Source: Escherichia coli (GTDB lineage Bacteria > Pseudomonadota > Gammaproteobacteria > Enterobacterales > Enterobacteriaceae). Taken from it: a DNA stretch of 64,000 nucleotides. The notes under the pieces are model-generated. The model worked only from the letters and a program-made list of their open reading frames with translations. It was not told the origin of the DNA and ran no database searches. Positions 1 to 64,000 of this stretch are shown here, one piece after another; the first letter of the stretch is position 1, and the number at the start of each line of letters is the position of its first letter. The DNA is taken from NCBI RefSeq assembly GCF_003334335.1, contig NZ_QOWQ01000002.1, one strand, 5' to 3'. The position numbers were made by a program, and so were the translations under genes.

Positions 1-918
1 TGTGCGTTGGCAAACACCATCGATCAGCTGATTGTGATGCGTTTCTTCCACGGGCTGGCTGCGGCTGCGGCCAGCGTGGTCATTAACGCCCTGATGCGCG
101 ATATTTACCCGAAAGAAGAGTTCTCGCGGATGATGTCGTTTGTCATGCTGGTGACAACCATTGCACCGCTGATGGCACCGATAGTTGGCGGCTGGGTGCT
201 GGTGTGGCTGAGCTGGCATTACATCTTCTGGATCCTGGCATTAGCGGCGATTCTGGCTTCGGCAATGATTTTCTTCCTGATTAAAGAAACCTTACCACCG
301 GAGCGTCGTCAGCCATTTCACATTCGTACCACTATTGGTAACTTTGCGGCGCTGTTCCGCCATAAACGTGTCCTGAGCTACATGCTTGCCAGTGGTTTCA
401 GCTTTGCCGGGATGTTCTCATTCTTAAGCGCCGGACCGTTTGTTTATATTGAAATTAACCACGTCGCGCCGGAAAACTTTGGTTATTACTTTGCGCTAAA
501 CATTGTTTTTCTGTTCGTGATGACCATCTTTAACAGCCGCTTCGTCCGCCGCATTGGCGCGTTAAATATGTTCCGCTCGGGGTTGTGGATACAATTTATT
601 ATGGCAGCGTGGATGGTCATCAGTGCGCTGCTGGGGCTGGGATTTTGGTCGCTGGTGGTTGGCGTTGCGGCGTTTGTGGGCTGCGTGTCGATGGTGTCAT
701 CCAATGCGATGGCGGTCATTCTTGATGAGTTTCCCCATATGGCGGGAACGGCATCTTCGCTGGCAGGAACCTTCCGTTTTGGCATAGGGGCAATTGTTGG
801 CGCATTGCTTTCTCTTGCGACCTTTAACTCTGCATGGCCGATGATTTGGTCAATTGCATTCTGCGCAACCAGCTCCATTCTCTTCTGTCTGTACGCCAGT
901 CGGCCGAAAAAACGGTGA
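1..918 (+). CDS. bcr: Bicyclomycin/multidrug efflux MFS transporter, C-terminal ~300 aa; 5' end lies outside the window
   Basis: ORF 7..918 is in frame back to base 1; polytopic hydrophobic MFS-like sequence; position next to yejG matches K-12 order; hairpin terminator follows. Confidence 0.9.
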
Positions 919-932
919 TCTATTGCACAACG

Positions 933-958
933 AGGAAGCTAAAAGGCTTCCTTTGTTG
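933..958 (+). terminator. Rho-independent terminator downstream of bcr
   Basis: Inverted repeat aggaagc / gcttcct with 6-nt loop followed by ttgttg. Confidence 0.6.
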
Positions 959-1250
959 ATGCATGTCAACCACAAATCTATCATTCCCCCGATATATGTT
1001 TATTTTATGTAAAATCAATTTATGTAAAAAGTCACATCATTGTAGTTAAAAAGGTTGAGTTAGATCGCAGAAACGGGTACATATAGCCCCGCAAACGTGA
1101 CCACGCCCGCAGATATTACTTAAATCAGAGCCATAGAGGCCACGCAGGCGAGGCATCAATCTTTACGATCTGTATAAAGACGGATTGTTGATGATGTGTT
1201 AAAATTGATGTAAACAAATTGTGAAGTGAATGTGCTTCCGGGGAAAATAA

Positions 1251-1595
1251 GTGACTTCATTACAACTCTCAATCGTCCATCGACTGCCGCAGAACTATCG
1301 CTGGTCTGCTGGTTTCGCAGGTTCGAAGGTTGAACCGATTCCGCAAAATGGACCGTGCGGTGACAACAGCCTGGTGGCGCTTAAATTGCTTAGCCCGGAT
1401 GGTGATAATGCATGGTCGGTGATGTATAAACTAAGCCAGGCGTTAAGCGACATCGAAGTTCCATGTTCGGTGCTGGAGTGTGAAGGTGAGCCGTGCCTGT
1501 TTGTAAATCGCCAGGACGAGTTTGCTGCAACATGCCGATTGAAAAATTTTGGTGTGGCAATTGCCGAACCCTTTTCAAACTACAATCCTTTTTAA
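1251..1595 (+). CDS. yejG: Uncharacterized protein YejG (114 aa)
   Basis: 114-aa ORF matches YejG by length and sequence recall; sits between bcr and yejF as in K-12. Confidence 0.88.
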
Positions 1596-1598
1596 GCG

Positions 1599-3188
1599 TC
1601 AGCTCAACGCCAGTAGCTGACGCGTATACTCCTGCTGCGGTGTGGCAAACACGCGCGCGCACGGTCCTTGTTCCACTACTTCCCCTTGTCGCAGTATGAT
1701 AACCTGATGACATAACGCGCGGACAACGTGCAAATCGTGGCTGATAAACAAATAGGCCAGTTGATGCTTTTGTTGCAATGATTTCAATAGCGTCAATATT
1801 TGCGCCTGTACCGTTTTGTCGAGTGATGATGTCGGTTCATCAAGTATGATCAGCGAGGGCTTAAGAATTAATGCCCTGGCAATCGCAATACGTTGTCGCT
1901 GACCACCAGAGAACTCCGCCGGATAACGGTGGCGTGTTTCAGGATCTAATCCCACTTCATGCATCACGGCTATCACTTGTTGTTCGCGTTGTGCGGCAGA
2001 AAGCGTCGGCTGGTGAACCCGTAAGCCTTCCTCAATAATCTGCAAAACGTTGAGTCGTGGGTTGAGCGAGGAGTTTGGATCCTGAAATACCACCTGAATG
2101 CGATGACGAATAGGTAACAGCTGGCGGCGATTTAAATTTTGCAGTGGCTGACCGTCAAAGATGATGCTGCCCTGAGAATTAATCAGTCGCAGCAGCGCCA
2201 GTCCCGTCGTACTTTTCCCGGAACCGGACTCGCCCACTAAACCCAGTGTTTCACCCGCTCGTAGCGTAAAACTGATGTTTTTCACCACCACATTATGATC
2301 CACAATGCGCTTCAAAATCCCTTTGCGAATGGGGAAGGCAACCTGAAGCTGTTCAACATCCAGCAACGTTGAGGCAGGTTCTGGCAACGGCACTGGATCG
2401 CCTGACGGTTCACTGTTGAGTAGCTTTTGTGTGTAAGGATGAGTGGGTGATGCAAATAGCGTAGCGGCGTAATTTTGCTCGACACAGCGACCGTTTTGCA
2501 TTACCGCCACGCGGTGGGCCAGTTTTCTGACAATGCTGAGGTTATGAGTAATAAACAGCATGCCCATATTCAGCTCGCCTTGCAGTTCGCGCAACAGCTG
2601 TAAAATCTGCGCCTGGACAGAGACGTCCAGTGCGGTGGTCGGTTCATCGGCAATTAATAATTCCGGTCGCGTTAACAGCGCCATCGCAATCATCACCCGC
2701 TGCCGTTCGCCGCCGGAGAGCTGATGCGGATAATCTGTCAGCCGTTTTGCCGCCTGGCGGATACCAACGCGATCAAGGCAGTTAAGAATTTCGCCACGAG
2801 CCGCTTCCCGACGCATCCCGCGGTGGAGTGAAAGCACTTCATAAAGCTGTTTTTCCAGGGTATGCAATGGATTTAACGACACCATCGGTTCCTGAAAAAT
2901 CATGGCGATCTTATTACCGCGTACACCGCGCAACGTTTGATCGCTGGCGTGAAGCAGCGATTCGCCATGAAAACGAATATCGCCGGAGAGATATTCAACC
3001 GGCGGGGAAGGGAGCAGGCGTAAAATTGACAGCGCGGTAACGCTTTTGCCTGAACCTGACTCACCCACCAGCGCCAGCGTTTCGCCAGCCTCAATCTGTA
3101 GTGAAACATCATTGACTACTGTACGTACGGTTTGCTGATGGCGAAAACCCACCGACAAATTTTCAATCGCTAACAGAGTTTGCGTCAT
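1599..3188 (-). CDS. yejF: ABC transporter ATPase with two fused ATP-binding domains (microcin C/oligopeptide uptake YejABEF)
   Basis: Two Walker A motifs (GESGSGKS twice) and two LSGGQ-like signatures in one ORF; ORF-track start 3236 trimmed to internal Met (MTQTLLAIENL) giving 529 aa. Confidence 0.92.
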   Translation of the reverse strand: MTQTLLAIENLSVGFRHQQTVRTVVNDVSLQIEAGETLALVGESGSGKSVTALSILRLLPSPPVEYLSGDIRFHGESLLHASDQTLRGVRGNKIAMIFQEPMVSLNPLHTLEKQLYEVLSLHRGMRREAARGEILNCLDRVGIRQAAKRLTDYPHQLSGGERQRVMIAMALLTRPELLIADEPTTALDVSVQAQILQLLRELQGELNMGMLFITHNLSIVRKLAHRVAVMQNGRCVEQNYAATLFASPTHPYTQKLLNSEPSGDPVPLPEPASTLLDVEQLQVAFPIRKGILKRIVDHNVVVKNISFTLRAGETLGLVGESGSGKSTTGLALLRLINSQGSIIFDGQPLQNLNRRQLLPIRHRIQVVFQDPNSSLNPRLNVLQIIEEGLRVHQPTLSAAQREQQVIAVMHEVGLDPETRHRYPAEFSGGQRQRIAIARALILKPSLIILDEPTSSLDKTVQAQILTLLKSLQQKHQLAYLFISHDLHVVRALCHQVIILRQGEVVEQGPCARVFATPQQEYTRQLLALS

Positions 3189-3189
3189 G

Positions 3190-4215
3190 CTACACCGCCT
3201 TATTAGGATCAAATGCGTCGCGGACGGCTTCACCAATAAAGATCAGCAAAGACAATAATATCGCCACCGACAAGAAGGCGGTGATCCCAAGCCACGGGGC
3301 CTGAAGGTTATTTTTCCCTTGTAACAGCAGTTCACCGAGTGACGGTGAACCGAGCGGTAGACCGAAGCCGAGGAAATCGAGCGAGGTCAGGGTGGTTATC
3401 GAACTACATAAAATAAACGGTAAAAAGGTGAGGGTCGCGACCATGGCATTAGGCAACATATGACGCAGGATGATACTGCGATCGCTGACGCCAAGCGCCT
3501 GTGCCGCACGAATGTAGTCGAAATTACGAGTACGTAAAAACTCCGCCCGCACCACGCCGACCAGACTCATCCAGCCAAACAAGACAGTAATTGCCAGCAG
3601 CCACCAGAAGTTAGGCTGTACGACGCTGGAAAGTAAAATAATCAAAAACAGCGTCGGCATCCCCGACCATACTTCAATAAAGCGTTGTCCCCAGAGATCG
3701 ACTTTACCGCCGTAATAGCCTTGTAGCGCCCCCGCCAGCACGCCCATCACGCTGGAACAGAGAGTCAGCATCAGGCCAAACAGAACCGAGATCCGCGTGC
3801 CATAGAGAATGCGTGCCAGCACATCGCCGCCGTTGGCATCCGTTCCCAGCCAGTTTTGCCGGGAGGGTGGAGAAGGGAAGGGCTTATCGGTAGCAAAGTT
3901 GATACTGGTAGCACCAAAGCGAATCGGTGCCCACAGTACCCAGCCGTTATTTTCCAGCCGTTGTTTCAGCCACGGGTCCTGATAATCAGCCTGACTTGCC
4001 AGCGGGCCGCCAAAATCGCTTTCGCTGTAGTTTTTCAATAACGGGAAATACCAACTGCCGTCATAACGCACCAGCAACGGTTTATCGTTGGCGATAAGTT
4101 CAGAACACAAACTCAAACCAAACAAGACGAGGAAAATCCATAACGACCAGTAGCCGCGACGGTTATGACGAAAACGCGCCCAACGGGCCTGATTGACGGG
4201 GCTGAGTCGCGACAT
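3190..4215 (-). CDS. yejE: ABC transporter permease (oligopeptide type)
   Basis: 341-aa polytopic membrane ORF; stop abuts yejF start; start overlaps yejB stop. Confidence 0.92.
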   Translation of the reverse strand: MSRLSPVNQARWARFRHNRRGYWSLWIFLVLFGLSLCSELIANDKPLLVRYDGSWYFPLLKNYSESDFGGPLASQADYQDPWLKQRLENNGWVLWAPIRFGATSINFATDKPFPSPPSRQNWLGTDANGGDVLARILYGTRISVLFGLMLTLCSSVMGVLAGALQGYYGGKVDLWGQRFIEVWSGMPTLFLIILLSSVVQPNFWWLLAITVLFGWMSLVGVVRAEFLRTRNFDYIRAAQALGVSDRSIILRHMLPNAMVATLTFLPFILCSSITTLTSLDFLGFGLPLGSPSLGELLLQGKNNLQAPWLGITAFLSVAILLSLLIFIGEAVRDAFDPNKAV

Positions 4216-5309
4216 TAACGTCCCTCAAAATCAATACGCGGATCAACCAGCGTATAGCTGATATCACTGACAATATTCAGCAGCAGGCCAATCAGGGTGA
4301 AAATATACAAGGTACCAAACATTACAGGATAATCGCGCGAGACGGTCGCTTCGTAGCCCAGTAAGCCCAGACCATTGAGTGAAAACATCACCTCAATCAG
4401 CAGCGAGCCGGTAAAAAACATGCTGATAAACGTCGCCGGAAAACCGGCAATCACCAGCAGCATGGCGTTGCGGAACACATGTTTCCAGAGAATATTTTTT
4501 TCACTTACCCCTTTCGCACGCGCGGTCACCACGTATTGCTTGCGCACTTCATCAAGGAATGAGTTTTTTGTCAGCATGGTCAGCGCCGCAAAGCCACCAA
4601 TCACTGTCGCCAGCACCGGCAGCGTGATATGCCACAGATAATCGGTGATTTTCTGATACCACGGCAGCGAATCAAAGTTAGCGGAAACCAGGCCGCGTAG
4701 AGGGAACAGGTCGAAATAGCTGCCGCCCGCGAAGAAGACAATCAGCAGGATGGCAAACAAAAAGGCCGGAATGGCGTAGCCGATGATGATAAATGCGCTA
4801 CTCCAGACGTCAAAGCGGCTCCCATTATAAACAGCTTTGCGAATGCCTAACGGAATCGACACCAGATAGATAATCAGCGTGCTCCACAATCCGAGGGTGA
4901 TGGAAACCGGCAGACTGTCTTTAATCAGCGTCAGCACCGAGGCGCTGCGAAACAGGCTATCGCCAAAATCAAAGCGGATGTAGTCCCAGAGCATTTTGAA
5001 GTAACGTTCGTGGATCGGCTTATCAAAACCGTAGCGATGAGTGATCTCAGCGATCACTTCTGGATCTAATCCGCGTCCGCCACGGTAATTACTGTCGCTG
5101 ATATTGCCGACACCCGTTTGCGCATGGCTGGCACGAACACCTTCACCGCCTGCGCCGGGTAATACTCCGGCATTACCAAACTCAATGGCGGCGATGGCCT
5201 GGTCGACCGGACCGCCAGGCGCAATTTGCACGATGAAAAAGTTGATGGTGATAATCGCCCATAATGTTGGGATCACCAGCAACAGACGGCGAATCAGGTA
5301 AGCGCCCAT
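4215..5309 (-). CDS. yejB: ABC transporter permease (oligopeptide type)
   Basis: 364-aa membrane ORF adjacent to yejA stop; operon context. Confidence 0.92.
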
Positions 5310-7124
5310 CTACTCTCCCTGTTTGCTGGCGGACGGCAGTTTGGCCGCTTTATTGACGTCATACCACCAGGTATCGATACCGAGGCTATAGATGGGGCGC
5401 ACGGCCGGCTGGGAGAATTTATCCCACCAGGCGAGACGGTCTTCCGCCATGTACCACATTGGCAGCATGTAATAATTCCACGTTAATACGCGATCCAGTG
5501 CTCGCCCCAACGGCAGTAATTTTTCTTTATTTCCCTGCGCGGCAATAATTTGGTTGATCTGCGAGTCGATAACCGGGCTTTGCACGCCGGGGGCATTATA
5601 AGTGGAATTGATATATTCCGATGACCAGGAAATCTGTAAATCGGAACTGGGCCACGGCATCGCCCGCCATACGCGCGGCATCATGTCATAGTCGCGACTG
5701 CGCATGCGGTTAGTGATTTGCGAGTTATCCACCTTGCGAATGTCCATGTTGATACCCAGCCGTTGCAGGCTGTGCTGGAACGGCAATACCCACTGACTAT
5801 TGCTGCTTGCGGGAAGCAATAATTCAAAGCTGAGTGGCTGACCCGTTGTGGCATTAACGCGTTGCTGACCCTTCAGCACCCAGCCCGCTTCGTTGAGAAG
5901 TTTGTCGGCTTTTAACAGGTTGTCACGATCGTAGCCATCGCCTTTGGATACCGGCGGCTGGTAGATTTGTGTGAAGACTTCTGACGGTAGATCTTTTTTC
6001 ATTGGTGCCAGAAGCACCAGCTCCGCGGCGTCGGGGTAATTTCTGGCCGCGTATTCGGTATTCTGAAAATAACTGTTCGTGCGACTCCAGGCATTGTAAA
6101 ACAACGCCTTGTTCATCCATTCAAAGTCAAAGGCGAGAGTGATAGCTTCCCGGACCCGGCGATCGCTGAATACCGGACGTTGGATATTAAACGCCAGCCA
6201 ACGCGTATCCTGGGCTGATTCGTTCTTTTGCTCATCTTTGATGATGTATTTTTTATCGAAATTTTTACCGGTATAACGCGTGGCCCAGTTTTTGACGTCG
6301 TTTTCCATACGCAAATCAAAGGCACCTGCTTTAAACGCTTCAAAGGCGACATTATCATCGAGGTAATAATCGTAGCGAATGGTGTCGAAATTCCAGCGTC
6401 CACGGTTTACCGGTAAGTTTGCTGCCCAGTAATCTTTCACACGGGAATAGACAATATTTTGCCCCATTTTCCAGGACGTAACGCGGTACGGACCACTGGC
6501 AAGCGGAGGCGTGGCGAGCGGGTCGCTAAGTTTGTGATCCTTCCAGTACTTTTCTGGAAATACCGGCAGCGAAAACAGACTCAGCATATCTTCTTTGCCG
6601 GGTTTAGCTAACTCAATGCGCACGGTTAACGGTGCAATGGCTTTGACGGTGGTGCCTTTGTAGACCAGACGAAATTGCGGCACGCCTTCGGTCATAAATT
6701 TTTGAAAAGTAAACTCTACATCGCGGGCAGTAATGGGCGAACCATCATGAAAACGGGCGCGCGGATTAATAGCGACCTCCACCCAGGAATAATCGTCAGC
6801 ATAGCGTGCGCTTTCAGCAATCAGCGGGTAATAACTGCCTGGTTCGTCATCGGAAGTCGTAAATAGCGTGTCGTACAGCTGCTCGGTGCGTGCGCCCGGG
6901 TTGCCGCGCAGTGCATAGCGGTTGAAATTATCGAAGGTGCCGAGGGCTGACAACGTTATCTGCCCACCTTTTGGCGCGGCGGGGTTCACATAATCAAAAT
7001 GGTTGAAATTAAACGCGTACCGGGGTTCGCCCAGCACGGCAAAGGCATAGCTTTCCTTGATAGCCTGCGCCTGCACACCAAAGGTGAACAGAGCGATAAA
7101 CAGCAGCAGTATGCGCACAATCAT
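5310..7124 (-). CDS. yejA: Periplasmic oligopeptide/microcin C-binding protein of the YejABEF ABC transporter
   Basis: About 604-aa ORF with N-terminal signal peptide ([16 protein letters not shown]); start trimmed by two codons from ORF track. Confidence 0.92.
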
Positions 7125-7205
7125 CTGCAACGGATTTCCTTTTACTCATCATTAGCCGCAATCCGGCATGCTTTCACTATGAATAATAAGGGACGTAAGC
7201 ACACC

Positions 7206-8762
7206 TTACCACTGCGGCGTATACGGTTTCTTTAGCCAGCGAACAAAATCGTCCAGCGGTAACGGGCGGCTAATCCAGTAGCCTTGCATGAAATTAACGC
7301 CGCGTTCGCTTAGCCATCGCGCCTGTTCCGGCGTTTCGACCCCTTCAGCAACCGTCAGCATATTGAGGCGTTTCGCCAGCGTCAGCACCGCGTCAAGTAC
7401 GGGGGAAGTGATCGTTTCCGTACCGATGGCGTTGATAAATCCACGGTCAATTTTCAGATAATCGAGCGTAAAACGCTCAAGATAGATAAGCGCGCTGTGC
7501 CCGGTGCCGAAGTCATCAATAGCAATTTCTACGCCGACCGAGTGCAGCCAGGCGAAGAGTTGTGTGGCTTCTTGCTCTTTCAACATATCGCGCTCGGTAA
7601 TTTCCAGCACAATCTGGAAATGGTGTGCGGGCAGGGAAGTGAGCAGTTTCTGGATATCTGCTTTAAAGCTTTCGCTGTGCAGATGGTCCGGCGCAATGTT
7701 AATACCAAATTTGACGCCTACCGGCAGCACTTTTTCTAATTCTGCGGCATCGCGGGCAATTAACTCAAACAGGTGCTGAGTCAGCGGCACAATCATCTTT
7801 TGCGATTCGGCAAAGTTAATGAAGGCATCCGGGGGAATTTCTCCCGCGACAGGATGCCGCCAGCGTAGCAGTACTTCCAGGCCCGTTACTCGCAAAGCTT
7901 GTGTATCCACCACCGGTTGATACGCCACGTAAAATTGTTCGCGCTTGATGGCGGTCATGATTTCTCTGCCGGGGCGCATACGTACGCTCATCAGGTAATA
8001 GCAGAGCAGGCCAACGACAGTTCCACTCATGCCGCCCAGTAAAAATGCGTACCACACATCGTTCCATGTCCAGTCATCTGCATAAAGCCGAACGGTCAGA
8101 GGAATGCCCGCAATTTTAGTTTCACGGACTGGCATGTCGGTTAATTCGTTAACGTTCATCAAACGTGAAGAAAAGGTAGATAGCGCAGTATTGCCAATAA
8201 TGAGGGCGACGCCATCGTAATCTTCCTGCCGTGAACTATAAAAGAGTGAAGGCGTCAGGTTGAGATTCAGAGCGGCAAAGACGCCGCTATTTTTCAGCAA
8301 AGGGTTGCGATACCAGATGACGATTGCGGGTTTGTTCGGCACCATCGGCGTGCCGGGTAAGATCGCCATATCGACGTTTTTATTAATGTCGAGCGCCGGA
8401 ATCAATTCATTGAGTGGAATGTCCATCTCACCGGTCGCAGATGAACAGAATGTTTTTTTATCTTTCACCAGCACAAACGTTCGGACATTCATGCTAAACG
8501 CTGCGCGGGCGGTCAGTTCGGGGTTAGCTTGCTGGCAGGTATCTAAGGTCAGCGGCTGGAGCCGGTCAGTAGTGGATTTCAGGTCGGCAAAATAGGTATC
8601 GAGATACTTTTGTACGTCGGTAATCAGTGTGTCGTATTTGACTTCGTGCTTATGCCAGGCCACTAAAAACTGAAGGCAACTCACCAGTATCGCAATCATT
8701 ACGCCTGCAACAATGCAGGTAAGCAGGAGCTTACGTCCAAAATTGGGAGCGCGTATGAACAT
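7206..8762 (-). CDS. pdeN: c-di-GMP phosphodiesterase, membrane-anchored EAL-domain protein
   Basis: 518-aa ORF with N-terminal TM segment and C-terminal EAL domain signature (EVLLRW...EITE...DDFGTG). Confidence 0.9.
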   Translation of the reverse strand: MFIRAPNFGRKLLLTCIVAGVMIAILVSCLQFLVAWHKHEVKYDTLITDVQKYLDTYFADLKSTTDRLQPLTLDTCQQANPELTARAAFSMNVRTFVLVKDKKTFCSSATGEMDIPLNELIPALDINKNVDMAILPGTPMVPNKPAIVIWYRNPLLKNSGVFAALNLNLTPSLFYSSRQEDYDGVALIIGNTALSTFSSRLMNVNELTDMPVRETKIAGIPLTVRLYADDWTWNDVWYAFLLGGMSGTVVGLLCYYLMSVRMRPGREIMTAIKREQFYVAYQPVVDTQALRVTGLEVLLRWRHPVAGEIPPDAFINFAESQKMIVPLTQHLFELIARDAAELEKVLPVGVKFGINIAPDHLHSESFKADIQKLLTSLPAHHFQIVLEITERDMLKEQEATQLFAWLHSVGVEIAIDDFGTGHSALIYLERFTLDYLKIDRGFINAIGTETITSPVLDAVLTLAKRLNMLTVAEGVETPEQARWLSERGVNFMQGYWISRPLPLDDFVRWLKKPYTPQW

Positions 8763-8874
8763 GATTCCGTTAATTTCCTGAAATTACGACAACATTTAAA
8801 AGATAACAATGACCGGACTATAGCCTGGATCAAGACGCGGAAACATCATTTTCTCTGATGAATGAAAACAAAAA

Positions 8875-8894
8875 AGCACTGCCTAAGCAGTGCT
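8875..8894 (-). terminator. Rho-independent terminator of mepS
   Basis: 8-bp stem agcactgc / gcagtgct with 4-nt loop; minus-strand transcript continues into a TTTTTTGTTTT run. Confidence 0.8.
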
Positions 8895-8942
8895 TTCAGT
8901 TAACTCGTCAGGATAGCCAAGGGATTGCATCCAAACGGTTTA

Positions 8943-9509
8943 TTAGCTGCGGCTGAGAACCCGGCGTGCTTCGTTGTAACGCTTCTTCCAGTACGGTTCA
9001 TTCATGCTGGAAATAATAACACCACTGCTGGTGGAAGCATGGACAAACTGATTGTTGCCGATATAAATACCGACATGGCGTCCCGTTGAACCGGCACGGA
9101 ACAGAACTAAATCACCCGTACGCAAATTACTGCGGGAAACAGATTTACCCATTTCCTGCTGTTCGTAAGTCGAACGCGGAAGTTCTAAGCCAAATTGCTC
9201 ACGGAATGTACGCTGTACGAAACCAGAACAATCGATACCTTTTTTAGTGCTGCCGCCCAGACGATAACGTACGCCTTTCCAGTCAGCATACTGATCCATA
9301 ATTCGCGATTTTACGTCGACATTACGAACCAGGTTTTCAAATTCATCCTGAGAAGCTTGCAGTGATGATGTTTCACTACCCACTGCACGTGTCTCAGGAT
9401 GCATATTCTTTGCGGTGTTATTTGCACTACATGCAGAAAGCAGAACCGCTACTGCAATCGCGGGAATCCCGCGCAAGATATATCTCAAAATCGGTTGAGA
9501 TTTGACCAT
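8943..9509 (-). CDS. mepS: Murein DD-endopeptidase lipoprotein, NlpC/P60 family (Spr)
   Basis: 188-aa ORF with lipoprotein signal (LLSAC) and NlpC/P60 catalytic Cys context (GIDCSGFV); strong terminator downstream. Confidence 0.93.
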
Positions 9510-9920
9510 GTTGTTTGTTTTCCCTTGAAGTCCTTAACGACAAATATCGTTATAAAAAAATGCCAAGCGACACGAGACTAATTACCTGGGCATGTTGAAA
9601 CAATTCCTTAAGGCCAAATCTGTGGACTAACGCACAAAATTATATGCTGTGAGGATAATCTACCGCCGAGGCAAAACGAGTTCGAGATTACCCGATTGGT
9701 GCGGTCTTGGCGAGCGGTTTTACATGATTTTTTATAAGAAAAAGTGATACAGAAAGTTAATAAGCGGGGTTGGTCAATTAAAGTACAATTGAGTGAAACG
9801 CATGCAATCCATTCATTTACTTAGAGAATGATTTTTGCGTTCGATAGATGAAAGCACGGTGCGCATCATCAGGATTATCCTCACTATAAAAATAACCCTG
9901 ATGATGTTAATTACTGTGAG

Positions 9921-10634
9921 TTATTTGTTTTGGAAATGTTTGTTTTTTCCTGGTAGTGATTTGTCAAAAAAGGTGATTAATCGATCACTTAATGGCGTCA
10001 GCAACACCCAGGGCAAACCGATCAATATCACGGTCATCGAACCGACAATGATGTCAGTAAACCAGTGTGCGCCAATCATTACTCTGGGAAATGCAAAAAC
10101 CACAAAAATAATAAGGGCGATAAGGCCTGCAACTTTGCCGAAATAACGCCACATGAATGCCGAAAAAATAAGCAGCATCATGCCGTGATCGCCGGGAAAG
10201 CTATCTCGTGAGGCATCTTTCGTGGGAACAGAGAGCAGTTCGCTGACGCGGTTAATATCGGTAAAAGTCAATGTTGGGCTGGCCCGTTTTACAGGAATTA
10301 ATGCCTGACCCAGCTGGTTTAATACCACTGCAGTTAATAGCATGACCAGACCAATAATCACGATACGTCGTCTGCCAGGGGCGTTTTCTTTCAGCCAGAA
10401 ACTCAGCATCAACATACCCATCGCCAGCAGTGAACAACCGTCGAAGGCGCGATTGTTGGTCAATGCAACCAGCCACAAAAAGGCCTTACTTTCGACCAGT
10501 TTCTGATTAAAGAAATAAAAAATATCCGCATCAATCGGCAACCAGAATCCATGATTAACGGGGATATACCAGGAAAGAAACAGCGCGAGGCCGACAATAT
10601 TCAACAACACTATTTGCGGCAAATTTTTAATCAT
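9921..10634 (-). CDS. lpxT: Lipid A 1-diphosphate synthase / undecaprenyl-pyrophosphate phosphatase family membrane protein
   Basis: Polytopic PAP2-like membrane ORF; ORF-track start 10670 trimmed to MIKNLPQ to give 237 aa. Confidence 0.85.
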   Translation of the reverse strand: MIKNLPQIVLLNIVGLALFLSWYIPVNHGFWLPIDADIFYFFNQKLVESKAFLWLVALTNNRAFDGCSLLAMGMLMLSFWLKENAPGRRRIVIIGLVMLLTAVVLNQLGQALIPVKRASPTLTFTDINRVSELLSVPTKDASRDSFPGDHGMMLLIFSAFMWRYFGKVAGLIALIIFVVFAFPRVMIGAHWFTDIIVGSMTVILIGLPWVLLTPLSDRLITFFDKSLPGKNKHFQNK

Positions 10635-10672
10635 ATTTTCTCTAATTATCTTACTGAAAAACGCAGGCAACC

Positions 10673-11659
10673 TTACGCGGTAGTCGCTAAACGAAGCTTC
10701 AACAGCGCGCTCTGCAAGGCATTCCAGTCAGCTTCGCTGCTGGAAATCAGCTCAATACGGCTGTCCGGTGGCGCAACGTTTTGCGTTTCAATGTGCAGGT
10801 CATCGCCCTGACGGTTGATTCGCACCAGCCCTTCGGGAATACGCAGCACGCCTTTGACGCGTTCCACCGGTGCAAGTCGCGCCCATTCCAGAATGCCAAT
10901 GGTGTCGAATACCGTATCAGCGTCGAATATCCAGCCGCAGGCCTGATATCCTTGCCCGCTGTTCAGACTGCGACGCCAGCGTTGATGCTCTGGCAGGCTT
11001 AACGCTGCTAACCCTTTTTTCACGACATGCTGATGAGAATGCGCGGCGCTGGCGGGCAACTCGGCTAAATTGCGACGCGGCAAATCCAGAAGATGACCGT
11101 CAACTTTCCCATGCTCACTGTGAATTAATTGTCGATCGCCACCATTTTGCTGCCACCAACGCTGTAGCGCTTGCTCACTTTCGGGCGTCGTACGGTCGGA
11201 TTTATTGGCGACAATGATGTCTGCGGCAGCCAGCTGGTCACGGAAGTTTTCATTGCTGGCGCTTTTTTCGTCCAGCAGCAAGCGCGGATCGAGAATGCAC
11301 AAGGTGGCGCGCAGATCTATCCACGGTTCATAGACTGGTGCGGTTAACAGATCGAGGATCTGTTTCGGATGGCCCAGCCCGGTCGGCTCTATCAACAAGC
11401 GGTCTGGTTTTCCCTGACGCAGTAAGGTATTCAACCCTACCTGCATGGGTAAACCATTAACGCAGCACATGCAGCCGCCGGGGATCTCTTTCAGCAATGC
11501 GCCGCTATCGGCGAGCAAAGCACCATCAATTCCGACTTCCCCAAATTCATTAACCAGTACCGCCCATTTTTCGTTGGGATCTTTATGGGCTAACAGATGA
11601 AGAATCGACGTGGTTTTCCCGCTGCCGAGAAAACCGGTGATGAGGTTGGTCCTGGTCAC
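10673..11659 (-). CDS. yeiR: Zinc-binding GTPase, COG0523/CobW family
   Basis: N-terminal P-loop GFLGSGKTT and CxCC metal motif (GGCMCC); 328 aa. Confidence 0.9.
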   Translation of the reverse strand: MTRTNLITGFLGSGKTTSILHLLAHKDPNEKWAVLVNEFGEVGIDGALLADSGALLKEIPGGCMCCVNGLPMQVGLNTLLRQGKPDRLLIEPTGLGHPKQILDLLTAPVYEPWIDLRATLCILDPRLLLDEKSASNENFRDQLAAADIIVANKSDRTTPESEQALQRWWQQNGGDRQLIHSEHGKVDGHLLDLPRRNLAELPASAAHSHQHVVKKGLAALSLPEHQRWRRSLNSGQGYQACGWIFDADTVFDTIGILEWARLAPVERVKGVLRIPEGLVRINRQGDDLHIETQNVAPPDSRIELISSSEADWNALQSALLKLRLATTA

Positions 11660-11776
11660 AACGGCTCCGCAATACTCTGGTAAGTTAACTGAGCGTTAAT
11701 CCTGGCTAAAAAAGGCAGAAAAGAGAAGGGGAGAGCGGACGAAGGTGAGCTTCATCCGCTTTAACCGCAGAAATCG

Positions 11777-13243
11777 TTAAATTTTGAGGGTGTTTAATAG
11801 CGCCTGATGTGCGCCGAATTGTACGATTTGTTGCCAGGCTTGTTCGATGGCCTGCACAAAATGCGGGTTATCTGGCAGATCATCACCGAAAACTTCACGC
11901 AGGGAAAGCAGGGCGGTTACGCGTTGTTCACTGCTGCTGCCCGCAACAAGTTCGCGAATTTTATCGCTAAGCGGATCGCGAACATCAATGGCATTTCCGG
12001 CATCATCAACGCCGCTGACGTAACGCATCCAGCCTGCAACGCCTAATGCCAGCAACGACCAGTCCGTTTCGCGCCCCTGATGTATGCGAATACCTGCCAG
12101 CATGCGTTGCGGTAATTTCTGGCTGCCATCCATCGCGATTTGCCAGGTCTTATGTTTCAGCGCCGGATTAGCAAAACGTGCAATTAACTTATCCGCATAT
12201 TGTGTTAAATCGACATCTTTAATTTGCAGTGTCGGCGCTTGCTCATCCAGCATTAATGTTCTGGCGGCATGGCGAAATGCGCGATCCTGCATGCAATCAC
12301 TGATATGGGCGAATCCTGAGAGGTAACCCAGATAAGCGAGAAAAGAGTGGCTGCCATTAAGCATCCGCAGTTTCATCTCTTCCCATGGCAGGACATCATT
12401 CACCATTTGTACACCTGCGACTTCCCAGGCAGGACGCCCAGCGACGAAGTTATCTTCCACCACCCACTGGATAAACGGTTCGCAGCTAATCGCGCAGGGA
12501 TCATTCACCCCCAGATGCTGGCTGATTTCCACCAGTGATTCGTCGGTTGCAGCCGGAACAATGCGGTCGACCATGGTTCCCGGAAAACTGACGTGCTCTT
12601 TTATCCACCCGGCGAGTTCTGGCGAACGTTTTTCTGCCATTCCCAGCACCGCGTTTTTCACCACATGACCATTGTCGGGAATATTGTCGCAGGAGAGCAC
12701 GGTAAACGGTGTAAGGCCGCGCTCACGGCGGCGTTTCAGTGCTTCGACGAGAATACCCGGTGCGGAGTGAGGTTCTTCAGGGGTTTGTAGATCGTGAATA
12801 ATCCGCGGATTACTGGTGTCGAGTGCACCGGTGGCCGGGTCAATACAATAGCCTTTTTCGGTAATCGTCAGGGAAACAATTGCCACCTGTGGCTCGCAAA
12901 ATTTCTCAATAATTGCCGCTAAGGAATCCAGTTTTGCATTAAGGCATTCGTGAACGGCACCGACAATTATCACCTGATTGCCGTCCGCACCTTTCTCCAG
13001 CACGGTATATAAATGGTTCTGTGCGCGGAGCTGGCTCATCAGTTGATCACCGCTGAACAAGCTGATTTCACAGATCCCCCAGTCGCCGCCCTGGGCATTC
13101 AGCACACGATCGGTCAGTAACGCCTGATGAGCGCGGTGAAAGGCTCCAAAGCCAAAATGAACGATACGTGATTGCAACTGCTGGCGATCATAGCGTGGAG
13201 CGTGTACATGATGCGGGAGCGTAACGGAGGCGATTGTATTCAT
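11777..13243 (-). CDS. yeiQ: Mannitol/fructuronate dehydrogenase-family NAD-dependent oxidoreductase
   Basis: About 488-aa ORF with N-terminal Rossmann motif (HFGFGAFHRAHQA); exact start uncertain by 3 codons. Confidence 0.85.
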   Translation of the reverse strand: MNTIASVTLPHHVHAPRYDRQQLQSRIVHFGFGAFHRAHQALLTDRVLNAQGGDWGICEISLFSGDQLMSQLRAQNHLYTVLEKGADGNQVIIVGAVHECLNAKLDSLAAIIEKFCEPQVAIVSLTITEKGYCIDPATGALDTSNPRIIHDLQTPEEPHSAPGILVEALKRRRERGLTPFTVLSCDNIPDNGHVVKNAVLGMAEKRSPELAGWIKEHVSFPGTMVDRIVPAATDESLVEISQHLGVNDPCAISCEPFIQWVVEDNFVAGRPAWEVAGVQMVNDVLPWEEMKLRMLNGSHSFLAYLGYLSGFAHISDCMQDRAFRHAARTLMLDEQAPTLQIKDVDLTQYADKLIARFANPALKHKTWQIAMDGSQKLPQRMLAGIRIHQGRETDWSLLALGVAGWMRYVSGVDDAGNAIDVRDPLSDKIRELVAGSSSEQRVTALLSLREVFGDDLPDNPHFVQAIEQAWQQIVQFGAHQALLNTLKI

Positions 13244-13465
13244 AGGAGTCACGTCTTAGTAACGATTAATTAACAACGACAGTGTAAAGTTATATGACAG
13301 CAATTGAAATTGGTCTGGATTGTTAATGCGATGAAGTGTGAGGGCGATCAATCAACGAGTGAAAATTGAGGGCGTAAGGTGTTCAGGAAGCGCAAAATAG
13401 AAGATTGGTATAATAAATTAAAAAAGGGACAGCCTGAGCTATCCCTTTTCTGCATGCGGCTGAAG

Positions 13466-14038
13466 TTAGTCAGCACGCCCCATATAACGGCGTTCTTCGA
13501 TATGGATACGAATTTTTTCGCCCGGGCTTAAGTATTCTGGTACCTGAATCACCAGACCAGTGCTCAATGTCGCCGGTTTGTTACGGGCGCTGGCAGATGC
13601 CCCTTTGATGCCTGGTGCGGTTTCAACGATTTCCAGATCAACGGTCTGCGGCAGCTCAAGCGCCAGCAGTTGACCGTCCCAGGTCAGCACCTGCATGTCC
13701 GGCATGCCGCCCTCTGGCATAAACAGCAACTCTTCTTCAATCTGATCTTTGGTGAAGGTATACGGGGTATAGTCTTCTTTATCCATAAAGACATATTCGT
13801 TGCCATCGACATAGGAGAAGTCAACGTAACGGCGGGTCAGCGTCACGGTGTCAACGATATCATCACCTTTGAAACGCTCTTCTACTTTCAGCCCGGTACG
13901 GACATCAGAAAAACGCATTTTGTACAGCGTAGCGGCACCGCGGGCAGTGGGCGACTGAATATCAATATCCTTAACCAGCAGCAGTTTGCCGTTGTAATTC
14001 AGTACCATACCTTTTTTAATTTCGTTCGCTCTTGGCAT
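13466..14038 (-). CDS. yeiP: Elongation factor P-like protein
   Basis: 190-aa product from internal Met ([15 protein letters not shown]); the 275-aa ORF-track version is an upstream in-frame over-extension. Confidence 0.9.
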
Positions 14039-14192
14039 CGAAAAATTCCTGTAGTCGAAAATGTCAAAAATATCGCGACAAAGTACTCGCGACGGGCCTT
14101 TCGGGCAAGTGGTATTCGCACTTTTGCTGGTGCAAAAAAGGTGGTACTGTGCGCGCTCATCAATCCGGTGGTTAACCTTAAGAGAACAACGT

Positions 14193-14447
14193 ATGGAATG
14201 CCGTCCGGGTTGCGGGGCGTGTTGCACTGCCCCTTCAATTTCCAGCCCTATTCCCGGTATGCCAGATGGCAAGCCCGCCAATACGCCCTGCATTCAGCTT
14301 GATGAACAGCAACGCTGTAAAATTTTCACCTCGCCACTGCGACCGAAAGTCTGTGCAGGCTTACAAGCCAGCGCTGAAATGTGCGGTAACTCGCGTCAGC
14401 AGGCCATGACCTGGCTTATCGATCTGGAAATGCTGACCGCGCCTTAA
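14193..14447 (+). CDS. yeiW: Small Cys-rich protein, UPF0153 family (84 aa)
   Basis: Start at [11 protein letters not shown] inside ORF 14061..14447; Cys-cluster motif; divergent from yeiP. Confidence 0.8.
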
Positions 14448-15625
14448 ACATCTTTAATCCGCAGTAAGCAAAACAGAGTGGCGATAATCATCACCATCGC
14501 AAACCAGAACACAGCGTGATAATTCCAGATCTCGGCGACGATGCCCGCCACTGATCCTGCGATGATCCAGCCCACGCGCGAAGTGTTGGTATAGAGCGTG
14601 GTGGCTGAACCCGCCTGACCGGGCATCAGATCCTGAAAATAGAGCATCCCGATGCCGCCCAGAATGCCAATAAAAATAGCATTTAGCAGCTGCAAGCCCA
14701 ACAGAATGACAGGTGAATGCGCCATCAGCATTCCTGCGTAAAAACAGACGCCACCCACGGCAGCAACGCGCATTAAGAAACGCTTACCCAGACGTTTGGC
14801 GAAATATCCGGCAATCAACATCGTCGGGATTTCCAGCCCGGCGGCGGTCCCCATCATCACACCGGCCAGTTTCTCGGGAAGATGCAGTTCGTTGATAATA
14901 AATAGCGGCATGTTGATGATGTACAGGCTGTTCGAGCCCCACATCAATGTACAAATGACAAACAGCAGCAGCGTATCGCGACGGTTACGGCGCGGCGCTT
15001 CGATCGTGCCGGTCGCCAGCGGAAGCTCTTTTTGCATCGACGGTAAAAACAGCCACACCATCACACCGCAAACAATAAACGCTACCGCTGCGCTCAGATA
15101 CATTACCGTAAAGCTGAAACCCATCGCTAAGGCATAAGCCAGCGGTGGGCCAATGACCCATGCCAGTGAAACCTGAGCGCGTAAAAAAGAGCTGAACATC
15201 ACCGCCTCACGTCCGGTTTTGTCGGCATGTTCACGGGCAAGGGCAAACATTTGCGGGTTAGCGGTCGAGCCAAAGCTGCTAAGAAAGACGCCAACGAATA
15301 GCAAAACAAAGTAGTTGCGATTCCAGGCAAAAAGGGTGCAGGCCAGCACGCCTAACAGGCAGCAAAAGACAATCAGCGATTTGCGATCGCCGCGCTTATC
15401 AGAGCGCCCGGCGAGAAACTGACTTACCAGAATCCCAATGACAGCGCTGCCGGTAAAGAAGAATCCCACCATCGCCGGACGGGCATGTACTTCATCGGTA
15501 AGAAAAATACTGAGTGTCGGGGTTTGCAGAGCGCCCGCAATACCGGTGAGAAAGGCAACGATTAAAAACGCCGTCGAGGTCAGGTCAAACGATTTCGCGC
15601 TGGAGACTGCGGGGGAGTTATGCAT
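14444..15625 (-). CDS. setB: Sugar efflux transporter B, MFS
   Basis: 393-aa 12-TM MFS-like ORF; adjacent to the fru operon as in K-12. Confidence 0.9.
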
Positions 15626-15890
15626 GCTGGTCGATCACTGGAAGAGGAAGACGCGGAGTTTACGCTGCTTGTCAGAAAATAAACAGACAGCGAAATCAAA
15701 AGCGCCACGAATAGTCAAAATGCCATTTCACTGTTGCTGATTGGCTGCTGACGCTGCTGAAATGAAATTGCTGATAACGGATTTTCCCATCAGCAATTAG
15801 GAAAAATGGCAAAAAATTGTGCAGCACATCAAACTTTTGCTCATAACTTTACGGCTTTCCTTGCGTGCTGAAACAGAAGTATTATGCTTT

Positions 15891-15906
15891 CTTGAAACGT
15901 TTCAGC
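15891..15906. promoter_or_regulatory. Cra (FruR) operator in the fruB promoter
   Basis: cttgaaacgtttcagc contains the perfect palindrome TGAAAC|GTTTCA matching the Cra consensus. Confidence 0.8.
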
Positions 15907-15957
15907 GCGATCTTGTCTTTAACCCTAAGCCAGGTTGGCGCTTTTTTTCTCATAGAG

Positions 15958-15978
15958 GCTGAATCGTTTCAATTCAGC
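15958..15978. promoter_or_regulatory. Second Cra (FruR) operator, promoter-proximal, in front of fruB
   Basis: gctgaatcgtttcaattcagc, a one-mismatch version of the Cra palindrome 15 nt upstream of the fruB start codon. Confidence 0.75.
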
Positions 15979-15992
15979 AAGAGAGGAGAACT

Positions 15993-17123
15993 ATGTTCCA
16001 GTTATCCGTACAGGACATCCATCCGGGCGAAAAGGCCGGAGACAAAGAAGAGGCGATTCGCCAGGTCGCTGCGGCGCTGGTGCAGGCCGGTAATGTAGCA
16101 GAAGGCTACGTCAATGGCATGCTGGCGCGCGAACAGCAAACCTCAACGTTCCTCGGCAATGGTATTGCTATTCCACACGGCACTACCGACACCCGCGATC
16201 AGGTGCTGAAAACCGGCGTTCAGGTATTTCAGTTCCCGGAAGGCGTCACCTGGGGTGACGGTCAGGTAGCGTACGTGGCAATCGGTATTGCTGCCAGCTC
16301 GGATGAACATCTGGGCCTGCTACGCCAGCTGACCCACGTACTGAGCGATGATTCCGTTGCTGAACAACTGAAGTCAGCAACAACAGCAGAAGAACTTCGC
16401 GCATTACTGATGGGCGAAAAGCAGAGTGAGCAGCTGAAGCTCGACAACGAAATGCTGACACTGGATATCGTCGCCAGCGATCTGCTGACTCTTCAGGCGC
16501 TGAACGCTGCGCGTCTGAAAGAGGCGGGGGCAGTTGACGCCACTTTCGTCACCAAAGCCATCAATGAACAACCGCTGAATCTCGGACAGGGTATCTGGCT
16601 GAGCGATAGCGCCGAAGGCAATCTGCGTAGCGCGATTGCGGTAAGCCGTGCGGCAAATGCTTTTGATGTGGACGGCGAAACGGCAGCCATGCTGGTGAGT
16701 GTGGCGATGAATGACGATCAGCCCATCGCGGTTCTTAAGCGTCTCGCTGATTTATTGCTCGACAATAAAGCTGACCGCTTGCTGAAAGCGGATGCGGCAA
16801 CGTTGCTGGCGCTGCTGACCAGCGATGATGCGCCGACCGACGACGTGTTAAGCGCGGAGTTTGTGGTGCGCAATGAACACGGCCTGCATGCTCGTCCAGG
16901 TACCATGCTGGTCAATACCATTAAACAATTTAACAGTGATATTACCGTGACAAACCTTGATGGTACCGGCAAACCGGCAAACGGACGTAGTCTGATGAAA
17001 GTTGTGGCACTTGGCGTTAAGAAAGGTCATCGCCTACGCTTTACCGCCCAGGGTGCAGATGCTGAACAGGCGCTGAAAGCAATCGGCGACGCTATCGCTG
17101 CTGGTCTTGGGGAGGGCGCATAA
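15993..17123 (+). CDS. fruB: Fructose PTS multiphosphoryl transfer protein (IIA-FPr)
   Basis: 376-aa ORF; Cra operators and an RBS upstream; overlaps fruK start (ATGA). Confidence 0.95.
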
Positions 17124-18061
17124 TGAGCAGACGTGTTGCTACTATCACCCTTAATCCGGCTTATGACCTTGTTGGTTTCTGCCCGGAAATTGAACGCGGC
17201 GAAGTGAACCTGGTGAAAACCACCGGTCTGCATGCGGCGGGTAAAGGCATCAACGTGGCCAAAGTATTAAAAGACCTGGGAATTGATGTCACCGTTGGCG
17301 GCTTCCTGGGTAAAGACAATCAGGATGGTTTTCAGCAACTGTTCAGCGAGCTGGGCATTGCCAACCGTTTCCAGGTTGTACAGGGGCGCACCCGAATTAA
17401 CGTTAAGCTGACGGAAAAAGACGGCGAAGTGACCGACTTCAACTTCTCGGGTTTTGAAGTCACCCCCGCCGACTGGGAACGCTTTGTGACTGATTCTCTG
17501 AGCTGGCTCGGTCAGTTCGATATGGTCTGTGTCAGCGGAAGCTTACCGTCAGGCGTCAGCCCGGAAGCGTTCACCGACTGGATGACTCGCCTGCGTAGTC
17601 AGTGTCCTTGCATTATCTTTGATAGTAGCCGTGAAGCGTTAGTAGCAGGTTTGAAAGCGGCACCGTGGCTGGTGAAACCTAACCGCCGCGAGCTGGAAAT
17701 CTGGGCAGGCCGTAAACTGCCTGAAATGAAAGATGTGATTGAAGCTGCACATGCGCTACGTGAACAAGGCATCGCGCATGTTGTTATTTCACTGGGTGCC
17801 GAAGGCGCGCTTTGGGTTAATGCCTCCGGCGAATGGATCGCCAAACCACCGTCAGTCGATGTCGTAAGCACCGTTGGCGCAGGGGATTCTATGGTTGGTG
17901 GCCTGATTTATGGCTTGCTGATGCGTGAATCCAGTGAACACACACTGCGTCTGGCGACAGCTGTTGCAGCCCTGGCGGTAAGTCAAAGCAATGTGGGTAT
18001 TACCGATCGTCCGCAGTTGGCCGCAATGATGGCGCGCGTCGACTTACAACCTTTTAACTGA
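17123..18061 (+). CDS. fruK: 1-phosphofructokinase, PfkB family
   Basis: 312-aa ORF with PfkB motifs (GKGINVA..., GAGDSMVGG). Confidence 0.95.
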   Translation: MSRRVATITLNPAYDLVGFCPEIERGEVNLVKTTGLHAAGKGINVAKVLKDLGIDVTVGGFLGKDNQDGFQQLFSELGIANRFQVVQGRTRINVKLTEKDGEVTDFNFSGFEVTPADWERFVTDSLSWLGQFDMVCVSGSLPSGVSPEAFTDWMTRLRSQCPCIIFDSSREALVAGLKAAPWLVKPNRRELEIWAGRKLPEMKDVIEAAHALREQGIAHVVISLGAEGALWVNASGEWIAKPPSVDVVSTVGAGDSMVGGLIYGLLMRESSEHTLRLATAVAALAVSQSNVGITDRPQLAAMMARVDLQPFN

Positions 18062-18077
18062 CAGCAGGAGAGGCATA

Positions 18078-19769
18078 ATGAAAACGCTGCTGATTATTGA
18101 CGCTAATCTCGGTCAGGCACGCGCCTATATGGCGAAGACCCTGCTGGGCGCGGCGGCGCGAAAAGCAAAACTGGAAATCATCGACAATCCGAACGACGCT
18201 GAAATGGCGATTGTTCTCGGTGATTCCATCCCGAACGACAGCGCGCTGAACGGTAAAAATGTCTGGCTGGGCGATATTTCCCGGGCAGTTGCGCACCCTG
18301 AGCTGTTCCTGAGTGAAGCCAAAGGCCATGCGAAACCTTACACTGCGCCGGTCGCTGCGACAGCACCAGTTGCCGCCAGCGGTCCGAAACGCGTAGTTGC
18401 GGTGACTGCTTGCCCGACTGGCGTAGCACACACCTTTATGGCGGCTGAAGCCATTGAAACCGAAGCGAAAAAACGTGGCTGGTGGGTGAAAGTTGAAACC
18501 CGTGGTTCTGTTGGCGCGGGTAATGCAATCACTCCCGAAGAAGTCGCAGCAGCGGATCTGGTGATTGTGGCGGCAGATATCGAAGTGGATCTGGCGAAAT
18601 TTGCTGGTAAACCGATGTATCGTACCTCTACCGGTCTGGCGCTGAAGAAAACCGCGCAGGAACTGGATAAAGCGGTTGCTGAAGCAACGCCGTATGAACC
18701 GGCGGGCAAAGCTCAAACGGCGACCACTGAAAGTAAGAAAGAGAGTGCAGGCGCATACCGTCACTTGCTGACGGGCGTTTCTTACATGCTGCCGATGGTC
18801 GTTGCAGGTGGTCTGTGTATCGCGCTTTCTTTTGCTTTTGGTATCGAAGCGTTTAAAGAGCCGGGTACGTTGGCTGCGGCGCTGATGCAGATTGGTGGTG
18901 GTTCAGCCTTTGCGCTGATGGTGCCGGTACTGGCAGGTTATATTGCCTTTTCCATTGCCGATCGTCCGGGCCTCACTCCGGGTCTGATTGGCGGTATGCT
19001 GGCGGTCAGCACCGGTTCTGGCTTCATTGGTGGTATTATTGCGGGCTTCCTGGCTGGTTACATTGCGAAGTTAATCAGTACGCAATTGAAACTGCCACAG
19101 AGTATGGAGGCGCTGAAACCGATCCTGATCATTCCGCTAATTTCCAGTCTGGTGGTCGGTCTGGCGATGATCTACCTGATCGGTAAACCAGTTGCTGGCA
19201 TTCTCGAAGGGCTGACTCACTGGCTGCAGACCATGGGGACTGCGAATGCGGTTCTGCTGGGGGCGATCCTCGGTGGCATGATGTGTACTGACATGGGCGG
19301 TCCGGTAAACAAAGCAGCGTACGCATTCGGTGTGGGTCTGCTGAGTACTCAAACCTATGGCCCGATGGCGGCGATTATGGCGGCAGGTATGGTGCCACCG
19401 CTGGCAATGGGTCTGGCAACAATGGTGGCGCGTCGCAAATTCGACAAAGCGCAGCAGGAAGGTGGCAAAGCCGCTCTGGTATTGGGACTGTGCTTCATTT
19501 CGGAAGGTGCAATTCCGTTTGCTGCTCGTGATCCGATGCGTGTGCTGCCGTGCTGTATCGTGGGTGGGGCGCTGACTGGCGCAATCTCAATGGCGATTGG
19601 TGCGAAACTGATGGCACCGCACGGTGGTCTGTTTGTTCTGCTGATCCCTGGCGCTATTACGCCGGTATTGGGTTACCTAGTAGCAATTATTGCCGGTACG
19701 CTGGTGGCGGGTTTGGCCTATGCCTTCCTGAAACGTCCGGAAGTGGACGCAGTAGCGAAAGCAGCGTAA
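18078..19769 (+). CDS. fruA: Fructose-specific PTS IIB'BC component
   Basis: 563-aa ORF with IIB Cys motif (VTACPTGVAHTFMAAE) and polytopic IIC domain; terminator downstream. Confidence 0.95.
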   Translation: MKTLLIIDANLGQARAYMAKTLLGAAARKAKLEIIDNPNDAEMAIVLGDSIPNDSALNGKNVWLGDISRAVAHPELFLSEAKGHAKPYTAPVAATAPVAASGPKRVVAVTACPTGVAHTFMAAEAIETEAKKRGWWVKVETRGSVGAGNAITPEEVAAADLVIVAADIEVDLAKFAGKPMYRTSTGLALKKTAQELDKAVAEATPYEPAGKAQTATTESKKESAGAYRHLLTGVSYMLPMVVAGGLCIALSFAFGIEAFKEPGTLAAALMQIGGGSAFALMVPVLAGYIAFSIADRPGLTPGLIGGMLAVSTGSGFIGGIIAGFLAGYIAKLISTQLKLPQSMEALKPILIIPLISSLVVGLAMIYLIGKPVAGILEGLTHWLQTMGTANAVLLGAILGGMMCTDMGGPVNKAAYAFGVGLLSTQTYGPMAAIMAAGMVPPLAMGLATMVARRKFDKAQQEGGKAALVLGLCFISEGAIPFAARDPMRVLPCCIVGGALTGAISMAIGAKLMAPHGGLFVLLIPGAITPVLGYLVAIIAGTLVAGLAYAFLKRPEVDAVAKAA

Positions 19770-19926
19770 TAAAAGGTGTGTTACAGGGCAGAAATTTCCT
19801 GTCCTGTAACATTTGATGAGCGCAAAGAGAATGACCGGTTTGTGAATGTAATTTTATGAATTTAAATGGTTTTATCTTTCAGTAGAAACTTCAAACGTTC
19901 ATCAAACACTCAGGTTATTTCCTCAA

Positions 19927-19955
19927 GGGCAGATTATTTTCTGCCCTTTTTTATT
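19927..19955 (+). terminator. Rho-independent terminator of the fruBKA operon
   Basis: gggcag / ctgccc stem followed by a 9-nt T run. Confidence 0.85.
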
Positions 19956-20191
19956 GTTCTGTTCTGTGCATCCCGTCACAAATTCCTCGCTTTTGTAATT
20001 CAGGCATTTAATCGCATTTTGTGAGCCTGCTCAAATCTGCCCATTTTGCCTCTCTGGCGGTAATTTACTTTACGTAAAACATGCATACTATGAGCACATG
20101 TTTAAATATGAACACATGTTTAAACCGTCTTTGCAGTATCTATATTCTTGTGGATTGACAGGGTTGGTAATTTTTTACCAGAGGACGTGCT

Positions 20192-21133
20192 ATGCGCGAA
20201 AAGGATTATGTCGTAATTATAGGTTCGGCGAATATTGATGTCGCCGGATATTCACATGAATCATTAAATTATGCGGATTCAAATCCAGGTAAAATAAAAT
20301 TTACGCCTGGTGGAGTAGGGCGCAATATTGCACAAAACCTGGCGTTGCTGGGTAACAAAGCCTGGCTACTGAGCGCCGTAGGCAGTGATTTTTATGGTCA
20401 ATCGCTGCTAACGCAAACCAATCAATCTGGCGTTTATGTCGATAAATGCCTGATTGTGCCGGGAGAAAATACGTCGAGTTATTTATCATTACTCGATAAT
20501 ACCGGTGAAATGCTGGTTGCTATAAATGACATGAATATTAGCAACGCTATTACAGCTGAATATCTCGCACAGCACGGTGAATTTATTCAGAGGGCAAAGG
20601 TCATTGTCGCGGACTGTAATATCAGTGAAGAGGCACTGGCATGGATTCTGGATAATGCCGCCAACGTACCCGTATTTGTCGATCCGGTTTCGGCATGGAA
20701 ATGTGTCAAAGTGCGCGACCGTCTAAATCAGATCCACACTCTCAAGCCAAACCGCCTTGAAGCGGAAACCCTGAGTGGGATTGCGCTGTCAGGGCGTGAA
20801 GATGTGGCAAAAGTTGCTGCCTGGTTCCATCAACATGGCCTGAACCGACTGGTATTGAGCATGGGCGGCGACGGCGTTTATTACAGCGATATCAGCGGTG
20901 AAAGTGGCTGGTCTGCGCCGATCAAAACCAATGTTATTAATGTTACCGGAGCGGGCGATGCCATGATGGCGGGACTTGCTTCGTGTTGGGTAGACGGAAT
21001 GCCGTTTGCCGAATCTGTTCGTTTCGCACAGGGATGTTCGTCAATGGCGCTCTCCTGTGAATACACCAATAACCCCGATTTATCGATTGCCAACGTTATA
21101 TCGTTAGTGGAGAACGCAGAATGTCTGAATTAA
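20192..21133 (+). CDS. psuK: Pseudouridine kinase, PfkB family
   Basis: 313-aa PfkB-type kinase ORF; overlaps psuG start by 13 nt. Confidence 0.9.
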   Translation: MREKDYVVIIGSANIDVAGYSHESLNYADSNPGKIKFTPGGVGRNIAQNLALLGNKAWLLSAVGSDFYGQSLLTQTNQSGVYVDKCLIVPGENTSSYLSLLDNTGEMLVAINDMNISNAITAEYLAQHGEFIQRAKVIVADCNISEEALAWILDNAANVPVFVDPVSAWKCVKVRDRLNQIHTLKPNRLEAETLSGIALSGREDVAKVAAWFHQHGLNRLVLSMGGDGVYYSDISGESGWSAPIKTNVINVTGAGDAMMAGLASCWVDGMPFAESVRFAQGCSSMALSCEYTNNPDLSIANVISLVENAECLN

Positions 21134-22059
21134 AAATTTCCCCTGAATTATTACAAATTTCCCCGGAAGTGCAGGACGCTTTAAAAAACAAAAAACCGGT
21201 TGTGGCGCTGGAATCGACCATTATTTCTCACGGGATGCCGTTCCCACAAAATGCCCAGACCGCAATTGAAGTTGAAGAAACTATTCGTAAACAGGGCGCT
21301 GTACCTGCCACGATCGCCATTATTGGCGGCGTGATGAAAGTGGGGTTAAGCAAAGAAGAAATTGAATTACTGGGTCGTGAAGGGCATAACGTGACCAAAG
21401 TTAGTCGTCGCGATTTACCTTTTGTTGTTGCCGCCGGAAAAAATGGCGCAACCACTGTGGCTTCAACGATGATTATTGCGGCGCTTGCCGGAATTAAAGT
21501 ATTTGCCACCGGGGGAATTGGTGGTGTGCATCGCGGGGCGGAACATACCTTCGATATTTCTGCCGATTTGCAAGAACTGGCAAATACTAATGTCACCGTT
21601 GTTTGTGCCGGGGCGAAATCTATTCTCGATTTAGGATTAACCACTGAGTATTTAGAAACCTTCGGTGTGCCGTTAATTGGCTATCAGACTAAAGCGCTGC
21701 CTGCGTTTTTCTGCCGCACCAGCCCGTTTGACGTCAGCATTCGTCTCGACAGCGCCAGCGAAATTGCCCGTGCAATGGCGGTGAAATGGCAAAGCGGTCT
21801 GAACGGTGGCCTCGTGGTAGCGAACCCGATCCCGGAACAGTTTGCTATGCCGGAACACACTATCAATGCGGCGATCGATCAGGCGGTAGCTGAAGCTGAA
21901 GCTCAGGGAGTCATTGGTAAAGAAAGTACGCCATTCCTGCTGGCGCGCGTTGCTGAACTGACCGGCGGTGACAGCCTGAAATCCAACATCCAGCTGGTGT
22001 TCAACAACGCCATTCTGGCGAGCGAAATTGCCAAAGAATATCAGCGTCTCGCGGGTTAA
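21121..22059 (+). CDS. psuG: Pseudouridine-5'-phosphate glycosidase
   Basis: 312-aa ORF; operon position between psuK and psuT. Confidence 0.9.
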   Translation: MSELKISPELLQISPEVQDALKNKKPVVALESTIISHGMPFPQNAQTAIEVEETIRKQGAVPATIAIIGGVMKVGLSKEEIELLGREGHNVTKVSRRDLPFVVAAGKNGATTVASTMIIAALAGIKVFATGGIGGVHRGAEHTFDISADLQELANTNVTVVCAGAKSILDLGLTTEYLETFGVPLIGYQTKALPAFFCRTSPFDVSIRLDSASEIARAMAVKWQSGLNGGLVVANPIPEQFAMPEHTINAAIDQAVAEAEAQGVIGKESTPFLLARVAELTGGDSLKSNIQLVFNNAILASEIAKEYQRLAG

Positions 22060-22152
22060 TTTCTGACGGGCAGAAAGCCGTCGCCCGTACTCATCAAGCA
22101 TACCAAAACCTGGCGCTGACGCCGGGTTTACCGGCATGAAGGGAAAATCATT

Positions 22153-23402
22153 ATGGATATAATGAGAAGTGTTGTGGGGATGGTGGTGTTACTGGCAATA
22201 GCATTTCTGTTGTCAGTGAATAAAAAGAGCATCAGTTTGCGCACGGTTGGAGCCGCACTGCTGCTGCAAATCGCTATTGGTGGCATCATGCTCTACTTCC
22301 CACCGGGAAAATGGGCAGTAGAACAGGCGGCATTAGGCGTTCATAAAGTGATGTCTTACAGTGATGCCGGTAGCGCCTTCATTTTTGGTTCGCTGGTTGG
22401 GCCGAAAATGGATGTCCTGTTTGACGGTGCGGGTTTTATCTTCGCCTTTCGCGTACTTCCGGCGATTATTTTCGTTACTGCGCTCATCAGTCTGCTGTAC
22501 TACATTGGCGTGATGGGGCTGCTGATTCGCATCCTTGGCAGCATTTTCCAGAAAGCCCTCAACATCAGCAAAATCGAATCTTTTGTTGCGGTTACTACTA
22601 TTTTCCTCGGGCAAAATGAGATCCCGGCGATCGTTAAACCGTTTATCGATCGCATGAATCGCAACGAGTTGTTTACCGCAATTTGTAGCGGGATGGCGTC
22701 CATTGCTGGTTCGATGATGATTGGTTATGCCGGAATGGGCGTACCAATTGACTACCTGTTAGCGGCATCGCTGATGGCGATCCCTGGCGGGATTTTGTTT
22801 GCACGTATTCTTAGCCCGGCAACCGAGCCTTCGCAGGTCACATTTGAAAATCTGTCGTTCAGCGAAACGCCGCCAAAAAGCTTTATCGAAGCGGCGGCGA
22901 GCGGTGCGATGACCGGGCTAAAAATCGCCGCGGTGTGGCGACGGTGGTAATGGCGTTTGTCGCAATTATTGCGCTGATCAACGGCATTATCGGCGGAATT
23001 GGCGGCTGGTTTGGTTTCGCCAATGCCTCTCTGGAAAGTATTTTTGGCTATGTGCTGGCACCGCTGGCGTGGATCATGGGTGTGGACTGGAGTGATGCCA
23101 ATCTTGCGGGTAGCCTGATTGGGCAGAAACTGGCGATTAACGAATTCGTCGCTTACCTGAGTTTCTCCCCATACCTGCAAACGGGCGGCACGCTGGAAGT
23201 GAAAACCATTGCGATTATCTCCTTTGCGCTTTGTGGTTTTGCTAACTTTGGTTCTATCGGTGTTGTCGTTGGCGCATTTTCGGCTATTTCGCCAAAACGC
23301 GCGCCGGAAATCGCCCAGCTTGGTTTACGGGCGCTGGCAGCAGCAACGCTTTCCAACCTGATGAGTGCGACTATTGCCGGGTTCTTTATTGGTCTGGCGT
23401 AA
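22153..23402 (+). pseudogene. psuT: NupC-family nucleoside (pseudouridine) transporter, disrupted by a -1 frameshift near 22927-22934
   Basis: Two consecutive ORFs (22153..22950 and 22935..23402) together align along the full length of the intact 416-aa paralogue NupX; frame changes at gccgcggtg where NupX has gccgcaggtg. Confidence 0.8.
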
Positions 23403-23412
23403 TGCTCGATTT

Positions 23413-23455
23413 GTAGACCGGATAAAACGTATTAAGCGTTGCATCCGGCAATCGC
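23413..23455. repeat. REP (repetitive extragenic palindrome) downstream of psuT
   Basis: tgtagaccggataaaacg...gcatccggca, REP consensus-like. Confidence 0.7.
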
Positions 23456-23472
23456 GCTATTGAAAATAATTT

Positions 23473-24132
23473 TTACTGCATCATCCCGGAGAATTTATTC
23501 TCCGGGTCCATCTCCAGCGCCAGTCCTGACAACTGCTTTCTGTTTTTAATGAGATACCCTTTCTTGCTTTTAATTAATAAACCGTCGTGAATGAACTGCG
23601 CGAGAACATATAAAAGATGTCGATAAGAAACGCCTAAATACTCTGCCGCTTGCGTATGCTTTTCGTGATAAAGATCACCTTCCTGCGAGAGTAATATAAA
23701 TGCTGCCAGGCGATTCACTAACGGAAATGATTGATTCTGAGTTAAAGAAACAATATTACGATAATTTTTATGACTTAAGGTGACGCAGAGTTTTCGTAAA
23801 AATAGCGTGTCGTTTAATAACAGCGGACGGTAATGTTTCATAGGGAGCGCAAGGCACCAACACTCTTCAATAGCCTGCACCGCACGCGGTTCATGGTCTT
23901 TATCGATTAACTCAATCTCGCCAATAAAACAGGGGGCGGCAAAGAAATCGATCAGCGACACGCGACCATTAGCTAGCGTGGCGTAAAGCCTGGCGCGGCC
24001 TCGCGTCAGGTAAAACAGCCAGGACGGCTGTTGCCCTTCCTGCACAATGTAGTCACGCGCTAAAAAATGAAACAGCCGCGTATCGGCTGAAACATCCGTT
24101 AAAAAGCAATCCTTAAACGCGGATTCACTCAT
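23473..24132 (-). CDS. yeiL: Crp/Fnr-family transcriptional regulator
   Basis: 219-aa product from internal Met ([10 protein letters not shown]) with C-terminal HTH typical of Crp/Fnr. Confidence 0.85.
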
Positions 24133-24300
24133 CAATTGCTGCTTAAGATCATTATTGTGGATTTCTTTCACGATGTTTATCCGCTATGAGATTTCTCATA
24201 TTTAGCATACGTACGCTGTTGTTAAGATTCAATCATCGGCCCGGTCGAATTTTCTTTGCTGTAGAAAAAATAACGCAACTGGAAACAGAGGAAATAAACA

Positions 24301-25242
24301 ATGGAAAAGAGAAAAATTATTCTGGATTGTGATCCGGGTCATGATGATGCTATTGCTATAATGATGGCGGCGAAACATCCGGCAATAGATTTATTAGGCA
24401 TCACTATTGTAGCGGGTAATCAGACGCTTGATAAAACATTAATTAATGGCCTGAATGTTTGCCAGAAACTGGAGATTAATGTTCCGGTTTATGCGGGGAT
24501 GCCGCAGCCCATTATGCGTCAACAAATCGTTGCCGATAATATTCACGGTGAAACCGGACTGGATGGCCCGGTATTCGAGCCGCTGACCCGCCAGGCAGAA
24601 AGCACTCATGCGGTGAAATATATCATTGATACCCTGATGGCAAGCGATGGCGATATCACTCTGGTGCCGGTTGGTCCGCTTTCAAATATCGCGGTGGCAA
24701 TGCGTATGCAACCCGCGATCCTGCCCAAAATCCGTGAAATTGTGCTAATGGGCGGCGCTTACGGTACAGGCAACTTCACGCCATCTGCCGAGTTCAACAT
24801 CTTTGCCGACCCGGAAGCCGCACGCGTAGTGTTCACCTCCGGCGTTCCATTAGTGATGATGGGCCTCGATCTCACCAACCAGACCGTTTGCACCCCGGAC
24901 GTGATTGCTCGGATGGAAAGGGCAGGCGGCCCCGCCGGAGAGCTGTTCAGCGACATCATGAACTTCACTCTCAAAACGCAGTTCGAAAACTACGGCCTTG
25001 CTGGCGGCCCGGTGCACGACGCCACCTGCATCGGTTATCTGATTAACCCTGATGGCATTAAAACCCAGGAGATGTACGTCGAAGTGGACGTCAACAGTGG
25101 CCCTTGCTATGGGCGTACCGTCTGCGACGAGCTGGGCGTTCTTGGCAAGCCCGCCAATACCAAAGTCGGCATCACTATTGATACAGACTGGTTCTGGGGA
25201 TTAGTCGAAGAGTGCGTGCGCGGCTACATCAAAACCCATTAA
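24301..25242 (+). CDS. rihB: Pyrimidine-specific ribonucleoside hydrolase
   Basis: 313-aa ORF with N-terminal DxDxxxDD nucleoside hydrolase motif ([12 protein letters not shown]). Confidence 0.93.
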
Positions 25243-25341
25243 GTGTTGATAACAAGCCGGGCCGGTATCGCAAGATGCAGGCCTGGCTATTTCTGATGGG
25301 CAGAAAGCCGTCGCCCAATATGACATGAAGAGATAATCACT

Positions 25342-26592
25342 ATGGATGTCATGAGAAGTGTTCTGGGAATGGTGGTATTGCTGACGATTGCGTTTTTACT
25401 GTCAGTAAACAAGAAGAAGATCAGCCTGCGTACCGTTGGCGCGGCGTTAGTGTTACAGGTCGTGATTGGCGGCATTATGCTTTGGTTACCGCCAGGGCGT
25501 TGGGTCGCTGAAAAAGTCGCTTTTGGCGTGCATAAAGTGATGGCGTACAGCGACGCGGGTAGCGCATTTATCTTCGGTTCTCTGGTCGGACCGAAAATGG
25601 ATACCTTATTTGATGGTGCAGGATTTATCTTTGGTTTCAGGGTGTTACCGGCAATTATCTTCGTCACCGCGCTGGTGAGTATTCTCTACTACATCGGTGT
25701 GATGGGGATTTTAATTCGAATTCTCGGCGGTATCTTCCAGAAAGCATTAAATATCAGCAAGATCGAGTCATTCGTCGCGGTCACCACCATTTTCCTCGGG
25801 CAAAACGAAATTCCGGCAATCGTCAAACCCTTTATCGATCGTCTGAATCGCAATGAATTATTTACAGCGATTTGTAGTGGCATGGCCTCGATTGCTGGTT
25901 CGACAATGATTGGTTACGCCGCACTGGGCGTGCCTGTGGAATATCTGCTGGCGGCATCATTAATGGCGATCCCTGGCGGGATCTTGTTTGCCCGCCTGTT
26001 AAGCCCGGCAACGGAATCTTCGCAGGTTTCCTTTAATAACCTCTCTTTCACCGAAACACCGCCAAAAAGCATTATTGAAGCCGCTGCGACAGGGGCAATG
26101 ACCGGGCTGAAAATCGCCGCAGGTGTGGCAACAGTGGTGATGGCATTTGTTGCAATAATTGCGTTGATTAACGGTATTATCGGCGGCGTTGGTGGCTGGT
26201 TTGGTTTTGAACATGCCTCGCTGGAGTCCATTTTAGGTTACCTGCTGGCTCCACTGGCGTGGGTGATGGGTGTGGACTGGAGTGATGCGAATCTTGCCGG
26301 GAGTTTGATTGGACAGAAACTGGCAATAAATGAATTTGTCGCTTATCTCAATTTCTCACCCTATCTGCAAACGGCTGGCACTCTCGATGCTAAAACTGTG
26401 GCGATTATTTCCTTCGCGTTGTGCGGTTTCGCTAACTTTGGTTCTATCGGGGTGGTGGTGGGGGCGTTTTCTGCGGTTGCGCCACACCGTGCGCCGGAAA
26501 TCGCCCAGCTTGGTTTACGGGCGCTGGCGGCGGCGACGCTTTCCAACTTGATGAGTGCGACCATTGCCGGGTTCTTTATTGGTTTAGCTTGA
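25342..26592 (+). CDS. nupX: NupC-family nucleoside transporter
   Basis: Intact 416-aa polytopic membrane ORF; close paralogue of psuT. Confidence 0.92.
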   Translation: MDVMRSVLGMVVLLTIAFLLSVNKKKISLRTVGAALVLQVVIGGIMLWLPPGRWVAEKVAFGVHKVMAYSDAGSAFIFGSLVGPKMDTLFDGAGFIFGFRVLPAIIFVTALVSILYYIGVMGILIRILGGIFQKALNISKIESFVAVTTIFLGQNEIPAIVKPFIDRLNRNELFTAICSGMASIAGSTMIGYAALGVPVEYLLAASLMAIPGGILFARLLSPATESSQVSFNNLSFTETPPKSIIEAAATGAMTGLKIAAGVATVVMAFVAIIALINGIIGGVGGWFGFEHASLESILGYLLAPLAWVMGVDWSDANLAGSLIGQKLAINEFVAYLNFSPYLQTAGTLDAKTVAIISFALCGFANFGSIGVVVGAFSAVAPHRAPEIAQLGLRALAAATLSNLMSATIAGFFIGLA

Positions 26593-26599
26593 GTGTCAT

Positions 26600-26694
26600 T
26601 GCCTGATGCGCAAGCTTATCAGGCCTACATTTACTTGCTGAAATTGCCTGATTTGTAGGCCGGATAAGACGCGTTAAGCGTCGCATCCGGCAAC
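26600..26694. repeat. REP pair (BIME-like) between nupX and yeiI
   Basis: gcctgatgcgcaagcttatcaggcctaca and tgtaggccggataagacgcgttaagcgtcgcatccggc. Confidence 0.75.
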
Positions 26695-26698
26695 ATTG

Positions 26699-27787
26699 TT
26701 ACACCATTGGCACTAATGAAAGCGCGTTATCGGCAGACAGGGTAGGGTTGTTTAAGCTGCCGCTGGCGCGCGAAATTGCCGCGCAGGCTACCGCAAAACG
26801 GGCGCTGTCGCGGAAACTGTATCCTTCAAGAAAGCTATATACCAGGCCCGCCATAAAACCATCGTCAGCACCAAAACTGTCTACTGTCGTATGCGCTGGC
26901 GCGGTCAGCAAAAATTGTTCTCCATCCTTTTCGCTGCAATAAACTGACTCATCGGGCAAATAAACAAACAGTTGCTGAACACCTTGCTGATGCAATGCAT
27001 TCACTGCGGTATTACGGTCAGCATCGCTGGTGATCGCCTGTCCCCATAAAATTTCCAGCTCCGGTAAAGTGGGTTTCAGGGTGTGAATATGCGCCAGCCA
27101 GTGTTTGATTTTGCCCGCTTTGAATTCTGAAACGGTATCGACAAACACCGGGATTTCATCAGCGAGGGTAAAGACCCATTCCAGCGCCTCGGCTGTCAGG
27201 TTGCAATCAGCCAGTACCACGCCCGCATGACGAAGTAAATCGCGCGACCCGTTCAGTAGTTGCGGTGTCAACTGTTCCAGCAGATGGGTATCGTTAATCG
27301 CCAGCACGGTTTGATCGTCTCGATTGGCAATTGCCAGATACGTCGATGTGCTTTGACCATGCAAACGAACGCAGCCGGAGACATTCACGCCGGCACGGCG
27401 CGTTTCTTCCAGGAGCATTTCGCCATAAAAGTCATCGCCAATCACTGAAAGCAAATGGACGTCACGGCCTAACAGCGCCAGATTGTGGGCGATGTTGCGT
27501 CCCACGCCGCCCGCTGAGCAATGAATTGTACCGGGATGAGAAGCCGATTGCGGGTAACGGATATCCGCCATCCCGCGAATATCCATATTGATTGTCCCCA
27601 CCACTACGCAGTATTCCTGCTCGGTGAGAATGTAACCTTTGCCTTTAATCCGGCCTTTGCGCATTAAATCCATAATATGCGCCGCAACGCGCGAACGGCT
27701 GATTTGCAGCATGTCCGCAATTTCGTTCTGCTGAATCAGCGGGTTACGCCGTAAAATTGCAAGGATCTCCTTTTCCCGGTTATTCAT
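26699..27787 (-). CDS. yeiI: Sugar/nucleoside kinase (PfkB family) with N-terminal winged-helix HTH domain
   Basis: 362-aa ORF; N-terminal HTH (EILAILRRNPLIQQNEIADMLQISRSRV) fused to a PfkB domain that aligns by eye with PsuK (GGVGRNIA.NLALLG). Confidence 0.88.
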   Translation of the reverse strand: MNNREKEILAILRRNPLIQQNEIADMLQISRSRVAAHIMDLMRKGRIKGKGYILTEQEYCVVVGTINMDIRGMADIRYPQSASHPGTIHCSAGGVGRNIAHNLALLGRDVHLLSVIGDDFYGEMLLEETRRAGVNVSGCVRLHGQSTSTYLAIANRDDQTVLAINDTHLLEQLTPQLLNGSRDLLRHAGVVLADCNLTAEALEWVFTLADEIPVFVDTVSEFKAGKIKHWLAHIHTLKPTLPELEILWGQAITSDADRNTAVNALHQQGVQQLFVYLPDESVYCSEKDGEQFLLTAPAHTTVDSFGADDGFMAGLVYSFLEGYSFRDSARFAVACAAISRASGSLNNPTLSADNALSLVPMV

Positions 27788-27789
27788 CT

Positions 27790-28647
27790 TCAGGCTACCG
27801 CTTTTTCAGTTTGTTGCGCTTTCAGCCAGGCGATCTCTTCTGCCCAGATATCCGGGTTGATGGTTTCGAGGATCAGCGGAATGCCGTCGAAACGGTCGTC
27901 CTGCATGATCCAGCGGAACGCATCATGACCGATATTGCCTTCACCGAGGCTATGATGGCGGTCAACGCGGCTGCCAAAGGTGCTTTTCGCATCGTTAAGG
28001 TGCATCCCGCGCAGATACTTAAAGCCGACAGTACGGGCAAAATCCGCGAATGTTTTCTCGCATTCGGCTGGAGTACGCAAATCATACCCGGCAGCGAAAG
28101 CATGGCAGGTATCAATGCAGACGCCGACGCGGGATTTATCTTCCACGCCGTCGATAATCGCCGCGAGATGTTCGAATTTAAACCCTAAGTTACTGCCCTG
28201 ACCGGCGGTGTTTTCTATCACCGCTGTCACACCTTGAGTTTTATCCAGCGCAATGTTGATGGATTCGGCAATACGCGCAAGGCAATCCTCTTCTGAAATC
28301 TGCATCAGATGGCTGCCAGGGTGGAAGTTGAGCAAAGAAAGCCCCAGCTGTTCGCAACGCTGCATTTCATCTATAAAGGCATCGCGCGATTTTTCCAGAG
28401 CTTCAGTGACCGGATGTCCGAGGTTAATCAGATAACTGTCGTGGGGAAGAATTTGCGCCGATGTGTAGTGATATTTTTCACAGGCGGCTTTGAATTCATC
28501 GATGGTTTGCGTCGTGAGCGGTGCGGCACGCCACTGACGTTGGTTTTTGGTGAACAAGGCAAACGCGGTTGCGTCGATTTCGGCGGCGCGAATTGCGGCA
28601 TTTGCCAGACCGCCAGCAGCACTAACGTGCGCTCCAATGTATTTCAT
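27790..28647 (-). CDS. nfo: Endonuclease IV (AP endonuclease)
   Basis: 285-aa ORF with conserved His/Asp/Glu metal ligands of the Nfo TIM-barrel family. Confidence 0.93.
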
Positions 28648-28720
28648 GCGAGGACTCCTGTTAAACCCGCTGGAGGAAAACGGTAATGATAGCGGGTTAA
28701 CAGGAGCAAGATGTAGTGGT

Positions 28721-29770
28721 TTATGCGATGACGCTTTGAATCACATAGTTAATCGCACCACCACCAACAATCAGCCAGGCAAACAGTACCAGTGCCATCA
28801 GCAGAGGTTTCGCCCCAGCTTTTTTCAGCGCGCTGACGTGAGTGGTCAGACCCAGCGCCGCCATCGCCATTGCCAGCAGGAAGGTATCCAGCGTTACCAG
28901 CATGTTCACCACGCTCTGCGGTAACAGGTGGAACGAGTTAAAGATGGCAACTACGATGAACAAGATGGCAAACCACGGAATAGTGATTTTGCTTTTCTCG
29001 CCGCTGTTCGCCCCAGACAGCTGTTTAACACGCGCCGCCAGCAGGATGAGGAACGGAGCCAGCATCATCACGCGCAGCATTTTGGAAATAACTGCTGCGT
29101 TTTCCGCATCCGGGCTGATGGCATGACCTGCCGCCACCACCTGCGCCACTTCGTGCACAGTAGAACCAATGTAGATACCGAAAGTTTCCGGACTAAACCA
29201 TTGAGACATCAGCGGATATATCGCCGGGTAGAGGAAAATCGCGACGGTCCCGAAGATAACAACGGTTGCAACAGCCACGGTTACTTTACTGGCTTCCGCT
29301 TTCACTACCGGCTCAGTCGCCAGTACCGCGGCAGCACCACAGATACTGCTACCGGCACCGATCAACCAGCTGGTGTGCTTATCCAGACCAAACACTTTCT
29401 GCCCCAGGAAGCAAGCCAGCAGGAAGGTACTGGACAGCGTCAACACGTCAATGATGATCCCACTGATACCGACATCGGCAATTTGCGAGAACGTCAGACG
29501 GAAGCCATAAAGAATGATACCCAGACGTAATAAATATTGCTTGGCAAACAGCACACCACCGTCACAGCTTTTCCAGATGTGCGGATAGATGGTGTTGCCT
29601 AAAACCATCCCCAACAAGATTGCGAGGGTGAGGGCACTAAACCCGGCACCCGCAACCGCGGGAATGGAACCACCCCACAGGGCGACCCCGGTGATAACTG
29701 CACTCAGGGCTAACCCCGGAATAAAATGCCACAGTGTACGATGTTGTTTCTGTAAGGTGATATTCGTCAT
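28721..29770 (-). CDS. yeiH: UPF0324 family inner membrane protein
   Basis: 349-aa polytopic membrane ORF divergent from the LysR gene yeiE. Confidence 0.88.
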
Positions 29771-29868
29771 AACCCTCTCCTTTAACCGGGCATAAGGTTA
29801 CGACTAACTGGTTTAAAAATAAAATTGATTATATATTTATAATTAATCTTTATAAGTGGTAAGCGACT

Positions 29869-30750
29869 ATGCACATCACCCTCCGGCAGTTGGAAGTTTT
29901 TGCAGAAGTATTGAAAAGTGGATCAACCACCCAGGCGTCGGTGATGCTGGCGTTGTCGCAATCAGCAGTGAGCGCAGCCTTGACCGACCTGGAAGGGCAG
30001 CTTGGCGTGCAACTGTTTGATCGCGTGGGGAAAAGACTGGTTGTTAATGAACACGGGCGGCTGCTCTATCCGCGTGCGTTGGCATTGCTTGAACAGGCGG
30101 TTGAAATCGAACAACTGTTTCGCGAAGACAACGGCGCGATTCGTATCTATGCCAGTAGTACCATCGGTAACTACATTCTGCCTGCAGTTATCGCCCGTTA
30201 TCGCCATGATTATCCGCAGTTGCCGATTGAACTTAGCGTTGGGAATAGCCAGGACGTGATGCAAGCGGTGCTGGATTTCCGCGTTGATATTGGCTTTATT
30301 GAAGGACCGTGCCACAGCACTGAAATCATTTCTGAACCGTGGCTGGAAGACGAGCTGGTGGTTTTCGCCGCGCCGACTTCGCCGTTGGCCCGTGGTCCGG
30401 TCACCTTAGAACAGCTGGCCGCTGCGCCGTGGATCCTGCGTGAACGCGGTTCCGGCACGCGGGAGATTGTCGATTATCTGTTGCTGTCACATTTACCGAA
30501 GTTTGAGATGGCGATGGAATTAGGTAACTCCGAGGCAATCAAACATGCGGTGCGTCATGGGTTGGGAATTAGTTGCCTGTCGCGACGTGTGATTGAAGAT
30601 CAATTGCAGGCAGGCACATTAAGTGAAGTTGCGGTCCCTCTGCCGCGCCTGATGCGTACGTTGTGGCGTATACATCATCGGCAAAAACACCTTTCCAACG
30701 CGCTACGGCGCTTTCTGGACTATTGCGATCCCGCAAATGTGCCGCGTTAA
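29869..30750 (+). CDS. yeiE: LysR-family transcriptional regulator
   Basis: 293-aa ORF with N-terminal LysR HTH ([20 protein letters not shown]) and divergent arrangement with yeiH. Confidence 0.9.
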
Positions 30751-30954
30751 GTTGCTGTACAAGAACATGCTGGTGCTGTGTCGATTTCGTGACGCAGCGC
30801 CTTCAGCATGCATTCGCCAGAAAAGAGATTGGCTGCTTTACTTATAATCCCTGGGCGATCATGAAGGTGTCTTATAACCGTGTATTTCTGCCGGAAGGAT
30901 TGCCAATCGTCTGCTACAATCGCGCCTCATTTTTAAGATGGATAGCATTTTTGT

Positions 30955-32424
30955 ATGGTTTCCGAAACTAAAACCACAGAAGCGCCGGGCTTACGCCGTG
31001 AATTAAAGGCGCGTCACCTGACGATGATTGCCATTGGCGGTTCCATCGGTACAGGTCTTTTTGTTGCCTCTGGCGCAACGATTTCTCAGGCAGGTCCGGG
31101 CGGGGCATTGCTCTCGTATATGCTGATTGGCCTGATGGTTTACTTCCTGATGACCAGTCTCGGTGAACTGGCTGCATATATGCCGGTTTCCGGTTCGTTT
31201 GCCACTTACGGTCAGAACTATGTTGAAGAAGGCTTTGGCTTCGCGCTGGGCTGGAACTACTGGTACAACTGGGCGGTGACTATCGCCGTTGACCTGGTTG
31301 CAGCTCAGCTGGTCATGAGCTGGTGGTTCCCGGATACACCGGGCTGGATCTGGAGTGCGTTGTTCCTCGGCGTTATCTTCCTGCTGAACTACATCTCAGT
31401 TCGTGGCTTTGGTGAAGCGGAATACTGGTTCTCACTGATCAAAGTCACGACAGTTATTGTCTTTATCATCGTTGGCGTGCTGATGATTATCGGTATCTTC
31501 AAAGGCGCGCAGCCTGCGGGCTGGAGCAACTGGACAATCGGCGAAGCGCCGTTTGCTGGTGGTTTTGCGGCGATGATCGGCGTAGCTATGATTGTCGGCT
31601 TCTCTTTCCAGGGAACCGAGCTGATCGGTATTGCTGCAGGCGAGTCCGAAGATCCGGCGAAAAACATTCCACGCGCGGTACGTCAGGTGTTCTGGCGAAT
31701 CCTGTTGTTCTATGTGTTCGCGATCCTGATTATCAGCCTGATTATTCCGTACACCGATCCGAGCCTGCTGCGTAACGATGTTAAAGACATCAGCGTTAGT
31801 CCGTTCACCCTGGTGTTCCAGCACGCGGGTCTGCTCTCTGCGGCGGCGGTGATGAACGCAGTTATTCTGACGGCGGTGCTGTCAGCGGGTAACTCCGGTA
31901 TGTATGCGTCTACTCGTATGCTGTACACCCTGGCGTGTGACGGTAAAGCGCCGCGCATTTTCGCTAAACTGTCGCGTGGTGGCGTGCCGCGTAATGCGCT
32001 GTATGCGACGACGGTGATTGCCGGTCTGTGCTTCCTGACCTCCATGTTTGGCAACCAGACGGTATACCTGTGGCTGCTGAACACCTCCGGGATGACGGGT
32101 TTTATCGCCTGGCTGGGGATTGCCATTAGCCACTATCGCTTCCGTCGCGGTTACGTATTGCAGGGACACGACATTAACGATCTGCCGTACCGTTCAGGTT
32201 TCTTCCCACTGGGGCCGATCTTCGCATTCATTCTGTGTCTGATTATCACTTTGGGCCAGAACTACGAAGCGTTCCTGAAAGATACTATTGACTGGGGCGG
32301 CGTAGCGGCAACGTATATTGGTATCCCGCTGTTCCTGATTATTTGGTTCGGCTACAAGCTGATTAAAGGAACTCACTTCGTACGCTACAGCGAAATGAAG
32401 TTCCCGCAGAACGATAAGAAATAA
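30955..32424 (+). CDS. lysP: Lysine-specific permease, APC family
   Basis: 489-aa amino-acid permease ORF; rho-independent terminator immediately downstream. Confidence 0.95.
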   Translation: MVSETKTTEAPGLRRELKARHLTMIAIGGSIGTGLFVASGATISQAGPGGALLSYMLIGLMVYFLMTSLGELAAYMPVSGSFATYGQNYVEEGFGFALGWNYWYNWAVTIAVDLVAAQLVMSWWFPDTPGWIWSALFLGVIFLLNYISVRGFGEAEYWFSLIKVTTVIVFIIVGVLMIIGIFKGAQPAGWSNWTIGEAPFAGGFAAMIGVAMIVGFSFQGTELIGIAAGESEDPAKNIPRAVRQVFWRILLFYVFAILIISLIIPYTDPSLLRNDVKDISVSPFTLVFQHAGLLSAAAVMNAVILTAVLSAGNSGMYASTRMLYTLACDGKAPRIFAKLSRGGVPRNALYATTVIAGLCFLTSMFGNQTVYLWLLNTSGMTGFIAWLGIAISHYRFRRGYVLQGHDINDLPYRSGFFPLGPIFAFILCLIITLGQNYEAFLKDTIDWGGVAATYIGIPLFLIIWFGYKLIKGTHFVRYSEMKFPQNDKK

Positions 32425-32444
32425 GTTTCCTCCCTTCCTTGCTA

Positions 32445-32471
32445 AGCCCTCTCAACCGAGAGGGCTTTTTC
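32445..32471 (+). terminator. Rho-independent terminator of lysP
   Basis: 9-bp stem agccctctc / gagagggct with aacc loop followed by ttttt. Confidence 0.85.
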
Positions 32472-32516
32472 AATTCCATTTCCCTGACAAATCATGCGGA
32501 TATAAAATTTAACATT

Positions 32517-32550
32517 TGGATTGATAATTGTTATCGTTTGCATTATCGTT
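32517..32550. promoter_or_regulatory. Fur boxes in the cirA promoter
   Basis: tggattgataattgttatcgtttgcattatcgtt contains overlapping GATAAT / ATTATC hexamers matching the Fur consensus. Confidence 0.75.
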
Positions 32551-32717
32551 ACGCCGCAATCAAAAAAGGCTGACAAATCAGAGGCTGTTCCGGCTTTCTG
32601 GGATGATCACCTGCATAAAAAATAAGTCCACCGCGATGCTGCCGTACGCAAGGGGACGTGAAGAAGATGTGAGCGATAACCCATTTTATTTTCGTAGTTA
32701 CCTCATGGAGATATGGA

Positions 32718-34709
32718 ATGTTTAGGTTGAACCCTTTCGTACGGGTCGGGCTGTGTTTGTCCGCTATTTCTTGTGCATGGCCTGTGTTAGCGGTCGATGA
32801 TGATGGCGAAACGATGGTTGTCACTGCATCTTCCGTGGAACAAAATCTTAAAGATGCACCTGCCAGTATCAGCGTCATTACCCAGGAAGACCTGCAGCGA
32901 AAACCGGTACAGAATCTGAAGGATGTCCTCAAAGAAGTGCCTGGCGTACAACTGACGAACGAAGGGGATAACCGTAAGGGCGTTAGTATTCGTGGTCTGG
33001 ACAGCAGCTATACCCTGATTCTCGTCGACGGTAAACGCGTGAACTCCCGCAATGCCGTCTTCCGCCACAATGATTTCGATCTGAACTGGATCCCGGTCGA
33101 TTCCATCGAACGTATTGAAGTGGTCCGTGGCCCGATGTCGTCGCTGTACGGTTCCGATGCGCTCGGCGGTGTAGTGAATATCATCACCAAAAAAATCGGT
33201 CAGAAATGGTCGGGTACCGTTACCGTCGATACCACCATTCAGGAACATCGCGATCGCGGTGACACCTATAACGGTCAGTTCTTTACCAGTGGACCATTAA
33301 TTGATGGTGTGCTGGGAATGAAAGCTTACGGCAGCCTGGCAAAACGTGAAAAGGATGACCCGCAAAACTCAACGACCACCGATACCGGAGAAACGCCGCG
33401 TATTGAAGGATTCTCCAGCCGCGACGGCAATGTCGAATTTGCCTGGACACCGAATCAAAATCACGATTTTACTGCCGGATACGGTTTCGACCGTCAGGAT
33501 CGTGATTCCGACTCGCTGGACAAAAACCGCCTGGAACGCCAGAACTACTCCGTCAGCCATAATGGGCGTTGGGATTACGGCACCAGCGAACTGAAATACT
33601 ACGGTGAGAAAGTCGAGAACAAAAACCCTGGCAACAGCAGCCCGATAACTTCCGAAAGCAATACGGTCGACGGCAAATACACGTTGCCGCTGACGGCGAT
33701 TAATCAGTTTCTCACGGTTGGCGGTGAATGGCGTCACGACAAACTTAGCGATGCGGTGAACCTGACCGGGGGAACCAGCTCCAAAACGTCTGCCAGCCAG
33801 TACGCGCTGTTTGTGGAAGATGAATGGCGGATCTTCGAGCCGCTGGCGCTGACGACCGGCGTGCGTATGGACGATCACGAAACCTACGGTGAACACTGGA
33901 GTCCGCGTGCCTACCTGGTTTATAACGCCACCGACACCGTAACGGTGAAAGGGGGCTGGGCGACGGCATTTAAAGCACCTTCTCTGTTGCAACTTAGCCC
34001 TGACTGGACGAGCAATTCCTGCCGTGGCGCATGTAAGATTGTGGGTAGCCCGGATCTGAAACCAGAAACCAGCGAAAGTTGGGAGCTGGGGCTTTACTAC
34101 ATGGGTGAAGAAGGCTGGCTGGAAGGGGTTGAATCCAGCGTTACCGTTTTCCGTAACGATGTGAAAGATCGTATCAGCATCAGCCGTACGTCTGACGTCA
34201 ACGCTGCACCGGGCTACCAAAACTTTGTTGGTTTTGAGACGGGCGCTAACGGACGGCGCATACCGGTATTTAGCTACTACAACGTTAACAAAGCTCGTAT
34301 TCAGGGCGTGGAAACCGAACTGAAAATTCCGTTCAACGATGAATGGAAACTGTCGATCAACTACACCTACAACGATGGTCGTGATGTCAGCAACGGCGAA
34401 AACAAACCGCTATCCGATCTGCCGTTCCATACTGCTAACGGTACGCTGGACTGGAAACCGCTGGCGCTGGAAGACTGGTCATTCTATGTTTCTGGGCACT
34501 ATACCGGGCAGAAACGCGCCGACAGCGCGACGGCTAAAACACCGGGCGGTTATACCATCTGGAATACCGGCGCGGCCTGGCAGGTGACTAAAGACGTCAA
34601 ACTGCGCGCAGGCGTGCTGAACCTTGGCGACAAGGATCTCAGTCGTGACGACTACAGCTATAACGAAGACGGACGTCGTTACTTTATGGCAGTGGATTAT
34701 CGCTTCTGA
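32718..34709 (+). CDS. cirA: TonB-dependent catecholate siderophore receptor / colicin I receptor
   Basis: 663-aa ORF with signal peptide, TonB box and C-terminal terminal-Phe beta-barrel signature (AVDYRF); Fur boxes upstream. Confidence 0.95.
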
Positions 34710-34740
34710 TGAGAAGATGCCCGGCGAACCGGGCGGACTT

Positions 34741-35610
<870 letters not shown>

Positions 35611-35834
35611 TCATCATACCGTTTATTCAATGTGCTGTGAGTAACTTTCACTTCCGTATTTGCATAACGATGTTTTAACATCTGCTGATGAAAGGCAGCG
35701 GCAATTACAATAATTATCGCTGTGAATACTGGATTATGTGCGCCGCCTCACGCACAATAATCAGGCTGTAAATCAGCTTAATAACTTTGCCCCCACGCAG
35801 GGCGGAGGCGTCACACCTGCAGGAGAAATCATAA

Positions 35835-36503
35835 ATGCCATCACTCAGTAAAGAAGCGGCCCTGGTTCATGAAGCGTTAGTTGCGCGAGGACTGGAAACA
35901 CCGCTGCGCCCGCCCGTGCATGAAATGGATAACGAAACGCGCAAAAGCCTTATTGCTGGTCATATGACCGAAATCATGCAGCTGCTGAATCTCGACCTGG
36001 CTGATGACAGTTTGATGGAAACGCCGCATCGCATCGCTAAAATGTATGTCGATGAAATTTTCTCCGGTCTGGATTACGCCAATTTCCCGAAAATCACCCT
36101 CATTGAAAACAAAATGAAGGTCGATGAAATGGTCACCGTGCGCGATATCACTCTGACCAGCACCTGTGAACACCATTTTGTTACCATCGATGGCAAAGCG
36201 ACGGTGGCCTATATCCCGAAAGATTCGGTGATCGGTCTGTCAAAAATTAACCGCATTGTGCAGTTCTTTGCCCAGCGTCCGCAGGTGCAGGAACGTCTGA
36301 CGCAGCAAATTCTTATTGCGCTACAAACGCTGCTGGGCACCAATAACGTGGCTGTCTCGATCGACGCGGTGCATTACTGCGTGAAGGCGCGTGGCATCCG
36401 CGATGCAACCAGTGCCACGACAACGACCTCTCTTGGTGGATTGTTCAAATCCAGTCAGAATACGCGCCACGAGTTTCTGCGCGCTGTGCGTCATCACAAC
36501 TGA
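35835..36503 (+). CDS. folE: GTP cyclohydrolase I
   Basis: 222-aa ORF with the conserved STCEHH motif. Confidence 0.95.
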
Positions 36504-36519
36504 TTAAAAGGCAGGAACC

Positions 36520-37677
36520 ATGGAGCGCAACGTCACGCTCGATTTTGTTCGCGGCGTCGCCATTCTGGGGATCCTGCTATTAAACATCAGCGCCTTTGGG
36601 CTACCAAAGGCGGCTTATCTCAATCCCGCCTGGTACGGTGCTATTACGCCGCGGGATGCATGGACTTGGGCATTTCTTGATCTCATCGGCCAGGTGAAAT
36701 TCCTCACGCTTTTTGCGCTACTGTTTGGTGCGGGCCTGCAAATGTTGCTGCCCCGTGGCAGACGCTGGATCCAGTCGCGGTTAACGCTGTTAGTCTTGTT
36801 GGGCTTTATTCACGGTTTATTGTTCTGGGACGGCGATATTTTGCTGGCTTACGGGCTGGTGGGCTTAATCTGCTGGCGGCTGGTGCGCGATGCGCCATCG
36901 GTAAAAAGCCTGTTTAATACAGGCGTCATGCTTTATCTGGTGGGGCTTGGCGTTTTGCTGTTATTGGGGCTGATTTCCGACAGCCAGACCAGCCGCGCCT
37001 GGACGCCGGATGCATCGGCTATTTTGTATGAAAAATACTGGAAGCTTCACGGCGGCGTTGAAGCGATCAGTTATCGTGCCGATGGTGTTGGCAACAGTTT
37101 ACTGGCACTGGGCGCACAGTATGGCTGGCAACTGGCAGGGATGATGCTCATTGGTGCGGCGCTGATGCGCAGCGGCTGGCTGAAAGGGCAGTTCAGCTTA
37201 CGTCACTATCGTCGTACTGGTTTTGTGCTGGTGGCGATTGGGGTGACCATTAACCTTCCTGCCATCGCCCTGCAATGGCAGCTGGACTGGGCGTATCGCT
37301 GGTGTGCCTTCTTACTTCAAATGCCGCGGGAACTGAGTGCGCCGTTTCAGGCGATTGGCTATGCGTCGCTGTTTTATGGCTTCTGGCCGCAATTGAGCCG
37401 CTTTAAGCTGGTGCTTGCGATCGCCTGCGTCGGACGGATGGCGCTGACCAACTATCTATTGCAAACGCTGATTTGTACCACGCTTTTTTACCACCTCGGT
37501 TTGTTTATGCATTTTGACCGCCTGGAGCTGCTGGCGTTTGTTATTCCGGTATGGCTGGCGAATATCCTCTTCTCTGTTATCTGGCTGCGTTACTTCCGCC
37601 AGGGGCCGGTGGAATGGCTCTGGCGTCAGTTAACTTTGCGTGCTGCCGGACCGGCAATATCTAAAACATCAAGATAA
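36520..37677 (+). CDS. yeiB: DUF418-family inner membrane protein
   Basis: 385-aa polytopic membrane ORF directly downstream of folE. Confidence 0.88.
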   Translation: MERNVTLDFVRGVAILGILLLNISAFGLPKAAYLNPAWYGAITPRDAWTWAFLDLIGQVKFLTLFALLFGAGLQMLLPRGRRWIQSRLTLLVLLGFIHGLLFWDGDILLAYGLVGLICWRLVRDAPSVKSLFNTGVMLYLVGLGVLLLLGLISDSQTSRAWTPDASAILYEKYWKLHGGVEAISYRADGVGNSLLALGAQYGWQLAGMMLIGAALMRSGWLKGQFSLRHYRRTGFVLVAIGVTINLPAIALQWQLDWAYRWCAFLLQMPRELSAPFQAIGYASLFYGFWPQLSRFKLVLAIACVGRMALTNYLLQTLICTTLFYHLGLFMHFDRLELLAFVIPVWLANILFSVIWLRYFRQGPVEWLWRQLTLRAAGPAISKTSR

Positions 37678-37708
37678 CGATCTGGATCACATTCGTTAAC
37701 AAAACGGC

Positions 37709-37722
37709 TGTAACCGTTTCCA
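37709..37722. promoter_or_regulatory. GalR/GalS-type operator upstream of galS
   Basis: tgtaaccgtttcca resembles the gal operator core GTGTAAACGATTCCAC. Confidence 0.55.
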
Positions 37723-37726
37723 TTGC

Positions 37727-37742
37727 TGTGACTCGATTCACG
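37727..37742. promoter_or_regulatory. CRP-like site upstream of galS
   Basis: tgtgactcgattcacg, TGTGA-N6-TCAC pattern. Confidence 0.55.
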
Positions 37743-37818
37743 AAGTCCTGTATTCAGTGCTGACAAAATAGCCGCCAGCAAGCAGTCATTTACTGCAATC
37801 TCATAACAGGTAGTGAAT

Positions 37819-38859
37819 ATGATCACCATTCGTGATGTAGCGCGTCAGGCTGGCGTCTCTGTGGCAACGGTTTCCCGGGTGCTCAATAACAGCACGCTGG
37901 TCAGTGCCGACACGCGTGAAGCAGTAATGAAAGCCGTGAGTGAGCTGGATTATCGGCCAAACGCCAATGCCCAGGCGCTGGCAACTCAGGTTAGCGACAC
38001 CATTGGCGTGGTGGTGATGGACGTTTCTGATGCGTTTTTCGGCGCGCTGGTAAAAGCGGTGGATCTGGTCGCTCAGCAGCATCAGAAATACGTGCTAATC
38101 GGCAATAGCTATCATGAAGCGGAAAAAGAGCGTCACGCCATTGAGGTGTTAATTCGCCAGCGTTGTAATGCGTTGATTGTTCACTCAAAAGCATTGAGTG
38201 ACGATGAACTGGCGCAATTTATGGATAACATTCCCGGTATGGTGTTAATCAACCGCGTTGTGCCGGGGTACGCCCATCGTTGCGTTTGCCTGGATAATCT
38301 CAGCGGTGCCCGAATGGCGACGCGCATGTTGCTGAATAACGGTCATCAACGTATTGGTTATCTTTCTTCCAGCCACGGCATTGAAGATGACGCCATGCGT
38401 AAAGCAGGCTGGATGAGTGCGTTGAAAGAGCAGGATATTATTCCGCCGGAAAGCTGGATTGGCGCTGGTACGCCGGACATGCCGGGCGGTGAGGCGGCGA
38501 TGGTTGAACTGCTGGGGCGCAATCTACAACTTACCGCTGTATTTGCTTATAACGACAATATGGCCGCTGGCGCACTGACAGCATTAAAAGATAATGGCAT
38601 TGCGATTCCGTTACATCTCTCAATCATCGGTTTCGATGATATTCCCATCGCCCGTTACACCGACCCGCAATTAACGACCGTGCGTTATCCCATTGCTTCA
38701 ATGGCGAAATTAGCCACCGAACTGGCCTTGCAGGGGGCAGCAGGCAATATTGATCCTCGTGCCAGCCACTGTTTTATGCCGACGTTAGTGCGTCGCCATT
38801 CTGTCGCAACACGCCAGAATGCGGCGGCGATCACTAACTCAACAAATCAGGCGATGTAA
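37819..38859 (+). CDS. galS: LacI/GalR-family repressor of the mgl operon (galactose isorepressor)
   Basis: 346-aa ORF with N-terminal LacI HTH ([23 protein letters not shown]); operator-like and CRP-like sites upstream. Confidence 0.93.
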
Positions 38860-38869
38860 CCGCTTTCAA
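38854..38869. promoter_or_regulatory. GalS/GalR operator of the mgl operon
   Basis: atgtaaccgctttcaa matches the gal operator core pattern; immediately adjacent to the CRP site. Confidence 0.65.
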
Positions 38870-38871
38870 TC

Positions 38872-38887
38872 TGTGAGTGATTTCACA
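38872..38887. promoter_or_regulatory. CRP binding site of the mglB promoter
   Basis: tgtgagtgatttcaca, perfect TGTGA-N6-TCACA. Confidence 0.8.
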
Positions 38888-39138
38888 GTATCTTAACAAT
38901 GTGATAGCTATGATTGCACCGTTTTAACGTTGTAACCCGTATGTAACAGTGAATAATCACTTTTGCCGAGGTAACAGCGTCATAACAACAATTAAAGCCG
39001 TTTTCTGGAGCGTTACCGGGCATGGAAGAACGAATTTTAAAAAGTGAGCTTCGGCGTTCAGTAACACTTCATTAACTCTACTGCCCCGCCGAGCATTTAT
39101 CTCAAGCACTACCCTGCATAAGAAAAACCGGAGATACC

Positions 39139-40137
39139 ATGAATAAGAAGGTGTTAACCCTGTCTGCTGTGATGGCCAGCATGTTATTCGGTGCCGCTGC
39201 ACACGCTGCTGATACTCGCATTGGTGTAACAATCTATAAGTACGACGATAACTTTATGTCTGTAGTGCGCAAGGCTATTGAGCAAGATGCGAAAGCCGCG
39301 CCAGATGTTCAGCTGCTGATGAATGATTCTCAGAATGACCAGTCCAAGCAGAACGATCAGATCGACGTATTGCTGGCGAAAGGGGTGAAGGCACTGGCAA
39401 TCAACCTGGTTGACCCGGCAGCTGCGGGTACGGTGATTGAGAAAGCGCGTGGGCAAAACGTGCCGGTGGTTTTCTTCAACAAAGAACCGTCTCGTAAGGC
39501 GCTGGATAGCTACGACAAAGCCTACTACGTTGGCACTGACTCCAAAGAGTCCGGCATTATTCAAGGCGATTTGATTGCTAAACACTGGGCGGCGAATCAG
39601 GGTTGGGATCTGAACAAAGACGGTCAGATTCAGTTCGTACTGCTGAAAGGTGAACCGGGCCATCCGGATGCAGAAGCACGTACCACTTACGTGATTAAAG
39701 AATTGAACGATAAAGGCATCAAAACTGAACAGTTACAGTTAGATACCGCAATGTGGGACACCGCTCAGGCGAAAGATAAGATGGACGCCTGGCTGTCTGG
39801 CCCGAACGCCAACAAAATCGAAGTGGTTATCGCCAACAACGATGCGATGGCAATGGGCGCGGTTGAAGCGCTGAAAGCACACAACAAGTCCAGCATTCCG
39901 GTGTTTGGCGTCGATGCGCTGCCAGAAGCGCTGGCGCTGGTGAAATCCGGTGCACTGGCGGGCACCGTACTGAACGATGCTAACAACCAGGCGAAAGCGA
40001 CCTTTGATCTGGCGAAAAACCTGGCCGATGGTAAAGGTGCGGCTGATGGCACCAACTGGAAAATCGACAACAAAGTGGTCCGCGTACCTTATGTTGGCGT
40101 AGATAAAGACAACCTGGCTGAATTCAGCAAGAAATAA
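39139..40137 (+). CDS. mglB: Periplasmic D-galactose/D-glucose-binding protein
   Basis: 332-aa ORF with signal peptide; operon position upstream of mglA/mglC. Confidence 0.95.
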
Positions 40138-40145
40138 GACTGATT

Positions 40146-40173
40146 GGGCGCAGTCTATTACTGCGCCCTTATT
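40146..40173 (+). terminator. Intercistronic hairpin between mglB and mglA (partial terminator or stabiliser)
   Basis: 9-bp stem gggcgcagt / actgcgccc with 5-nt loop followed by ttattg. Confidence 0.6.
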
Positions 40174-40197
40174 GTATGGCCAACAAGGTAAAATTAT

Positions 40198-41718
40198 ATG
40201 GTCAGCTCAACGACTCCGTCCTCCGGGGAATACTTGTTGGAAATGAGCGGTATCAACAAGTCCTTTCCTGGTGTTAAGGCACTTGATAACGTTAATTTAA
40301 AAGTCCGGCCACATTCTATCCATGCATTAATGGGGGAAAACGGTGCAGGAAAATCGACATTATTAAAATGCCTGTTTGGTATTTATCAAAAAGACTCCGG
40401 CACCATTTTATTCCAGGGTAAAGAGATCGATTTCCATTCTGCAAAAGAAGCCCTGGAAAATGGTATTTCGATGGTACACCAGGAGTTAAACCTGGTATTA
40501 CAACGTTCGGTGATGGATAACATGTGGCTGGGGCGATATCCCACCAAAGGCATGTTTGTCGATCAGGACAAAATGTACCGCGAAACCAAAGCGATTTTTG
40601 ACGAACTGGATATTGATATCGATCCGCGTGCGCGCGTCGGCACATTATCCGTTTCGCAAATGCAGATGATCGAAATCGCCAAAGCGTTTTCCTATAACGC
40701 GAAAATTGTGATTATGGATGAACCGACTTCTTCGTTAACCGAAAAAGAGGTCAATCATCTGTTCACTATTATTCGTAAATTAAAAGAGCGCGGCTGCGGT
40801 ATTGTTTATATCTCGCATAAAATGGAAGAAATCTTCCAGTTATGTGATGAAGTTACCGTATTGCGCGACGGTCAGTGGATCGCCACCGAACCGCTGGCAG
40901 GACTGACGATGGACAAGATCATCGCCATGATGGTTGGGCGTTCTCTTAACCAGCGTTTCCCTGACAAAGAAAACAAACCGGGCGAAGTCATCCTCGAGGT
41001 ACGTAACCTGACGTCACTGCGCCAGCCGTCGATTCGCGATGTCTCGTTTGATCTGCATAAAGGGGAGATCCTCGGTATTGCCGGTCTGGTGGGGGCGAAA
41101 CGTACCGATATTGTTGAGACGTTATTTGGTATTCGCGAGAAATCGGCTGGCACCATAACGTTGCACGGCAAACAGATCAATAACCATAATGCCAACGAAG
41201 CCATAAACCATGGATTTGCACTGGTAACTGAGGAGCGCCGCTCAACGGGAATTTATGCCTATCTGGATATTGGTTTTAACTCGTTAATTTCCAATATTCG
41301 CAACTACAAAAATAAAGTTGGTTTACTGGATAACTCGCGGATGAAAAGCGATACCCAGTGGGTGATTGATTCGATGCGGGTAAAAACGCCGGGTCATCGG
41401 ACGCAAATTGGTTCGCTCTCCGGTGGTAATCAGCAAAAGGTGATTATTGGTCGCTGGCTACTAACGCAACCAGAAATATTAATGCTCGATGAACCGACGC
41501 GCGGTATTGATGTCGGGGCGAAGTTTGAAATTTATCAGTTAATTGCCGAACTGGCGAAGAAAGGCAAGGGGATTATTATTATCTCCTCTGAAATGCCTGA
41601 GTTGTTAGGGATAACAGACCGTATTCTGGTCATGAGCAATGGTCTCGTTTCCGGAATTGTCGATACAAAAACAACAACGCAAAACGAAATTCTGCGTCTT
41701 GCGTCTTTGCACCTTTAA
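40198..41718 (+). CDS. mglA: Galactose/methyl-galactoside ABC transporter ATPase (tandem ATP-binding domains)
   Basis: 506-aa ORF with Walker [10 protein letters not shown] and a second ABC domain. Confidence 0.95.
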
Positions 41719-41733
41719 GATTAGGGGCTTCCC

Positions 41734-42744
41734 ATGAGTGCGTTAAATAAGAAAAGTTTTCTTACTTACCTGAAAGAGGGCGGTATTTACGTCGTTCTTT
41801 TAGTTTTGCTGGCGATTATTATTTTCCAGGACCCAACATTTTTAAGTCTGTTGAACTTAAGTAATATTCTCACCCAGTCATCGGTGCGTATTATTATCGC
41901 GCTCGGTGTGGCAGGGTTAATTGTCACCCAGGGGACCGATCTTTCTGCTGGTCGTCAGGTAGGGCTGGCGGCAGTGGTGGCTGCGACATTATTGCAGTCC
42001 ATGGATAACGCCAACAAAGTGTTCCCGGAAATGGCGACGATGCCGATTGCGCTGGTTATTCTGATTGTCTGTGCCATTGGTGCGGTGATCGGTTTGATCA
42101 ACGGTCTGATTATCGCTTATCTCAACGTGACGCCGTTCATTACCACGCTCGGCACGATGATCATCGTCTATGGCATCAACTCGCTCTATTACGACTTTGT
42201 CGGGGCGTCGCCAATTTCTGGTTTTGACAGTGGCTTCTCTACCTTTGCTCAGGGCTTTGTCGCGCTGGGGAGTTTCCGTCTCTCTTACATCACCTTCTAC
42301 GCGTTGATTGCGGTGGCGTTCGTCTGGGTGTTGTGGAACAAAACCCGCTTCGGTAAGAACATTTTTGCCATTGGCGGTAACCCGGAAGCGGCAAAAGTAT
42401 CTGGTGTCAACGTCGGCCTGAACCTGCTGATGATCTACGCGTTGTCTGGCGTGTTCTATGCCTTTGGCGGGATGTTAGAAGCCGGACGTATCGGCTCTGC
42501 CACCAACAACCTCGGCTTTATGTATGAGCTGGATGCTATCGCGGCGTGCGTGGTAGGCGGTGTATCGTTCAGCGGCGGTGTGGGGACGGTGATTGGCGTG
42601 GTGACCGGGGTAATTATTTTTACCGTCATCAACTATGGCCTGACGTATATCGGCGTAAACCCATACTGGCAGTACATCATCAAAGGGGCGATTATTATCT
42701 TCGCCGTAGCGCTGGATTCACTGAAATACGCGCGTAAGAAATGA
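41734..42744 (+). CDS. mglC: Galactose/methyl-galactoside ABC transporter permease
   Basis: 336-aa polytopic membrane ORF; BIME cluster downstream. Confidence 0.95.
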   Translation: MSALNKKSFLTYLKEGGIYVVLLVLLAIIIFQDPTFLSLLNLSNILTQSSVRIIIALGVAGLIVTQGTDLSAGRQVGLAAVVAATLLQSMDNANKVFPEMATMPIALVILIVCAIGAVIGLINGLIIAYLNVTPFITTLGTMIIVYGINSLYYDFVGASPISGFDSGFSTFAQGFVALGSFRLSYITFYALIAVAFVWVLWNKTRFGKNIFAIGGNPEAAKVSGVNVGLNLLMIYALSGVFYAFGGMLEAGRIGSATNNLGFMYELDAIAACVVGGVSFSGGVGTVIGVVTGVIIFTVINYGLTYIGVNPYWQYIIKGAIIIFAVALDSLKYARKK

Positions 42745-42802
42745 TGTGAATGTGGTCCGCATTCGGTCATAAACGCACATAACATCATGATCTGTGTGGT
42801 TT

Positions 42803-42976
42803 TGTAGGCCGGATAAGGCGTTCACGCCGCATCCGGCAACAGGAGCCAAATGCCGGATGCAACGCTGGCGCGTTTTATCCGGCCTACAATAAGCTCAACA
42901 TACTGATTTGTATGGTTTTGTAGGCCGGATAAGGCGTTCAAGCCGCATCCGGCGACAGGAACCAAATGCCGGATGC
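42803..42976. repeat. BIME: two tandem ~115-bp units, each carrying REP copies, between mglC and preA
   Basis: Repeated tgtaggccggataaggcgttca(c/a)gccgcatccggc...ccaaatgccggatgc units. Confidence 0.85.
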
Positions 42977-42986
42977 GTCTCTGGTT

Positions 42987-44222
42987 TTACAACGTTACCG
43001 GGTGTTCTTTCTCGCCTTTCTTAAACTTCACTTCCCCGAGCTCAATACAACCCACCGGGCAGACGTGACCACAAAGCAGACAACCCACACATTTCTCGGT
43101 ATTACAATGCGGTGTGCGGGTTTTCTCGCTCCATTCCATCGCCTGGTGACCGCCGTCGTAACAGGAAATATAACAGCGTCCACAGCCAACACATTTATCA
43201 AGATTGATACGGGGATAGACAATATAACTGCGGTCTAAATCTTCCGCCGGGACAATATTGTTATTCGCCAGACCTACCATCTCCTGCAGCGAATCAAATC
43301 CCTGATCGGCGAGATAATGCGACAACCCGCTTGCCATATCTTCCACTATCCGATACCCGTACTGCATGATGCCGGTGGTCACCTGTAACGTTGCTGCGCC
43401 GAGCAATAAAAACTCAGCCGCATCCTCCCAGGTTTCAATGCCGCCGATACCGCTGATTGGGAAATCGCGCAGTTCTGGATGGGTGCGCATTTGCTGAATG
43501 AAGCGCAGGGCGATCGGTTTTACCGCTTTACCGGAATATCCGGAAATACTCGATTTTCCGTTAACGATCGGCATACCGATTTTCTGATTAAGATCGATAT
43601 TGGTGATGGATTTAACGGTGTTAATCGCCGCAATGCCATCTGCGCCGCCGCGCTTCGCCGCCAGCGCCACTTCGCACATATCACCGATATTCGGCGTCAT
43701 CTTCGCCAGCATTGGCAGCGTGGAACCCCGTTTCACTGCCCGACAATATTTTTCTACCAGCTCCGGGCTTTGCCCGACATCGCTACCCATCGCATGAGAA
43801 GTCATTTGCGGACAGGAGAAGTTACACTCGATCATATCCGCGCCAGCTTCTTGCACCAGGCGCGCCAGCTCCTCCCATTGCTGCTCATTTTCCCCCATGA
43901 TCGAAGCGATCAATACTTTGTCCGGGTAATCTTCCTTCAGCCGACGCAGGGCGGCCAGATTCTCTTCCAACGGATGTTCAGCAATCTGCTCCATATTTTT
44001 GAAGCCGATAAAACCGGTATCTTCTTTCACCAGATGATCAAAACGCGGCGAGACTTCGTTGGCGATAAAAAAGCCGATCGTTTTAAACACCACACCGCCC
44101 CAACCTGTGTCGTAGGCTTTGGCACACATCTCATAGCAGTTGCCTACCGGCGAAGAAGAGAGGCAGAACGGGTTGGGAAACTTCACGCCGCAAAAAGTAA
44201 TCGAAAGATCTTTCGTTAACAT
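42987..44222 (-). CDS. preA: NAD-dependent dihydropyrimidine dehydrogenase subunit PreA (dihydroorotate-DH-like, 2x 4Fe-4S)
   Basis: About 411-aa ORF with C-terminal ferredoxin-like Cys clusters ([23 protein letters not shown]); start overlaps preT stop. Confidence 0.92.
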
Positions 44223-45454
44223 GAGCAAGCTCCCTCTAAATAGTGATGAATCGCCTCGGCGGCTTCTTTCCCGGTTTTCACGGCATAGACCACGGTTTTG
44301 TCACCCTCAACAATATCGCCAGCAGCAAAGACTTGCGGGTCGCGGGTCTGGTAATTTTGTGTTTTGATGGTGTTACGCTGCGGCTCTAACTCCGCAAAGG
44401 CATCTAGTCTGGCATGCTGACCGACGGCGAGAATAATTTTATCTGCCGCCATCGTCAGTTCGCCCGATAACCGTACATGCTTAAACGTGACTTTATTGCC
44501 TTCCACGGCTACTGGCGTGAATCCATCGATGATCGAAACGCCCAGCTCCCGGGCGCTGGTAAACTCTTTTTCGCTTGCCGGAAACTCATCTAACTCTTCA
44601 CGCGCTACGCAAGTTACCGCCTGACAGCCGAGAACTTTCAGCGTGCTGGCTACGTCCATCGCGACATCACCGCCGCCGATAATTAATGCGCTTTGTGGAA
44701 TGCTGATATCGCCTTGCGCCTGTCGTGCACGTTGCAAGAAGTCGACGGCAATCTCAACGTCACTATGCTCAAACAGCGGTAGCCCGGAACCGCTTGATAA
44801 CCCCACGGTGACCAGTACCGCGCGGTTTTCTGCTTTCAGCTGCTCAAGGGTGAGTGTGTTACCGACTTCGTTGTTGCACTTAATGGTCACGCCCATTTTT
44901 TCAATACGGGCGATCTCTGCATCCAGCACTGATTGCGGTAACCGGAATTGCGGAATACCGTTACGCAACCAGCCACCGGGGTGCGCTTCTTTCTCATAAA
45001 TCGTGACGTCATAACCCTGGTTTGTCAGTGTCACACTGGCCTGCAATCCGGCAGGACCTGCGCCAATAATCGCGACTTTGCCGAGCGTTTTAGTACCGGG
45101 CTGATAAATTTCCATTCCGGTTTGTTGTTCAAAATCAGTAACAAAACGCTGTAAGCGGCCGATATCAATGGGAGCATCAACACCGGCACGGGTACAACCG
45201 CTTTGGCATAATTTCTCCGTCGGGCACACTCTGGCACAAACGGCACCGAGGGCATTATTTTCGCGAATTGTCTCGGCAGCGCCTTTAAAATTACGAAAGT
45301 AGATTGAGCGAATAAATTTCCCCGGATCGGTCTGTGCCGGGCAAGCCTGACTACAGGGAGCGTCGTGACATAATAAACAGCGAGAGGCTTCTTTAATCGC
45401 CAGTAAAGACGTAAAAGCCGGAGTGAGTTCATCCAGATAATTTTGTTGCGGCAT
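44216..45454 (-). CDS. preT: NAD-dependent dihydropyrimidine dehydrogenase subunit PreT (GltD-like)
   Basis: 412-aa ORF with N-terminal Fe-S Cys motifs and FAD/NAD Rossmann motif (IIGAGPAG). Confidence 0.92.
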
Positions 45455-45547
45455 GTGATCTTCCTTAATGCTATAGGTAATTAAGGCGAGCGTTTAGTAA
45501 ATAATAATGTACTGATATTAAGGCTAAGCGTGCGGGGGAATTTAAAC

Positions 45548-45563
45548 TGTGAAAAGATTCACA
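45548..45563. promoter_or_regulatory. CRP-like site upstream of preT
   Basis: tgtgaaaagattcaca, perfect TGTGA-N6-TCACA about 95 bp upstream of the preT start. Confidence 0.55.
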
Positions 45564-45647
45564 AATAGCTGCGGTTAGGAATGTGATATCCGCAGCTTAT
45601 CAGGTGAAGTAATAATTATTCTCAATAATTAACTGGAGAGGGGAATA

Positions 45648-47643
<1,996 letters not shown>

Positions 47644-64000: not shown

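Follow-up and report, generated by a model that had tools for sequence, protein, structure and literature searches.

A conserved pair of palindromes at the psuK promoter of Escherichia coli, a candidate operator for the kinase-like protein YeiI

The described systems closest to the locus studied here are BirA, the biotin ligase and bio repressor, and NadR. These proteins join a winged helix to an enzyme domain from the pathway that they regulate, the effector is a substrate or product of that enzyme, and the operator overlaps a promoter of the pathway. The E. coli protein YeiI has the same domain plan, and for its presumed effector and candidate operator the same relations would hold; its residues 3-56 also give a weak NCBIfam match to the N-terminus of BirA. 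Unlike in BirA, the enzyme fold of YeiI is that of a PfkB ribokinase-like protein and not of a biotin ligase, and, unlike in BirA and NadR, the function appears from the sequences to be split in E. coli between two paralogues, the pseudouridine kinase PsuK and YeiI. A kinase-like domain is also the ligand sensor of the ROK repressors NagC and Mlc, which act on the matching catabolic genes, and there too enzyme and regulator paralogues coexist. NagC and Mlc differ from YeiI in that their kinase superfamily is unrelated (ASKHA versus PfkB) and their operators are others.

With the operators of the GlpR/DeoR family, such as that of glpD, the palindromes at psuK share the geometry of the inner half-sites (TGTTY-N6-GAACA), a near-identical half-site and an overlap with the -10/+1 region of a catabolic promoter. 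They differ in that the period at psuK is 18-19 bp and not 20 bp, and in that an N2-spaced 12-bp palindrome is the unit found across taxa; the HTH of YeiI is an HTH_24 domain, with no HTH_DeoR match. Lrp/AsnC-type regulators typically bind short palindromes whose half-sites lie close together (5-N3-5), and the HTH_24 domain of YeiI gives a weak match to archaeal Lrp-like structures, but YeiI has no RAM/ACT effector domain and the spacing at psuK is N2. In its promoter plan, psuK resembles the CRP-dependent deoP2, udp, and cdd promoters, with a weak -35 and an operon for nucleoside utilisation, and with an upstream CRP box and a pathway-specific repressor that are predicted at psuK. In contrast to these promoters, psuK lacks a CytR-type arrangement and has only one CRP-like box, at about -71, and the putative repressor sites lie on or downstream of +1.

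The repeat and the psuK promoter

The window, that is, the whole stretch of 64 kb of E. coli DNA that was analysed, contains psuK (20192-21133, plus strand) as the first gene of psuK-psuG-psuT, and its sequence matches that of K-12 exactly in the region upstream of psuK. The tandem repeat reported there in the preliminary description is real. A lookup in the window showed that gagcacatgtttaaatatgaacacatgtttaaacc occupies 20092-20126, and the exact 12-mer CACATGTTTAAA is present twice, at 20095-20106 and 20113-20124, 18 bp apart, the copies beginning 97 and 79 bp 5' of the psuK ATG (20192). The pair of 13-mers described before is thus present, but the repeat is larger than that description had it, and a repeat search resolved two contiguous head-to-tail 18-nt units, TATGAGCACATGTTTAAA at 20089-20106 and TATGAACACATGTTTAAA at 20107-20124, which are identical at 17 of 18 positions (94%). 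This is the sole exact direct repeat of at least 12 nt at 12-40 bp spacing within the 64-kb window. In first-order Markov simulations, 7% of windows had one or more such repeats, so the 12-mer repeat on its own is only marginally unusual. The 12-mer, with up to two mismatches, was not enriched in the window (5 found versus 6.7 expected).

Twelve psuK promoters, from Escherichia, Citrobacter, Buttiauxella, a Raoultella MAG, and Enterobacter, were aligned. The conserved architecture in these Enterobacteriaceae consists of two 12-bp palindromes, 18 bp apart, with the common footprint RARCA-N2-TGTTY-N6-GAACA-N2-TGYTC (20092-20121). The half-site cores CA, TGTT, AACA, and TG were invariant across the 12 promoters, and the repeat is non-random because these cores are conserved. 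Candidate operator site 1 is the palindrome GAGCA-CA-TGTTT at 20092-20103, in which CA and TGTT are invariant; its central dinucleotide varies (CA, TG, CG, GA), which fits expectation, since the centre of such a palindrome is not contacted. A variable, A/T-rich spacer of 6 bp (20104-20109), which is 7 bp in Shewanella and Aliivibrio, separates it from candidate site 2, the palindrome GAACA-CA-TGTTT at 20110-20121. Site 2 has the highest position weight matrix (PWM) score in the window and reads GAACA-YG-TGCTC in other lineages; across the 12 promoters its TG does not vary and its GAACA varies hardly or not at all. ACATGT, which had been taken as the palindromic core, does not serve as such; the core is rather RAACA-YR-TGTTY, and its central two bases flip freely (CA, TG, CG, TA). 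As is looked for in an operator footprint, the dyad sites keep their sequence, their spacing, and their place with respect to the promoter while the flanks diverge.

The exact 12-mer duplication is limited to a K-12-like allele, which 4213 of 5426 complete E. coli genomes carry, as do two loci of other Escherichia (Escherichia sp. E1V33 and E. whittamii). The second unit is GAACAYGTGCTCTAAT in B2 E. coli, in E. albertii, and in other genera. Judged by the repeat search and the allele distribution, the K-12-type tandem repeat of 2 x 18 nt (20089-20124, plus strand) is a lineage-specific homogenisation of two putative operator units. The preliminary description would have given up a regulatory reading if the repeats were absent from orthologous promoters; the two-palindrome pair is present in them, and the exact duplication alone is confined to the K-12-like allele. 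Its proposal, that a dimeric regulator of the pseudouridine operon binds at both copies, is borne out in that each unit holds a 12-bp palindrome and the 18-bp spacing recurs across genera, and the repeat very probably represents the paired binding sites of such a regulator. In some strains an IS1 near 19963 and an IS200/IS605 element lie upstream, and both promoter and operator are left intact.

The repeat had been placed upstream of the promoter, next to a TTGACA hexamer at 20155-20160. That hexamer exists, but it is missing from the B2, E. albertii, Citrobacter, Buttiauxella, and Enterobacter alleles, and a consensus scan found no -10 at 16-18 bp from it. The sites lie instead on and downstream of the start of a conserved promoter, with the -35 hexamer TTTACT at 20064-20069 (conserved in 11 of the 12 orthologues) and, 16 bp after it, the -10 hexamer TACTAT at 20086-20091 (TAnTAT conserved), both on the plus strand. 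The assignment to sigma-70 follows from the conservation of both hexamers and from a recurrent adaptive SNP at the -35; the pair scored below the threshold of a simple consensus promoter scan. From the geometry of the hexamers only, we infer that psuK transcription starts at about 20097-20099 (NC_000913.3 about 2259390, minus strand). Site 1 would then span about -6 to +6 and site 2 about +13 to +24, so that the two together would cover about -6 to +24, a repressor position immediately after the conserved promoter.

Further upstream, the CRP-like box TGTGA-N6-TCAAA (20020-20035, plus strand, centre 20027.5) scores highest against the CRP consensus within the intergenic region (13/22). Its TGTGA and TCA are invariant in the 12 promoters and its distance to the -35 is free of gaps; indeed the whole block from this box through site 2 is gap-free in all 12, and the invariant alignment columns coincide with TGTGA/TCA, TTTAC, TAnTAT, and the half-site cores. 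The centre of the box would lie at about -70.5/-71.5, a value that depends on the start derived from the hexamers, in a predicted class I position. CRP probably acts at this separate site.

The adaptive SNP is a recurrent T>G change at 20066, which converts TTTACT to TTGACT. It corresponds to K-12 2257444 A>C (NC_000913.2), -126 from psuK, as mapped by a coordinate shift that was verified on four srlR mutations. This SNP was tabulated in ten mice in a study of evolution in the mouse gut, whose authors place it in the psuK promoter, and an intergenic SNP (-126/+297) found as one allele in three populations of a long-term stationary-phase (LTSP) experiment is the same change. Of 4034 genomes, 6 have the TTGACT allele, and most of these are laboratory strains of K-12. 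Genomic SELEX with RpoD gave promoters before nfo and before yeiI and none for psuK, a pattern that fits a weak, factor-dependent psuK promoter together with a constitutively made regulator.

Other elements were also considered. The promoter-like combination of TTTAAA (20119), 16 bp, and TATATT (20146) is not conserved outside the K-12-like allele, and a minor promoter there is possible. Class II activation from the inner palindrome was rejected, as inspection of Citrobacter revealed no suitably placed -10. The levels of PsuG and PsuK are RecA-dependent (PMC11039860), which prompted a search for a LexA box, and no CTG-N10-CAG was found in the region. In the psuK leader, outside the repeat, a 5' UTR hairpin TGGTAA-TTTT-TTACCA (20165-20180, plus strand) abuts the Shine-Dalgarno sequence GAGGA; 98.6% of its cells were paired in 12 sequences, with one compensatory change from C:G to U:A. 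An Rfam scan of 19500-20500 gave nothing at gathering score and two sub-threshold chance matches. The literature searched named no regulator of psuK and reported no EMSA, ChIP, footprint, reporter, or start-site data for the psuK promoter.

YeiI and the HTH-PsuK proteins

The gene yeiI (26699-27787, minus strand) encodes an HTH_24 winged helix (residues 1-48) and a PfkB domain, as assigned with Pfam and NCBIfam. Residues 1-48 match HTH_24 with E = 2e-10, and the PfkB domain is 38-40% identical to PsuK. The gene was called uncharacterised in papers of 2022 and 2025, the literature searched contained no characterisation of YeiI, and a structure search returned no solved structure with a YeiI-type HTH.

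YeiI was linked to psu genes in all loci examined, psuKGT being followed by a convergent yeiI in all Enterobacteriaceae loci and in Affinibrenneria. Operons of the form HTH-psuK-psuG(-psuT) begin with a gene for a YeiI-like HTH-PfkB protein in Yersinia, Serratia, Xenorhabdus, Pasteurella, Shewanella, and Aliivibrio, and so does an operon of a Burkholderiaceae MAG. These operons have unrelated neighbours across lineages, and only in Yersinia does another regulator adjoin the operon, a GntR-family gene downstream of psuT. Pairs of AAACA-NN-TGTTT-like palindromes, 18-19 bp apart, were present upstream in Yersinia, Serratia, Pasteurella, Shewanella, and Aliivibrio, as well as in Enterobacter and Affinibrenneria; the paired motif was weak in the Burkholderiaceae MAG, and none was seen near the HTH-PsuK start codon in Xenorhabdus. 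Compared with Markov shuffles, the scores of the pairs gave p = 2e-4 to 2e-3 per lineage and a Fisher's combined p of 7e-9 for the five lineages outside Enterobacteriaceae, values that are optimistic, since sight of the sequences partly guided the choice of the consensus and of the 18-19 bp window.

The alignment showed that YeiI and the HTH-PsuK proteins share the recognition helix region ISRSxVAxHIMxL, and this conservation matches that of the DNA motif. The HTH-PsuK proteins of Yersinia, Xenorhabdus, and Pasteurella are 53-60% identical to E. coli PsuK and retain GAGD, whereas YeiI of E. coli and Enterobacter is 38-39% identical to it and has GADD instead. YeiI retains the equivalents of Ser30, Asn143, and Lys170, the residues with which PsuK contacts pseudouridine, and PsuK is a dimer whose quaternary structure is altered by pseudouridine binding (PMC9061257). 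On this comparative evidence, YeiI, and not YeiL, is most likely the cognate regulator at the psuK repeat.

The PWM scan of the window found no site upstream of rihB, nupX, or yeiI, where the preliminary description had suggested that a second copy be sought, and none upstream of yeiL or psuT. The only other strong match, at 4473, is a single one within a 364-aa ORF (4215-5309) on the opposite strand. No operator copy was found before nfo-yeiI in the window, and E. coli YeiI would therefore not be autoregulated.

Other readings of the repeat

A repressor of the DeoR/GlpR family could instead recognise TGTTY-N6-GAACA (20099-20114), the 16-bp palindrome formed by the inner half-sites; the outer ones would give auxiliary contacts, and YeiI would be a kinase paralogue and nothing more. 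The inner half-sites are the best conserved of the four in the 12-promoter alignment, and the K-12 glpD operator reads TGTTCGATAACGAACA, next to TGTTCGATATTGAACA at psuK of Citrobacter werkmanii and TGTTTAAATATGAACA in E. coli. The GlpR consensus is a 20-bp palindrome, WATGTTCGWT.AWCGAACATW, and the DeoR operator TGTTAGAA.TTCTAACA, which has the same geometry as the inner palindrome, controls nucleoside catabolism. A hand count against TGTTCGWTAWCGAACA gave 11 of 16 positions for the E. coli site and 15 of 16 for that of C. werkmanii, and glpR itself was often hit in the same evolution experiments. However, the spacer between the palindromes is 7 bp in Shewanella and Aliivibrio while N2 is kept within each palindrome, so that the 12-bp palindrome and not the N6 one is the conserved unit, and Yersinia has a perfect, isolated AACCAAACA-CT-TGTTTGGTT. 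Moreover, the CG of the GlpR half-site TGTTCG is missing on both sides of the E. coli site, control of psuK by glycerol-3-phosphate would have no functional reason, and no GlpR/DeoR-type regulator gene was linked to psu genes in any locus examined. We consider this reading unlikely.

It is less likely still that the repeat acts in the RNA of the psuK 5' UTR, either as a hairpin that affects mRNA stability or translation or as a pairing site for the sRNA RprA. With a start near 20098 the repeat would be transcribed, and the K-12 allele folds into an 11-bp hairpin, GUUUAAAUAUG/CAUGUUUAAAC (20100-20125); psuK is also among the RprA targets common to TRIC-seq and RIL-seq. But this hairpin lacks conservation, with 3 of the 11 pairs unpaired in 9-10 of 12 sequences, its pairing is no better than that of shuffles (122/500), and the region matches no Rfam family. 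The central flips from CA to TG preserve the dyad symmetry of the DNA and not the pairing of the RNA, and the energy of the RprA-psuK duplex is no better than with shuffled targets.

Binding of the repeat by YeiL, the CRP/FNR-type neighbour named as candidate in the preliminary description, is highly improbable. The yeiL gene is 2.3 kb away in E. coli, and the inner palindrome, where YeiL might bind, has a 5-N6-5 spacing like that of CRP sites and ranks second in the region by match to the CRP consensus (12/22). Yet the operator is kept at loci of E. albertii, Citrobacter, Buttiauxella, Enterobacter, and Affinibrenneria that have no yeiL, although these genomes may carry a yeiL elsewhere. YeiL travels with rihB and nupX: its homologues in Buttiauxella, Hafnia, and Enterococcus are divergent from a rihB-type hydrolase gene and pair with such hydrolase and transporter genes, with no psu genes nearby. 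The yeiL-rihB spacer has a palindrome of its own, TATGAGA-AA-TCTCATA, which is conserved from E. coli to Enterococcus, and its core ATGAG-N4-CTCAT, a candidate YeiL box, is found exactly once in the window, at 24186-24199, and is absent from psuK. A site at the start point is also unsuited to the annotated role of YeiL as an activator. Least probable of all is a neutral slippage duplication of the 18-mer without function: an exact 12-mer repeat has a chance of about 7% per 64 kb, and the exact duplication is restricted to one allele class, but the two-palindrome architecture, its spacing, and its position beside the -10 are kept across families of Gammaproteobacteria.

A proposed YeiI switch for pseudouridine catabolism

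The explanation of the repeat that we favour, and to which we give a little better than an even chance, is a composite operator after the psuK -10 that would be bound by YeiI as a repressor and released by pseudouridine or its phosphate, at a CRP-activated promoter. The repeat would be the K-12-type form of a conserved operator, with two copies of the consensus RAACA-NN-TGTTY whose centres are 18 bp apart, set immediately behind the -10 hexamer of a weak sigma-70 promoter that has an upstream CRP-like box and drives psuK-psuG-psuT. Each palindrome would be bound by one dimer of YeiI, with its HTH_24 winged helix and PsuK-paralogous PfkB domain, and two dimers over about -6 to +24 would block open-complex formation or promoter escape. 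Binding of pseudouridine or pseudouridine phosphate to the kinase-like domain would then shift the geometry of the dimer and take YeiI off the DNA, a change for which the quaternary change of PsuK itself on pseudouridine may be a model, while CRP would act as an activator at about -71. In this view an ancestral HTH-PsuK would have been both kinase and repressor, and YeiI would represent its regulatory half; the HTH-PsuK that still heads the operon in many other Gammaproteobacteria would be the undivided form.

Some observations count against the YeiI reading. The 5-N2-5 palindrome is short for a helix-turn-helix dimer, and the inner half-sites TGTTY-N6-GAACA share the geometry of the glpD GlpR operator. 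The missing pair in Xenorhabdus and the failure to find an operator copy before nfo-yeiI also speak against it. A strongly repressing YeiI is expected to be a large mutational target, like frlR, dgoR, and srlR, but among the mutations examined from the evolution experiments that repeatedly selected the -35 SNP there was no loss of function of yeiI. Repression may therefore be weak or already relieved there, or YeiI may be no simple repressor. That the YeiI family as a whole comprises one-component regulators with a PfkB sensor and an HTH_24 domain, acting on AAACA-NN-TGTTT pairs, and that HTH-PsuK is a kinase and autorepressor which was split into PsuK and YeiI in Escherichia, Citrobacter, and Enterobacter, is a tentative proposal to which we give somewhat less than an even chance.

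A concrete and cheaply testable function is thereby proposed for an E. coli y-gene, yeiI, and with it the regulatory logic that has been missing for pseudouridine catabolism, a pathway on which the biomanufacturing of pseudouridine now draws. If the proposal is true, the YeiI/HTH-PsuK family would gain its first assigned operator in the psuK repeat, and E. coli would have a defined pseudouridine-sensing switch, with the gut-adaptive -35 SNP acting at the same promoter. If the HTH-PsuK proteins are kinase/repressors, they would be a PfkB-based addition to the small set of enzyme-repressor fusions and a possible part for a pseudouridine-responsive biosensor.

A conserved palindrome pair upstream of psuK

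In the window the gene order was fruBKA, psuK (20192-21133), psuG, psuT, yeiL (-), rihB, nupX, yeiI (-), and nfo (-). The fruA-psuK spacer was identical to that of K-12 MG1655 at every base, and the 801 bases around the repeat matched 5426 of the 5426 complete E. coli genomes of the collection. The tandem direct repeat that the preliminary description had placed at 20092-20126 was found there. The sequence CACATGTTTAAA occurred exactly twice, starting at 20095 and 20113, and a repeat search delimited a pair of directly adjoining 18-nt units (20089-20106 and 20107-20124) that share 17 of their 18 bases. The 64-kb window contained no other exact direct repeat of at least 12 nt at 12-40 bp spacing. 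At least one such repeat appeared in about 7% of 64-kb sequences simulated with a first-order Markov model, so the repeat by itself is weak evidence.

PsuK loci were recovered from Escherichia sp. E1V33, E. whittamii, E. albertii, four Citrobacter, two Buttiauxella, and a Raoultella MAG; with a B2 E. coli and one Enterobacter added, the alignment comprised 12 sequences. It was gap-free from 20017 to about 20125. The invariant columns were TGTGA...TCA at 20020-20033 (a CRP-like box that matched the CRP consensus better than any other part of the spacer), TTTAC of the -35, TAnTAT of the -10, and, at the repeat, CA (20095-96), TGTT (20099-20102), AACA (20111-14), and TG (20117-18). The conserved element, RARCA-NN-TGTTY-N6-GAACA-NN-TGYTC, consists of two 12-bp palindromes, site 1 (20092-20103) and site 2 (20110-20121), with centres 18 bp apart; together they are termed the operator. 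The central dinucleotides of both swap freely (CA, TG, CG, GA, TA), a hallmark of dyad-symmetric DNA. The exact 12-mer duplication was confined to the K-12-like allele, present in 4213 of 5426 E. coli genomes and in the Escherichia sp. E1V33 and E. whittamii loci, while the second unit was GAACAYGTGCTCTAAT in B2 strains, E. albertii, and the other genera. The preliminary description would have counted absence of the repeats from orthologous promoters as a refutation; this applies to the literal repeat, but the underlying palindromic sites are retained.

The spacer and psuK exist as two deeply diverged haplotypes within E. coli (window 19770-21133 compared with 9171-10567 of locus L014). About 78% of genomes were K-12-like and about 22% were of the other type (e.g. 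B2 strain NU14), in which PsuK was 88% identical at the protein level and resembled that of E. albertii. With 97-99% identity in the flanking fruA and psuG, the divergent segment looks like an old recombination tract. On the 3' side of fruA (19775-19957), two terminator-like hairpins (about 19780-19812, and 19925-19948 plus a T-run) flanked an A/T-rich stretch of about 110 nt that matched no Rfam family; B2 strains had REP-like sequence in its place. Some strains carried IS1 (near 19963) or IS200/IS605 insertions just downstream. In psuT, one T was missing at 22931-22932 in comparison with MG1655; this 1-bp deletion split the gene into ORFs 22153-22950 and 22935-23402. Either the assembly is wrong here or psuT is a pseudogene in this strain.

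The psuK promoter and its adaptive mutation

According to the literature, few sites in E. coli are hit by adaptive evolution as repeatably as the psuK/fruA spacer. A>C at NC_000913.2 position 2257444 was tabulated in ten mice during gut evolution, and the same change, intergenic (-126/+297), was found as one single allele in three long-term stationary-phase populations. After a genome-version coordinate shift of +1978, checked on four srlR mutations of the same table, the SNP fell at 20066 of the window, where the psuK strand has a T, and the T>G change turns TTTACT (20064-20069) into TTGACT. TACTAT (20086-20091) lies 16 bp 3' of TTTACT. This arrangement is most naturally read as a weak promoter, with a predicted start near 20098, whose -35 is strengthened by the SNP. 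The TTGACT allele was present in 6 of 4034 genomes, chiefly K-12 laboratory derivatives; carriers included S17-1, ST18, ER1821R, ER2683, and one pigeon isolate. The TTGACA at 20155 that the preliminary description pointed out has no -10 and was not conserved in the 12-sequence alignment. The promoter geometry proposed there is not supported; the conserved pair is TTTACT-16 bp-TACTAT. RpoD genomic SELEX listed promoters upstream of nfo and yeiI, and none for psuK. PsuG and PsuK were reported to show some of the largest protein decreases when recA mutants of several isolates were exposed to ciprofloxacin; despite these recA-dependent levels, the psuK promoter contained no LexA-box core.

Relative to the inferred start, the centre of the CRP-like box lies about 70.5-71.5 bp upstream, site 1 spans about -6 to +6, and site 2 about +13 to +24. 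Judged from this predicted start, the placement of the two sites is that of a repressor.

YeiI-like proteins and their operons

The 362 aa of YeiI (gene 26699-27787, minus strand) comprise an HTH_24 winged helix (E = 2e-10, aa 1-48) and a PfkB domain most closely related to PsuK. The protein was termed uncharacterised in papers of 2022 and 2025, and appears in a literature list of hypothetical transcription factors. In the Enterobacteriaceae loci examined, yeiI always adjoined psuKGT, the pseudouridine-breakdown operon. In Yersinia, Serratia, Xenorhabdus, Pasteurella, Shewanella, Aliivibrio, and a Burkholderiaceae MAG, a YeiI-like HTH-PfkB protein (HTH-PsuK) headed an HTH-psuK-psuG(-psuT) operon without a separate psuK, and the flanking genes were unrelated between taxa. 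Alignment showed that YeiI and the HTH-PsuK proteins share the helix region ISRSxVAxHIMxL. The kinase domains of the Yersinia, Xenorhabdus, and Pasteurella proteins were 53-60% identical to E. coli PsuK and retained the GAGD motif; E. coli and Enterobacter YeiI were 38-39% identical to it, with GADD in that position and equivalents of Asn14, Asp16, Ser30, Asn143, Lys170, Lys185, and Asp256 (residue roles from PMC9061257). We infer that an ancestral protein was both kinase and repressor, and that duplication followed by subfunctionalisation separated the two roles in the Escherichia-Citrobacter-Enterobacter group. PsuK dimerises via a beta-clasp, and pseudouridine binding alters its quaternary structure, an inter-subunit marker distance changing from about 66 to about 51 Å (PMC9061257). 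Such a change could plausibly carry an allosteric signal to a domain fused immediately ahead of the first strand.

The two-palindrome architecture recurred upstream of HTH-psuK operons. The sites were AGACACATGTTT and AAACAAGTGTCC in Yersinia and AAACAAAAGTTG and AAACAGGTGTTG in Pasteurella, both spaced 18 bp, and AAACAAAAGTTT and AAACATATGTTT in Shewanella and AAACAATAGTTA and GAACATATGTTT in Aliivibrio, both spaced 19 bp. Affinibrenneria carried AAACAAGTGTTC-GATATT-GGTCATATGTTT, preceded by a TGTGA box, TTTACT, and TATATA. A score for two sites 18 or 19 bp apart exceeded that of 5000 Markov shuffles in 6 of 7 lineages (P = 2e-4 to 2e-3), Xenorhabdus being the exception, and the combined P for five lineages outside Enterobacteriaceae was 7e-9, with the consensus and the 19-bp option set only after looking at the sequences. 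The inter-palindrome spacer varied (6 or 7 bp) while the internal N2 spacing stayed constant, which points to the 12-bp palindrome as the unit. This argues against the inner TGTTY-N6-GAACA, which resembles the GlpR operator at glpD (TGTTCGATAACGAACA), as the primary site. On sequence grounds, the proposal that the repeat comprises paired regulator sites for psuK gains support from an element conserved in 12 promoters and recurring across lineages, and a sequence-specific protein very probably binds the operator.

Isolated strong palindromes of the operator type were also seen about 250-290 bp 5' of the HTH-psuK start in Yersinia (AACCAAACA-CT-TGTTTGGTT, L016 6747-6766) and Xenorhabdus (CAAACAGATGTTGG, L019 about 4714-4730), and may be auxiliary operators for looping.

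Candidate regulators of the operator

The likeliest mechanism, held with moderate confidence, is that YeiI represses psuK: it would bind the two palindromic operators over the promoter start, with the CRP-like box upstream. Among the supplement entries covered for the evolution experiments selecting the -35 SNP, no yeiI lesions appeared. This is unexpected for a strong repressor, because frlR, dgoR, srlR, and glpR were hit repeatedly in the same experiments, and it suggests that psuK repression was modest or already relieved there and promoter strength limiting.

YeiL, the neighbouring CRP/FNR-type protein named earlier as a candidate, is disfavoured. The operator was intact in loci without yeiL, rihB, and nupX (E. 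albertii, Citrobacter, Buttiauxella gaviniae and massiliensis, Enterobacter, Affinibrenneria), where psuK-psuG-psuT was followed by convergent yeiI and, in all but Affinibrenneria, nfo. YeiL homologues occur in other genera; in one Buttiauxella, Hafnia, and Enterococcus their genes lay divergently from that of a nucleoside hydrolase of the rihB type, accompanied by a transporter, and no psu genes were nearby. YeiL is therefore part of a module of its own with rihB and nupX. This suggests that in E. coli the module was inserted between psuT and yeiI, as does the paralogy of psuT (22153-23402) and nupX (25342-26592), about 87-89% identical and less than 3 kb apart. The yeiL-rihB spacer has its own palindrome just upstream of yeiL, TATGAGA-AA-TCTCATA, of FNR-like 5-N4-5 geometry and kept in E. 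coli, Buttiauxella, Hafnia, and Enterococcus. An exact search of the window found its core, ATGAG-N4-CTCAT, once (24186-24199) and not at psuK. Through this palindrome, a candidate YeiL box, YeiL may control its own gene and rihB-nupX.

Action of the repeat at the RNA level, via a hairpin or RprA pairing, would fit the 11-bp hairpin of the K-12 allele and the report of psuK as an RprA target common to TRIC-seq and RIL-seq, but that hairpin is not conserved, no Rfam family matched, and the RprA-psuK duplex was no better than chance. A different hairpin, TGGTAA-TTTT-TTACCA at 20165-20180, abuts the psuK Shine-Dalgarno; 98.6% of its cells in the 12-sequence alignment were paired, with one compensatory C:G to U:A change, and it may act on translation or stability, or serve as an sRNA site.

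With YeiI as the probable repressor, the psuK operator would be the local operator of a one-component regulator, which is a familiar kind. Its interest lies in the uncharacterised HTH-PfkB family and in the tie to a well-known adaptive SNP.

Follow-up and report, generated by a model that had tools for sequence, protein, structure and literature searches.

Stem-loops at the 5′ terminus stabilise E. coli mRNAs against RNase E, and intercistronic hairpins give rise to segmental mRNA stability. The ompA 5′ hairpin, the papBA processing element and the malE-malF hairpin are the described structures to which we compare a hairpin, here called P1, that lies upstream of psuT and of nupX in a 64,000-nucleotide stretch of Escherichia coli DNA (the window). 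Like these elements, P1 is small and G+C-rich, lacks a U-tract and precedes a membrane-protein gene. As in segmental-stability stem-loops, an A/U-rich single-stranded stretch usually lies upstream, and the structure of the stem is kept while its sequence turns over. P1 differs from the ompA, papBA and malE-malF elements in that the 3′ half of its loop is conserved in sequence, which is not required there, and in being known from sequence and folding; unlike the malE-malF hairpin, it is not a REP repeat and has only two copies per genome. Sequence comparison indicates that P1 is a real but modest RNA hairpin kept before this type of transporter across enteric bacteria; it is previously undescribed, with no description of the element in Rfam or in the literature searched.

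All four genes considered here are on the plus strand. The gene psuG (21121-22059), assigned from its open reading frame and from annotation in matching E. coli genomes, encodes pseudouridine-5′-phosphate glycosidase and precedes the psuT leader; rihB (24301-25242), likewise assigned from its open reading frame and annotation, encodes a pyrimidine ribonucleoside hydrolase and precedes the nupX leader. The nupX coding region (25342-26592) specifies a protein of 416 amino acids. A near-identical database protein, of 417 amino acids, matches it at 100% over 416 aligned residues and carries PF01773 (Nucleos_tra2_N), PF07670 (Gate) and PF07662 (Nucleos_tra2_C), domains that are also found in all of the 88%-identical E. 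coli PsuT clusters. Both PsuT and NupX have been placed in the CNT family; NupX transports uridine and cytidine, and PsuT is without detected activity (PMC11241209). The domains and the published classification bear out the sequence-only reading of the two genes as paralogous NupC-type transporters, and on this evidence psuT and nupX are identified as CNT/NupC-family nucleoside transporter paralogs, a relationship that is already in print. Unnoticed earlier was a 1-nt deletion near 22931 that disrupts the psuT coding region (22153-23402) and splits it into open reading frames at 22153-22950 and 22935-23402; this frameshift is absent from every complete E. coli genome compared.

After repair of the frameshift, PsuT and NupX are 88% identical, within the 85-90% estimated previously, and the genes show 79% DNA identity. 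Over the last 102 nt the genes are 91% identical, with 9 differences and a longest exact run of 38 nt; identity is elevated here, but 'nearly identical', as these ends had been called, is too strong. At third codon positions, the last 34 codons are 82% identical and the rest of the gene 50% (P ~ 9e-5). The tract concerned corresponds to about CDS positions 1141-1245 of psuT (23292-23396, plus strand), where 60-nt windows are 90-93% identical, and to 26482-26586 (plus strand) on the nupX side, which is delimited by the same window and third-codon identity; both sides cluster by genus. In the last 110 nt, psuT and nupX of Escherichia are 88-94% identical, whereas E. coli nupX is 76% identical to nupX of Salmonella or Citrobacter, and over the last ca. 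100 nt the E. coli paralogs reach an identity of 0.91 versus 0.83 and 0.76 for the orthologous comparisons with Citrobacter. Within one genome, the identity between the 3′ ends of the paralogs amounts to 96% for Citrobacter, 88% for Entomohabitans and 87% for Kluyvera. Because the 3′ segment groups by genus rather than by ortholog in Escherichia, Citrobacter, Kluyvera and Entomohabitans, and third-codon identity is raised, the sequences indicate recurrent gene conversion at the psuT and nupX 3′ ends, one of the two explanations that had been offered. The other, a recent segmental duplication, conflicts with the third-codon identity of only 50% in the gene body and with the presence of both paralogs in Citrobacter, Kluyvera and Enterobacter, each with the hairpin, and in Entomohabitans. 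The pattern resembles the concerted evolution of tufA and tufB in that segments within a genome are more similar than orthologs and that this recurs independently in several genera. It differs in that the tracts are short and partial, the genes stay 79% identical and the proteins are functionally different (PMC11241209). Paralogy and gene conversion of psuT and nupX are ordinary in themselves, with the caution that orthology of these genes is not readable from their 3′ ends.

The 26-nt motif TTCTGAYGGGCAGAAAGCCGTCGCCC, through which the two leaders had been connected, has exactly two matches in the window, at 22061-22086 and 25291-25316; the two sites were thus recognised correctly, with the second interval (25290-25315) given one base off. 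In 100 shuffles of the window no match is expected, even at 3 mismatches. The motif had been described as lying just downstream of the preceding stop codon, which is true for psuG (stop 22057-22059, 2 nt before the motif) but not for rihB, the stop of which (25240-25242) is separated from the nupX copy by 48 nt and a strong hairpin of its own (25255-25288). Among 5,425 complete E. coli genomes the motif occupies a median of 2 and a maximum of 3 places per genome, and therefore it is not a generic repeat. In 100,044 species genomes, the exact 19-mer core with gene context was found in Escherichia species only, always upstream of psuT or nupX and in 1 or 2 copies per genome; 13 further context-free matches in unrelated genomes are in line with the handful estimated by chance for a degenerate 19-mer in a collection of this size. 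A covariance model of P1 gave two significant matches in the window, the psuT copy at 42.3 bits and the nupX copy at 38.7 bits. Occurrence at many unrelated loci, which the sequence-only reading had named as grounds for abandoning its proposal, is hereby ruled out, and the conservation that it expected upstream of orthologous psuT and nupX genes extends to other Escherichia species and also, with the sequence diverged, beyond the genus. P1 shares with REP/BIME elements that it is an extragenic G+C-rich palindrome near gene ends in E. coli. REP/BIME elements number hundreds per genome; P1 has about two copies, has no REP similarity and lies upstream rather than downstream of the transporter genes, and its assignment to REP/BIME or another dispersed repeat was rejected on the copy number.

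The psuT copy of P1 (22066-22088, plus strand) consists of a stem of 22066-22071 paired with 22083-22088 (ACGGGC/GCCCGU) and an 11-nt loop (22072-22082), with a predicted folding energy of -11.1 kcal/mol (RNAfold). The nupX copy (25297-25317, plus strand) has the stem UGGGC/GCCCA and the same loop, its closing pair being U-A where psuT has C-G; folding, the covariance model and covariation support both copies. In about 12 genera of enterobacteria, genes of the psuT and nupX types are preceded by such a hairpin of fixed length. In loci chosen by synteny and not by the motif, from Salmonella, Citrobacter, Kluyvera, Klebsiella (2 species), Enterobacter, Leclercia, Buttiauxella, Dryocola and Entomohabitans, a 21-nt hairpin is found at the same place before the transporter gene, and metagenomic leaders anchored on the downstream hairpin P2 (see below) have it as well; the psuT leader of Entomohabitans carries an unrelated, longer hairpin in this position. 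P1 has a fixed length of 21 nt, with YGGGC, an 11-nt loop and GCCCR, and a G+C-rich stem of 5-6 bp; the stem supported by comparison is (A)YGGGC/GCCCR(U). In an alignment of 27 sequences 96.3% of the stem cells are paired, and compensatory changes are present in three of the six pairs: pair 7-27 is CG in 16, UA in 6 and UG in 4 sequences, pair 8-26 is GC in 25 and AU in 2, and pair 6-28 is AU in 12, GC in 7 and GU in 3. None of 500 shuffles matched the covariation score, a control that overstates significance since many rows of the alignment are related; slid registers were only 33-56% paired, and RNAalifold predicted the same six pairs. Although E. coli RNA could adopt the pairing suggested originally, GACGG/CCGTC, 13 of 21 sequences lack its central pair and shuffles reach the same level of covariation, so it was rejected as the conserved stem. 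The immediate flanks of P1 diverge between genera while the pairing stays. The 3′ half of the loop (GCGGUC) is conserved and the 5′ half is not, with G17, G20 and the invariant U21 as conserved as the stem. Read from the opposite strand, the G·U pairs would turn into A·C mismatches, an indication in favour of sense-strand RNA, and with pairs kept through compensatory and wobble substitutions the alignment argues that P1 is under structural selection as RNA of this strand.

The remainder of the leaders is less uniform. In psuT-type leaders, which show 82% column-by-column identity across genera, P1 is followed by a C/A-rich linker (ACUCAUCAAGCAUACCA, 22089-22105, plus strand), conserved across genera and unpaired in the consensus fold, and by P2 (AAACCUGGCG-CUGA-CGCCGGGUUU, 22106-22129, plus strand; RNAfold -16.8 kcal/mol, z = -2.7), which in the consensus of 18 leaders is a helix of 9 bp that hardly varies and shows almost no covariation. 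P2 resembles intrinsic terminators and intra-operon attenuators in its stem of 9-10 bp, its upstream A-tract and its location between enzyme and transporter cistrons; it differs in its short U-tract of only 3-4 U after the stem, and a terminator scan flagged neither P1 nor P2. P1 itself is followed by GUACUCAU in psuT and AAUAUGAC in nupX, neither of which is a U-tract, and was rejected as a Rho-independent terminator for this reason and for its absence from the scan. The nupX-type leaders, including that of E. coli, lack P2, and in E. coli K-12 nupX the linker is lost and P1 kept, with only P1 and 7 nt before the Shine-Dalgarno region. Upstream of the nupX copy, the GC-rich hairpin right after rihB (25255-25288, plus strand), recognised in a fold of 25243-25355 and followed by AUUUCU, is probably a rihB 3′ hairpin or weak terminator; separate, fast-evolving hairpins of unrelated sequence were folded after rihB in the spacers of Escherichia, Salmonella, Citrobacter, Kluyvera, Leclercia and Dryocola. 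Between P1 and the start codon lie 25 to 68 nt, and the spacing to the upstream stop is likewise not constant, so position cannot discriminate a 5′ role from a 3′ role.

From the known stabilisation of E. coli messages by 5′ stem-loops and from segmental stability we infer that P1 may act in mRNA processing or stability on behalf of the transporter cistron. In the explanation that we favour, psuT and nupX would be old tandem-region paralogs of one clade of the CNT (NupC) family, and the ancestral duplicated unit would have begun at P1 in the transporter leader, with both copies keeping it. As an intercistronic or 5′-leader stem-loop, P1 would then decide what becomes of the transporter portion of the psuKG-psuT and rihB-nupX transcripts. 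The A/U-rich stretch before P1 is a plausible RNase E site; after cleavage there, the transporter segment of the mRNA would begin with P1 and could be protected by it, and in psuT-type leaders P1 would act alongside the weak terminator-like P2, which may limit read-through into the membrane-protein gene. The Term-seq and TSS supplements searched have no entry at the psuG-psuT or rihB-nupX spacer, and the search yielded no transcript ends or half-lives for this locus. To the reading as a whole, with old paralogs, an ancestral P1, converted 3′ ends and a role of P1 in processing or stability, we assign a probability of roughly 55%.

A purely structural barrier needs no conserved loop 3′ half, so the conservation of this half in P1 hints at sequence-specific recognition, and P1, the C/A-rich linker and P2 might together form a cis-regulatory attenuator, governed by a small ligand (a nucleoside, for example) or by an RNA-binding protein, through which read-through into the transporter gene or its translation would be controlled. 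Riboswitches typically regulate genes of the transporter kind; P2 has its A-tract and short U-tract, the loop has its invariant and nearly invariant bases, and the identity of psuT-type leaders across genera exceeds the third-codon identity between the E. coli paralogs. Yet inspection revealed no alternative pairing of P1 with P2, as an anti-terminator would require, or with the Shine-Dalgarno sequence, and the near lack of covariation in P2, its complete absence from nupX-type leaders, the replacement of P1 in Entomohabitans psuT and the very small size of an element without an Rfam match make the attenuator possible but doubtful. It is with similar hesitation that we would regard the leader as an undescribed cis-regulatory RNA specific to this enterobacterial CNT clade, in which a nucleoside-related ligand or a dedicated protein gates transporter expression. 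P1 might instead serve the upstream gene, stabilising the psuKG and rihB messages as a 3′-end exonuclease block or weak terminator. In enterobacteria gene-end hairpins without U-tracts commonly block exonucleases, and psuT-type P1 starts only 5-12 nt past the psuG stop codon. P1 is also intact after rihB in E. coli lineages with an internally deleted nupX, although these are too recent for decay to be informative. However, P1 goes with the transporter behind psuG and rihB alike, and it is at P1 that the homology of the paralog leaders starts. Moreover, most folded rihB-nupX spacers already have their own hairpin after rihB, so P1 is not needed there as the 3′ hairpin of the upstream gene, and we consider this role unlikely.

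The start of paralog homology at the hairpin also fits the suggestion that the motif is simply the left edge of the duplication, without function, its E. coli copies being alike through gene conversion or because the duplication is recent. Conversion clearly acts between the two genes, and the Escherichia P1 copies have an identical 19-nt core with a loop unlike that of most other genera, a likeness that is probably due to short-tract conversion between the two paralogs, which lie 3.2 kb apart; alternatively, a common trans-acting factor could have led both copies to change in the same way. An edge the motif may well be, but a merely neutral one is already disfavoured by the sequence comparison: 25 of 26 positions are identical between the copies versus a neutral expectation of 50% (P ~ 4e-7), and conversion alone cannot explain conservation between genera, where a hairpin of fixed length with compensated pairs persists at both paralogs amid diverging flanks. 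We give neutrality very little credence. It is equally improbable that P1 acts as double-stranded DNA, as a palindromic operator, for instance for the neighbouring CRP/FNR-type YeiL or the HTH-kinase YeiI, that controls an internal transporter promoter. GGGC-N11-GCCC does read as an inverted repeat, all loci seen have yeiL and yeiI in synteny with the psuT and nupX genes, and genomic SELEX placed an RpoS-holoenzyme site inside psuG, facing psuT (PMC5493296). Against an operator, conservation is asymmetric and confined in the loop to its 3′ half, complementarity is kept through G·U pairs that are meaningless for duplex DNA, and no promoter-like hexamers adjoin either motif copy; it was rejected on these points, and with the covariance model the promoters of psuK, rihB and yeiL yielded no additional copy.

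P1 offers a short and clearly delimited candidate for an RNA element, supported by covariation and located before two transporter genes that are little understood; one of them, psuT, is a current target of engineering for the production of pseudouridine. Should P1 control the stability of the transporter mRNA or read-through into it, this would explain a level of membrane protein that differs from that of the upstream catabolic enzyme, and strain engineers would have in P1 an element that is easily mutated. A cmscan of 19500-27500 against Rfam 15 (E <= 5) found nothing at 22061-22093 or 25291-25323; its sole matches were weak ones to the REP-derived naRNA4, downstream of genes and on both strands. 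These coincide with REP-type palindromic elements 3′ of psuT (23416-23476), where sequence inspection agrees, and 3′ of nupX (26658-26705).

The psuT and nupX genes encode paralogous transporters of the CNT/NupC family, a relationship already published (PMC11241209). What is found at this locus is real and mostly ordinary: the paralogs were known, and gene conversion over short tracts has recurred between them. The modestly new element is a small conserved leader hairpin with covariation support, which is present in neither Rfam nor the literature searched. The genes of this region are psuK (20192-21133), psuG (21121-22059), psuT (22153-23402), yeiL (minus strand), rihB (24301-25242) and nupX (25342-26592), and the annotation of the psuK-nupX region is identical in matching E. 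coli genomes and in MG1655. Local alignment of the psuT and nupX regions gave 79% identity over 1,260 columns, and the proteins are 88% identical when a missing psuT base is put back. Of the two, NupX is a weak transporter of uridine and cytidine, and activity of PsuT was not detected (PMC11241209).

The missing base was revealed by the psuT/nupX alignment: a 1-nt deletion near 22931 (window 22926-22935) frameshifts psuT and gives two open reading frames. The site reads GCCGCGGTG in the window and GCCGCGGGTG in other E. coli, and in many genomes a 9,001-nt query spanning it aligns to 9,002 nt with about 100% identity. Since none of the complete E. coli genomes, 5,426 in all, has the deletion, it is either a private mutation or a sequencing error.

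A 26-nt motif shared by both leaders had been noticed in the sequence-only reading, and it indeed has exactly two matches in the window, at 22061-22086 and 25291-25316 (the second interval had been placed off by one base), where chance predicts none even at three mismatches. It was also said to sit just downstream of the preceding stop codon; this holds for the psuT copy, 2 bases past the psuG stop, and fails for the nupX copy, which lies 48 nt past the rihB stop with a strong separate hairpin (25255-25288) in between. The motif is not a generic repeat, as a 31-nt query containing it matched a median of 2 and a maximum of 3 places per genome in 5,425 of 5,426 complete E. coli genomes. In a search of 100,044 species, with one genome each, the 19-nt core was confined to Escherichia (E. 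coli, E. albertii, E. whittamii and two further species), every match lying upstream of psuT or nupX, apart from 13 isolated matches in unrelated genomes with dissimilar flanks; these agree with the handful expected by chance, as estimated in advance for a degenerate 19-mer and a genome set of this size. Rfam gave no match at either motif site. In E. coli ETEC4071 an IS200C element is inserted in the rihB-nupX spacer at the 5′ edge of the motif (L007 1558-2266; junction GGCTATTT, IS200C, ATTCTGATGGGC...), a few bases upstream of a hairpin stem that, like nupX, is undamaged.

This stem belongs to P1, a 21-nt leader hairpin found upstream of psuT (22066-22088) and nupX (25297-25317), and it is not the GACGG/CCGTC hairpin that had been proposed for the motif. 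RNAfold chose (A)CGGGC-A-GA[AAGCCG]UC-GCCCG(U), at -11 kcal/mol, over the GACGG/CCGTC pairing. The sole difference within the motif, C in psuT and T in nupX, is mirrored just beyond it by G and A, respectively, and the closing pair of P1 is therefore C-G in psuT and U-A in nupX. The earlier pairing is 77% paired, but its covariation is no more than column composition predicts (381 of 500 shuffles score as high), and in 13 of 21 sequences, outside Escherichia, the central pair is disrupted. A third candidate, UUUCUG/CAGAAA, can form in E. coli; it is essentially Escherichia-specific, with just 66% pairing overall.

Comparison loci were picked by protein identity and synteny, independently of the motif, and covered Leclercia, Enterobacter, Salmonella, Citrobacter, two Klebsiella species, Buttiauxella, Kluyvera, Dryocola, Entomohabitans and one further enterobacterium. 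A hairpin of exactly 21 nt (consensus YGGGC-AGnnnGCGGUC-GCCCR) occupies the matching spacer position, after psuG and after rihB alike, before every sampled transporter gene of this clade with one exception, the Entomohabitans psuT leader (L039 596-709), which has an unrelated longer hairpin there. This replacement has a stem of about 13 bp (GCGCTGTTCCCGG...CCGGGAAACAGCGC), and the downstream linker motif ATATCAGGCATAC is kept. Additional P1 variants came from a metagenome scan that was anchored on the neighbouring hairpin P2 and was therefore blind to P1. Among 27 distinct sequences, 96.3% of the P1 stem cells hold standard pairs, with compensatory combinations at pairs 7-27 (CG 16, UA 6, UG 4, one mismatch), 8-26 (GC 25, AU 2) and 6-28 (AU 12, GC 7, GU 3). 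The covariation score was reached in 0 of 500 shuffles, and pairing falls to 33-56% in slid registers. A 21-sequence set gave the same result, and the six pairs are also those that RNAalifold predicts. In the window a P1 covariance model found only the two copies (42.3 and 38.7 bits); the next match, at 13.3 bits (E about 0.09), is the fruA terminator hairpin at 19920-19953 (AAGGGCAGATTATTTTCTGCCCTT, followed by a T-run), which probably resembles P1 by chance, via GGGCAG/CTGCCC. A further E. coli strain, FDAARGOS_144, has an internal nupX deletion that puts about 66 nt from the 5′ end directly next to about 50 nt from the 3′ end (L004 308-420); its P1 stem is still whole, with one loop and one flank substitution, and annotation resembling this deletion occurs in further E. 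coli matches (H55, H57-H59).

Downstream of P1, psuT-type leaders and the nupX leaders of Klebsiella have three features in common: a conserved C/A-rich linker (AUAUCAaACAUACCAAAA), P2, and a conserved Shine-Dalgarno and start region. P2 is a terminator-like hairpin (AAACCUGGCG/CGCCGGGUUU, window 22106-22129, -16.8 kcal/mol) followed by only 3-4 U. Averaged over alignment columns, identity among 18 leaders is 82%. P2 is missing from the nupX-type leaders of Salmonella, Citrobacter, Buttiauxella, Kluyvera and Escherichia, and the linker is also gone from most Escherichia nupX leaders, so that P1 ends 25 nt from the AUG. The divergent nupX allele of E. coli SCPM-O-B-8794 (92-93% identical to K-12) keeps a linker of about 15 nt (TAACGGGATCAGACC, L008 7656-7692), as in Salmonella and Citrobacter, whereas K-12-type and other Escherichia leaders are without it. 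Anti-terminator pairing between P1 and P2 was rejected on inspection of the leader alignment, as it comprises just 4-6 bp and is unconserved. Targeting of the linker by GcvB was likewise discarded, since its duplex energies against the GcvB R1 region were indistinguishable from those of mononucleotide shuffles (z -0.3 to +0.7) in what is a crude test. In E. coli and Citrobacter the psuT spacer continues the psuG reading frame and would give similar read-through peptides, but a coding spacer was dismissed because spacers of 95 nt (Klebsiella michiganensis) and 89 nt (Leclercia) break the frame and variation is not codon-periodic. An 8-codon upstream reading frame, ATGAAGGGAAAATCATTATGGATATAA (22136-22162), overlaps the psuT start codon; it occurs in psuT leaders of Escherichia, Citrobacter and Kluyvera and, being missing from those of Klebsiella and Enterobacter, is probably a mere by-product of the Shine-Dalgarno region.

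From these comparisons it is established that P1 is a structurally selected RNA hairpin of the sense strand, that it travels with the transporter gene and that it is not a terminator, as it has no U-tract. Our preferred reading, which draws on what is generally known about mRNA decay in E. coli, is that P1 may be an intercistronic or 5′-leader stem-loop that would set processing and stability of the transporter mRNA segment, to which P2 might add partial termination in psuT-type leaders. Depending on the leader, 25 to 68 nt separate P1 from the start codon, and P1 therefore does not occlude the ribosome-binding site. The main rival is that the leader is a genuine sensor or protein-binding element, for which the conserved half of the P1 loop and the conserved linker speak. 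In the papers and supplements that could be searched, neither spacer has a reported transcription start, 3′ end, regulator or sRNA, and the single nupX antisense site in them lies near the nupX 3′ end.

Other roles are less likely. In the case of a 3′ stabiliser of the upstream gene, most of the rihB-nupX spacers folded have their own, fast-evolving hairpin directly after rihB, which argues that P1 serves the downstream cistron. For a DNA operator, the G·U pairs are telling: they become A·C mismatches on the opposite strand, and the structure under selection is thus that of the sense-strand RNA, not of duplex DNA or antisense RNA. No sigma-70-like promoter hexamers were found beside P1 or the motif; a genomic SELEX list contains an RpoS-holoenzyme site within psuG, facing psuT (PMC5493296). 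The suggestion that the motif is simply a duplication edge is half right. Homology between psuT-type and nupX-type leaders starts at P1, with nothing in common upstream, and P1 is the part of the leader that is always retained; the ancestral duplicated unit therefore has its left edge at an element that is itself constrained, which makes a neutral edge improbable.

Gene conversion had been suspected from 3′ ends described as nearly identical, and raised third-codon identity, grouping by genus and recurrence in several genera bear this out. The final 102 nt of psuT and nupX are 91% identical (nine differences, a 38-nt exact run), and identity at third codon positions is 82% over the final 34 codons versus 50% elsewhere in the gene (binomial P about 9e-5). 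In the last 90-nt window the E. coli paralogs share 0.91 identity, versus 0.83 (psuT) and 0.76 (nupX) with their Citrobacter orthologs. With more Escherichia species included, the 3′ ends of both genes are mutually 88-94% identical and group by genus, so the conversion tract is older than the E. albertii split. The pattern arose independently in other genera (paralog 3′-end identity 0.96 in Citrobacter, 0.88 in Entomohabitans, 0.87 in Kluyvera). Recent segmental duplication, the other explanation offered, does not hold: the duplication is old, with the gene body saturated at synonymous sites and both paralogs present in several genera. Escherichia P1 copies differ at the closing pair only, and within Citrobacter or Kluyvera 5 of 21 positions differ; a short conversion tract over the Escherichia P1 core would fit, although 19 nt cannot prove it.

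Conversion is far more extensive in Citrobacter, where it takes in a large part of the gene's distal half and the paralogs share 91-97% identity in several of the 90-nt windows within the last ~550 nt (L032 1848-3098 versus 5001-6251). Similarity continues past the psuT and nupX stop codons because REP-type palindromes lie 3′ of both genes (window 23416-23476 and 26658-26705; weak Rfam naRNA4 matches on both strands). Cluster arrangement differs among genera, some having yeiL-rihB-nupX alone and others psuKGT alone (loci L029, L030, L033, L037, L038). In Enterobacter psuKGT is located downstream of nupX. Across the genera, the HTH-kinase gene yeiI is convergent, after the last transporter gene, in most loci that have it.

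Follow-up and report, generated by a model that had tools for sequence, protein, structure and literature searches.

The psuT gene in a 64,000-nucleotide stretch of Escherichia coli DNA (the window, from contig NZ_QOWQ01000002.1) has lost one base, and the two open reading frames that now occupy the locus are jointly K-12 psuT minus that base rather than a chance pattern. Very probably the window comes from a K-12-like phylogroup A E. coli in which the deletion is genuine, recent and lineage-specific, with psuT now a pseudogene. None of the complete genomes with a match at this site has the deletion allele, yet the kind of event is routine, and what is seen is an ordinary recent psuT pseudogene that marks a small E. 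coli lineage. For annotation the locus is one psuT pseudogene, not two genes.

Over 1251 nt the sole difference from K-12 psuT (NZ_CP064679.1) is that a T has been lost after 22931, at the third position of the codon for Ala260, which is GCT in K-12, GCC in SE15 and GCA in nupX. At the break the window allele reads GCCGCGGT, the T-bearing form at 22927-22934 being GCCGCTGGT, and putting the T back in silico gives a 1251-nt reading frame of which both the DNA and the 416-aa protein equal those of K-12 psuT. After residue 260 the frame switches, with five wrong residues (VWRRW) followed by a stop that is premature relative to intact orthologues, and six native residues, 261-266, are absent from both fragments. 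An earlier note on this DNA had described psuT as split by a one-nucleotide deletion, with a -1 frameshift, a stop at 22948-22950 and halves that otherwise match NupX; the single T missing relative to K-12, the translation, and an alignment with nupX that is gapped exactly once, at the gcc-gcN-ggt junction, bear this out. The nupX string quoted there is present as given, though it starts at 26110 and not, off by one base, at 26111. The overlap of 16 nt that was claimed between frames of 265 aa and 155 aa is also in the list of open reading frames, where the downstream one is a mechanical call with a GTG start (22935..23402, + strand, 155 aa); gene callers annotate the 150-aa 3′ product on many contigs. 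Pfam models Nucleos_tra2_N, Gate and the start of Nucleos_tra2_C are matched by the 265-aa 5′ product. In the wild type, the loop of the hairpin at 22925..22941 is UGGU.

Table 1. Coordinates, in the window, of the psuT lesion and of neighboring genes
Feature	Position	Strand	Description	Basis
psuK	20192..21133	+	Pseudouridine kinase, intact, 313 aa	Annotated psuK in K-12 and strain 300709
psuG	21121..22059	+	Pseudouridine-5′-phosphate glycosidase, intact, 312 aa	Open reading frame; K-12 and 300709 annotation
psuT 5′ fragment	22153..22950	+	265 aa: native residues 1-260, tail VWRRW, stop	List of open reading frames
Stem-loop	22925..22941	+	7 bp, UCGCCGC-GGU-GUGGCGA; the deleted T was in the loop	Fold and inverted repeat
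Deletion junction	22931..22932	+	T absent between; K-12 GCC GCT GGT, window GCC GC-GGT	
Premature stop TAA	22948..22950	+	Product of the frame change; shares a base with ATG 22950-22952 (TAATG)	
psuT 3′ fragment	22950..23402	+	From ATG, native residues 267-416, 150 aa	
yeiL	23473..24171	-	Convergent with psuT	
nupX	25342..26592	+	Intact paralogue, 416 aa; 79% nucleotide and 88% amino acid identity to psuT	

The gene order, fruBKA / psuK-psuG-psuT / yeiL / rihB / nupX, is the same in the window, K-12 and strain 300709, and together with identity at 1250 of 1251 positions, the remaining one being the gap, this identifies the broken gene as the psuT orthologue. Retention of psuK and psuG had been claimed, and both frames are intact; indeed all other complete genes of the window that were checked, nupX included, translate full-length, and the psuK protein is that of strain 300709. 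With yeiL convergent, no gene follows psuT in its transcription unit; the stop thus has nothing downstream to affect and a polar effect is not expected. Gene conversion from nupX was considered as a source of the lesion and is ruled out, nupX being intact and reading GCA GGT here.

Whether the lesion is real or an error of sequencing or assembly had been left open earlier. That the strain truly has the T, and with it an intact 416-aa psuT, would fit a single-base indel in one record that is absent from complete RefSeq genomes, and false psuT frameshifts are indeed numerous in some error-prone assemblies, GCA_019431085.1 with its dozens of indels being an example. Against this, relative to the nearest complete genome, that of strain 300709, the 64 kb have 16 substitutions and one indel, the psuT deletion itself; with no other indel and other genes intact, the record is not error-prone, and the reading as a noisy assembly is ruled out. 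Relative to K-12 there is just one further indel, at 50880 in mdtQ, where the window has an additional A and the frameshift is K-12's own and known. A homopolymer or a Dcm (CCWGG) site as error context is likewise ruled out, since the lost T stood between C and G in GCCGCTGGT. The exact 265-aa aberrant product was found in a large protein collection on about nine Logan contigs from separate runs and nowhere else, this support consisting of read-derived assemblies of which some may be one strain sequenced repeatedly. Deletion included, an 11.2-kb contig of SRR30938087, present in 5 samples, has 0 differences from window 12153-23330, and an SRR32903638 contig has 0 differences from window 21988-23330. 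A contig of SRR27434586, compared over 1.3 kb, has the same deletion and three private transitions, at window 22023, 22041 and 22311, so that, of the three deletion contigs inspected, two match the window at every base. Separately assembled contigs thus encode the same truncated product, as befits a unitary pseudogene whose lesion is in the organism's DNA, and because contigs built separately carry it, the deletion is backed by the reads of several runs. These three assemblies favor an allele that truly exists in a small lineage over an assembly error, and we consider it highly improbable that the strain has the T.

The lineage itself can be followed with a private YejA variant of the window, which is also in GCA_012531195.1, SRR1815430 and SRR32903638, each without a difference from the window across 8-17 kb; GCA_012531195.1 and SRR1815430 are lineage matches by the YejA stretch, and the GCA_012531195.1 contig, of 90.5 kb, is large enough for the whole window. 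Within 10 kb of psuT there is no lineage-private protein. Scanning JGI metagenome contigs for the exact deletion pattern gave 0 matches, which counts neither way. Separately, the three SRR27434586 transitions, which none of the complete genomes has, may point to a mutator or a diverged sub-lineage, or else to errors of a low-coverage contig. Relative to the window, GCA_019431085.1 (JABTXU010000001.1, 4.77 Mb) has dozens of single-base indels over psuK, psuG, psuT, yeiL, rihB and nupX, and the fragmented genes of this error-laden assembly populate protein databases. From a practical perspective, a search of read-derived assemblies for the exact aberrant product can answer the question of real lesion or error even when the original reads are not at hand.

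A psuT match is present in 5,417 of 5,426 complete E. coli genomes. With an 80-bp probe centered on the break, 3,330 complete genomes match the site; the deletion is in none of them and none reaches 99% identity to the probe, the best matches differing by the gap alone. The single open frame is shared by the divergent B2 allele (SE15), by nupX and by solved homologues, and alignment to psuT of other E. coli, which the earlier note had proposed as a check, thus finds the longer form intact in 3,330/3,330 of the complete genomes matching the site. On these alignments the 416-aa single frame is clearly the ancestral form. Between K-12 and SE15 psuT, 134 nt differ with an amino acid altered at 8 codons only, and NupX and the two PsuT alleles share the motif GLKIAAGVATVVMAFV across the break without any change, all of which indicates that psuT is under strong purifying selection. 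Recency of the lesion, also claimed beforehand, fits the comparison with K-12 psuT: there is no further change in 1250 nt, and because psuT is otherwise unchanged the lesion is taken as recent.

A different type of explanation is that the site is a recurrent hotspot, the same T having been lost repeatedly, e.g. via the hairpin loop, and not once in one lineage. The T is indeed located in the loop of a 7-bp quasi-palindrome, and the SRR27434586 contig combines the same deletion with 3 sites different from the window in 1.3 kb. Those extras are private, though, and later mutation or low-coverage errors on the same haplotype fit better than a distinct background, while 0/3,330 complete genomes with the deletion is against a strong hotspot; repeated loss is very unlikely. 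Templating by the quasi-palindrome has no support, as loss of the T does not perfect the palindrome. In other assemblies, psuT indels that look independent seem to cluster near 22870-22950; this is judged a selection effect, because the loci were retrieved via a shared 150-aa reading frame that is made only by lesions just upstream of ATG 22950.

For the consequences at protein level, the T-restored (K-12) PsuT has in Pfam the CNT / NupC (SLC28-type) architecture, PF01773 (residues 8-81), PF07670 (98-196) and PF07662 (201-410), and the break at residue 261 is within PF07662. Similarity to two solved homologues covers residues 1-415 and is thus full-length (E=9.4e-132 for CNT_NW, 5L26; E=1.7e-125 for vcCNT, 3TIJ). 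In CNTs the nucleoside site is formed by HP1/TM4 and HP2/TM7, with the ribose contacts Glu332, Asn368 and Ser371 of vcCNT, along with Phe366, in the second half, and TM6 is a scaffold helix that stays static as the transport domain moves across it (PMC4139061). The four vcCNT ribose-site residues, Glu332, Phe366, Asn368 and Ser371 (PMC4139061), align to PsuT Glu331, Phe363, Asn365 and Ser368, and all of these are encoded 3′ of the frameshift. The vcCNT TM6 gate residue, Leu259, aligns with PsuT Ile258 (position 7 of the 3TIJ chain being native Met1); the frameshift begins three residues past Ile258, at the start of a hydrophobic segment, and a hydropathy peak of PsuT is centered on residues 261-281.

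Past residue 260 the reading frame is shifted, VWRRW is appended and translation halts at 22948-50. In the resulting 265-aa product the scaffold helices of the N-terminus would be kept, as would that half of the nucleoside site which HP1/TM4 form; it would end in TM6, devoid of HP2, TM7 and TM8. Because most of TM6 is missing, and HP2, TM7 and TM8 are gone completely, with the ribose-binding residues, the truncated PsuT is, judging from topology, most likely non-functional. Breakdown by psuK and psuG of pseudouridine from internal RNA turnover should go on, the loss being limited to PsuT-dependent uptake of external nucleoside.

What PsuT carries is relevant to how the loss is to be described. 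Uptake of uridine, cytidine, xanthosine and gemcitabine was not detected with plasmid-expressed PsuT, and NupX gave weak uridine and cytidine uptake (PMC11241209). In production strains, psuT deletion modestly raises extracellular pseudouridine titres and, as reported, inhibits import of pseudouridine from outside (PMC13090712); a direct pseudouridine uptake assay of PsuT was not found (PMC11241209, PMC13090712). That PsuT is a pseudouridine importer is deduced from its operon and from the indirect knockout data, and the earlier description of a strain devoid of its dedicated pseudouridine importer is reasonable but depends on this putative function. The 88% identical NupX might compensate for the loss of PsuT. 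As a natural psuT null with psuK and psuG intact, the strain, with an isogenic strain in which the T is restored, could test pseudouridine import by PsuT.

Two ways in which the split gene might nevertheless yield a transporter have to be weighed. One is that termination at TAA 22948-50 is followed by restart at ATG 22950-52, so that residues 267-416 and the 265-aa piece form a two-piece CNT. For some membrane transporters the separated halves can complement one another and sometimes reassemble, the TAATG stop-start overlap is present, and the downstream frame is exactly native 267-416, just six residues (261-266) being lost from both pieces. The TAATG overlap, however, is a by-product of the frame shift and unselected, the Shine-Dalgarno-like GGTGG is 2 nt 5′ of the ATG, a poor spacing, and the N-terminal piece terminates in charged WRRW. 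The cut is, moreover, within the TM6 scaffold helix, three residues after the gate position (PMC4139061), and among the homologues examined there is no natural two-piece CNT; a working split transporter has very little likelihood. A related proposal with added selective content is that the null allele is favored in a circulating lineage, PsuT loss blocking entry of harmful C-nucleosides or nucleoside analogues, or else that the TAATG-coupled fragments form a working split CNT. This is a long shot; if true, either would be the first clear phenotype for PsuT.

The other way is recoding: at CUA-AAA-AUC (22918-22926) the ribosome would slip by -1, with help from the hairpin next to it, and make a 416-aa protein in which IAA is changed to NRR. 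The tRNA-Lys on AAA 22921-23 can re-pair with AAA 22920-22, the slipped product has the 416 aa, the 7-bp hairpin follows, and an 83-nt stretch folds better than its shuffles (z = -3.1). There is no X XXY YYZ heptamer, however: in CUA AAA AUC the P-site codon alone re-pairs, the A-site codon AUC being unable to do so in the -1 frame, and the hairpin begins 1 nt past the slip codon when 5-9 nt is usual. Transcriptional slippage fares no better, five As being too few for it to be efficient. The hairpin and the A-run are equally in intact wild-type genes, where frameshifting is needless, and the allele is rare and derived with no conserved recoding signal; the 3,330 complete genomes matching the site, SE15 and nupX are all single-frame, which shows no conserved need for a shift. 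Productive recoding here is scarcely credible, and the preferred reading remains that of a recent null allele.

Several features of the wider region are pertinent in other respects. The window has 7 substitutions relative to K-12 over 41 kb, and more at its right end. There, in about 58000-64000 (bglX, osmF, yehY, yehX, yehW), divergence from K-12 jumps from those 7 substitutions/41 kb to about 2.4% past 59.8 kb, the K-12 alignment breaks at 59830-59859, in the bglX-osmF spacer, and many natural isolates of phylogroup A match the stretch at 100% identity; from the sequence, this looks like the boundary of a recombination mosaic. With the extra A at 50880 relative to K-12, mdtQ (yohG; 50729-52165) is in its intact, ancestral form of 478 aa, whereas K-12 has it annotated as a pseudogene, and this bears out that the window is no K-12 derivative. 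In the mglC-preA spacer, 42781-42976 has inverted repeats of about 80 bp that are 91% alike, probably REP/BIME-type elements.

The psu operon of SE15 (NC_013654.1; 3040-6251 of the retrieved locus, corresponding to window 20192-23402) is a deeply divergent form. Its DNA identity to K-12 is 80.6% for psuK, 88.5% for psuG and 89.3% for psuT, with flanking fruA, yeiL, rihB and nfo at 96-98%; about 860 complete genomes are in the 80-90% identity band, and PsuT protein is 98% identical across the divergent forms. The pattern suggests two forms of the operon, through either an old allelic dimorphism or operon replacement by import. SE15 has lost nupX, of which a 66-bp remnant (8187-8252 of the retrieved locus), annotated as an incomplete hypothetical protein, is left between rihB and a yeiI-like sugar kinase gene. 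The last ~100 nt of SE15 psuT (6151-6251 of the retrieved locus) are 98% identical to K-12 nupX (window 26492-26592) and 91% to K-12 psuT, and a short tract of gene conversion between the two paralogues may explain this 3′ end. Mosaicism with nupX as the origin of the ~10% divergent B2 psuT allele is not supported, save possibly for those last 100 nt.

Of known systems the closest is K-12 psuT itself (yeiM, b2164; WP_000353878.1), with DNA equal save for the missing T and with the neighbors fruBKA, psuK, psuG, convergent yeiL, rihB and nupX shared. Its frame is open, whereas that of the window is broken past codon 260, with no 416-aa product by normal translation. The paralogue nupX (yeiJ), 2 kb downstream, is of the same family and length with 88% protein identity; it is intact in the window, with GCA at the codon concerned, whereas psuT is broken. 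For vcCNT (3TIJ) and CNT_NW (5L26), with which PsuT aligns full-length and with conserved ribose-site residues, the difference is that they are complete, whereas the window product stops in the TM6 equivalent, before HP2, TM7 and TM8. Other natural psuT knockouts were found, none with the window's deletion. The complete genomes NZ_LR890508.1 (MSB1_9I) and NZ_CM128582.1 (600029) have IS1 insertions in psuT, the same gene being lost by a different lesion, and draft or metagenome assemblies have various small psuT deletions or insertions at other sites, of which some are probably assembly errors (e.g. GCA_019431085.1). A parallel in kind is K-12 mdtQ (yohG), a non-essential gene for a membrane protein in which one lineage likewise has a one-base frameshift, and in the same chromosomal neighborhood (within a few tens of kb), except that there the lesion is K-12's and the window has the intact 478-aa gene.

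What the first reader, a model, noticed from the sequence alone, without database searches (positions are those of the whole stretch)
26699..27787. yeiI is an HTH-kinase fusion paralogous to pseudouridine kinase PsuK, next to nupX-rihB
The YeiI sequence has an N-terminal winged-helix/HTH segment (EILAILRRNPLIQQNEIADMLQISRSRVAAHIMDLMRKG) fused to a PfkB kinase domain that aligns residue-by-residue with PsuK (20192-21133), for example GGVGRNIAHNLALLGRDVHLLSVIGDDFYGE against GGVGRNIAQNLALLGNKAWLLSAVGSDFYGQ. The locus therefore holds two parallel nucleoside modules: psuK-psuG-psuT on one side of yeiL, and rihB-nupX with the convergently transcribed yeiI on the other. A kinase with its own DNA-binding domain is a plausible one-component sensor-regulator for the neighbouring nupX/rihB genes; its substrate is, to my knowledge, not established.
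Basis: partly seen in the sequence, partly recalled or inferred. Interest (0 to 1): 0.45.

Follow-up and report, generated by a model that had tools for sequence, protein, structure and literature searches.

The report
YeiI: likely pseudouridine-sensing repressor of psuKGT
YeiI of E. coli is a DNA-binding domain fused to a copy of pseudouridine kinase whose catalytic motifs are altered, and comparison of genomes points to it being the still-untested switch for the pseudouridine-breakdown operon psuKGT, not for the neighbouring nupX/rihB genes.

Summary
The ORF at 26699-27787 (-) is E. coli K-12 yeiI, with a winged helix-turn-helix (residues 1-48) fused to a PfkB domain that is 39% identical to PsuK.

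The interpretation needs redirecting.
- **The fusion is common.** HTH-PfkB is the usual form of pseudouridine kinase in many Gammaproteobacteria, where it heads an HTH-psuK-psuG(-psuT) operon.
- **Synteny points to psuKGT.** YeiI-type genes lie convergent to an operon with an HTH-less psuK. In most Enterobacteriaceae nothing lies between them. The nupX-rihB-yeiL block is an insertion found in a few lineages.
- **One operator is shared.** A pair of AAACA-NN-TGTTT palindromes 18 bp apart lies upstream of HTH-psuK genes and upstream of HTH-less psuK (window 20092-20103 and 20110-20121, just after the -10). No such site lies at rihB, nupX, nfo or yeiI.
- **The active site is altered.** The YeiI clade keeps the pseudouridine-pocket residues. 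It has fixed changes at the phosphoryl-transfer site: NxxE to TxxE, GAGD to GADD, SMGGDG to YLPDES.

Best reading: a pseudouridine-responsive repressor of psuKGT with a weakened or dead kinase domain. This is inference; nothing has been tested experimentally. It is a new variant of a known kind, of moderate interest.

The parts
26699..27787 (-). yeiI coding sequence (362 aa), an HTH_24 + PfkB fusion
27644..27787 (-). Winged helix-turn-helix domain (residues 1-48). The recognition helix is about residues 31-43 (RSRVAAHIMDLMR) and the wing KGRIKGKGYIL follows it.
   Evidence: Pfam HTH_24 E 2.3e-10. AF2 secondary structure. Mean identity within the YeiI clade is 92% for this domain against 77% for the kinase domain.
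26744..27616 (-). PfkB (ribokinase-like) domain, residues 58-348. This is the presumed nucleoside-sensing and dimerisation domain.
   Evidence: Pfam PfkB E 3e-68. 39% identity to PsuK. TM 0.95 to 7vtd.
27059..27070 (-). TLPE (T240-E243), in place of the PfkB NxxE Mg2+/phosphate motif (PsuK N187-E190)
   Evidence: N187 is invariant in 22 PsuK and HTH-PsuK sequences. It is T in all 11 aligned YeiI and S or A in the outlying members P0051, P0052 and P0059. Role of the motif: PMC3118340, PMC9247573.
26945..26962 (-). YLPDES (Y276-S281), in place of the glycine-rich SMGGDG loop of PsuK (S223-G228)
   Evidence: S223 and G228 are invariant in PsuK and HTH-PsuK and are replaced in the YeiI clade (sequences). 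That this loop holds the ATP phosphates is from memory of ribokinase structures.
26861..26872 (-). GADD (G306-D309), in place of the GAGD anion hole plus catalytic base of PsuK (G253-D256). D308 replaces the last glycine; the catalytic Asp (D309) is kept.
   Evidence: G255 is invariant in 22 PsuK and HTH-PsuK sequences and is D in every YeiI-type sequence. Anion-hole motif: PMC6086891. D256 as catalytic base: PMC9061257.
27539..27541 (-). Ser83, equivalent to PsuK Ser30, which reads N1 of pseudouridine and triggers dimer closure. N196 (=N143) and K223 (=K170) complete the pseudouridine triad.
   Evidence: All three are invariant in PsuK, HTH-PsuK and YeiI. Their roles: PMC9061257.
27790..28647 (-). 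nfo (endonuclease IV). Its stop codon lies 2 bp before the yeiI ATG, so the two genes are probably co-transcribed.
   Evidence: The junction is conserved in Enterobacteriaceae loci.
20092..20103 (+). Predicted operator O1 (GAGCACATGTTT), starting immediately after the predicted psuK -10
20110..20121 (+). Predicted operator O2 (GAACACATGTTT), 18 bp after O1
20064..20091 (+). Predicted psuK promoter: -35 TTTACT (20064-69), 16-bp spacer, -10 TACTAT (20086-91). The recurrent adaptive SNP at 20066 makes the -35 TTGACT.
   Evidence: Conserved across 16 genera and species. SNP mapped. Coordinates checked.
20020..20035 (+). CRP-like site TGTGA-N6-TCAAA, about 70-72 bp upstream of the predicted transcription start
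   Evidence: TGTGA and TCA are conserved in all 16 aligned psuK upstream regions. The CRP assignment rests on consensus only.
20192..23402 (+). psuK-psuG-psuT operon, the predicted target. psuK lacks an HTH and has canonical motifs. psuT carries a private 1-bp deletion in this window.
23473..26592 (.). yeiL (-), rihB (+) and nupX (+): a lineage-specific block inserted between yeiI and psuT. It is not predicted to be under YeiI control.

Best explanation
YeiI is the transcription regulator, most likely a repressor, of the pseudouridine catabolic operon psuK-psuG-psuT.

Origin: it descends from a widespread bifunctional HTH-pseudouridine-kinase. In the lineage leading to Enterobacteriaceae and some relatives the two jobs were split. 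PsuK lost the HTH and stayed an enzyme. YeiI kept the HTH and the pseudouridine pocket while its phosphoryl-transfer site was remodelled.

Proposed mechanism:
1. YeiI dimers bind two 12-bp palindromes (AAACA-NN-TGTTT, 18 bp apart). These start right after the -10 of a weak, probably CRP-dependent psuK promoter and cover the transcription start.
2. Pseudouridine binds in the PfkB pocket and is read by Ser83, Asn196 and Lys223.
3. This drives the lid and dimer closure documented for PsuK, which re-orients the two N-terminal winged helices and releases the DNA.

Shown here by computation: the domain architecture, paralogy, synteny, operator conservation and position, and motif changes. Inferred: DNA binding by YeiI, the sign of regulation, the effector, and loss of catalysis.
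For: **Architecture.** HTH_24 plus PfkB, with a confident AF2 winged helix.

**Family context.**
- In Yersinia, Pasteurella, Shewanella, Serratia, Morganella, Hafnia, Photorhabdus, Xenorhabdus, Gilliamella, Aquitalea and Chromobacterium, the HTH-PfkB gene is the first gene of an operon with psuG, usually followed by a CNT transporter.
- These proteins have canonical NxxE and GAGD. Over the kinase domain they are 57-60% identical to E. coli PsuK in the Enterobacterales and Pasteurellaceae (45-48% in Shewanella and Aquitalea), against 39-49% to YeiI.

**Synteny.** Every YeiI-type gene lies convergent to psuT-psuG-psuK with an HTH-less, canonical psuK. This holds in 37 Enterobacteriaceae loci, and also in Affinibrenneria and an unassigned contig, where nfo is absent.

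**Operator.**
- 26 of the 27 perfect AAACANNTGTTT sites in 1.04 Mb of fetched loci lie within 330 bp upstream of psuK or HTH-psuK.
- The sites come in pairs, usually 18 bp apart, in both groups.
- Of 29 HTH-less-psuK upstream regions, 27 hold a pair with 4 or fewer mismatches, against about 2% of random 330-bp windows.
- In a 16-genus alignment of psuK upstream regions, the operators, the -35, the -10 and a CRP-like box are the conserved islands.
- In the 64-kb window the psuK pair is the best pair. The only others with 4 mismatches are inside coding sequence.

**DNA-binding domain.** The HTH is 92% identical within the YeiI clade and 71% identical to HTH-PsuK HTHs. The kinase domains score 77% and 46%.

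**Active site.**
- N187T, G255D, S223Y/C and G228S sit at positions invariant in 22 PsuK and HTH-PsuK sequences.
- All nucleoside-pocket residues are kept (N14, D16, S30, G41, N45, Y97, N112, N143, K170).
- Among 142 cluster representatives, altered catalytic motifs occur in 26 of 112 HTH fusions. Only 2 of 30 HTH-less forms are altered, and in both the change is N to S.

**Literature.**
- The roles of NxxE and the anion hole are documented (PMC3118340, PMC6086891, PMC9247573).
- Pseudouridine closes the PsuK dimer from 66 to 51 A through Ser30 (PMC9061257).
- A psuK mutant is said not to use pseudouridine, so YeiI does not substitute for it (PMC12506659, citing Preumont 2008).
Against: - No experiment links YeiI to DNA or to psuK.
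- The catalytic base (D309), K238, E243 and the GG hinge are retained, so residual or altered kinase activity cannot be excluded.
- In evolution experiments where repressor knock-outs are common (dgoR, srlR, glpR, frlR), higher psuK expression was always reached through one promoter SNP. No yeiI mutation appears in the parts of the data I could read. A simple repressor would offer a larger mutational target. The counter-argument that the promoter itself is weak is only an inference.
- E. coli O1 has 2 mismatches to the consensus.
- Centre-to-centre spacing of 18 bp puts two dimers on different faces of the helix, so the stoichiometry is unclear.
- Placing the transcription start within or near O1 rests on hexamer matches, not on mapped starts.
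Confidence: 0.55

Rival explanations
1. YeiI is still a bifunctional enzyme-regulator, like its HTH-PsuK relatives. It would phosphorylate pseudouridine, perhaps slowly, and also repress psuKGT, with the clade-specific substitutions tuning rather than abolishing catalysis.
For: The catalytic Asp (D309), K238, E243, D217 (=D164) and the GG motif are retained, and all pocket residues are conserved. The kinase-like domain is as conserved within the clade (77%) as PsuK itself (78%). The operator and synteny evidence is the same as for the best explanation.
Against: Three separate elements of the phosphoryl-transfer site changed together and are fixed across the clade, including two acidic residues placed where the ATP phosphates sit. 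A canonical HTH-less PsuK always accompanies YeiI. A psuK mutant reportedly cannot use pseudouridine (PMC12506659). More distant HTH fusions have lost even the catalytic Asp.
Confidence: 0.2
2. One reading: YeiI is a kinase-regulator dedicated to the adjacent rihB-nupX nucleoside module.
For: In E. coli K-12 yeiI lies next to nupX-rihB. nupX is a paralogue of psuT at about 79% nucleotide identity.
Against: The nupX-rihB-yeiL block is absent from most YeiI-bearing genera and from E. albertii, and it travels with its own regulator gene yeiL. Some E. coli strains with intact yeiI have lost nupX. No operator-like site lies in the yeiL-rihB or rihB-nupX intergenic regions. yeiI is convergent to nupX and sits in an nfo transcription unit.
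Confidence: 0.07
3. YeiI is an active kinase for a different nucleoside or sugar, as the database label 'putative sugar kinase' implies. The HTH would serve only for autoregulation or for an unrelated target, possibly tied to nfo and DNA or RNA damage.
For: The 2-bp nfo-yeiI junction is conserved across Enterobacteriaceae. M114T and D29A are changes near the base-binding pocket. YeiI scores well below the PsuK equivalog cut-off, 256 against 540 bits.
Against: The pseudouridine-specific triad and the rest of the pocket are invariant. Outside Enterobacteriaceae the gene is not linked to nfo but is still linked to psuKGT. No operator-like site lies upstream of nfo or yeiI. The altered NxxE, anion hole and glycine loop argue against an efficient kinase of any specificity.
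Confidence: 0.1

Closest known systems
E. coli pseudouridine kinase PsuK/PUKI (YeiC; PDB 7vtd, 7vva, 7vkp)
   Same: The PfkB fold is shared (TM 0.95, 39% identity). The beta-clasp small domain used for dimerisation is shared. The pseudouridine-reading residues match: Ser30/Asn143/Lys170 equal Ser83/Asn196/Lys223. The catalytic Asp is kept.
   Different: YeiI has an N-terminal winged helix. NxxE has become TxxE, GAGD has become GADD, and the glycine loop has become YLPDES. It scores below the NCBIfam PsuK cut-off (256 against 540 bits). It does not replace PsuK in vivo according to PMC12506659.
HTH-PsuK fusion proteins of Yersinia, Serratia, Morganella, Photorhabdus, Pasteurellaceae, Shewanella and Neisseriales (uncharacterised; annotated 'PfkB family carbohydrate kinase' or 'pseudouridine kinase')
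   Same: The two-domain architecture is the same, the HTH is 71% identical, and the same AAACA-NN-TGTTT paired sites lie next to psu genes.
   Different: Those proteins have canonical catalytic motifs and sit as the first gene of the psuG operon, so they are probably both the enzyme and the regulator. YeiI is a separate gene next to an HTH-less PsuK and has altered catalytic motifs.
Enzyme-derived one-component regulators: BirA (biotin ligase/repressor), NadR (HTH + NMN adenylyltransferase + ribosylnicotinamide kinase), ROK repressors NagC/Mlc (sugar-kinase fold without kinase activity), B. subtilis PurR and PyrR (phosphoribosyltransferase folds). These are recalled from established knowledge, not tested here.
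   Same: The logic is the same: a DNA-binding domain is fused to a metabolic-enzyme fold that binds the pathway's own metabolite. In the ROK and PurR cases catalysis has been lost and the fold serves as the sensor.
   Different: The sensor here is a PfkB/ribokinase fold and the DNA-binding domain is of the HTH_24 (Lrp/AsnC-like) type. To my knowledge, and in the searched literature, no PfkB-fold transcription factor has been characterised.

Membership tests
PfkB / ribokinase-like kinase family (Pfam PF00294) | Sequence and fold membership | tested here: met
   PF00294 E 3e-68 over residues 58-348. Foldseek top hits are all PfkB kinases.
PfkB / ribokinase-like kinase family (Pfam PF00294) | NxxE motif (Mg2+/phosphate binding) | tested here: not met
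   YeiI has TLPE (T240). N is invariant in 22 PsuK and HTH-PsuK sequences and is replaced by T, S or A throughout the YeiI clade.
PfkB / ribokinase-like kinase family (Pfam PF00294) | G-x-G-D anion hole with catalytic Asp | tested here: inconclusive
   The catalytic Asp is kept (D309), but the preceding anion-hole Gly is Asp (GADD) in all YeiI-type sequences. The effect on activity has not been measured.
PfkB / ribokinase-like kinase family (Pfam PF00294) | Kinase activity | not testable with these tools
   This needs an enzyme assay. No assay of YeiI was found in the literature.
Pseudouridine kinase (PsuK/PUKI, EC 2.7.1.83; NCBIfam NF007355) | Score above the curated equivalog cut-off (540 bits) | tested here: not met
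   256.3 bits, while PsuK itself scores 710.9.
Pseudouridine kinase (PsuK/PUKI, EC 2.7.1.83; NCBIfam NF007355) | Hallmark pseudouridine-binding triad Ser/Thr30, Asn143, Lys170 (PMC9061257) | tested here: met
   S83, N196 and K223 align to them and are invariant in the clade.
Pseudouridine kinase (PsuK/PUKI, EC 2.7.1.83; NCBIfam NF007355) | Supports pseudouridine catabolism in vivo | not tested
   Second-hand only: PMC12506659 states that the psuK mutant cannot use pseudouridine, which implies YeiI does not substitute for it.
Winged helix-turn-helix, HTH_24 (Pfam PF13412) | Sequence match and three-helix-plus-wing fold | tested here: met
   E 2.3e-10 over the full model, positions 1-48. AF2 gives H3-14, H20-27 and H31-43 plus a beta hairpin, with block-mean pLDDT 73-93 over residues 1-50.
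Winged helix-turn-helix, HTH_24 (Pfam PF13412) | Sequence-specific DNA binding | not testable with these tools
   Indirect evidence only: a conserved palindromic motif co-occurs with the family.
YeiI equivalog (NCBIfam NF007416, 'sugar kinase') | Score above the curated cut-off (561 bits) | tested here: met
   812.9 bits, full length. The family name carries no tested function.
HTH-PsuK fusion family (uncharacterised) | HTH_24 + PsuK-like PfkB architecture adjacent to psuG | tested here: met
   The architecture is shared. Genomic linkage to psuG holds in all 80 or more loci examined, either in the same operon or convergent to it. 112 of the top 142 usable cluster representatives are such fusions.

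The most novel reading that the evidence does not exclude
YeiI would be the first described transcription factor whose sensor is a PfkB-fold pseudokinase. On this reading it arose by subfunctionalisation of a large, unstudied family of bifunctional HTH-pseudouridine kinases, represented by at least 112 clusters at 50% identity among the nearest relatives. Catalysis has decayed repeatedly, and only in the DNA-binding lineage. The clade-invariant Asp at the anion-hole position would act as a built-in phosphate mimic that makes ligand-driven closure independent of ATP. The same locus would also carry an old two-allele polymorphism in E. coli: 62% of genomes have the K-12 type and 38% a type resembling E. 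albertii.
Probability: 0.35. Interest if true: 0.65.

Novelty: new variant of a known kind. Interest (0 to 1): 0.55.

Why it matters
- **Function for an orphan gene.** yeiI is one of the remaining E. coli K-12 genes of unknown function and is listed among hypothetical transcription factors. A specific regulon, operator and effector would settle it with a handful of standard experiments.
- **Missing regulation.** It would explain how psuKGT is controlled. This operon is repeatedly hit by the same promoter-up mutation during gut colonisation and long-term stationary phase, which suggests pseudouridine scavenging affects fitness.
- **Annotation.** Hundreds of 'PfkB family carbohydrate kinase' annotations would be recast as pseudouridine kinase-regulators.
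- **Evolution and biotechnology.** It offers a clean case of a bifunctional enzyme-regulator splitting into an enzyme and a pseudoenzyme regulator. A pseudouridine-responsive repressor and operator pair would also be useful as a biosensor for the pseudouridine production strains now being engineered for mRNA manufacture.

Tried and rejected
- **HTH relic upstream of psuK.** tblastn with Yersinia, Pasteurella and YeiI N-termini hits only yeiI itself. No remnant lies in the 423-bp fruA-psuK spacer.
- **Operator-like sites elsewhere.** The regions upstream of rihB, nupX, psuT, nfo and yeiI (inside nfo), and the yeiH-yeiE spacer, have nothing better than 3-5 mismatches. Single-site matches in the whole window are not above chance (5 found, 3.1 expected). 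Only the paired sites and the cross-genome conservation carry weight.
- **Known RNA family in the psuK leader.** Rfam gives none.
- **Solved structure with HTH + PfkB.** No PDB chain covers residues 1-54.
- **Published regulator of pseudouridine catabolism.** Searches for 'PsuR', an HTH-PfkB study, or yeiI ChIP or SELEX data found nothing. One search did not run. The 'YeiI' called a LysR-type regulator in PMC6698644 is almost certainly a slip for the neighbouring YeiE.
- **yeiI mutations in evolution experiments.** None appear in the supplementary text held for PMC9509342, which is truncated.
- **The recurrent psuK/fruA SNP as an operator mutation.** It maps to the -35 hexamer (window 20066), 26 bp upstream of O1, so it is a promoter-up change and is not direct evidence for the operator.
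- **Pair analysis of HTH-psuK upstream regions.** It cut the sequence at the start codon and lost the proximal site.
Full report
**1. Observation**

The window is E. coli K-12-like chromosome; the 2.5 kb around the finding is 100% identical to MG1655. The ORF at 26699..27787 on the minus strand (362 aa) is yeiI (b2160), annotated 'putative sugar kinase YeiI'.

- Pfam places HTH_24 on residues 1-48 (E 2.3e-10) and PfkB on residues 58-348 (E 3e-68).
- BLASTP against PsuK (20192..21133) gives 39% identity over 307 residues, E 6e-76.
- An AlphaFold2 model built on a 28-sequence alignment has mean pLDDT 89.9. It shows three helices plus a beta wing, followed by a PfkB fold that matches E. coli pseudouridine kinase 7vtd at TM 0.95.
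- No PDB chain covers the N-terminal domain together with the kinase fold.

One omission matters: nfo ends with TGA, then AG, then the yeiI ATG. So yeiI is probably the distal gene of an nfo-yeiI transcript and is convergent to nupX.

**2. What the family looks like elsewhere**

A search of the 90%-identity clusters found 778 relatives with E at most 1e-20, nearly all with HTH_24 + PfkB. Two groups emerge.

*Group 1, 'HTH-PsuK'.* Members come from Yersinia, Serratia, Morganella, Hafnia, Photorhabdus, Xenorhabdus, Gilliamella, Pasteurellaceae, Shewanella, Aquitalea and Chromobacterium.
- They have canonical NxxE and GAGD motifs.
- Over the kinase domain the Enterobacterales and Pasteurellaceae members are 57-60% identical to E. 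coli PsuK (Shewanella and Aquitalea 45-48%). Identity to YeiI is 39-49%.
- The gene is the first gene of an operon with psuG, usually followed by a CNT nucleoside transporter.

*Group 2, the YeiI clade.* Members come from Escherichia, Citrobacter, Enterobacter, Kluyvera, Buttiauxella, the Klebsiella oxytoca group, Leclercia, Kosakonia, Phytobacter, Pseudocitrobacter and Entomohabitans, with Affinibrenneria as an outlier.
- The gene is always a separate gene lying convergent to psuT-psuG-psuK.
- That psuK has no HTH and has canonical motifs.

A neighbour-joining tree of kinase domains nests the HTH-less PsuK among the HTH-PsuK proteins and puts the YeiI clade on a long branch. Among the 150 best cluster representatives at 50% identity, 112 of the 142 usable ones are HTH fusions, and 96 of those keep the pseudouridine triad.

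**3. Synteny argues against the rihB/nupX pairing**

In 37 YeiI-type loci the order is lysP, yeiE, yeiH, nfo, yeiI, followed by a convergent transporter gene.
- In most genera, and in E. albertii, the next genes are psuG and psuK, followed in most of these loci by fruA and fruK. There is only one transporter gene, and yeiI directly abuts the psu operon.
- The extra nupX-rihB-yeiL block lies between them only in most Escherichia (it is absent in E. albertii and absent or partly deleted in some other records), one Citrobacter amalonaticus, Phytobacter diazotrophicus and Entomohabitans. The three genes travel together there.
- Some E. coli strains have lost nupX while keeping yeiI.
- In Affinibrenneria and in an unassigned contig the YeiI-type gene is not next to nfo, yet it still faces psuT-psuG-psuK.

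The conserved partner of yeiI is therefore psuKGT. YeiL is the more natural regulator of rihB-nupX.

**4. A shared operator**

Upstream of HTH-psuK genes I found the palindrome AAACA-NN-TGTTT, typically as two copies 18 bp apart just before the start codon, often with a third copy about 275-285 bp upstream. The same pair, usually with the same 18-bp spacing, lies about 80-120 bp upstream of the HTH-less psuK in YeiI-bearing genomes.

- Of the 27 perfect matches in 1.04 Mb of fetched loci, 26 fall within 330 bp upstream of psuK or HTH-psuK. Those regions make up about 2.5% of the sequence.
- A pair with at most 4 mismatches occurs in 27 of 29 psuK upstream regions. It occurs in about 2% of random 330-bp windows, and that control was not purged of the true sites.
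- The sequences are related, so these counts are not independent. The motif nevertheless persists across families and orders whose intergenic DNA is otherwise unalignable.

In E. coli the sites are GAGCACATGTTT (20092-20103) and GAACACATGTTT (20110-20121). This is the best pair in the 64-kb window. The only others with 4 mismatches are inside coding sequence. The regions upstream of rihB, nupX, psuT, nfo and yeiI have nothing comparable. Single sites alone are not above chance in the window.

**5. Promoter architecture**

An alignment of psuK upstream regions from 16 genera and species shows four conserved islands (coordinates):
- a CRP-like TGTGA-N6-TCA(T/A)A box (20020-20035);
- TTTACT (20064-69);
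- a TAnnAT-like -10 (TACTAT, 20086-91, 16-bp spacer);
- the two operators, which begin at the base after the -10.

This is the layout of a catabolite-activated promoter blocked at its start site by a specific repressor. Independent support for the promoter assignment comes from evolution experiments. The only psuK/fruA intergenic mutation selected in 5 of 7 mouse-gut populations is A to C at 2257444 in the older MG1655 numbering (PMC9509342). Three of four long-term stationary-phase populations also carry a single recurrent psuK/fruA A-to-C allele (PMC7858067). It is probably the same change, but that paper's text gives no position for it. Calibrating the gut SNP with atoC I129S, it is window 20066 T to G, which turns TTTACT into TTGACT. 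It is a -35 up-mutation, not an operator mutation.

**6. The kinase domain looks like a sensor**

At positions invariant in 22 PsuK and HTH-PsuK sequences, the YeiI clade has fixed substitutions:
- N187T, the Asn of the NxxE Mg2+/phosphate motif. NxxE is essential in adenosine kinase (PMC3118340), and N187 lies in the putative Mg2+ site of PsuK (PMC9247573).
- G255D, the last glycine of the anion hole. The motif is DTNGAG-D in adenosine kinase (PMC6086891).
- S223Y/C and G228S, so that the glycine loop SMGGDG reads YLPDES.
- M114T and a few others.

The catalytic Asp, K185 and E190 are retained. Every residue lining the nucleoside pocket is unchanged, including Ser30, Asn143 and Lys170, which define pseudouridine recognition (PMC9061257). 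More distant HTH fusions have lost even the catalytic Asp or K185 (GAAS, GTSG, GIDN). Altered motifs are seen in 26 of 112 HTH fusions but in only 2 of 30 HTH-less relatives, and some of the 26 may be truncated or frameshifted gene calls.

The HTH is the best-conserved part of YeiI: 92% mean identity against 77% for the kinase domain. Since a canonical PsuK is always present alongside, the simplest reading is division of labour: PsuK is the enzyme and YeiI the sensor-regulator. Loss of catalysis is inferred, not shown.

**7. Proposed mechanism**

YeiI dimerises through the beta-clasp domain, as in PsuK. The dimers would occupy O1 and O2 and block initiation at the psuK promoter. Pseudouridine binding, read by Ser83, would trigger the closure seen in PsuK, where an inter-subunit marker distance falls from 66 to 51 A (PMC9061257). 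That closure would move the winged helices, which are attached directly to the first strand of the kinase domain, and release the DNA. Expression would then also depend on CRP. Co-transcription with nfo would supply YeiI constitutively; an RNA polymerase binding peak at the nfo/yeiI border is listed in PMC3946193.

**8. Weak points**

- No binding or expression data exist.
- The transcription start is predicted, not mapped.
- E. coli O1 is imperfect.
- Evolution experiments that readily knock out other repressors did not, in the data I could read, hit yeiI. This fits a weak promoter being the limiting step, but it is also what one would see if YeiI were not a simple repressor.
- Residual kinase activity is possible.

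**9. Comparison with what is known, and novelty**

The logic is that of enzyme-derived regulators such as BirA, NadR, the ROK repressors and PurR. The fold and the domain pairing are not among the characterised examples. The searchable literature contains no study of HTH-PfkB proteins or of psuKGT regulation. YeiI is described as of unknown function (PMC9061257), as a hypothetical transcription factor (PMC6055005), and as a case where machine-learning tools wrongly call it pseudouridine kinase (PMC12506659). I rate it a new variant of a known kind, with interest 0.55 and confidence in the main explanation 0.55.

Noticed in passing
window 26900-27790 (yeiI codons 1 to about 295); L088, L089: yeiI is present in 5421 of 5426 complete E. 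coli genomes, but in two sharply separated allele classes. 3363 genomes are at least 95% identical to K-12 and 2060 are 81-82% identical, with none in between. The divergent block starts at the yeiI ATG and ends about 100-200 bp before the stop. The flanking nfo is 95-100% identical per 100-bp block, and the 3' end of yeiI is 100% identical. The second allele is 92% identical to E. albertii yeiI and keeps GADD and T240. The two alleles differ at 110 synonymous and 51 nonsynonymous codons. This looks like an old recombination import or a balanced polymorphism.
   Followed up: partly
window 20066 (= NC_000913.3 2259422): The recurrent adaptive psuK/fruA A-to-C SNP of mouse-gut evolution experiments converts the psuK -35 from TTTACT to TTGACT, 16 bp upstream of TACTAT. 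The psuK/fruA A-to-C allele of long-term stationary-phase experiments is probably the same change, but no position for it is given in the text I read.
   Followed up: yes
window 22931/22932 (psuT): A 1-bp deletion relative to MG1655 (CGCCGC-GGTG against CGCCGCTGGTG) splits psuT into ORFs 22153..22950 and 22935..23402. None of the 5426 complete E. coli genomes has this exact sequence, so it is private to the source of the window or is a sequencing error. Two further single-base differences from MG1655 are at 19679 (fruA) and 21779 (psuG).
   Followed up: yes
window 20164-20180: A hairpin (TTGGTAA-TTTT-TTACCAA) lies immediately before the psuK Shine-Dalgarno sequence. It is conserved across genera with compensatory changes (GGTA/TACC, GGCA/TGCC, AGCA/TGCT). 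The predicted leader folds better than shuffles (z -3.3), and there is no Rfam match.
   Followed up: partly
window 23473-26592; loci L006-L011, L028, L039: yeiL, rihB and nupX behave as one insertion block between yeiI and psuT. nupX is a paralogue of psuT at about 79% nucleotide identity. The block is patchy across Enterobacteriaceae.
   Followed up: partly
L088 16162-17318; L089 10192-10257: Natural knock-outs occur in the locus. psuK is interrupted by IS600 in E. coli 2014C-3057, and nupX is reduced to a 66-bp remnant in strain 729_xx_1_3_yolk.
   Followed up: no
L001/L002 8001-8027 (Yersinia kristensenii): The annotated start of the HTH-PsuK gene (MFKNKQVSIMTSREK...) adds 9 codons that overlap the two operator sites. 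The true start is probably the internal Met (MTSREK), as in other genera.
   Followed up: partly
HTH-psuK loci, about 275-287 bp upstream of the start (for example L002 7753, L042 5716, L067 5496): A third, often perfect, copy of the palindrome lies about 250 bp upstream of the proximal pair in many HTH-PsuK genomes. This may indicate DNA looping or control of the upstream gene.
   Followed up: no
L011-L014, L025, L026, around position 1000 (Citrobacter, beyond the 3' end of lysP): A recurring one-mismatch operator-like site, CCAAAGCATATGTTTAAC, lies outside the psu locus. Its neighbouring gene was not identified.
   Followed up: no
window 28650-28700 (yeiH-nfo spacer): A long, near-perfect inverted repeat (CTCCTGTTAAACCCGCT ... 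AGCGGGTTAACAGGAG) lies between yeiH and nfo. It is probably the yeiH terminator or a regulatory palindrome.
   Followed up: no
PMC6698644, discussion: The LeuO paper names 'YdcI and YeiI' as LysR-type regulators. YeiI is not LysR-type, and the neighbouring YeiE (29869..30750) is, so this is probably a misprint.
   Followed up: partly

Follow-up and report, generated by a model that had tools for sequence, protein, structure and literature searches.

In a BIME-2 element, z2 and y REPs lie in inverted orientation, with a short S linker between them and s, l or r sequences flanking them (summarised in Ton-Hoang et al. 2012, PMC3333891). The same summary states that tandem copies of these elements are well conserved within a locus, and that the number of copies per locus varies among E. 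coli strains. REPs have been described as barriers to 3'-to-5' exonucleases, and many transcripts terminated by Rho have their 3' ends marked by one (PMC6061677 and works cited there); gyrase cleavage is enriched in BIME-2, with Y units above Z2 units (PMC6379681). Harris et al. (2026, bioRxiv 10.64898/2026.03.23.713779) have shown that REP325, the BIME-2 array between yjdM and yjdN that is also called naRNA4, attenuates read-through, partly via Rho, and stabilises upstream mRNA. They further reported that, where REPs separate two convergent genes, both tend to be expressed at a higher level. The Rfam family RF02564 (naRNA4) was built from a Y/Z2 pair of REP325.

Here, we explored the repeat between mglC and preA. 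This element is the catalogued REP156, an ordinary BIME-2 that was already known. The supplement of Harris et al. lists it as "REP156, Convergent, 2236684-2236535, preA, mglC", and PMC10100675 lists "REP156abc" for mglBAC, that is, three REP sequences. Apart from an in vitro Rho-binding entry near the element, direct experiments on REP156 were not found. We give a probability of about 0.9 to the reading that REP156 is a BIME-2 whose two 116-bp units were amplified at this locus before phylogroups A, E and B2 split, that the array shrank later, and that it likely serves as a 3'-end element.

The window is the whole stretch of 64,000 nt of E. coli DNA that was analysed, and it runs in reverse orientation relative to E. 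coli K-12. The gene mglC is the + strand ORF at 41734–42744, with its stop codon at 42742–42744, and preA is a − strand ORF with its terminus at 42987 and its stop codon at 42987–42989; the gap between them, 42745–42986, is 242 bp long. The operon mglBAC encodes the galactose transporter and preTA encodes dihydropyrimidine dehydrogenase. A 641-bp query spanning the site was 100% identical to E. coli K-12 MG1655, where the annotated features are mglC and preA, and the two genes are convergent neighbours in the NC_000913.3 annotation. The ORFs, the annotation and the MG1655 match thus confirm the placement given in the preliminary description. The RefSeq record NC_000913.3 as retrieved lists zero repeat features, and the name REP156 was taken from the paper supplements.

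A repeat search found a single direct-repeat family, formed by 42781–42868 and 42897–42984 (88 nt, 89% identity, spacing 116). The local alignment of unit 1 with unit 2 is gap-free, with 78 of 88 positions identical and 10 different. When all offsets were scanned, the best 60-nt window had 57 of 60 matches at offset 116, and every other offset gave at most 28 of 60. The repeat is genuine, with a match well above anything expected by chance. Its copy number is 1.76; the second copy ends after GCCGGATGCGTCTCTGG at 42984, without the final 28 nt of the period. Tandem Repeats Finder reported nothing at the site because the copies are fewer than two. The preliminary description had proposed two nearly identical units of about 115 bp at 42781–42980. 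Self-alignment of the intergenic region recovered the repeat and the start of this interval, but the true period is 116 nt, unit 2 is incomplete and the repeat continues to 42984. Near-identity is not an apt term for units with 10 mismatches in 88 nt.

Between the mglC stop codon and unit 1 lies a unique left flank (42745–42780), which was found in 2,852 of 5,426 genomes, at a single place in each. This flank was considered as a decayed Z2, by which K-12 would carry a 2.5-unit array like that of the related Escherichia locus L014; the alignment was no better than with shuffles (12 of 36 in register), and the idea was rejected. Unit 1 opens with a partial tail-side linker (l', AACATCATGATCTGTGTGGTTTT; 42781–42803, + strand) that corresponds in the alignment to the 3' portion of the inter-unit linker. 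Y unit 1 follows (42804–42837, + strand), with GTAG at its + strand 5' end; it was recognised by a pattern match at 42808, has a predicted hairpin of −19.5 kcal/mol and lies inside the Rfam naRNA4 match. The short head-to-head linker S1 (14 nt, AACAGGAGCCAAAT; 42838–42851), read from the sequence, leads to the Z2 unit (42852–42887, − strand), which has its GTAG on the − strand at 42874–42887, a predicted hairpin of −20.5 kcal/mol, and the sole exact match to the Z2 pattern in the whole window. The tail-to-tail inter-unit linker (32 nt; 42888–42919) is locus-specific, and its final 23 nt open unit 2. Y unit 2 (42920–42953, + strand), with GTAG at 42920 and a pattern match at 42924, has one mismatch to Y unit 1 and a predicted hairpin of −18.5 kcal/mol. 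It is followed by S2 (14 nt, GACAGGAACCAAAT; 42954–42967), which is identical to S1 at 12 of 14 positions, and by a shortened Z2 (42968–42984, − strand) that retains the head arm only. This last piece ends 2 nt before the preA stop and is present in every allele examined; a TT spacer (42985–42986) fills the distance. The catalogued extent of REP156, NC_000913.3 2236535–2236684 in the supplement of bioRxiv 10.64898/2026.03.23.713779, corresponds to 42803–42952, from Y1 through Y2.

The arrangement near the preA stop deserves a separate description. The first canonical REP lies 33 nt from this stop codon, and the only hairpin that starts within about 10 nt of it is the possible 10-bp hairpin between the Y unit 2 head and the shortened Z2 (predicted, −19.4 kcal/mol). 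Liang, Rudd and Deutscher are said to have reported in 2015 that a REP at most 15 nt from a stop codon causes ribosome stalling; we do not claim this mechanism for REP156. At L014 (L014:6039-6510, 'E. coli' SCPM-O-B-8794) the last Z2 is full-length, and preA takes its stop codon from the conserved GTAG of this unit (GTT GTAG G, giving Leu and then the stop TAG), so that the REP tail overlaps the last preA codons. K-12 has GTAA at this position, with the stop TAA.

The composition of the element is that of a BIME-2. Y and Z2 units are both present, as judged from the two patterns and the RF02564 score, and GTAGGCC at 42804 (+), 42874–42887 (−) and 42920 (+) gives them alternating orientation. 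The S linker is short and the long IHF-binding L linker of BIME-1 is lacking; the 14-nt S1 is shorter than an IHF site needs, and the IHF consensus WATCAANNNNTTR had zero matches within the mglC–preA intergenic region. The copies are in tandem, conserved locally and variable in number (1.76 copies, 89%; several alleles), and the element is extragenic, at the 3' ends of mglC and preA, two convergent genes whose stop codons enclose it. The BIME-2 scheme expects a tail-to-tail linker of s, l or r type, and one of 32 nt is present. From its length, this linker may be of type 'l'. The characterisation of the site as a classic BIME with REP copies is therefore borne out, since Y and Z2 alternate with short head-to-head and long tail-to-tail linkers.

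Nothing essential separates REP156 from the BIME-2 family, with which it shares alternating Y and Z2 units, short S linkers head to head, longer linkers tail to tail and an extragenic position at 3' ends; it is a small array, with three full units and a shortened Z2 that abuts the preA stop. Tandem, conserved and number-variable units are a published trait of BIME-2 (PMC3333891), and they are thus no peculiarity of the mglC–preA site. REP325 has the same Y-linker-Z2 two-hairpin module and the same tandem layout. However, REP325 has 12 hairpins, lies between same-strand genes and has been the subject of experiments, whereas REP156 has 3.5 hairpins, convergent genes and a locus-specific linker of its own. 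The copies most similar to these units at other E. coli loci are REP222 (exbD–yghA) and the pepN–ssuB BIME, which are likewise tandem, each unit opening with a linker and then Y. Their linkers are different (exbD–yghA has ...CAACATGTTGAATCTTCGTGCGTTT), and they are 78–84% identical to the REP156 units in the same register. The exbD–yghA element is an atypical BIME because of its Z1-type partners.

Several other repeats and motifs were observed in the window. A BIME at 26600–26692 lies between the convergent ORFs 25342–26592 (+) and 26699–27787 (−), and is composed of two units in tail-to-tail arrangement, one of them Z1-like, joined by a 25-nt linker of unrelated sequence. At 59871–59904 there is a lone Y-type REP that carries GTAG and differs from the REP156 Y units by two mismatches. 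The cdd–sanA region (46722–46751) has in K-12 a single degenerate Y REP without GTAG; its counterpart in Escherichia sp. MOD1-EC7003 (L019:261-1102) is a seven-unit Y/Z1-type array with a period of 115 bp and several Rfam naRNA4 and ES036 matches, and this copy-number gap is much larger than that at mglC–preA. The Rfam Peptidase-S11 RNA motif RF03039 was matched at 54533–54613 (+) with 72.8 bits (gathering score 34.8).

Unit number was compared across 5,426 complete E. coli genomes, as the preliminary description had proposed, and it proved to be variable. The intergenic region occurs in length alleles of 35, 70, 126, 242 and 258 bp, and across the genomes compared, L014 included, alleles with about 0, 0.5, 1, 2 and 2.5 units were observed. 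Of the 5,426 genomes, 2,852 have the K-12-type left flank and 2,558 (47%) the left junction of the 70-bp allele, together 5,410; by subtraction, the two-unit form is carried by about 2,787 genomes (51%). The 70-bp allele has the structure GRTATT-GCCGGATGC-GCY-GCATCCGGC-S-shortened Z2. From this arrangement we infer that it derives from a Z2-linker-Y palindrome, as found in E. whittamii (L018), the interior of which was deleted between the head arms.

The 126-bp allele lacks exactly 116 bp and was found in 65 genomes. It is always a hybrid with unit 1 on the left and unit 2 on the right, and in all 65 genomes the crossover falls in the same 28-nt stretch, which is identical in both units. Such a contraction to one unit is exactly what homologous recombination or slippage between direct repeats predicts. 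The carriers include 55 genomes of O157:H7 and no fewer than five unrelated strains (A30, SC516, M159-1, M171-1 and LR-48). The flanks were read for A30, SC516 and LR-48 and differ from the O157 flank, which suggests that the 116-bp loss has been recurrent. The smallest allele found, 35 bp in WWCOL-236 (L023:2514-2548), has an extra deletion between two GCCGGATG repeats; from the mglC stop to the preA stop, only GGTATT and a single shortened Z2 head are left. The 258-bp allele of MN06021 (L009:476-735) begins on the left like the short allele and continues with two Z2 units in direct orientation, a linker after each, and then Y-S-shortened Z2; it looks like a recombinant of two allele families.

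Expansions of the K-12-type allele to three units were not found. The 2,824 genomes with the linker contain no more than 14 additional linker copies, so arrays of more than two units are rare; the single multi-linker allele that was examined is the atypical one of MN06021. Because the present one-unit allele lacks the 28 nt of full Z2 plus linker, the two-unit form is not derivable from it by simple duplication, and the order of events is thus an inferred one. Such sites had been called hotspots for recombination and transposon insertion. The first part agrees with the five length alleles and the recurrent loss of 116 bp, but insertion of a transposon or insertion sequence was not seen at the site in a 40-row spread of genomes.

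The split of about 51:47 between the two-unit and 70-bp forms might be explained in another way. Both classes have counterparts in other Escherichia species, and the split could be a long-lived regulatory polymorphism under selection, in which unit number would tune the 3'-end processing and expression of mglBAC and preTA. We regard this explanation as improbable. Since 47% of the genomes have the 70-bp remnant only, the element is dispensable and any effect is modulatory; any function is non-essential, or is served by the remnant hairpin.

The resemblance of the two units could also come from two independent BIME insertions, or from the REP family consensus alone, without duplication at the locus. 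The identity is located mostly in the Y unit, which is found elsewhere in the window with 0–2 mismatches, and other BIMEs, such as exbD–yghA and pepN–ssuB, are tandem too. Unit 1 matches the best copies elsewhere at 73 of 87 positions (exbD–yghA) and 70 of 84 (pepN–ssuB) in the same register, which is 83–84%, and unit 2 matches the same copies at 68 of 87 and 67 of 84. The margin of the local units (89%) over these outside copies is real but modest, and it is modest because the Y consensus makes up most of the identity. However, the inter-unit linker settles the question in favour of the locus itself. A 43-nt query centred on the inter-unit linker was found in 2,824 of the 5,426 complete E. 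coli genomes, at 2,838 places with a median of one place per genome, and in every genome that has it the linker is confined to the mglC–preA locus. This restriction indicates that the units are related by amplification at the locus. When some 100,000 species genomes were scanned for exact matches to the linker and Y pattern, only seven loci were obtained, nearly limited to the same region: three are mglC–preA in other Escherichia (L014, L018 from E. whittamii, and L019), and the remainder are exbD–yghA and Z1-linker-Y elements in Citrobacter and Pseudocitrobacter. The S linkers tell the same story, because S1 and S2 are identical at 12 of 14 positions and differ from the S linkers of the other BIMEs examined. 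Independent insertion or consensus alone is therefore very unlikely. The suggestion of a local duplication stands, on the locus-specific linker and on 78 of 88 matches between the units against 73 of 87 and 70 of 84 elsewhere; the units are more alike (89%) than they are like outside REP copies (83–84%).

Amplification at the locus may be recent or old. A recent local tandem duplication would explain why the units look nearly identical at first sight, and they do share the locus-specific linker in strict tandem order. We compared the units among K-12, O157, JJ1886 and 536. K-12 is a member of phylogroup A and O157 of phylogroup E, and JJ1886 and 536 belong to B2. Unit 1 of K-12 matches unit 1 of O157, JJ1886 and 536 at 87, 86 and 81 of 88 positions, and for unit 2 the values are 88, 79 and 81. 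Within one genome, unit 1 and unit 2 match at only 73–79 of 88 positions. Orthologous units (79–88 of 88) are thus closer than neighbouring ones, so both units predate the split of the lineages and have not been homogenised since. The unit-specific states are kept in O157, JJ1886 and 536, and K-12 and JJ1886 share 86 of 88 positions in unit 1 while 10 of 88 separate the two units. Horizontal spread of a recent duplication among the phylogroups is also at odds with the long alleles, which are 4–5% divergent (95.9% and 94.9% identity). Another line of evidence comes from L014, which has the order Z2-linker-Y-S-Z2-linker-Y-S-Z2 with the same 116-nt period and units that match at 83 of 88 positions. 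Its flanking genes are about 95% identical to those of K-12, so it represents a divergent lineage, and this lineage also has two units. A recent origin, as claimed in the preliminary description, is contradicted by unit-specific differences that phylogroups A, E and B2 have in common, and we consider it highly improbable. The duplication is older than the split of these phylogroups.

The region has a strong predicted tendency to fold. Compared with shuffles, folding of the whole region gave z = −7.9 for the + strand; for the − strand, z was −6.9. In addition to the hairpins of individual units (−18.5 to −20.5 kcal/mol), Y1-S-Z2 can pair as a long hairpin of −52 kcal/mol and Z2-linker-Y2 likewise as one of −60 kcal/mol, both predicted. 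A simple search for terminators yielded a single weak candidate, located in Z2, and shuffled sequences yield as many. Rfam RF02564 matched Y1-S-Z2 at 42807–42884 with 88.3 bits (gathering score 59.5), and unit 2, with its incomplete Z2, reached 38 bits, below the threshold. The least credible reading is that of a naRNA4-like nucleoid-associated small RNA gene condensing the chromosome with HU: PMC4550694 proposed that two-hairpin Y/Z2 RNAs bridge DNA cruciforms with HU and the match exceeds the gathering score, but other BIME arrays match RF02564 too, the module is absent here in 47% of genomes, the 2026 preprint sharing that study's senior author found REP325/naRNA4 to act locally without measurable nucleoid compaction, and RF02564 is in effect a Y-linker-Z2 REP pair, so that a match shows membership of the repeat family and not function.

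The BIME-2 reading leads to the following scheme. The unit consists of the tail-side linker, Y, the 14-nt S linker and Z2, with the last Z2 shortened, and the array is placed between the mglBAC and preTA operons. The units arose by amplification at the locus before phylogroups A, E and B2 diverged, and the route could be a REP-associated transposase or unequal recombination or slippage. In the first case, the transposase would cleave inverted REPs and linkers and exchange strands there (Ton-Hoang et al., PMC3333891). Since the amplification, the array has repeatedly shrunk or been rearranged by recombination or slippage among its own repeated segments.

With regard to function, a bidirectional 3'-UTR element (RNA stabiliser or terminator) that is also a potential gyrase site is likely, by analogy with the described REPs. 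Transcribed from either side, the stacked hairpins likely shield the upstream mRNA from 3'-to-5' exonucleases, and they would likely contribute to ending convergent transcription. At the DNA level, the Y units may be gyrase cleavage sites; mglC and preA are not mentioned in the supplement of the gyrase study (PMC6379681). A table in bioRxiv 10.64898/2026.03.23.713779 gives an in vitro Rho-binding region at 2236464–2236532 on the preA sense strand. This region maps to 43023–42955 of the window and ends 3 nt from REP156.

REP156 belongs to the most abundant repeat family of E. coli and was catalogued before, and it matters little beyond housekeeping. What the present analysis adds is an allele series at the level of one locus over 5,426 genomes, the recurrent loss of exactly one unit at a defined crossover stretch, and an array older than the phylogroups. 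The alleles of 35, 70, 126 and 242 bp could be a convenient natural series for relating REP unit number to convergent 3' ends.

Follow-up and report, generated by a model that had tools for sequence, protein, structure and literature searches.

Which signal turns on the preTA operon of Escherichia coli, and where does its transcription begin? The question is raised by an exact TGTGA-N6-TCACA palindrome, the consensus core of a cAMP-CRP site, and by a GC-rich inverted repeat beside it, both of which lie in the 193-bp spacer between yeiS and preT (yeiT), the first gene of the operon. Is the palindrome a CRP operator of preTA; if so, what kind of promoter does it serve, and does the inverted repeat belong to that promoter or to something else? 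We approached these questions computationally in a stretch of 64,000 nucleotides of E. coli DNA (hereafter the window), which runs reverse to the standard E. coli map and matches E. coli K-12 (strain BW25113) with 100% identity across positions 45400-45950. The ATG of preT is at 45454 on the minus strand, and the features discussed below are collected in Table 1. RegulonDB treats sanA-yeiS and yeiTA (that is, preTA) as distinct transcription units, and a search of Rfam with both strands of 45300-46000 (E <= 1) returned no matches, i.e. no known riboswitch, leader or small RNA.

Table 1. Features of the yeiS-preT region and CRP sites elsewhere in the window; identities to K-12 were measured over the 13 non-Escherichia (Citrobacter-group) loci.
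Feature	Position	Strand	Basis or remark	Identity to K-12
sanA	45890-46609	-	ORF list; RefSeq annotation	
yeiS, DUF2542 protein, gene 5' of preT	45648-45887	-	ORF list; RefSeq	
Stem-loop AGCUGCGG, 15-nt loop, CCGCAGCU	45567-45597	- (yeiS/preT sense)	dG -12.5 kcal/mol	
Extended CRP site, 22 bp	45545-45566		core centre 45555.5	0.85
CRP core TGTGA-N6-TCACA, TGTGAAAAGATTCACA	45548-45563		read directly; minus (coding) strand TGTGAATCTTTTCACA	
Conserved block GCTTAGCCTTAA	45518-45529	-		0.97
Candidate -10 TAGCCT	45521-45526	-	within conserved block	
Transcription start predicted from TAGCCT as the -10	45513-45514	-	geometry only	
Reported 5' end of b2146 mRNA	45498-45501	-	RACE/DMTSS and RegulonDB position	
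Leader hairpin CCTTAAT (45480-45486) / ATTAAGG (45463-45469), N10 loop	45460-45486	-	folds	
Leader and Shine-Dalgarno region of preT				0.76
Remaining yeiS-preT spacer segments				0.37-0.49
preT (yeiT), NAD-dependent dihydropyrimidine dehydrogenase subunit	44216-45454	-	ORF list; RefSeq	
preA	42987-44228	-	ORF list	
mglB CRP site	38872-38887		published CRP 16-mer	
galS CRP sites (two)	37727-37742, 37812-37827		published CRP 16-mers	
cdd CRP sites (two)	47703-47718, 47753-47768		published CRP 16-mers	
yohJK CRP site	48913-48928		published CRP 16-mer	
yeiL/rihB CRP site	23664-23679		published CRP 16-mer	
fruA CRP site	19965-19980		published CRP 16-mer	
lysP/yeiE CRP site	30603-30618		published CRP 16-mer	

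The palindrome that a first-pass annotation had picked out from the letters is present on direct reading, with 10 of 10 consensus positions matched, and the distance of about 95 bp from the preT start codon that it had given also holds: the preT-proximal edge of the core lies 94 bp, and its centre 101.5 bp, upstream of the ATG. The exact pattern occurs twice in the 64-kb window against an expectation of 0.03 from 100 dinucleotide shuffles, none of which contained two copies, and the second copy is the known CRP site of mglB. The window is rich in CRP sites from RegulonDB and SELEX; for each of them the published 16-mer stands in the window without a mismatch (Table 1). Additionally, positions 28467-28482 (AGTGATATTTTTCACA) carry a CRP core with one mismatch that is not among the published 16-mers checked.

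The CRP site of preTA is in fact already known. The RegulonDB list reproduced in supplementary file 5 of Shimada et al. 2011 (PMC3105977) gives TGTGAATCTTTTCACA as an activator site of yeiTA at -57.5, so that the catabolite control of preTA suggested at first reading agrees with existing knowledge. In the same study, genomic SELEX-chip (Table 1 and supplementary file 4 of PMC3105977) placed a cAMP-CRP peak in the yeiS/yeiTA interval on TGTGAAAAGATTCACA, at 2.23195 Mb; in other words, cAMP-CRP binds the preT 16-mer in vitro. PhyloScan had put b2146 (yeiT) in its Crp top 20 in 2007, from alignments of E. coli and S. typhi (PMC1794230). CRP ChIP-seq, which the first-pass annotation had named as a check on the site, is positive as well: in enteroaggregative E. 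coli (EAEC) 042, data from 2025 (PMC12363807 supplement) show a preT peak on TGTGAATCCTTTCACA, at -100.5 from the start codon, so that CRP occupies the site in vivo in another strain that carries a spacer variant. The score of this peak is 56, which is weak, about ninefold below the 500 of mglB. The 'Y' beside preT in that supplement probably marks a target already annotated as CRP-regulated in MG1655. One detail of the published record differs from the DNA: file 5 of PMC3105977 prints aaacgcagctatt ... gtttaaattcaaa on either side of the yeiTA site, against aaccgcagctatt ... gtttaaattcccc in the window and K-12, a mismatch that is probably an artefact of transcription or conversion.

How old is the site, and with which gene does it travel? 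One scan of representative genomes yielded 19 preT loci, from 6 Escherichia lineages, 12 genomes of Citrobacter type and 1 Pseudocitrobacter; it recovered no Salmonella orthologues. TGTGA and TCACA are exact upstream of preT in 19 of 19 loci, and the 6 bp between them vary (ATCTTT, ATCCTT, AACCTT, ATAGAT). Fixed half-sites around a varying spacer are the pattern expected under selection on protein contacts, and the palindrome is a real, deeply conserved CRP site. Outside Escherichia, identity to K-12 stays high in the CRP 22-mer, in the block GCTTAGCCTTAA and in the preT leader, and falls in the rest of the spacer (Table 1). In Pseudocitrobacter vendiensis (locus L013, 1454-2500) yeiS is gone and about 0.9 kb with other ORFs separates sanA from preT, but preT still has its CRP site, TAGCC block and leader. 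The module thus goes with preT and not with yeiS.

Several further elements turned up in these spacers. The sanA-preT gap of P. vendiensis encodes a 152-aa ORF that looks helix-turn-helix-like by eye, and at about 2290-2340 of the same locus there is a long AT-rich inverted repeat, absent from E. coli, with a Fur-box-like match (4 of 19 positions mismatched, 0.3% of shuffles as good) that we regard as suggestive. A Fur box in the AT-rich block that follows yeiS in K-12 is unsupported, the best match there having 6 of 19 mismatches, which 7.8% of shuffles equal. The Citrobacter spacers (L006-L019) hold an extra 29 bp with a perfect palindrome, AATGGT-T-ACCATT, some 60-90 bp upstream of the CRP site; it too is absent from E. 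coli.

If CRP acts here, what is the promoter? The promoter scan found no strong sigma-70 promoter on the preT strand, as expected of an activator-dependent preTA promoter. The candidate -10, TAGCCT, is conserved at all 19 preT loci; it shares only 3 of its 6 letters with TATAAT, keeps both critical -10 positions (A-11 and T-7), and has the CRP site in place of a -35. From its first base (T, 45526) to the CRP centre is 29.5 bp, the same distance as for TATGAT at mglB, and this spacing is free of indels in 18 of the 19 loci (in the remaining one, L019, it is 1 bp shorter), with many indels further downstream. The fixed spacing and a TAGCCT placed as at mglB favour class II for preTA, and on this geometry we put somewhat better than even chances on a class II promoter with CRP at about -41.5/-42.5 and a start near 45513/45514. 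Other identities for the conserved block did not hold up when compared by eye; a sigma-54 promoter would need a -24 GG that is missing, and for a RutR box the half-sites are wrongly arranged.

The chief competitor to class II keeps the same operator and moves the start to 45498-45501, with an AT-rich -10 (TACATT or CATTAT) and CRP at -54.5 to -57.5, as RegulonDB has it. In its favour are the annotated position, -57.5, which implies a start at 45498, and the sole experimental 5' end, listed as 'b2146 -47 Tttactaaacgctcgccttaa' in the supplement of Mendoza-Vargas 2009 (PMC2760140; modified RACE/DMTSS), i.e. 47 bp from the ATG at 45501, which puts the CRP centre at -54.5. These two supports may share a source: the RegulonDB yeiTA entry seems to come from PMC2760140, and its 'activator' label appears to stem from a motif scan around the RACE-mapped 5' ends. 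The method of that study left 5'-triphosphate ends undetermined and used homopolymer tailing, so the 5' end may be processed or truncated from an upstream start (PMC2760140); RACE of this kind mixes primary and processed ends, and the tailing is ambiguous at a TTT run such as the one here. Conservation also speaks against the annotated architecture: its -10 region shows little of it already among E. coli strains (K-12 versus O157) and is rich in indels between genera, and an enterobacterial repetitive intergenic consensus (ERIC) element is inserted exactly here in about 41% of E. coli genomes. Furthermore, CRP reportedly activates from positions near -41.5, -61.5, -71.5, -82.5 and -92.5, and by these spacing rules -54.5 to -57.5 falls on the wrong face of the helix. 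We therefore think the RegulonDB architecture rather unlikely, albeit well worth keeping in view, and the annotated promoter position of -57.5 probably mis-annotated. The class I positions (-61.5, -71.5, -82.5, -92.5) fit no better, since the reported 5' ends give -54.5 or -57.5; class I at -61.5 in particular, with TATTAT as the -10 and 45494 as the start, was rejected because the 5' end on record lies upstream of that start and the hexamer is not conserved. Arrangements other than class II or the RegulonDB geometry take up the remaining probability. Among sources of start-site data, Latif 2018 has no preT entry.

Downstream of the candidate promoter, the preT leader can fold into a hairpin (Table 1) that overlaps the preT Shine-Dalgarno sequence AAGGAAG (45460-45466). 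Both of its arms are invariant in Escherichia and Citrobacter and hence offer no covariation; a second copy of GCCTTAA occurs in the -10-like block at 45518-45524. In UTI89, yeiT and yeiA are up by a factor of 2 or more when ryhB is mutated, but direct pairing of RyhB with the preT leader found no support in a crude test, in which 54% of shuffled targets equalled the duplex (-23.1).

The leader is also a site of strain polymorphism. In many Escherichia strains an ERIC element of 125 bp is inserted at 45498|45497, which is the start position of RegulonDB, and K-12 is without it; carriers include the loci L022 (356-673), L002, L003 and L005 (upstream of 2501). We take the insert to be ERIC on the strength of GTGAGTCCCCAGGAGCTTACAT and AAGTAAGTGACTGGGGTGAGCG, presumably the ERIC core (the complement of the ERIC1R primer and the ERIC2 primer sequence). 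The full-length ERIC-containing spacer is present in 2,202 of 5,426 complete E. coli genomes. Insertion sequences have entered the spacer as well: in one locus (L021, NZ_CP062895.1) IS1 separates the yeiS stop from the hairpin, and in another (L023, NZ_CP119402.1, strain MRE162) it lies 46 bp upstream of preT, and the gene on its far side is yohD, so that the CRP site, yeiS, sanA and cdd are all missing from the position upstream of preT. Within the coding region, Shimada et al. 2017 reported a SELEX peak of the sigma-28 holoenzyme (type D) inside yeiT at K-12 position 2233032, about 1.1 kb downstream of the CRP site.

What, then, of the inverted repeat? The 7-bp stem described at first reading (gctgcgg at 45568-45574, ccgcagc at 45590-45596) is there, and an extra A-U pair extends it to 8 bp, 6 of them G-C. 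It begins 51 nt past the yeiS stop, ends 3 nt before the CRP core and stands on the sense strand, as a terminator stem would, and the 71 nt around it fold with a z of -4.58, with 0 of 200 shuffles as stable. The first-pass annotation had suggested that this hairpin could terminate yeiS transcription, and that idea is no more than plausible: it agrees with where the stem-loop lies, with its GC-rich stem and with a tail that is in part rich in U (UAUUUGUG, 5 U in 8 nt, interrupted), but every Escherichia sequence has a loop of 15 nt, and loops of intrinsic terminators are usually 3-8 nt. The terminator scan did not call the stem-loop, its loop exceeding 8 nt, and among RNA 3' ends the supplements of Adams et al. 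2021 have no entry for yeiS, preT or sanA. The 6 distinct Escherichia sequences all pair along the whole stem (one strain with a basal G-U), and 5 of 15 loop positions vary; E. albertii shows one compensatory C-G to U-A double change, which is not significant, as 89 of 500 shuffles do as well. In Citrobacter the homologue is absent, and a different, weaker 7-bp hairpin, AAUGCUG-N5-CAGCAUU, is found instead, with a hypervariable loop, no U tract and, in two species, a U-G wobble that pairs on the sense strand only. The hypervariable loop and the wobble favour a role at the level of RNA on the yeiS/preT sense strand. We read the stem-loop as probably a weak, non-canonical terminator of sanA-yeiS, or else a stem that stabilises the 3' end of that transcript, and the separate transcription units of RegulonDB are consistent with this reading.

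Taken together, we are confident that the palindrome is the cAMP-CRP operator of preTA, with class II the likeliest arrangement and the stem-loop probably a separate RNA element at the 3' end of its neighbour. When glucose is scarce, cAMP-CRP would bind the high-affinity preT site and help RNA polymerase to start transcription of the dihydropyrimidine dehydrogenase genes, and preTA would join its neighbours cdd and mglBAC among the CRP targets that serve nucleoside and sugar catabolism. The likeliest mode is class II, with CRP centred upstream, about 41.5-42.5 bp from a start near 45513/45514, and with the weak, conserved -10 TAGCCT but no usable -35. The GC-rich stem-loop would act apart from this, in RNA, and either weakly terminate the sanA-yeiS transcript or shield its 3' end from exonucleases.

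Three other accounts of these elements have to be weighed against the operator reading. CRP might bind the preT site with little or no effect on preTA transcription, the binding being non-regulatory or architectural. Genome-wide studies have found many CRP-bound sites with no demonstrated regulatory output, the EAEC 042 ChIP-seq peak is modest, and we found no direct expression evidence for preTA in the literature: no crp/cya or glucose expression test came to light, the likeliest sources lying beyond the search. The rise of yeiT in O157:H7 as cultures in glucose minimal medium pass from exponential to stationary phase gives activation correlative support only. Against silent binding, the half-sites are perfect in three genera and stay at a fixed distance from the -10-like block, around which spacer and flanks have drifted, which is the pattern that selection on a working promoter produces, and the module remains with preT after yeiS is lost; we consider silent binding improbable. 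Improbable to a greater degree is the idea that GCTGCGG-N15-CCGCAGC is no RNA hairpin and instead a DNA operator for some dimeric regulator beside CRP. The repeat does adjoin the CRP site, with a gap of 3 bp, and its loop is constant in length and fairly conserved within Escherichia, but it is missing outside that genus, where the Citrobacter interval holds a non-homologous hairpin with a variable loop and the sense-only wobble; moreover, the change in E. albertii compensates pairing, and we recognised no known motif in the repeat. (A second CRP half-site, a TCACA in the hairpin loop, was considered and dropped, being partnerless and not conserved in other E. coli.) The converse idea, that the palindrome itself acts as RNA and forms a tandem-hairpin terminator of sanA-yeiS with the GC hairpin, deserves hardly any weight. 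The palindrome can indeed fold as a 7-bp hairpin, UUGUGAA-UCUU-UUCACAG, followed by the U/A-rich run UUUAAAUU; yet that hairpin is weak (-6 kcal/mol), its arms are the exact CRP consensus in every species, the site is kept in Pseudocitrobacter without yeiS, and CRP binding is on record from both SELEX-chip and ChIP-seq.

We are interested in this locus for what lies beyond the known site, namely the gap-free TAGCCT geometry, the Escherichia-specific hairpin and the ERIC polymorphism of the leader. Bacteria inactivate the anticancer drug 5-fluorouracil through the preTA operon, and neither of the two papers on preTA and 5-fluorouracil that we consulted mentions its regulation. Given a conserved, high-affinity CRP site, the availability of sugar in the gut should modulate preTA. 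A bolder and quite tentative proposal, which we would sooner bet against than for, joins several parts: that -57.5 is wrong, that the promoter is a class II promoter at TAGCCT, and that ERIC insertion (about 41%) together with rare loss of the CRP site to IS1 makes preTA expression depend on strain and on diet (glucose/cAMP). If it were true, the strength with which gut E. coli inactivate 5-fluorouracil would be affected.

How does the preTA control region compare with known systems? The RegulonDB yeiTA site is the same sequence, TGTGAATCTTTTCACA, in DNA 100% identical to K-12, and our account departs from it in the reading of the promoter only, with CRP at -41.5/-42.5 from TAGCCT where the annotation has -57.5. 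Intrinsic terminators resemble the stem-loop on the preT side of yeiS in their GC-rich stem, here on the sense strand 51 nt past the stop and followed by UAUUUGUG; unlike them, it has a 15-nt loop and an interrupted U tract. The ERIC element of the leader is absent from the K-12 window and is a strain polymorphism at 45498|45497. Another instructive comparison is with cdd, which takes part in pyrimidine salvage and catabolism, is activated by CRP from -42.5 and is 2 kb from the preT site; cdd, however, has tandem CRP sites and is repressed by CytR, whereas a single CRP site was seen at preT. The likeness to the class II promoter of mglBAC extends to an exact core and a -10 at 29.5 bp from its centre, with CRP at mglB annotated at -41.5 (PMC3105977). 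The mglB -10, TATGAT, matches the consensus at 5 of 6 positions where TAGCCT matches 3 of 6, and the class II status of preT is a prediction from this shared geometry.
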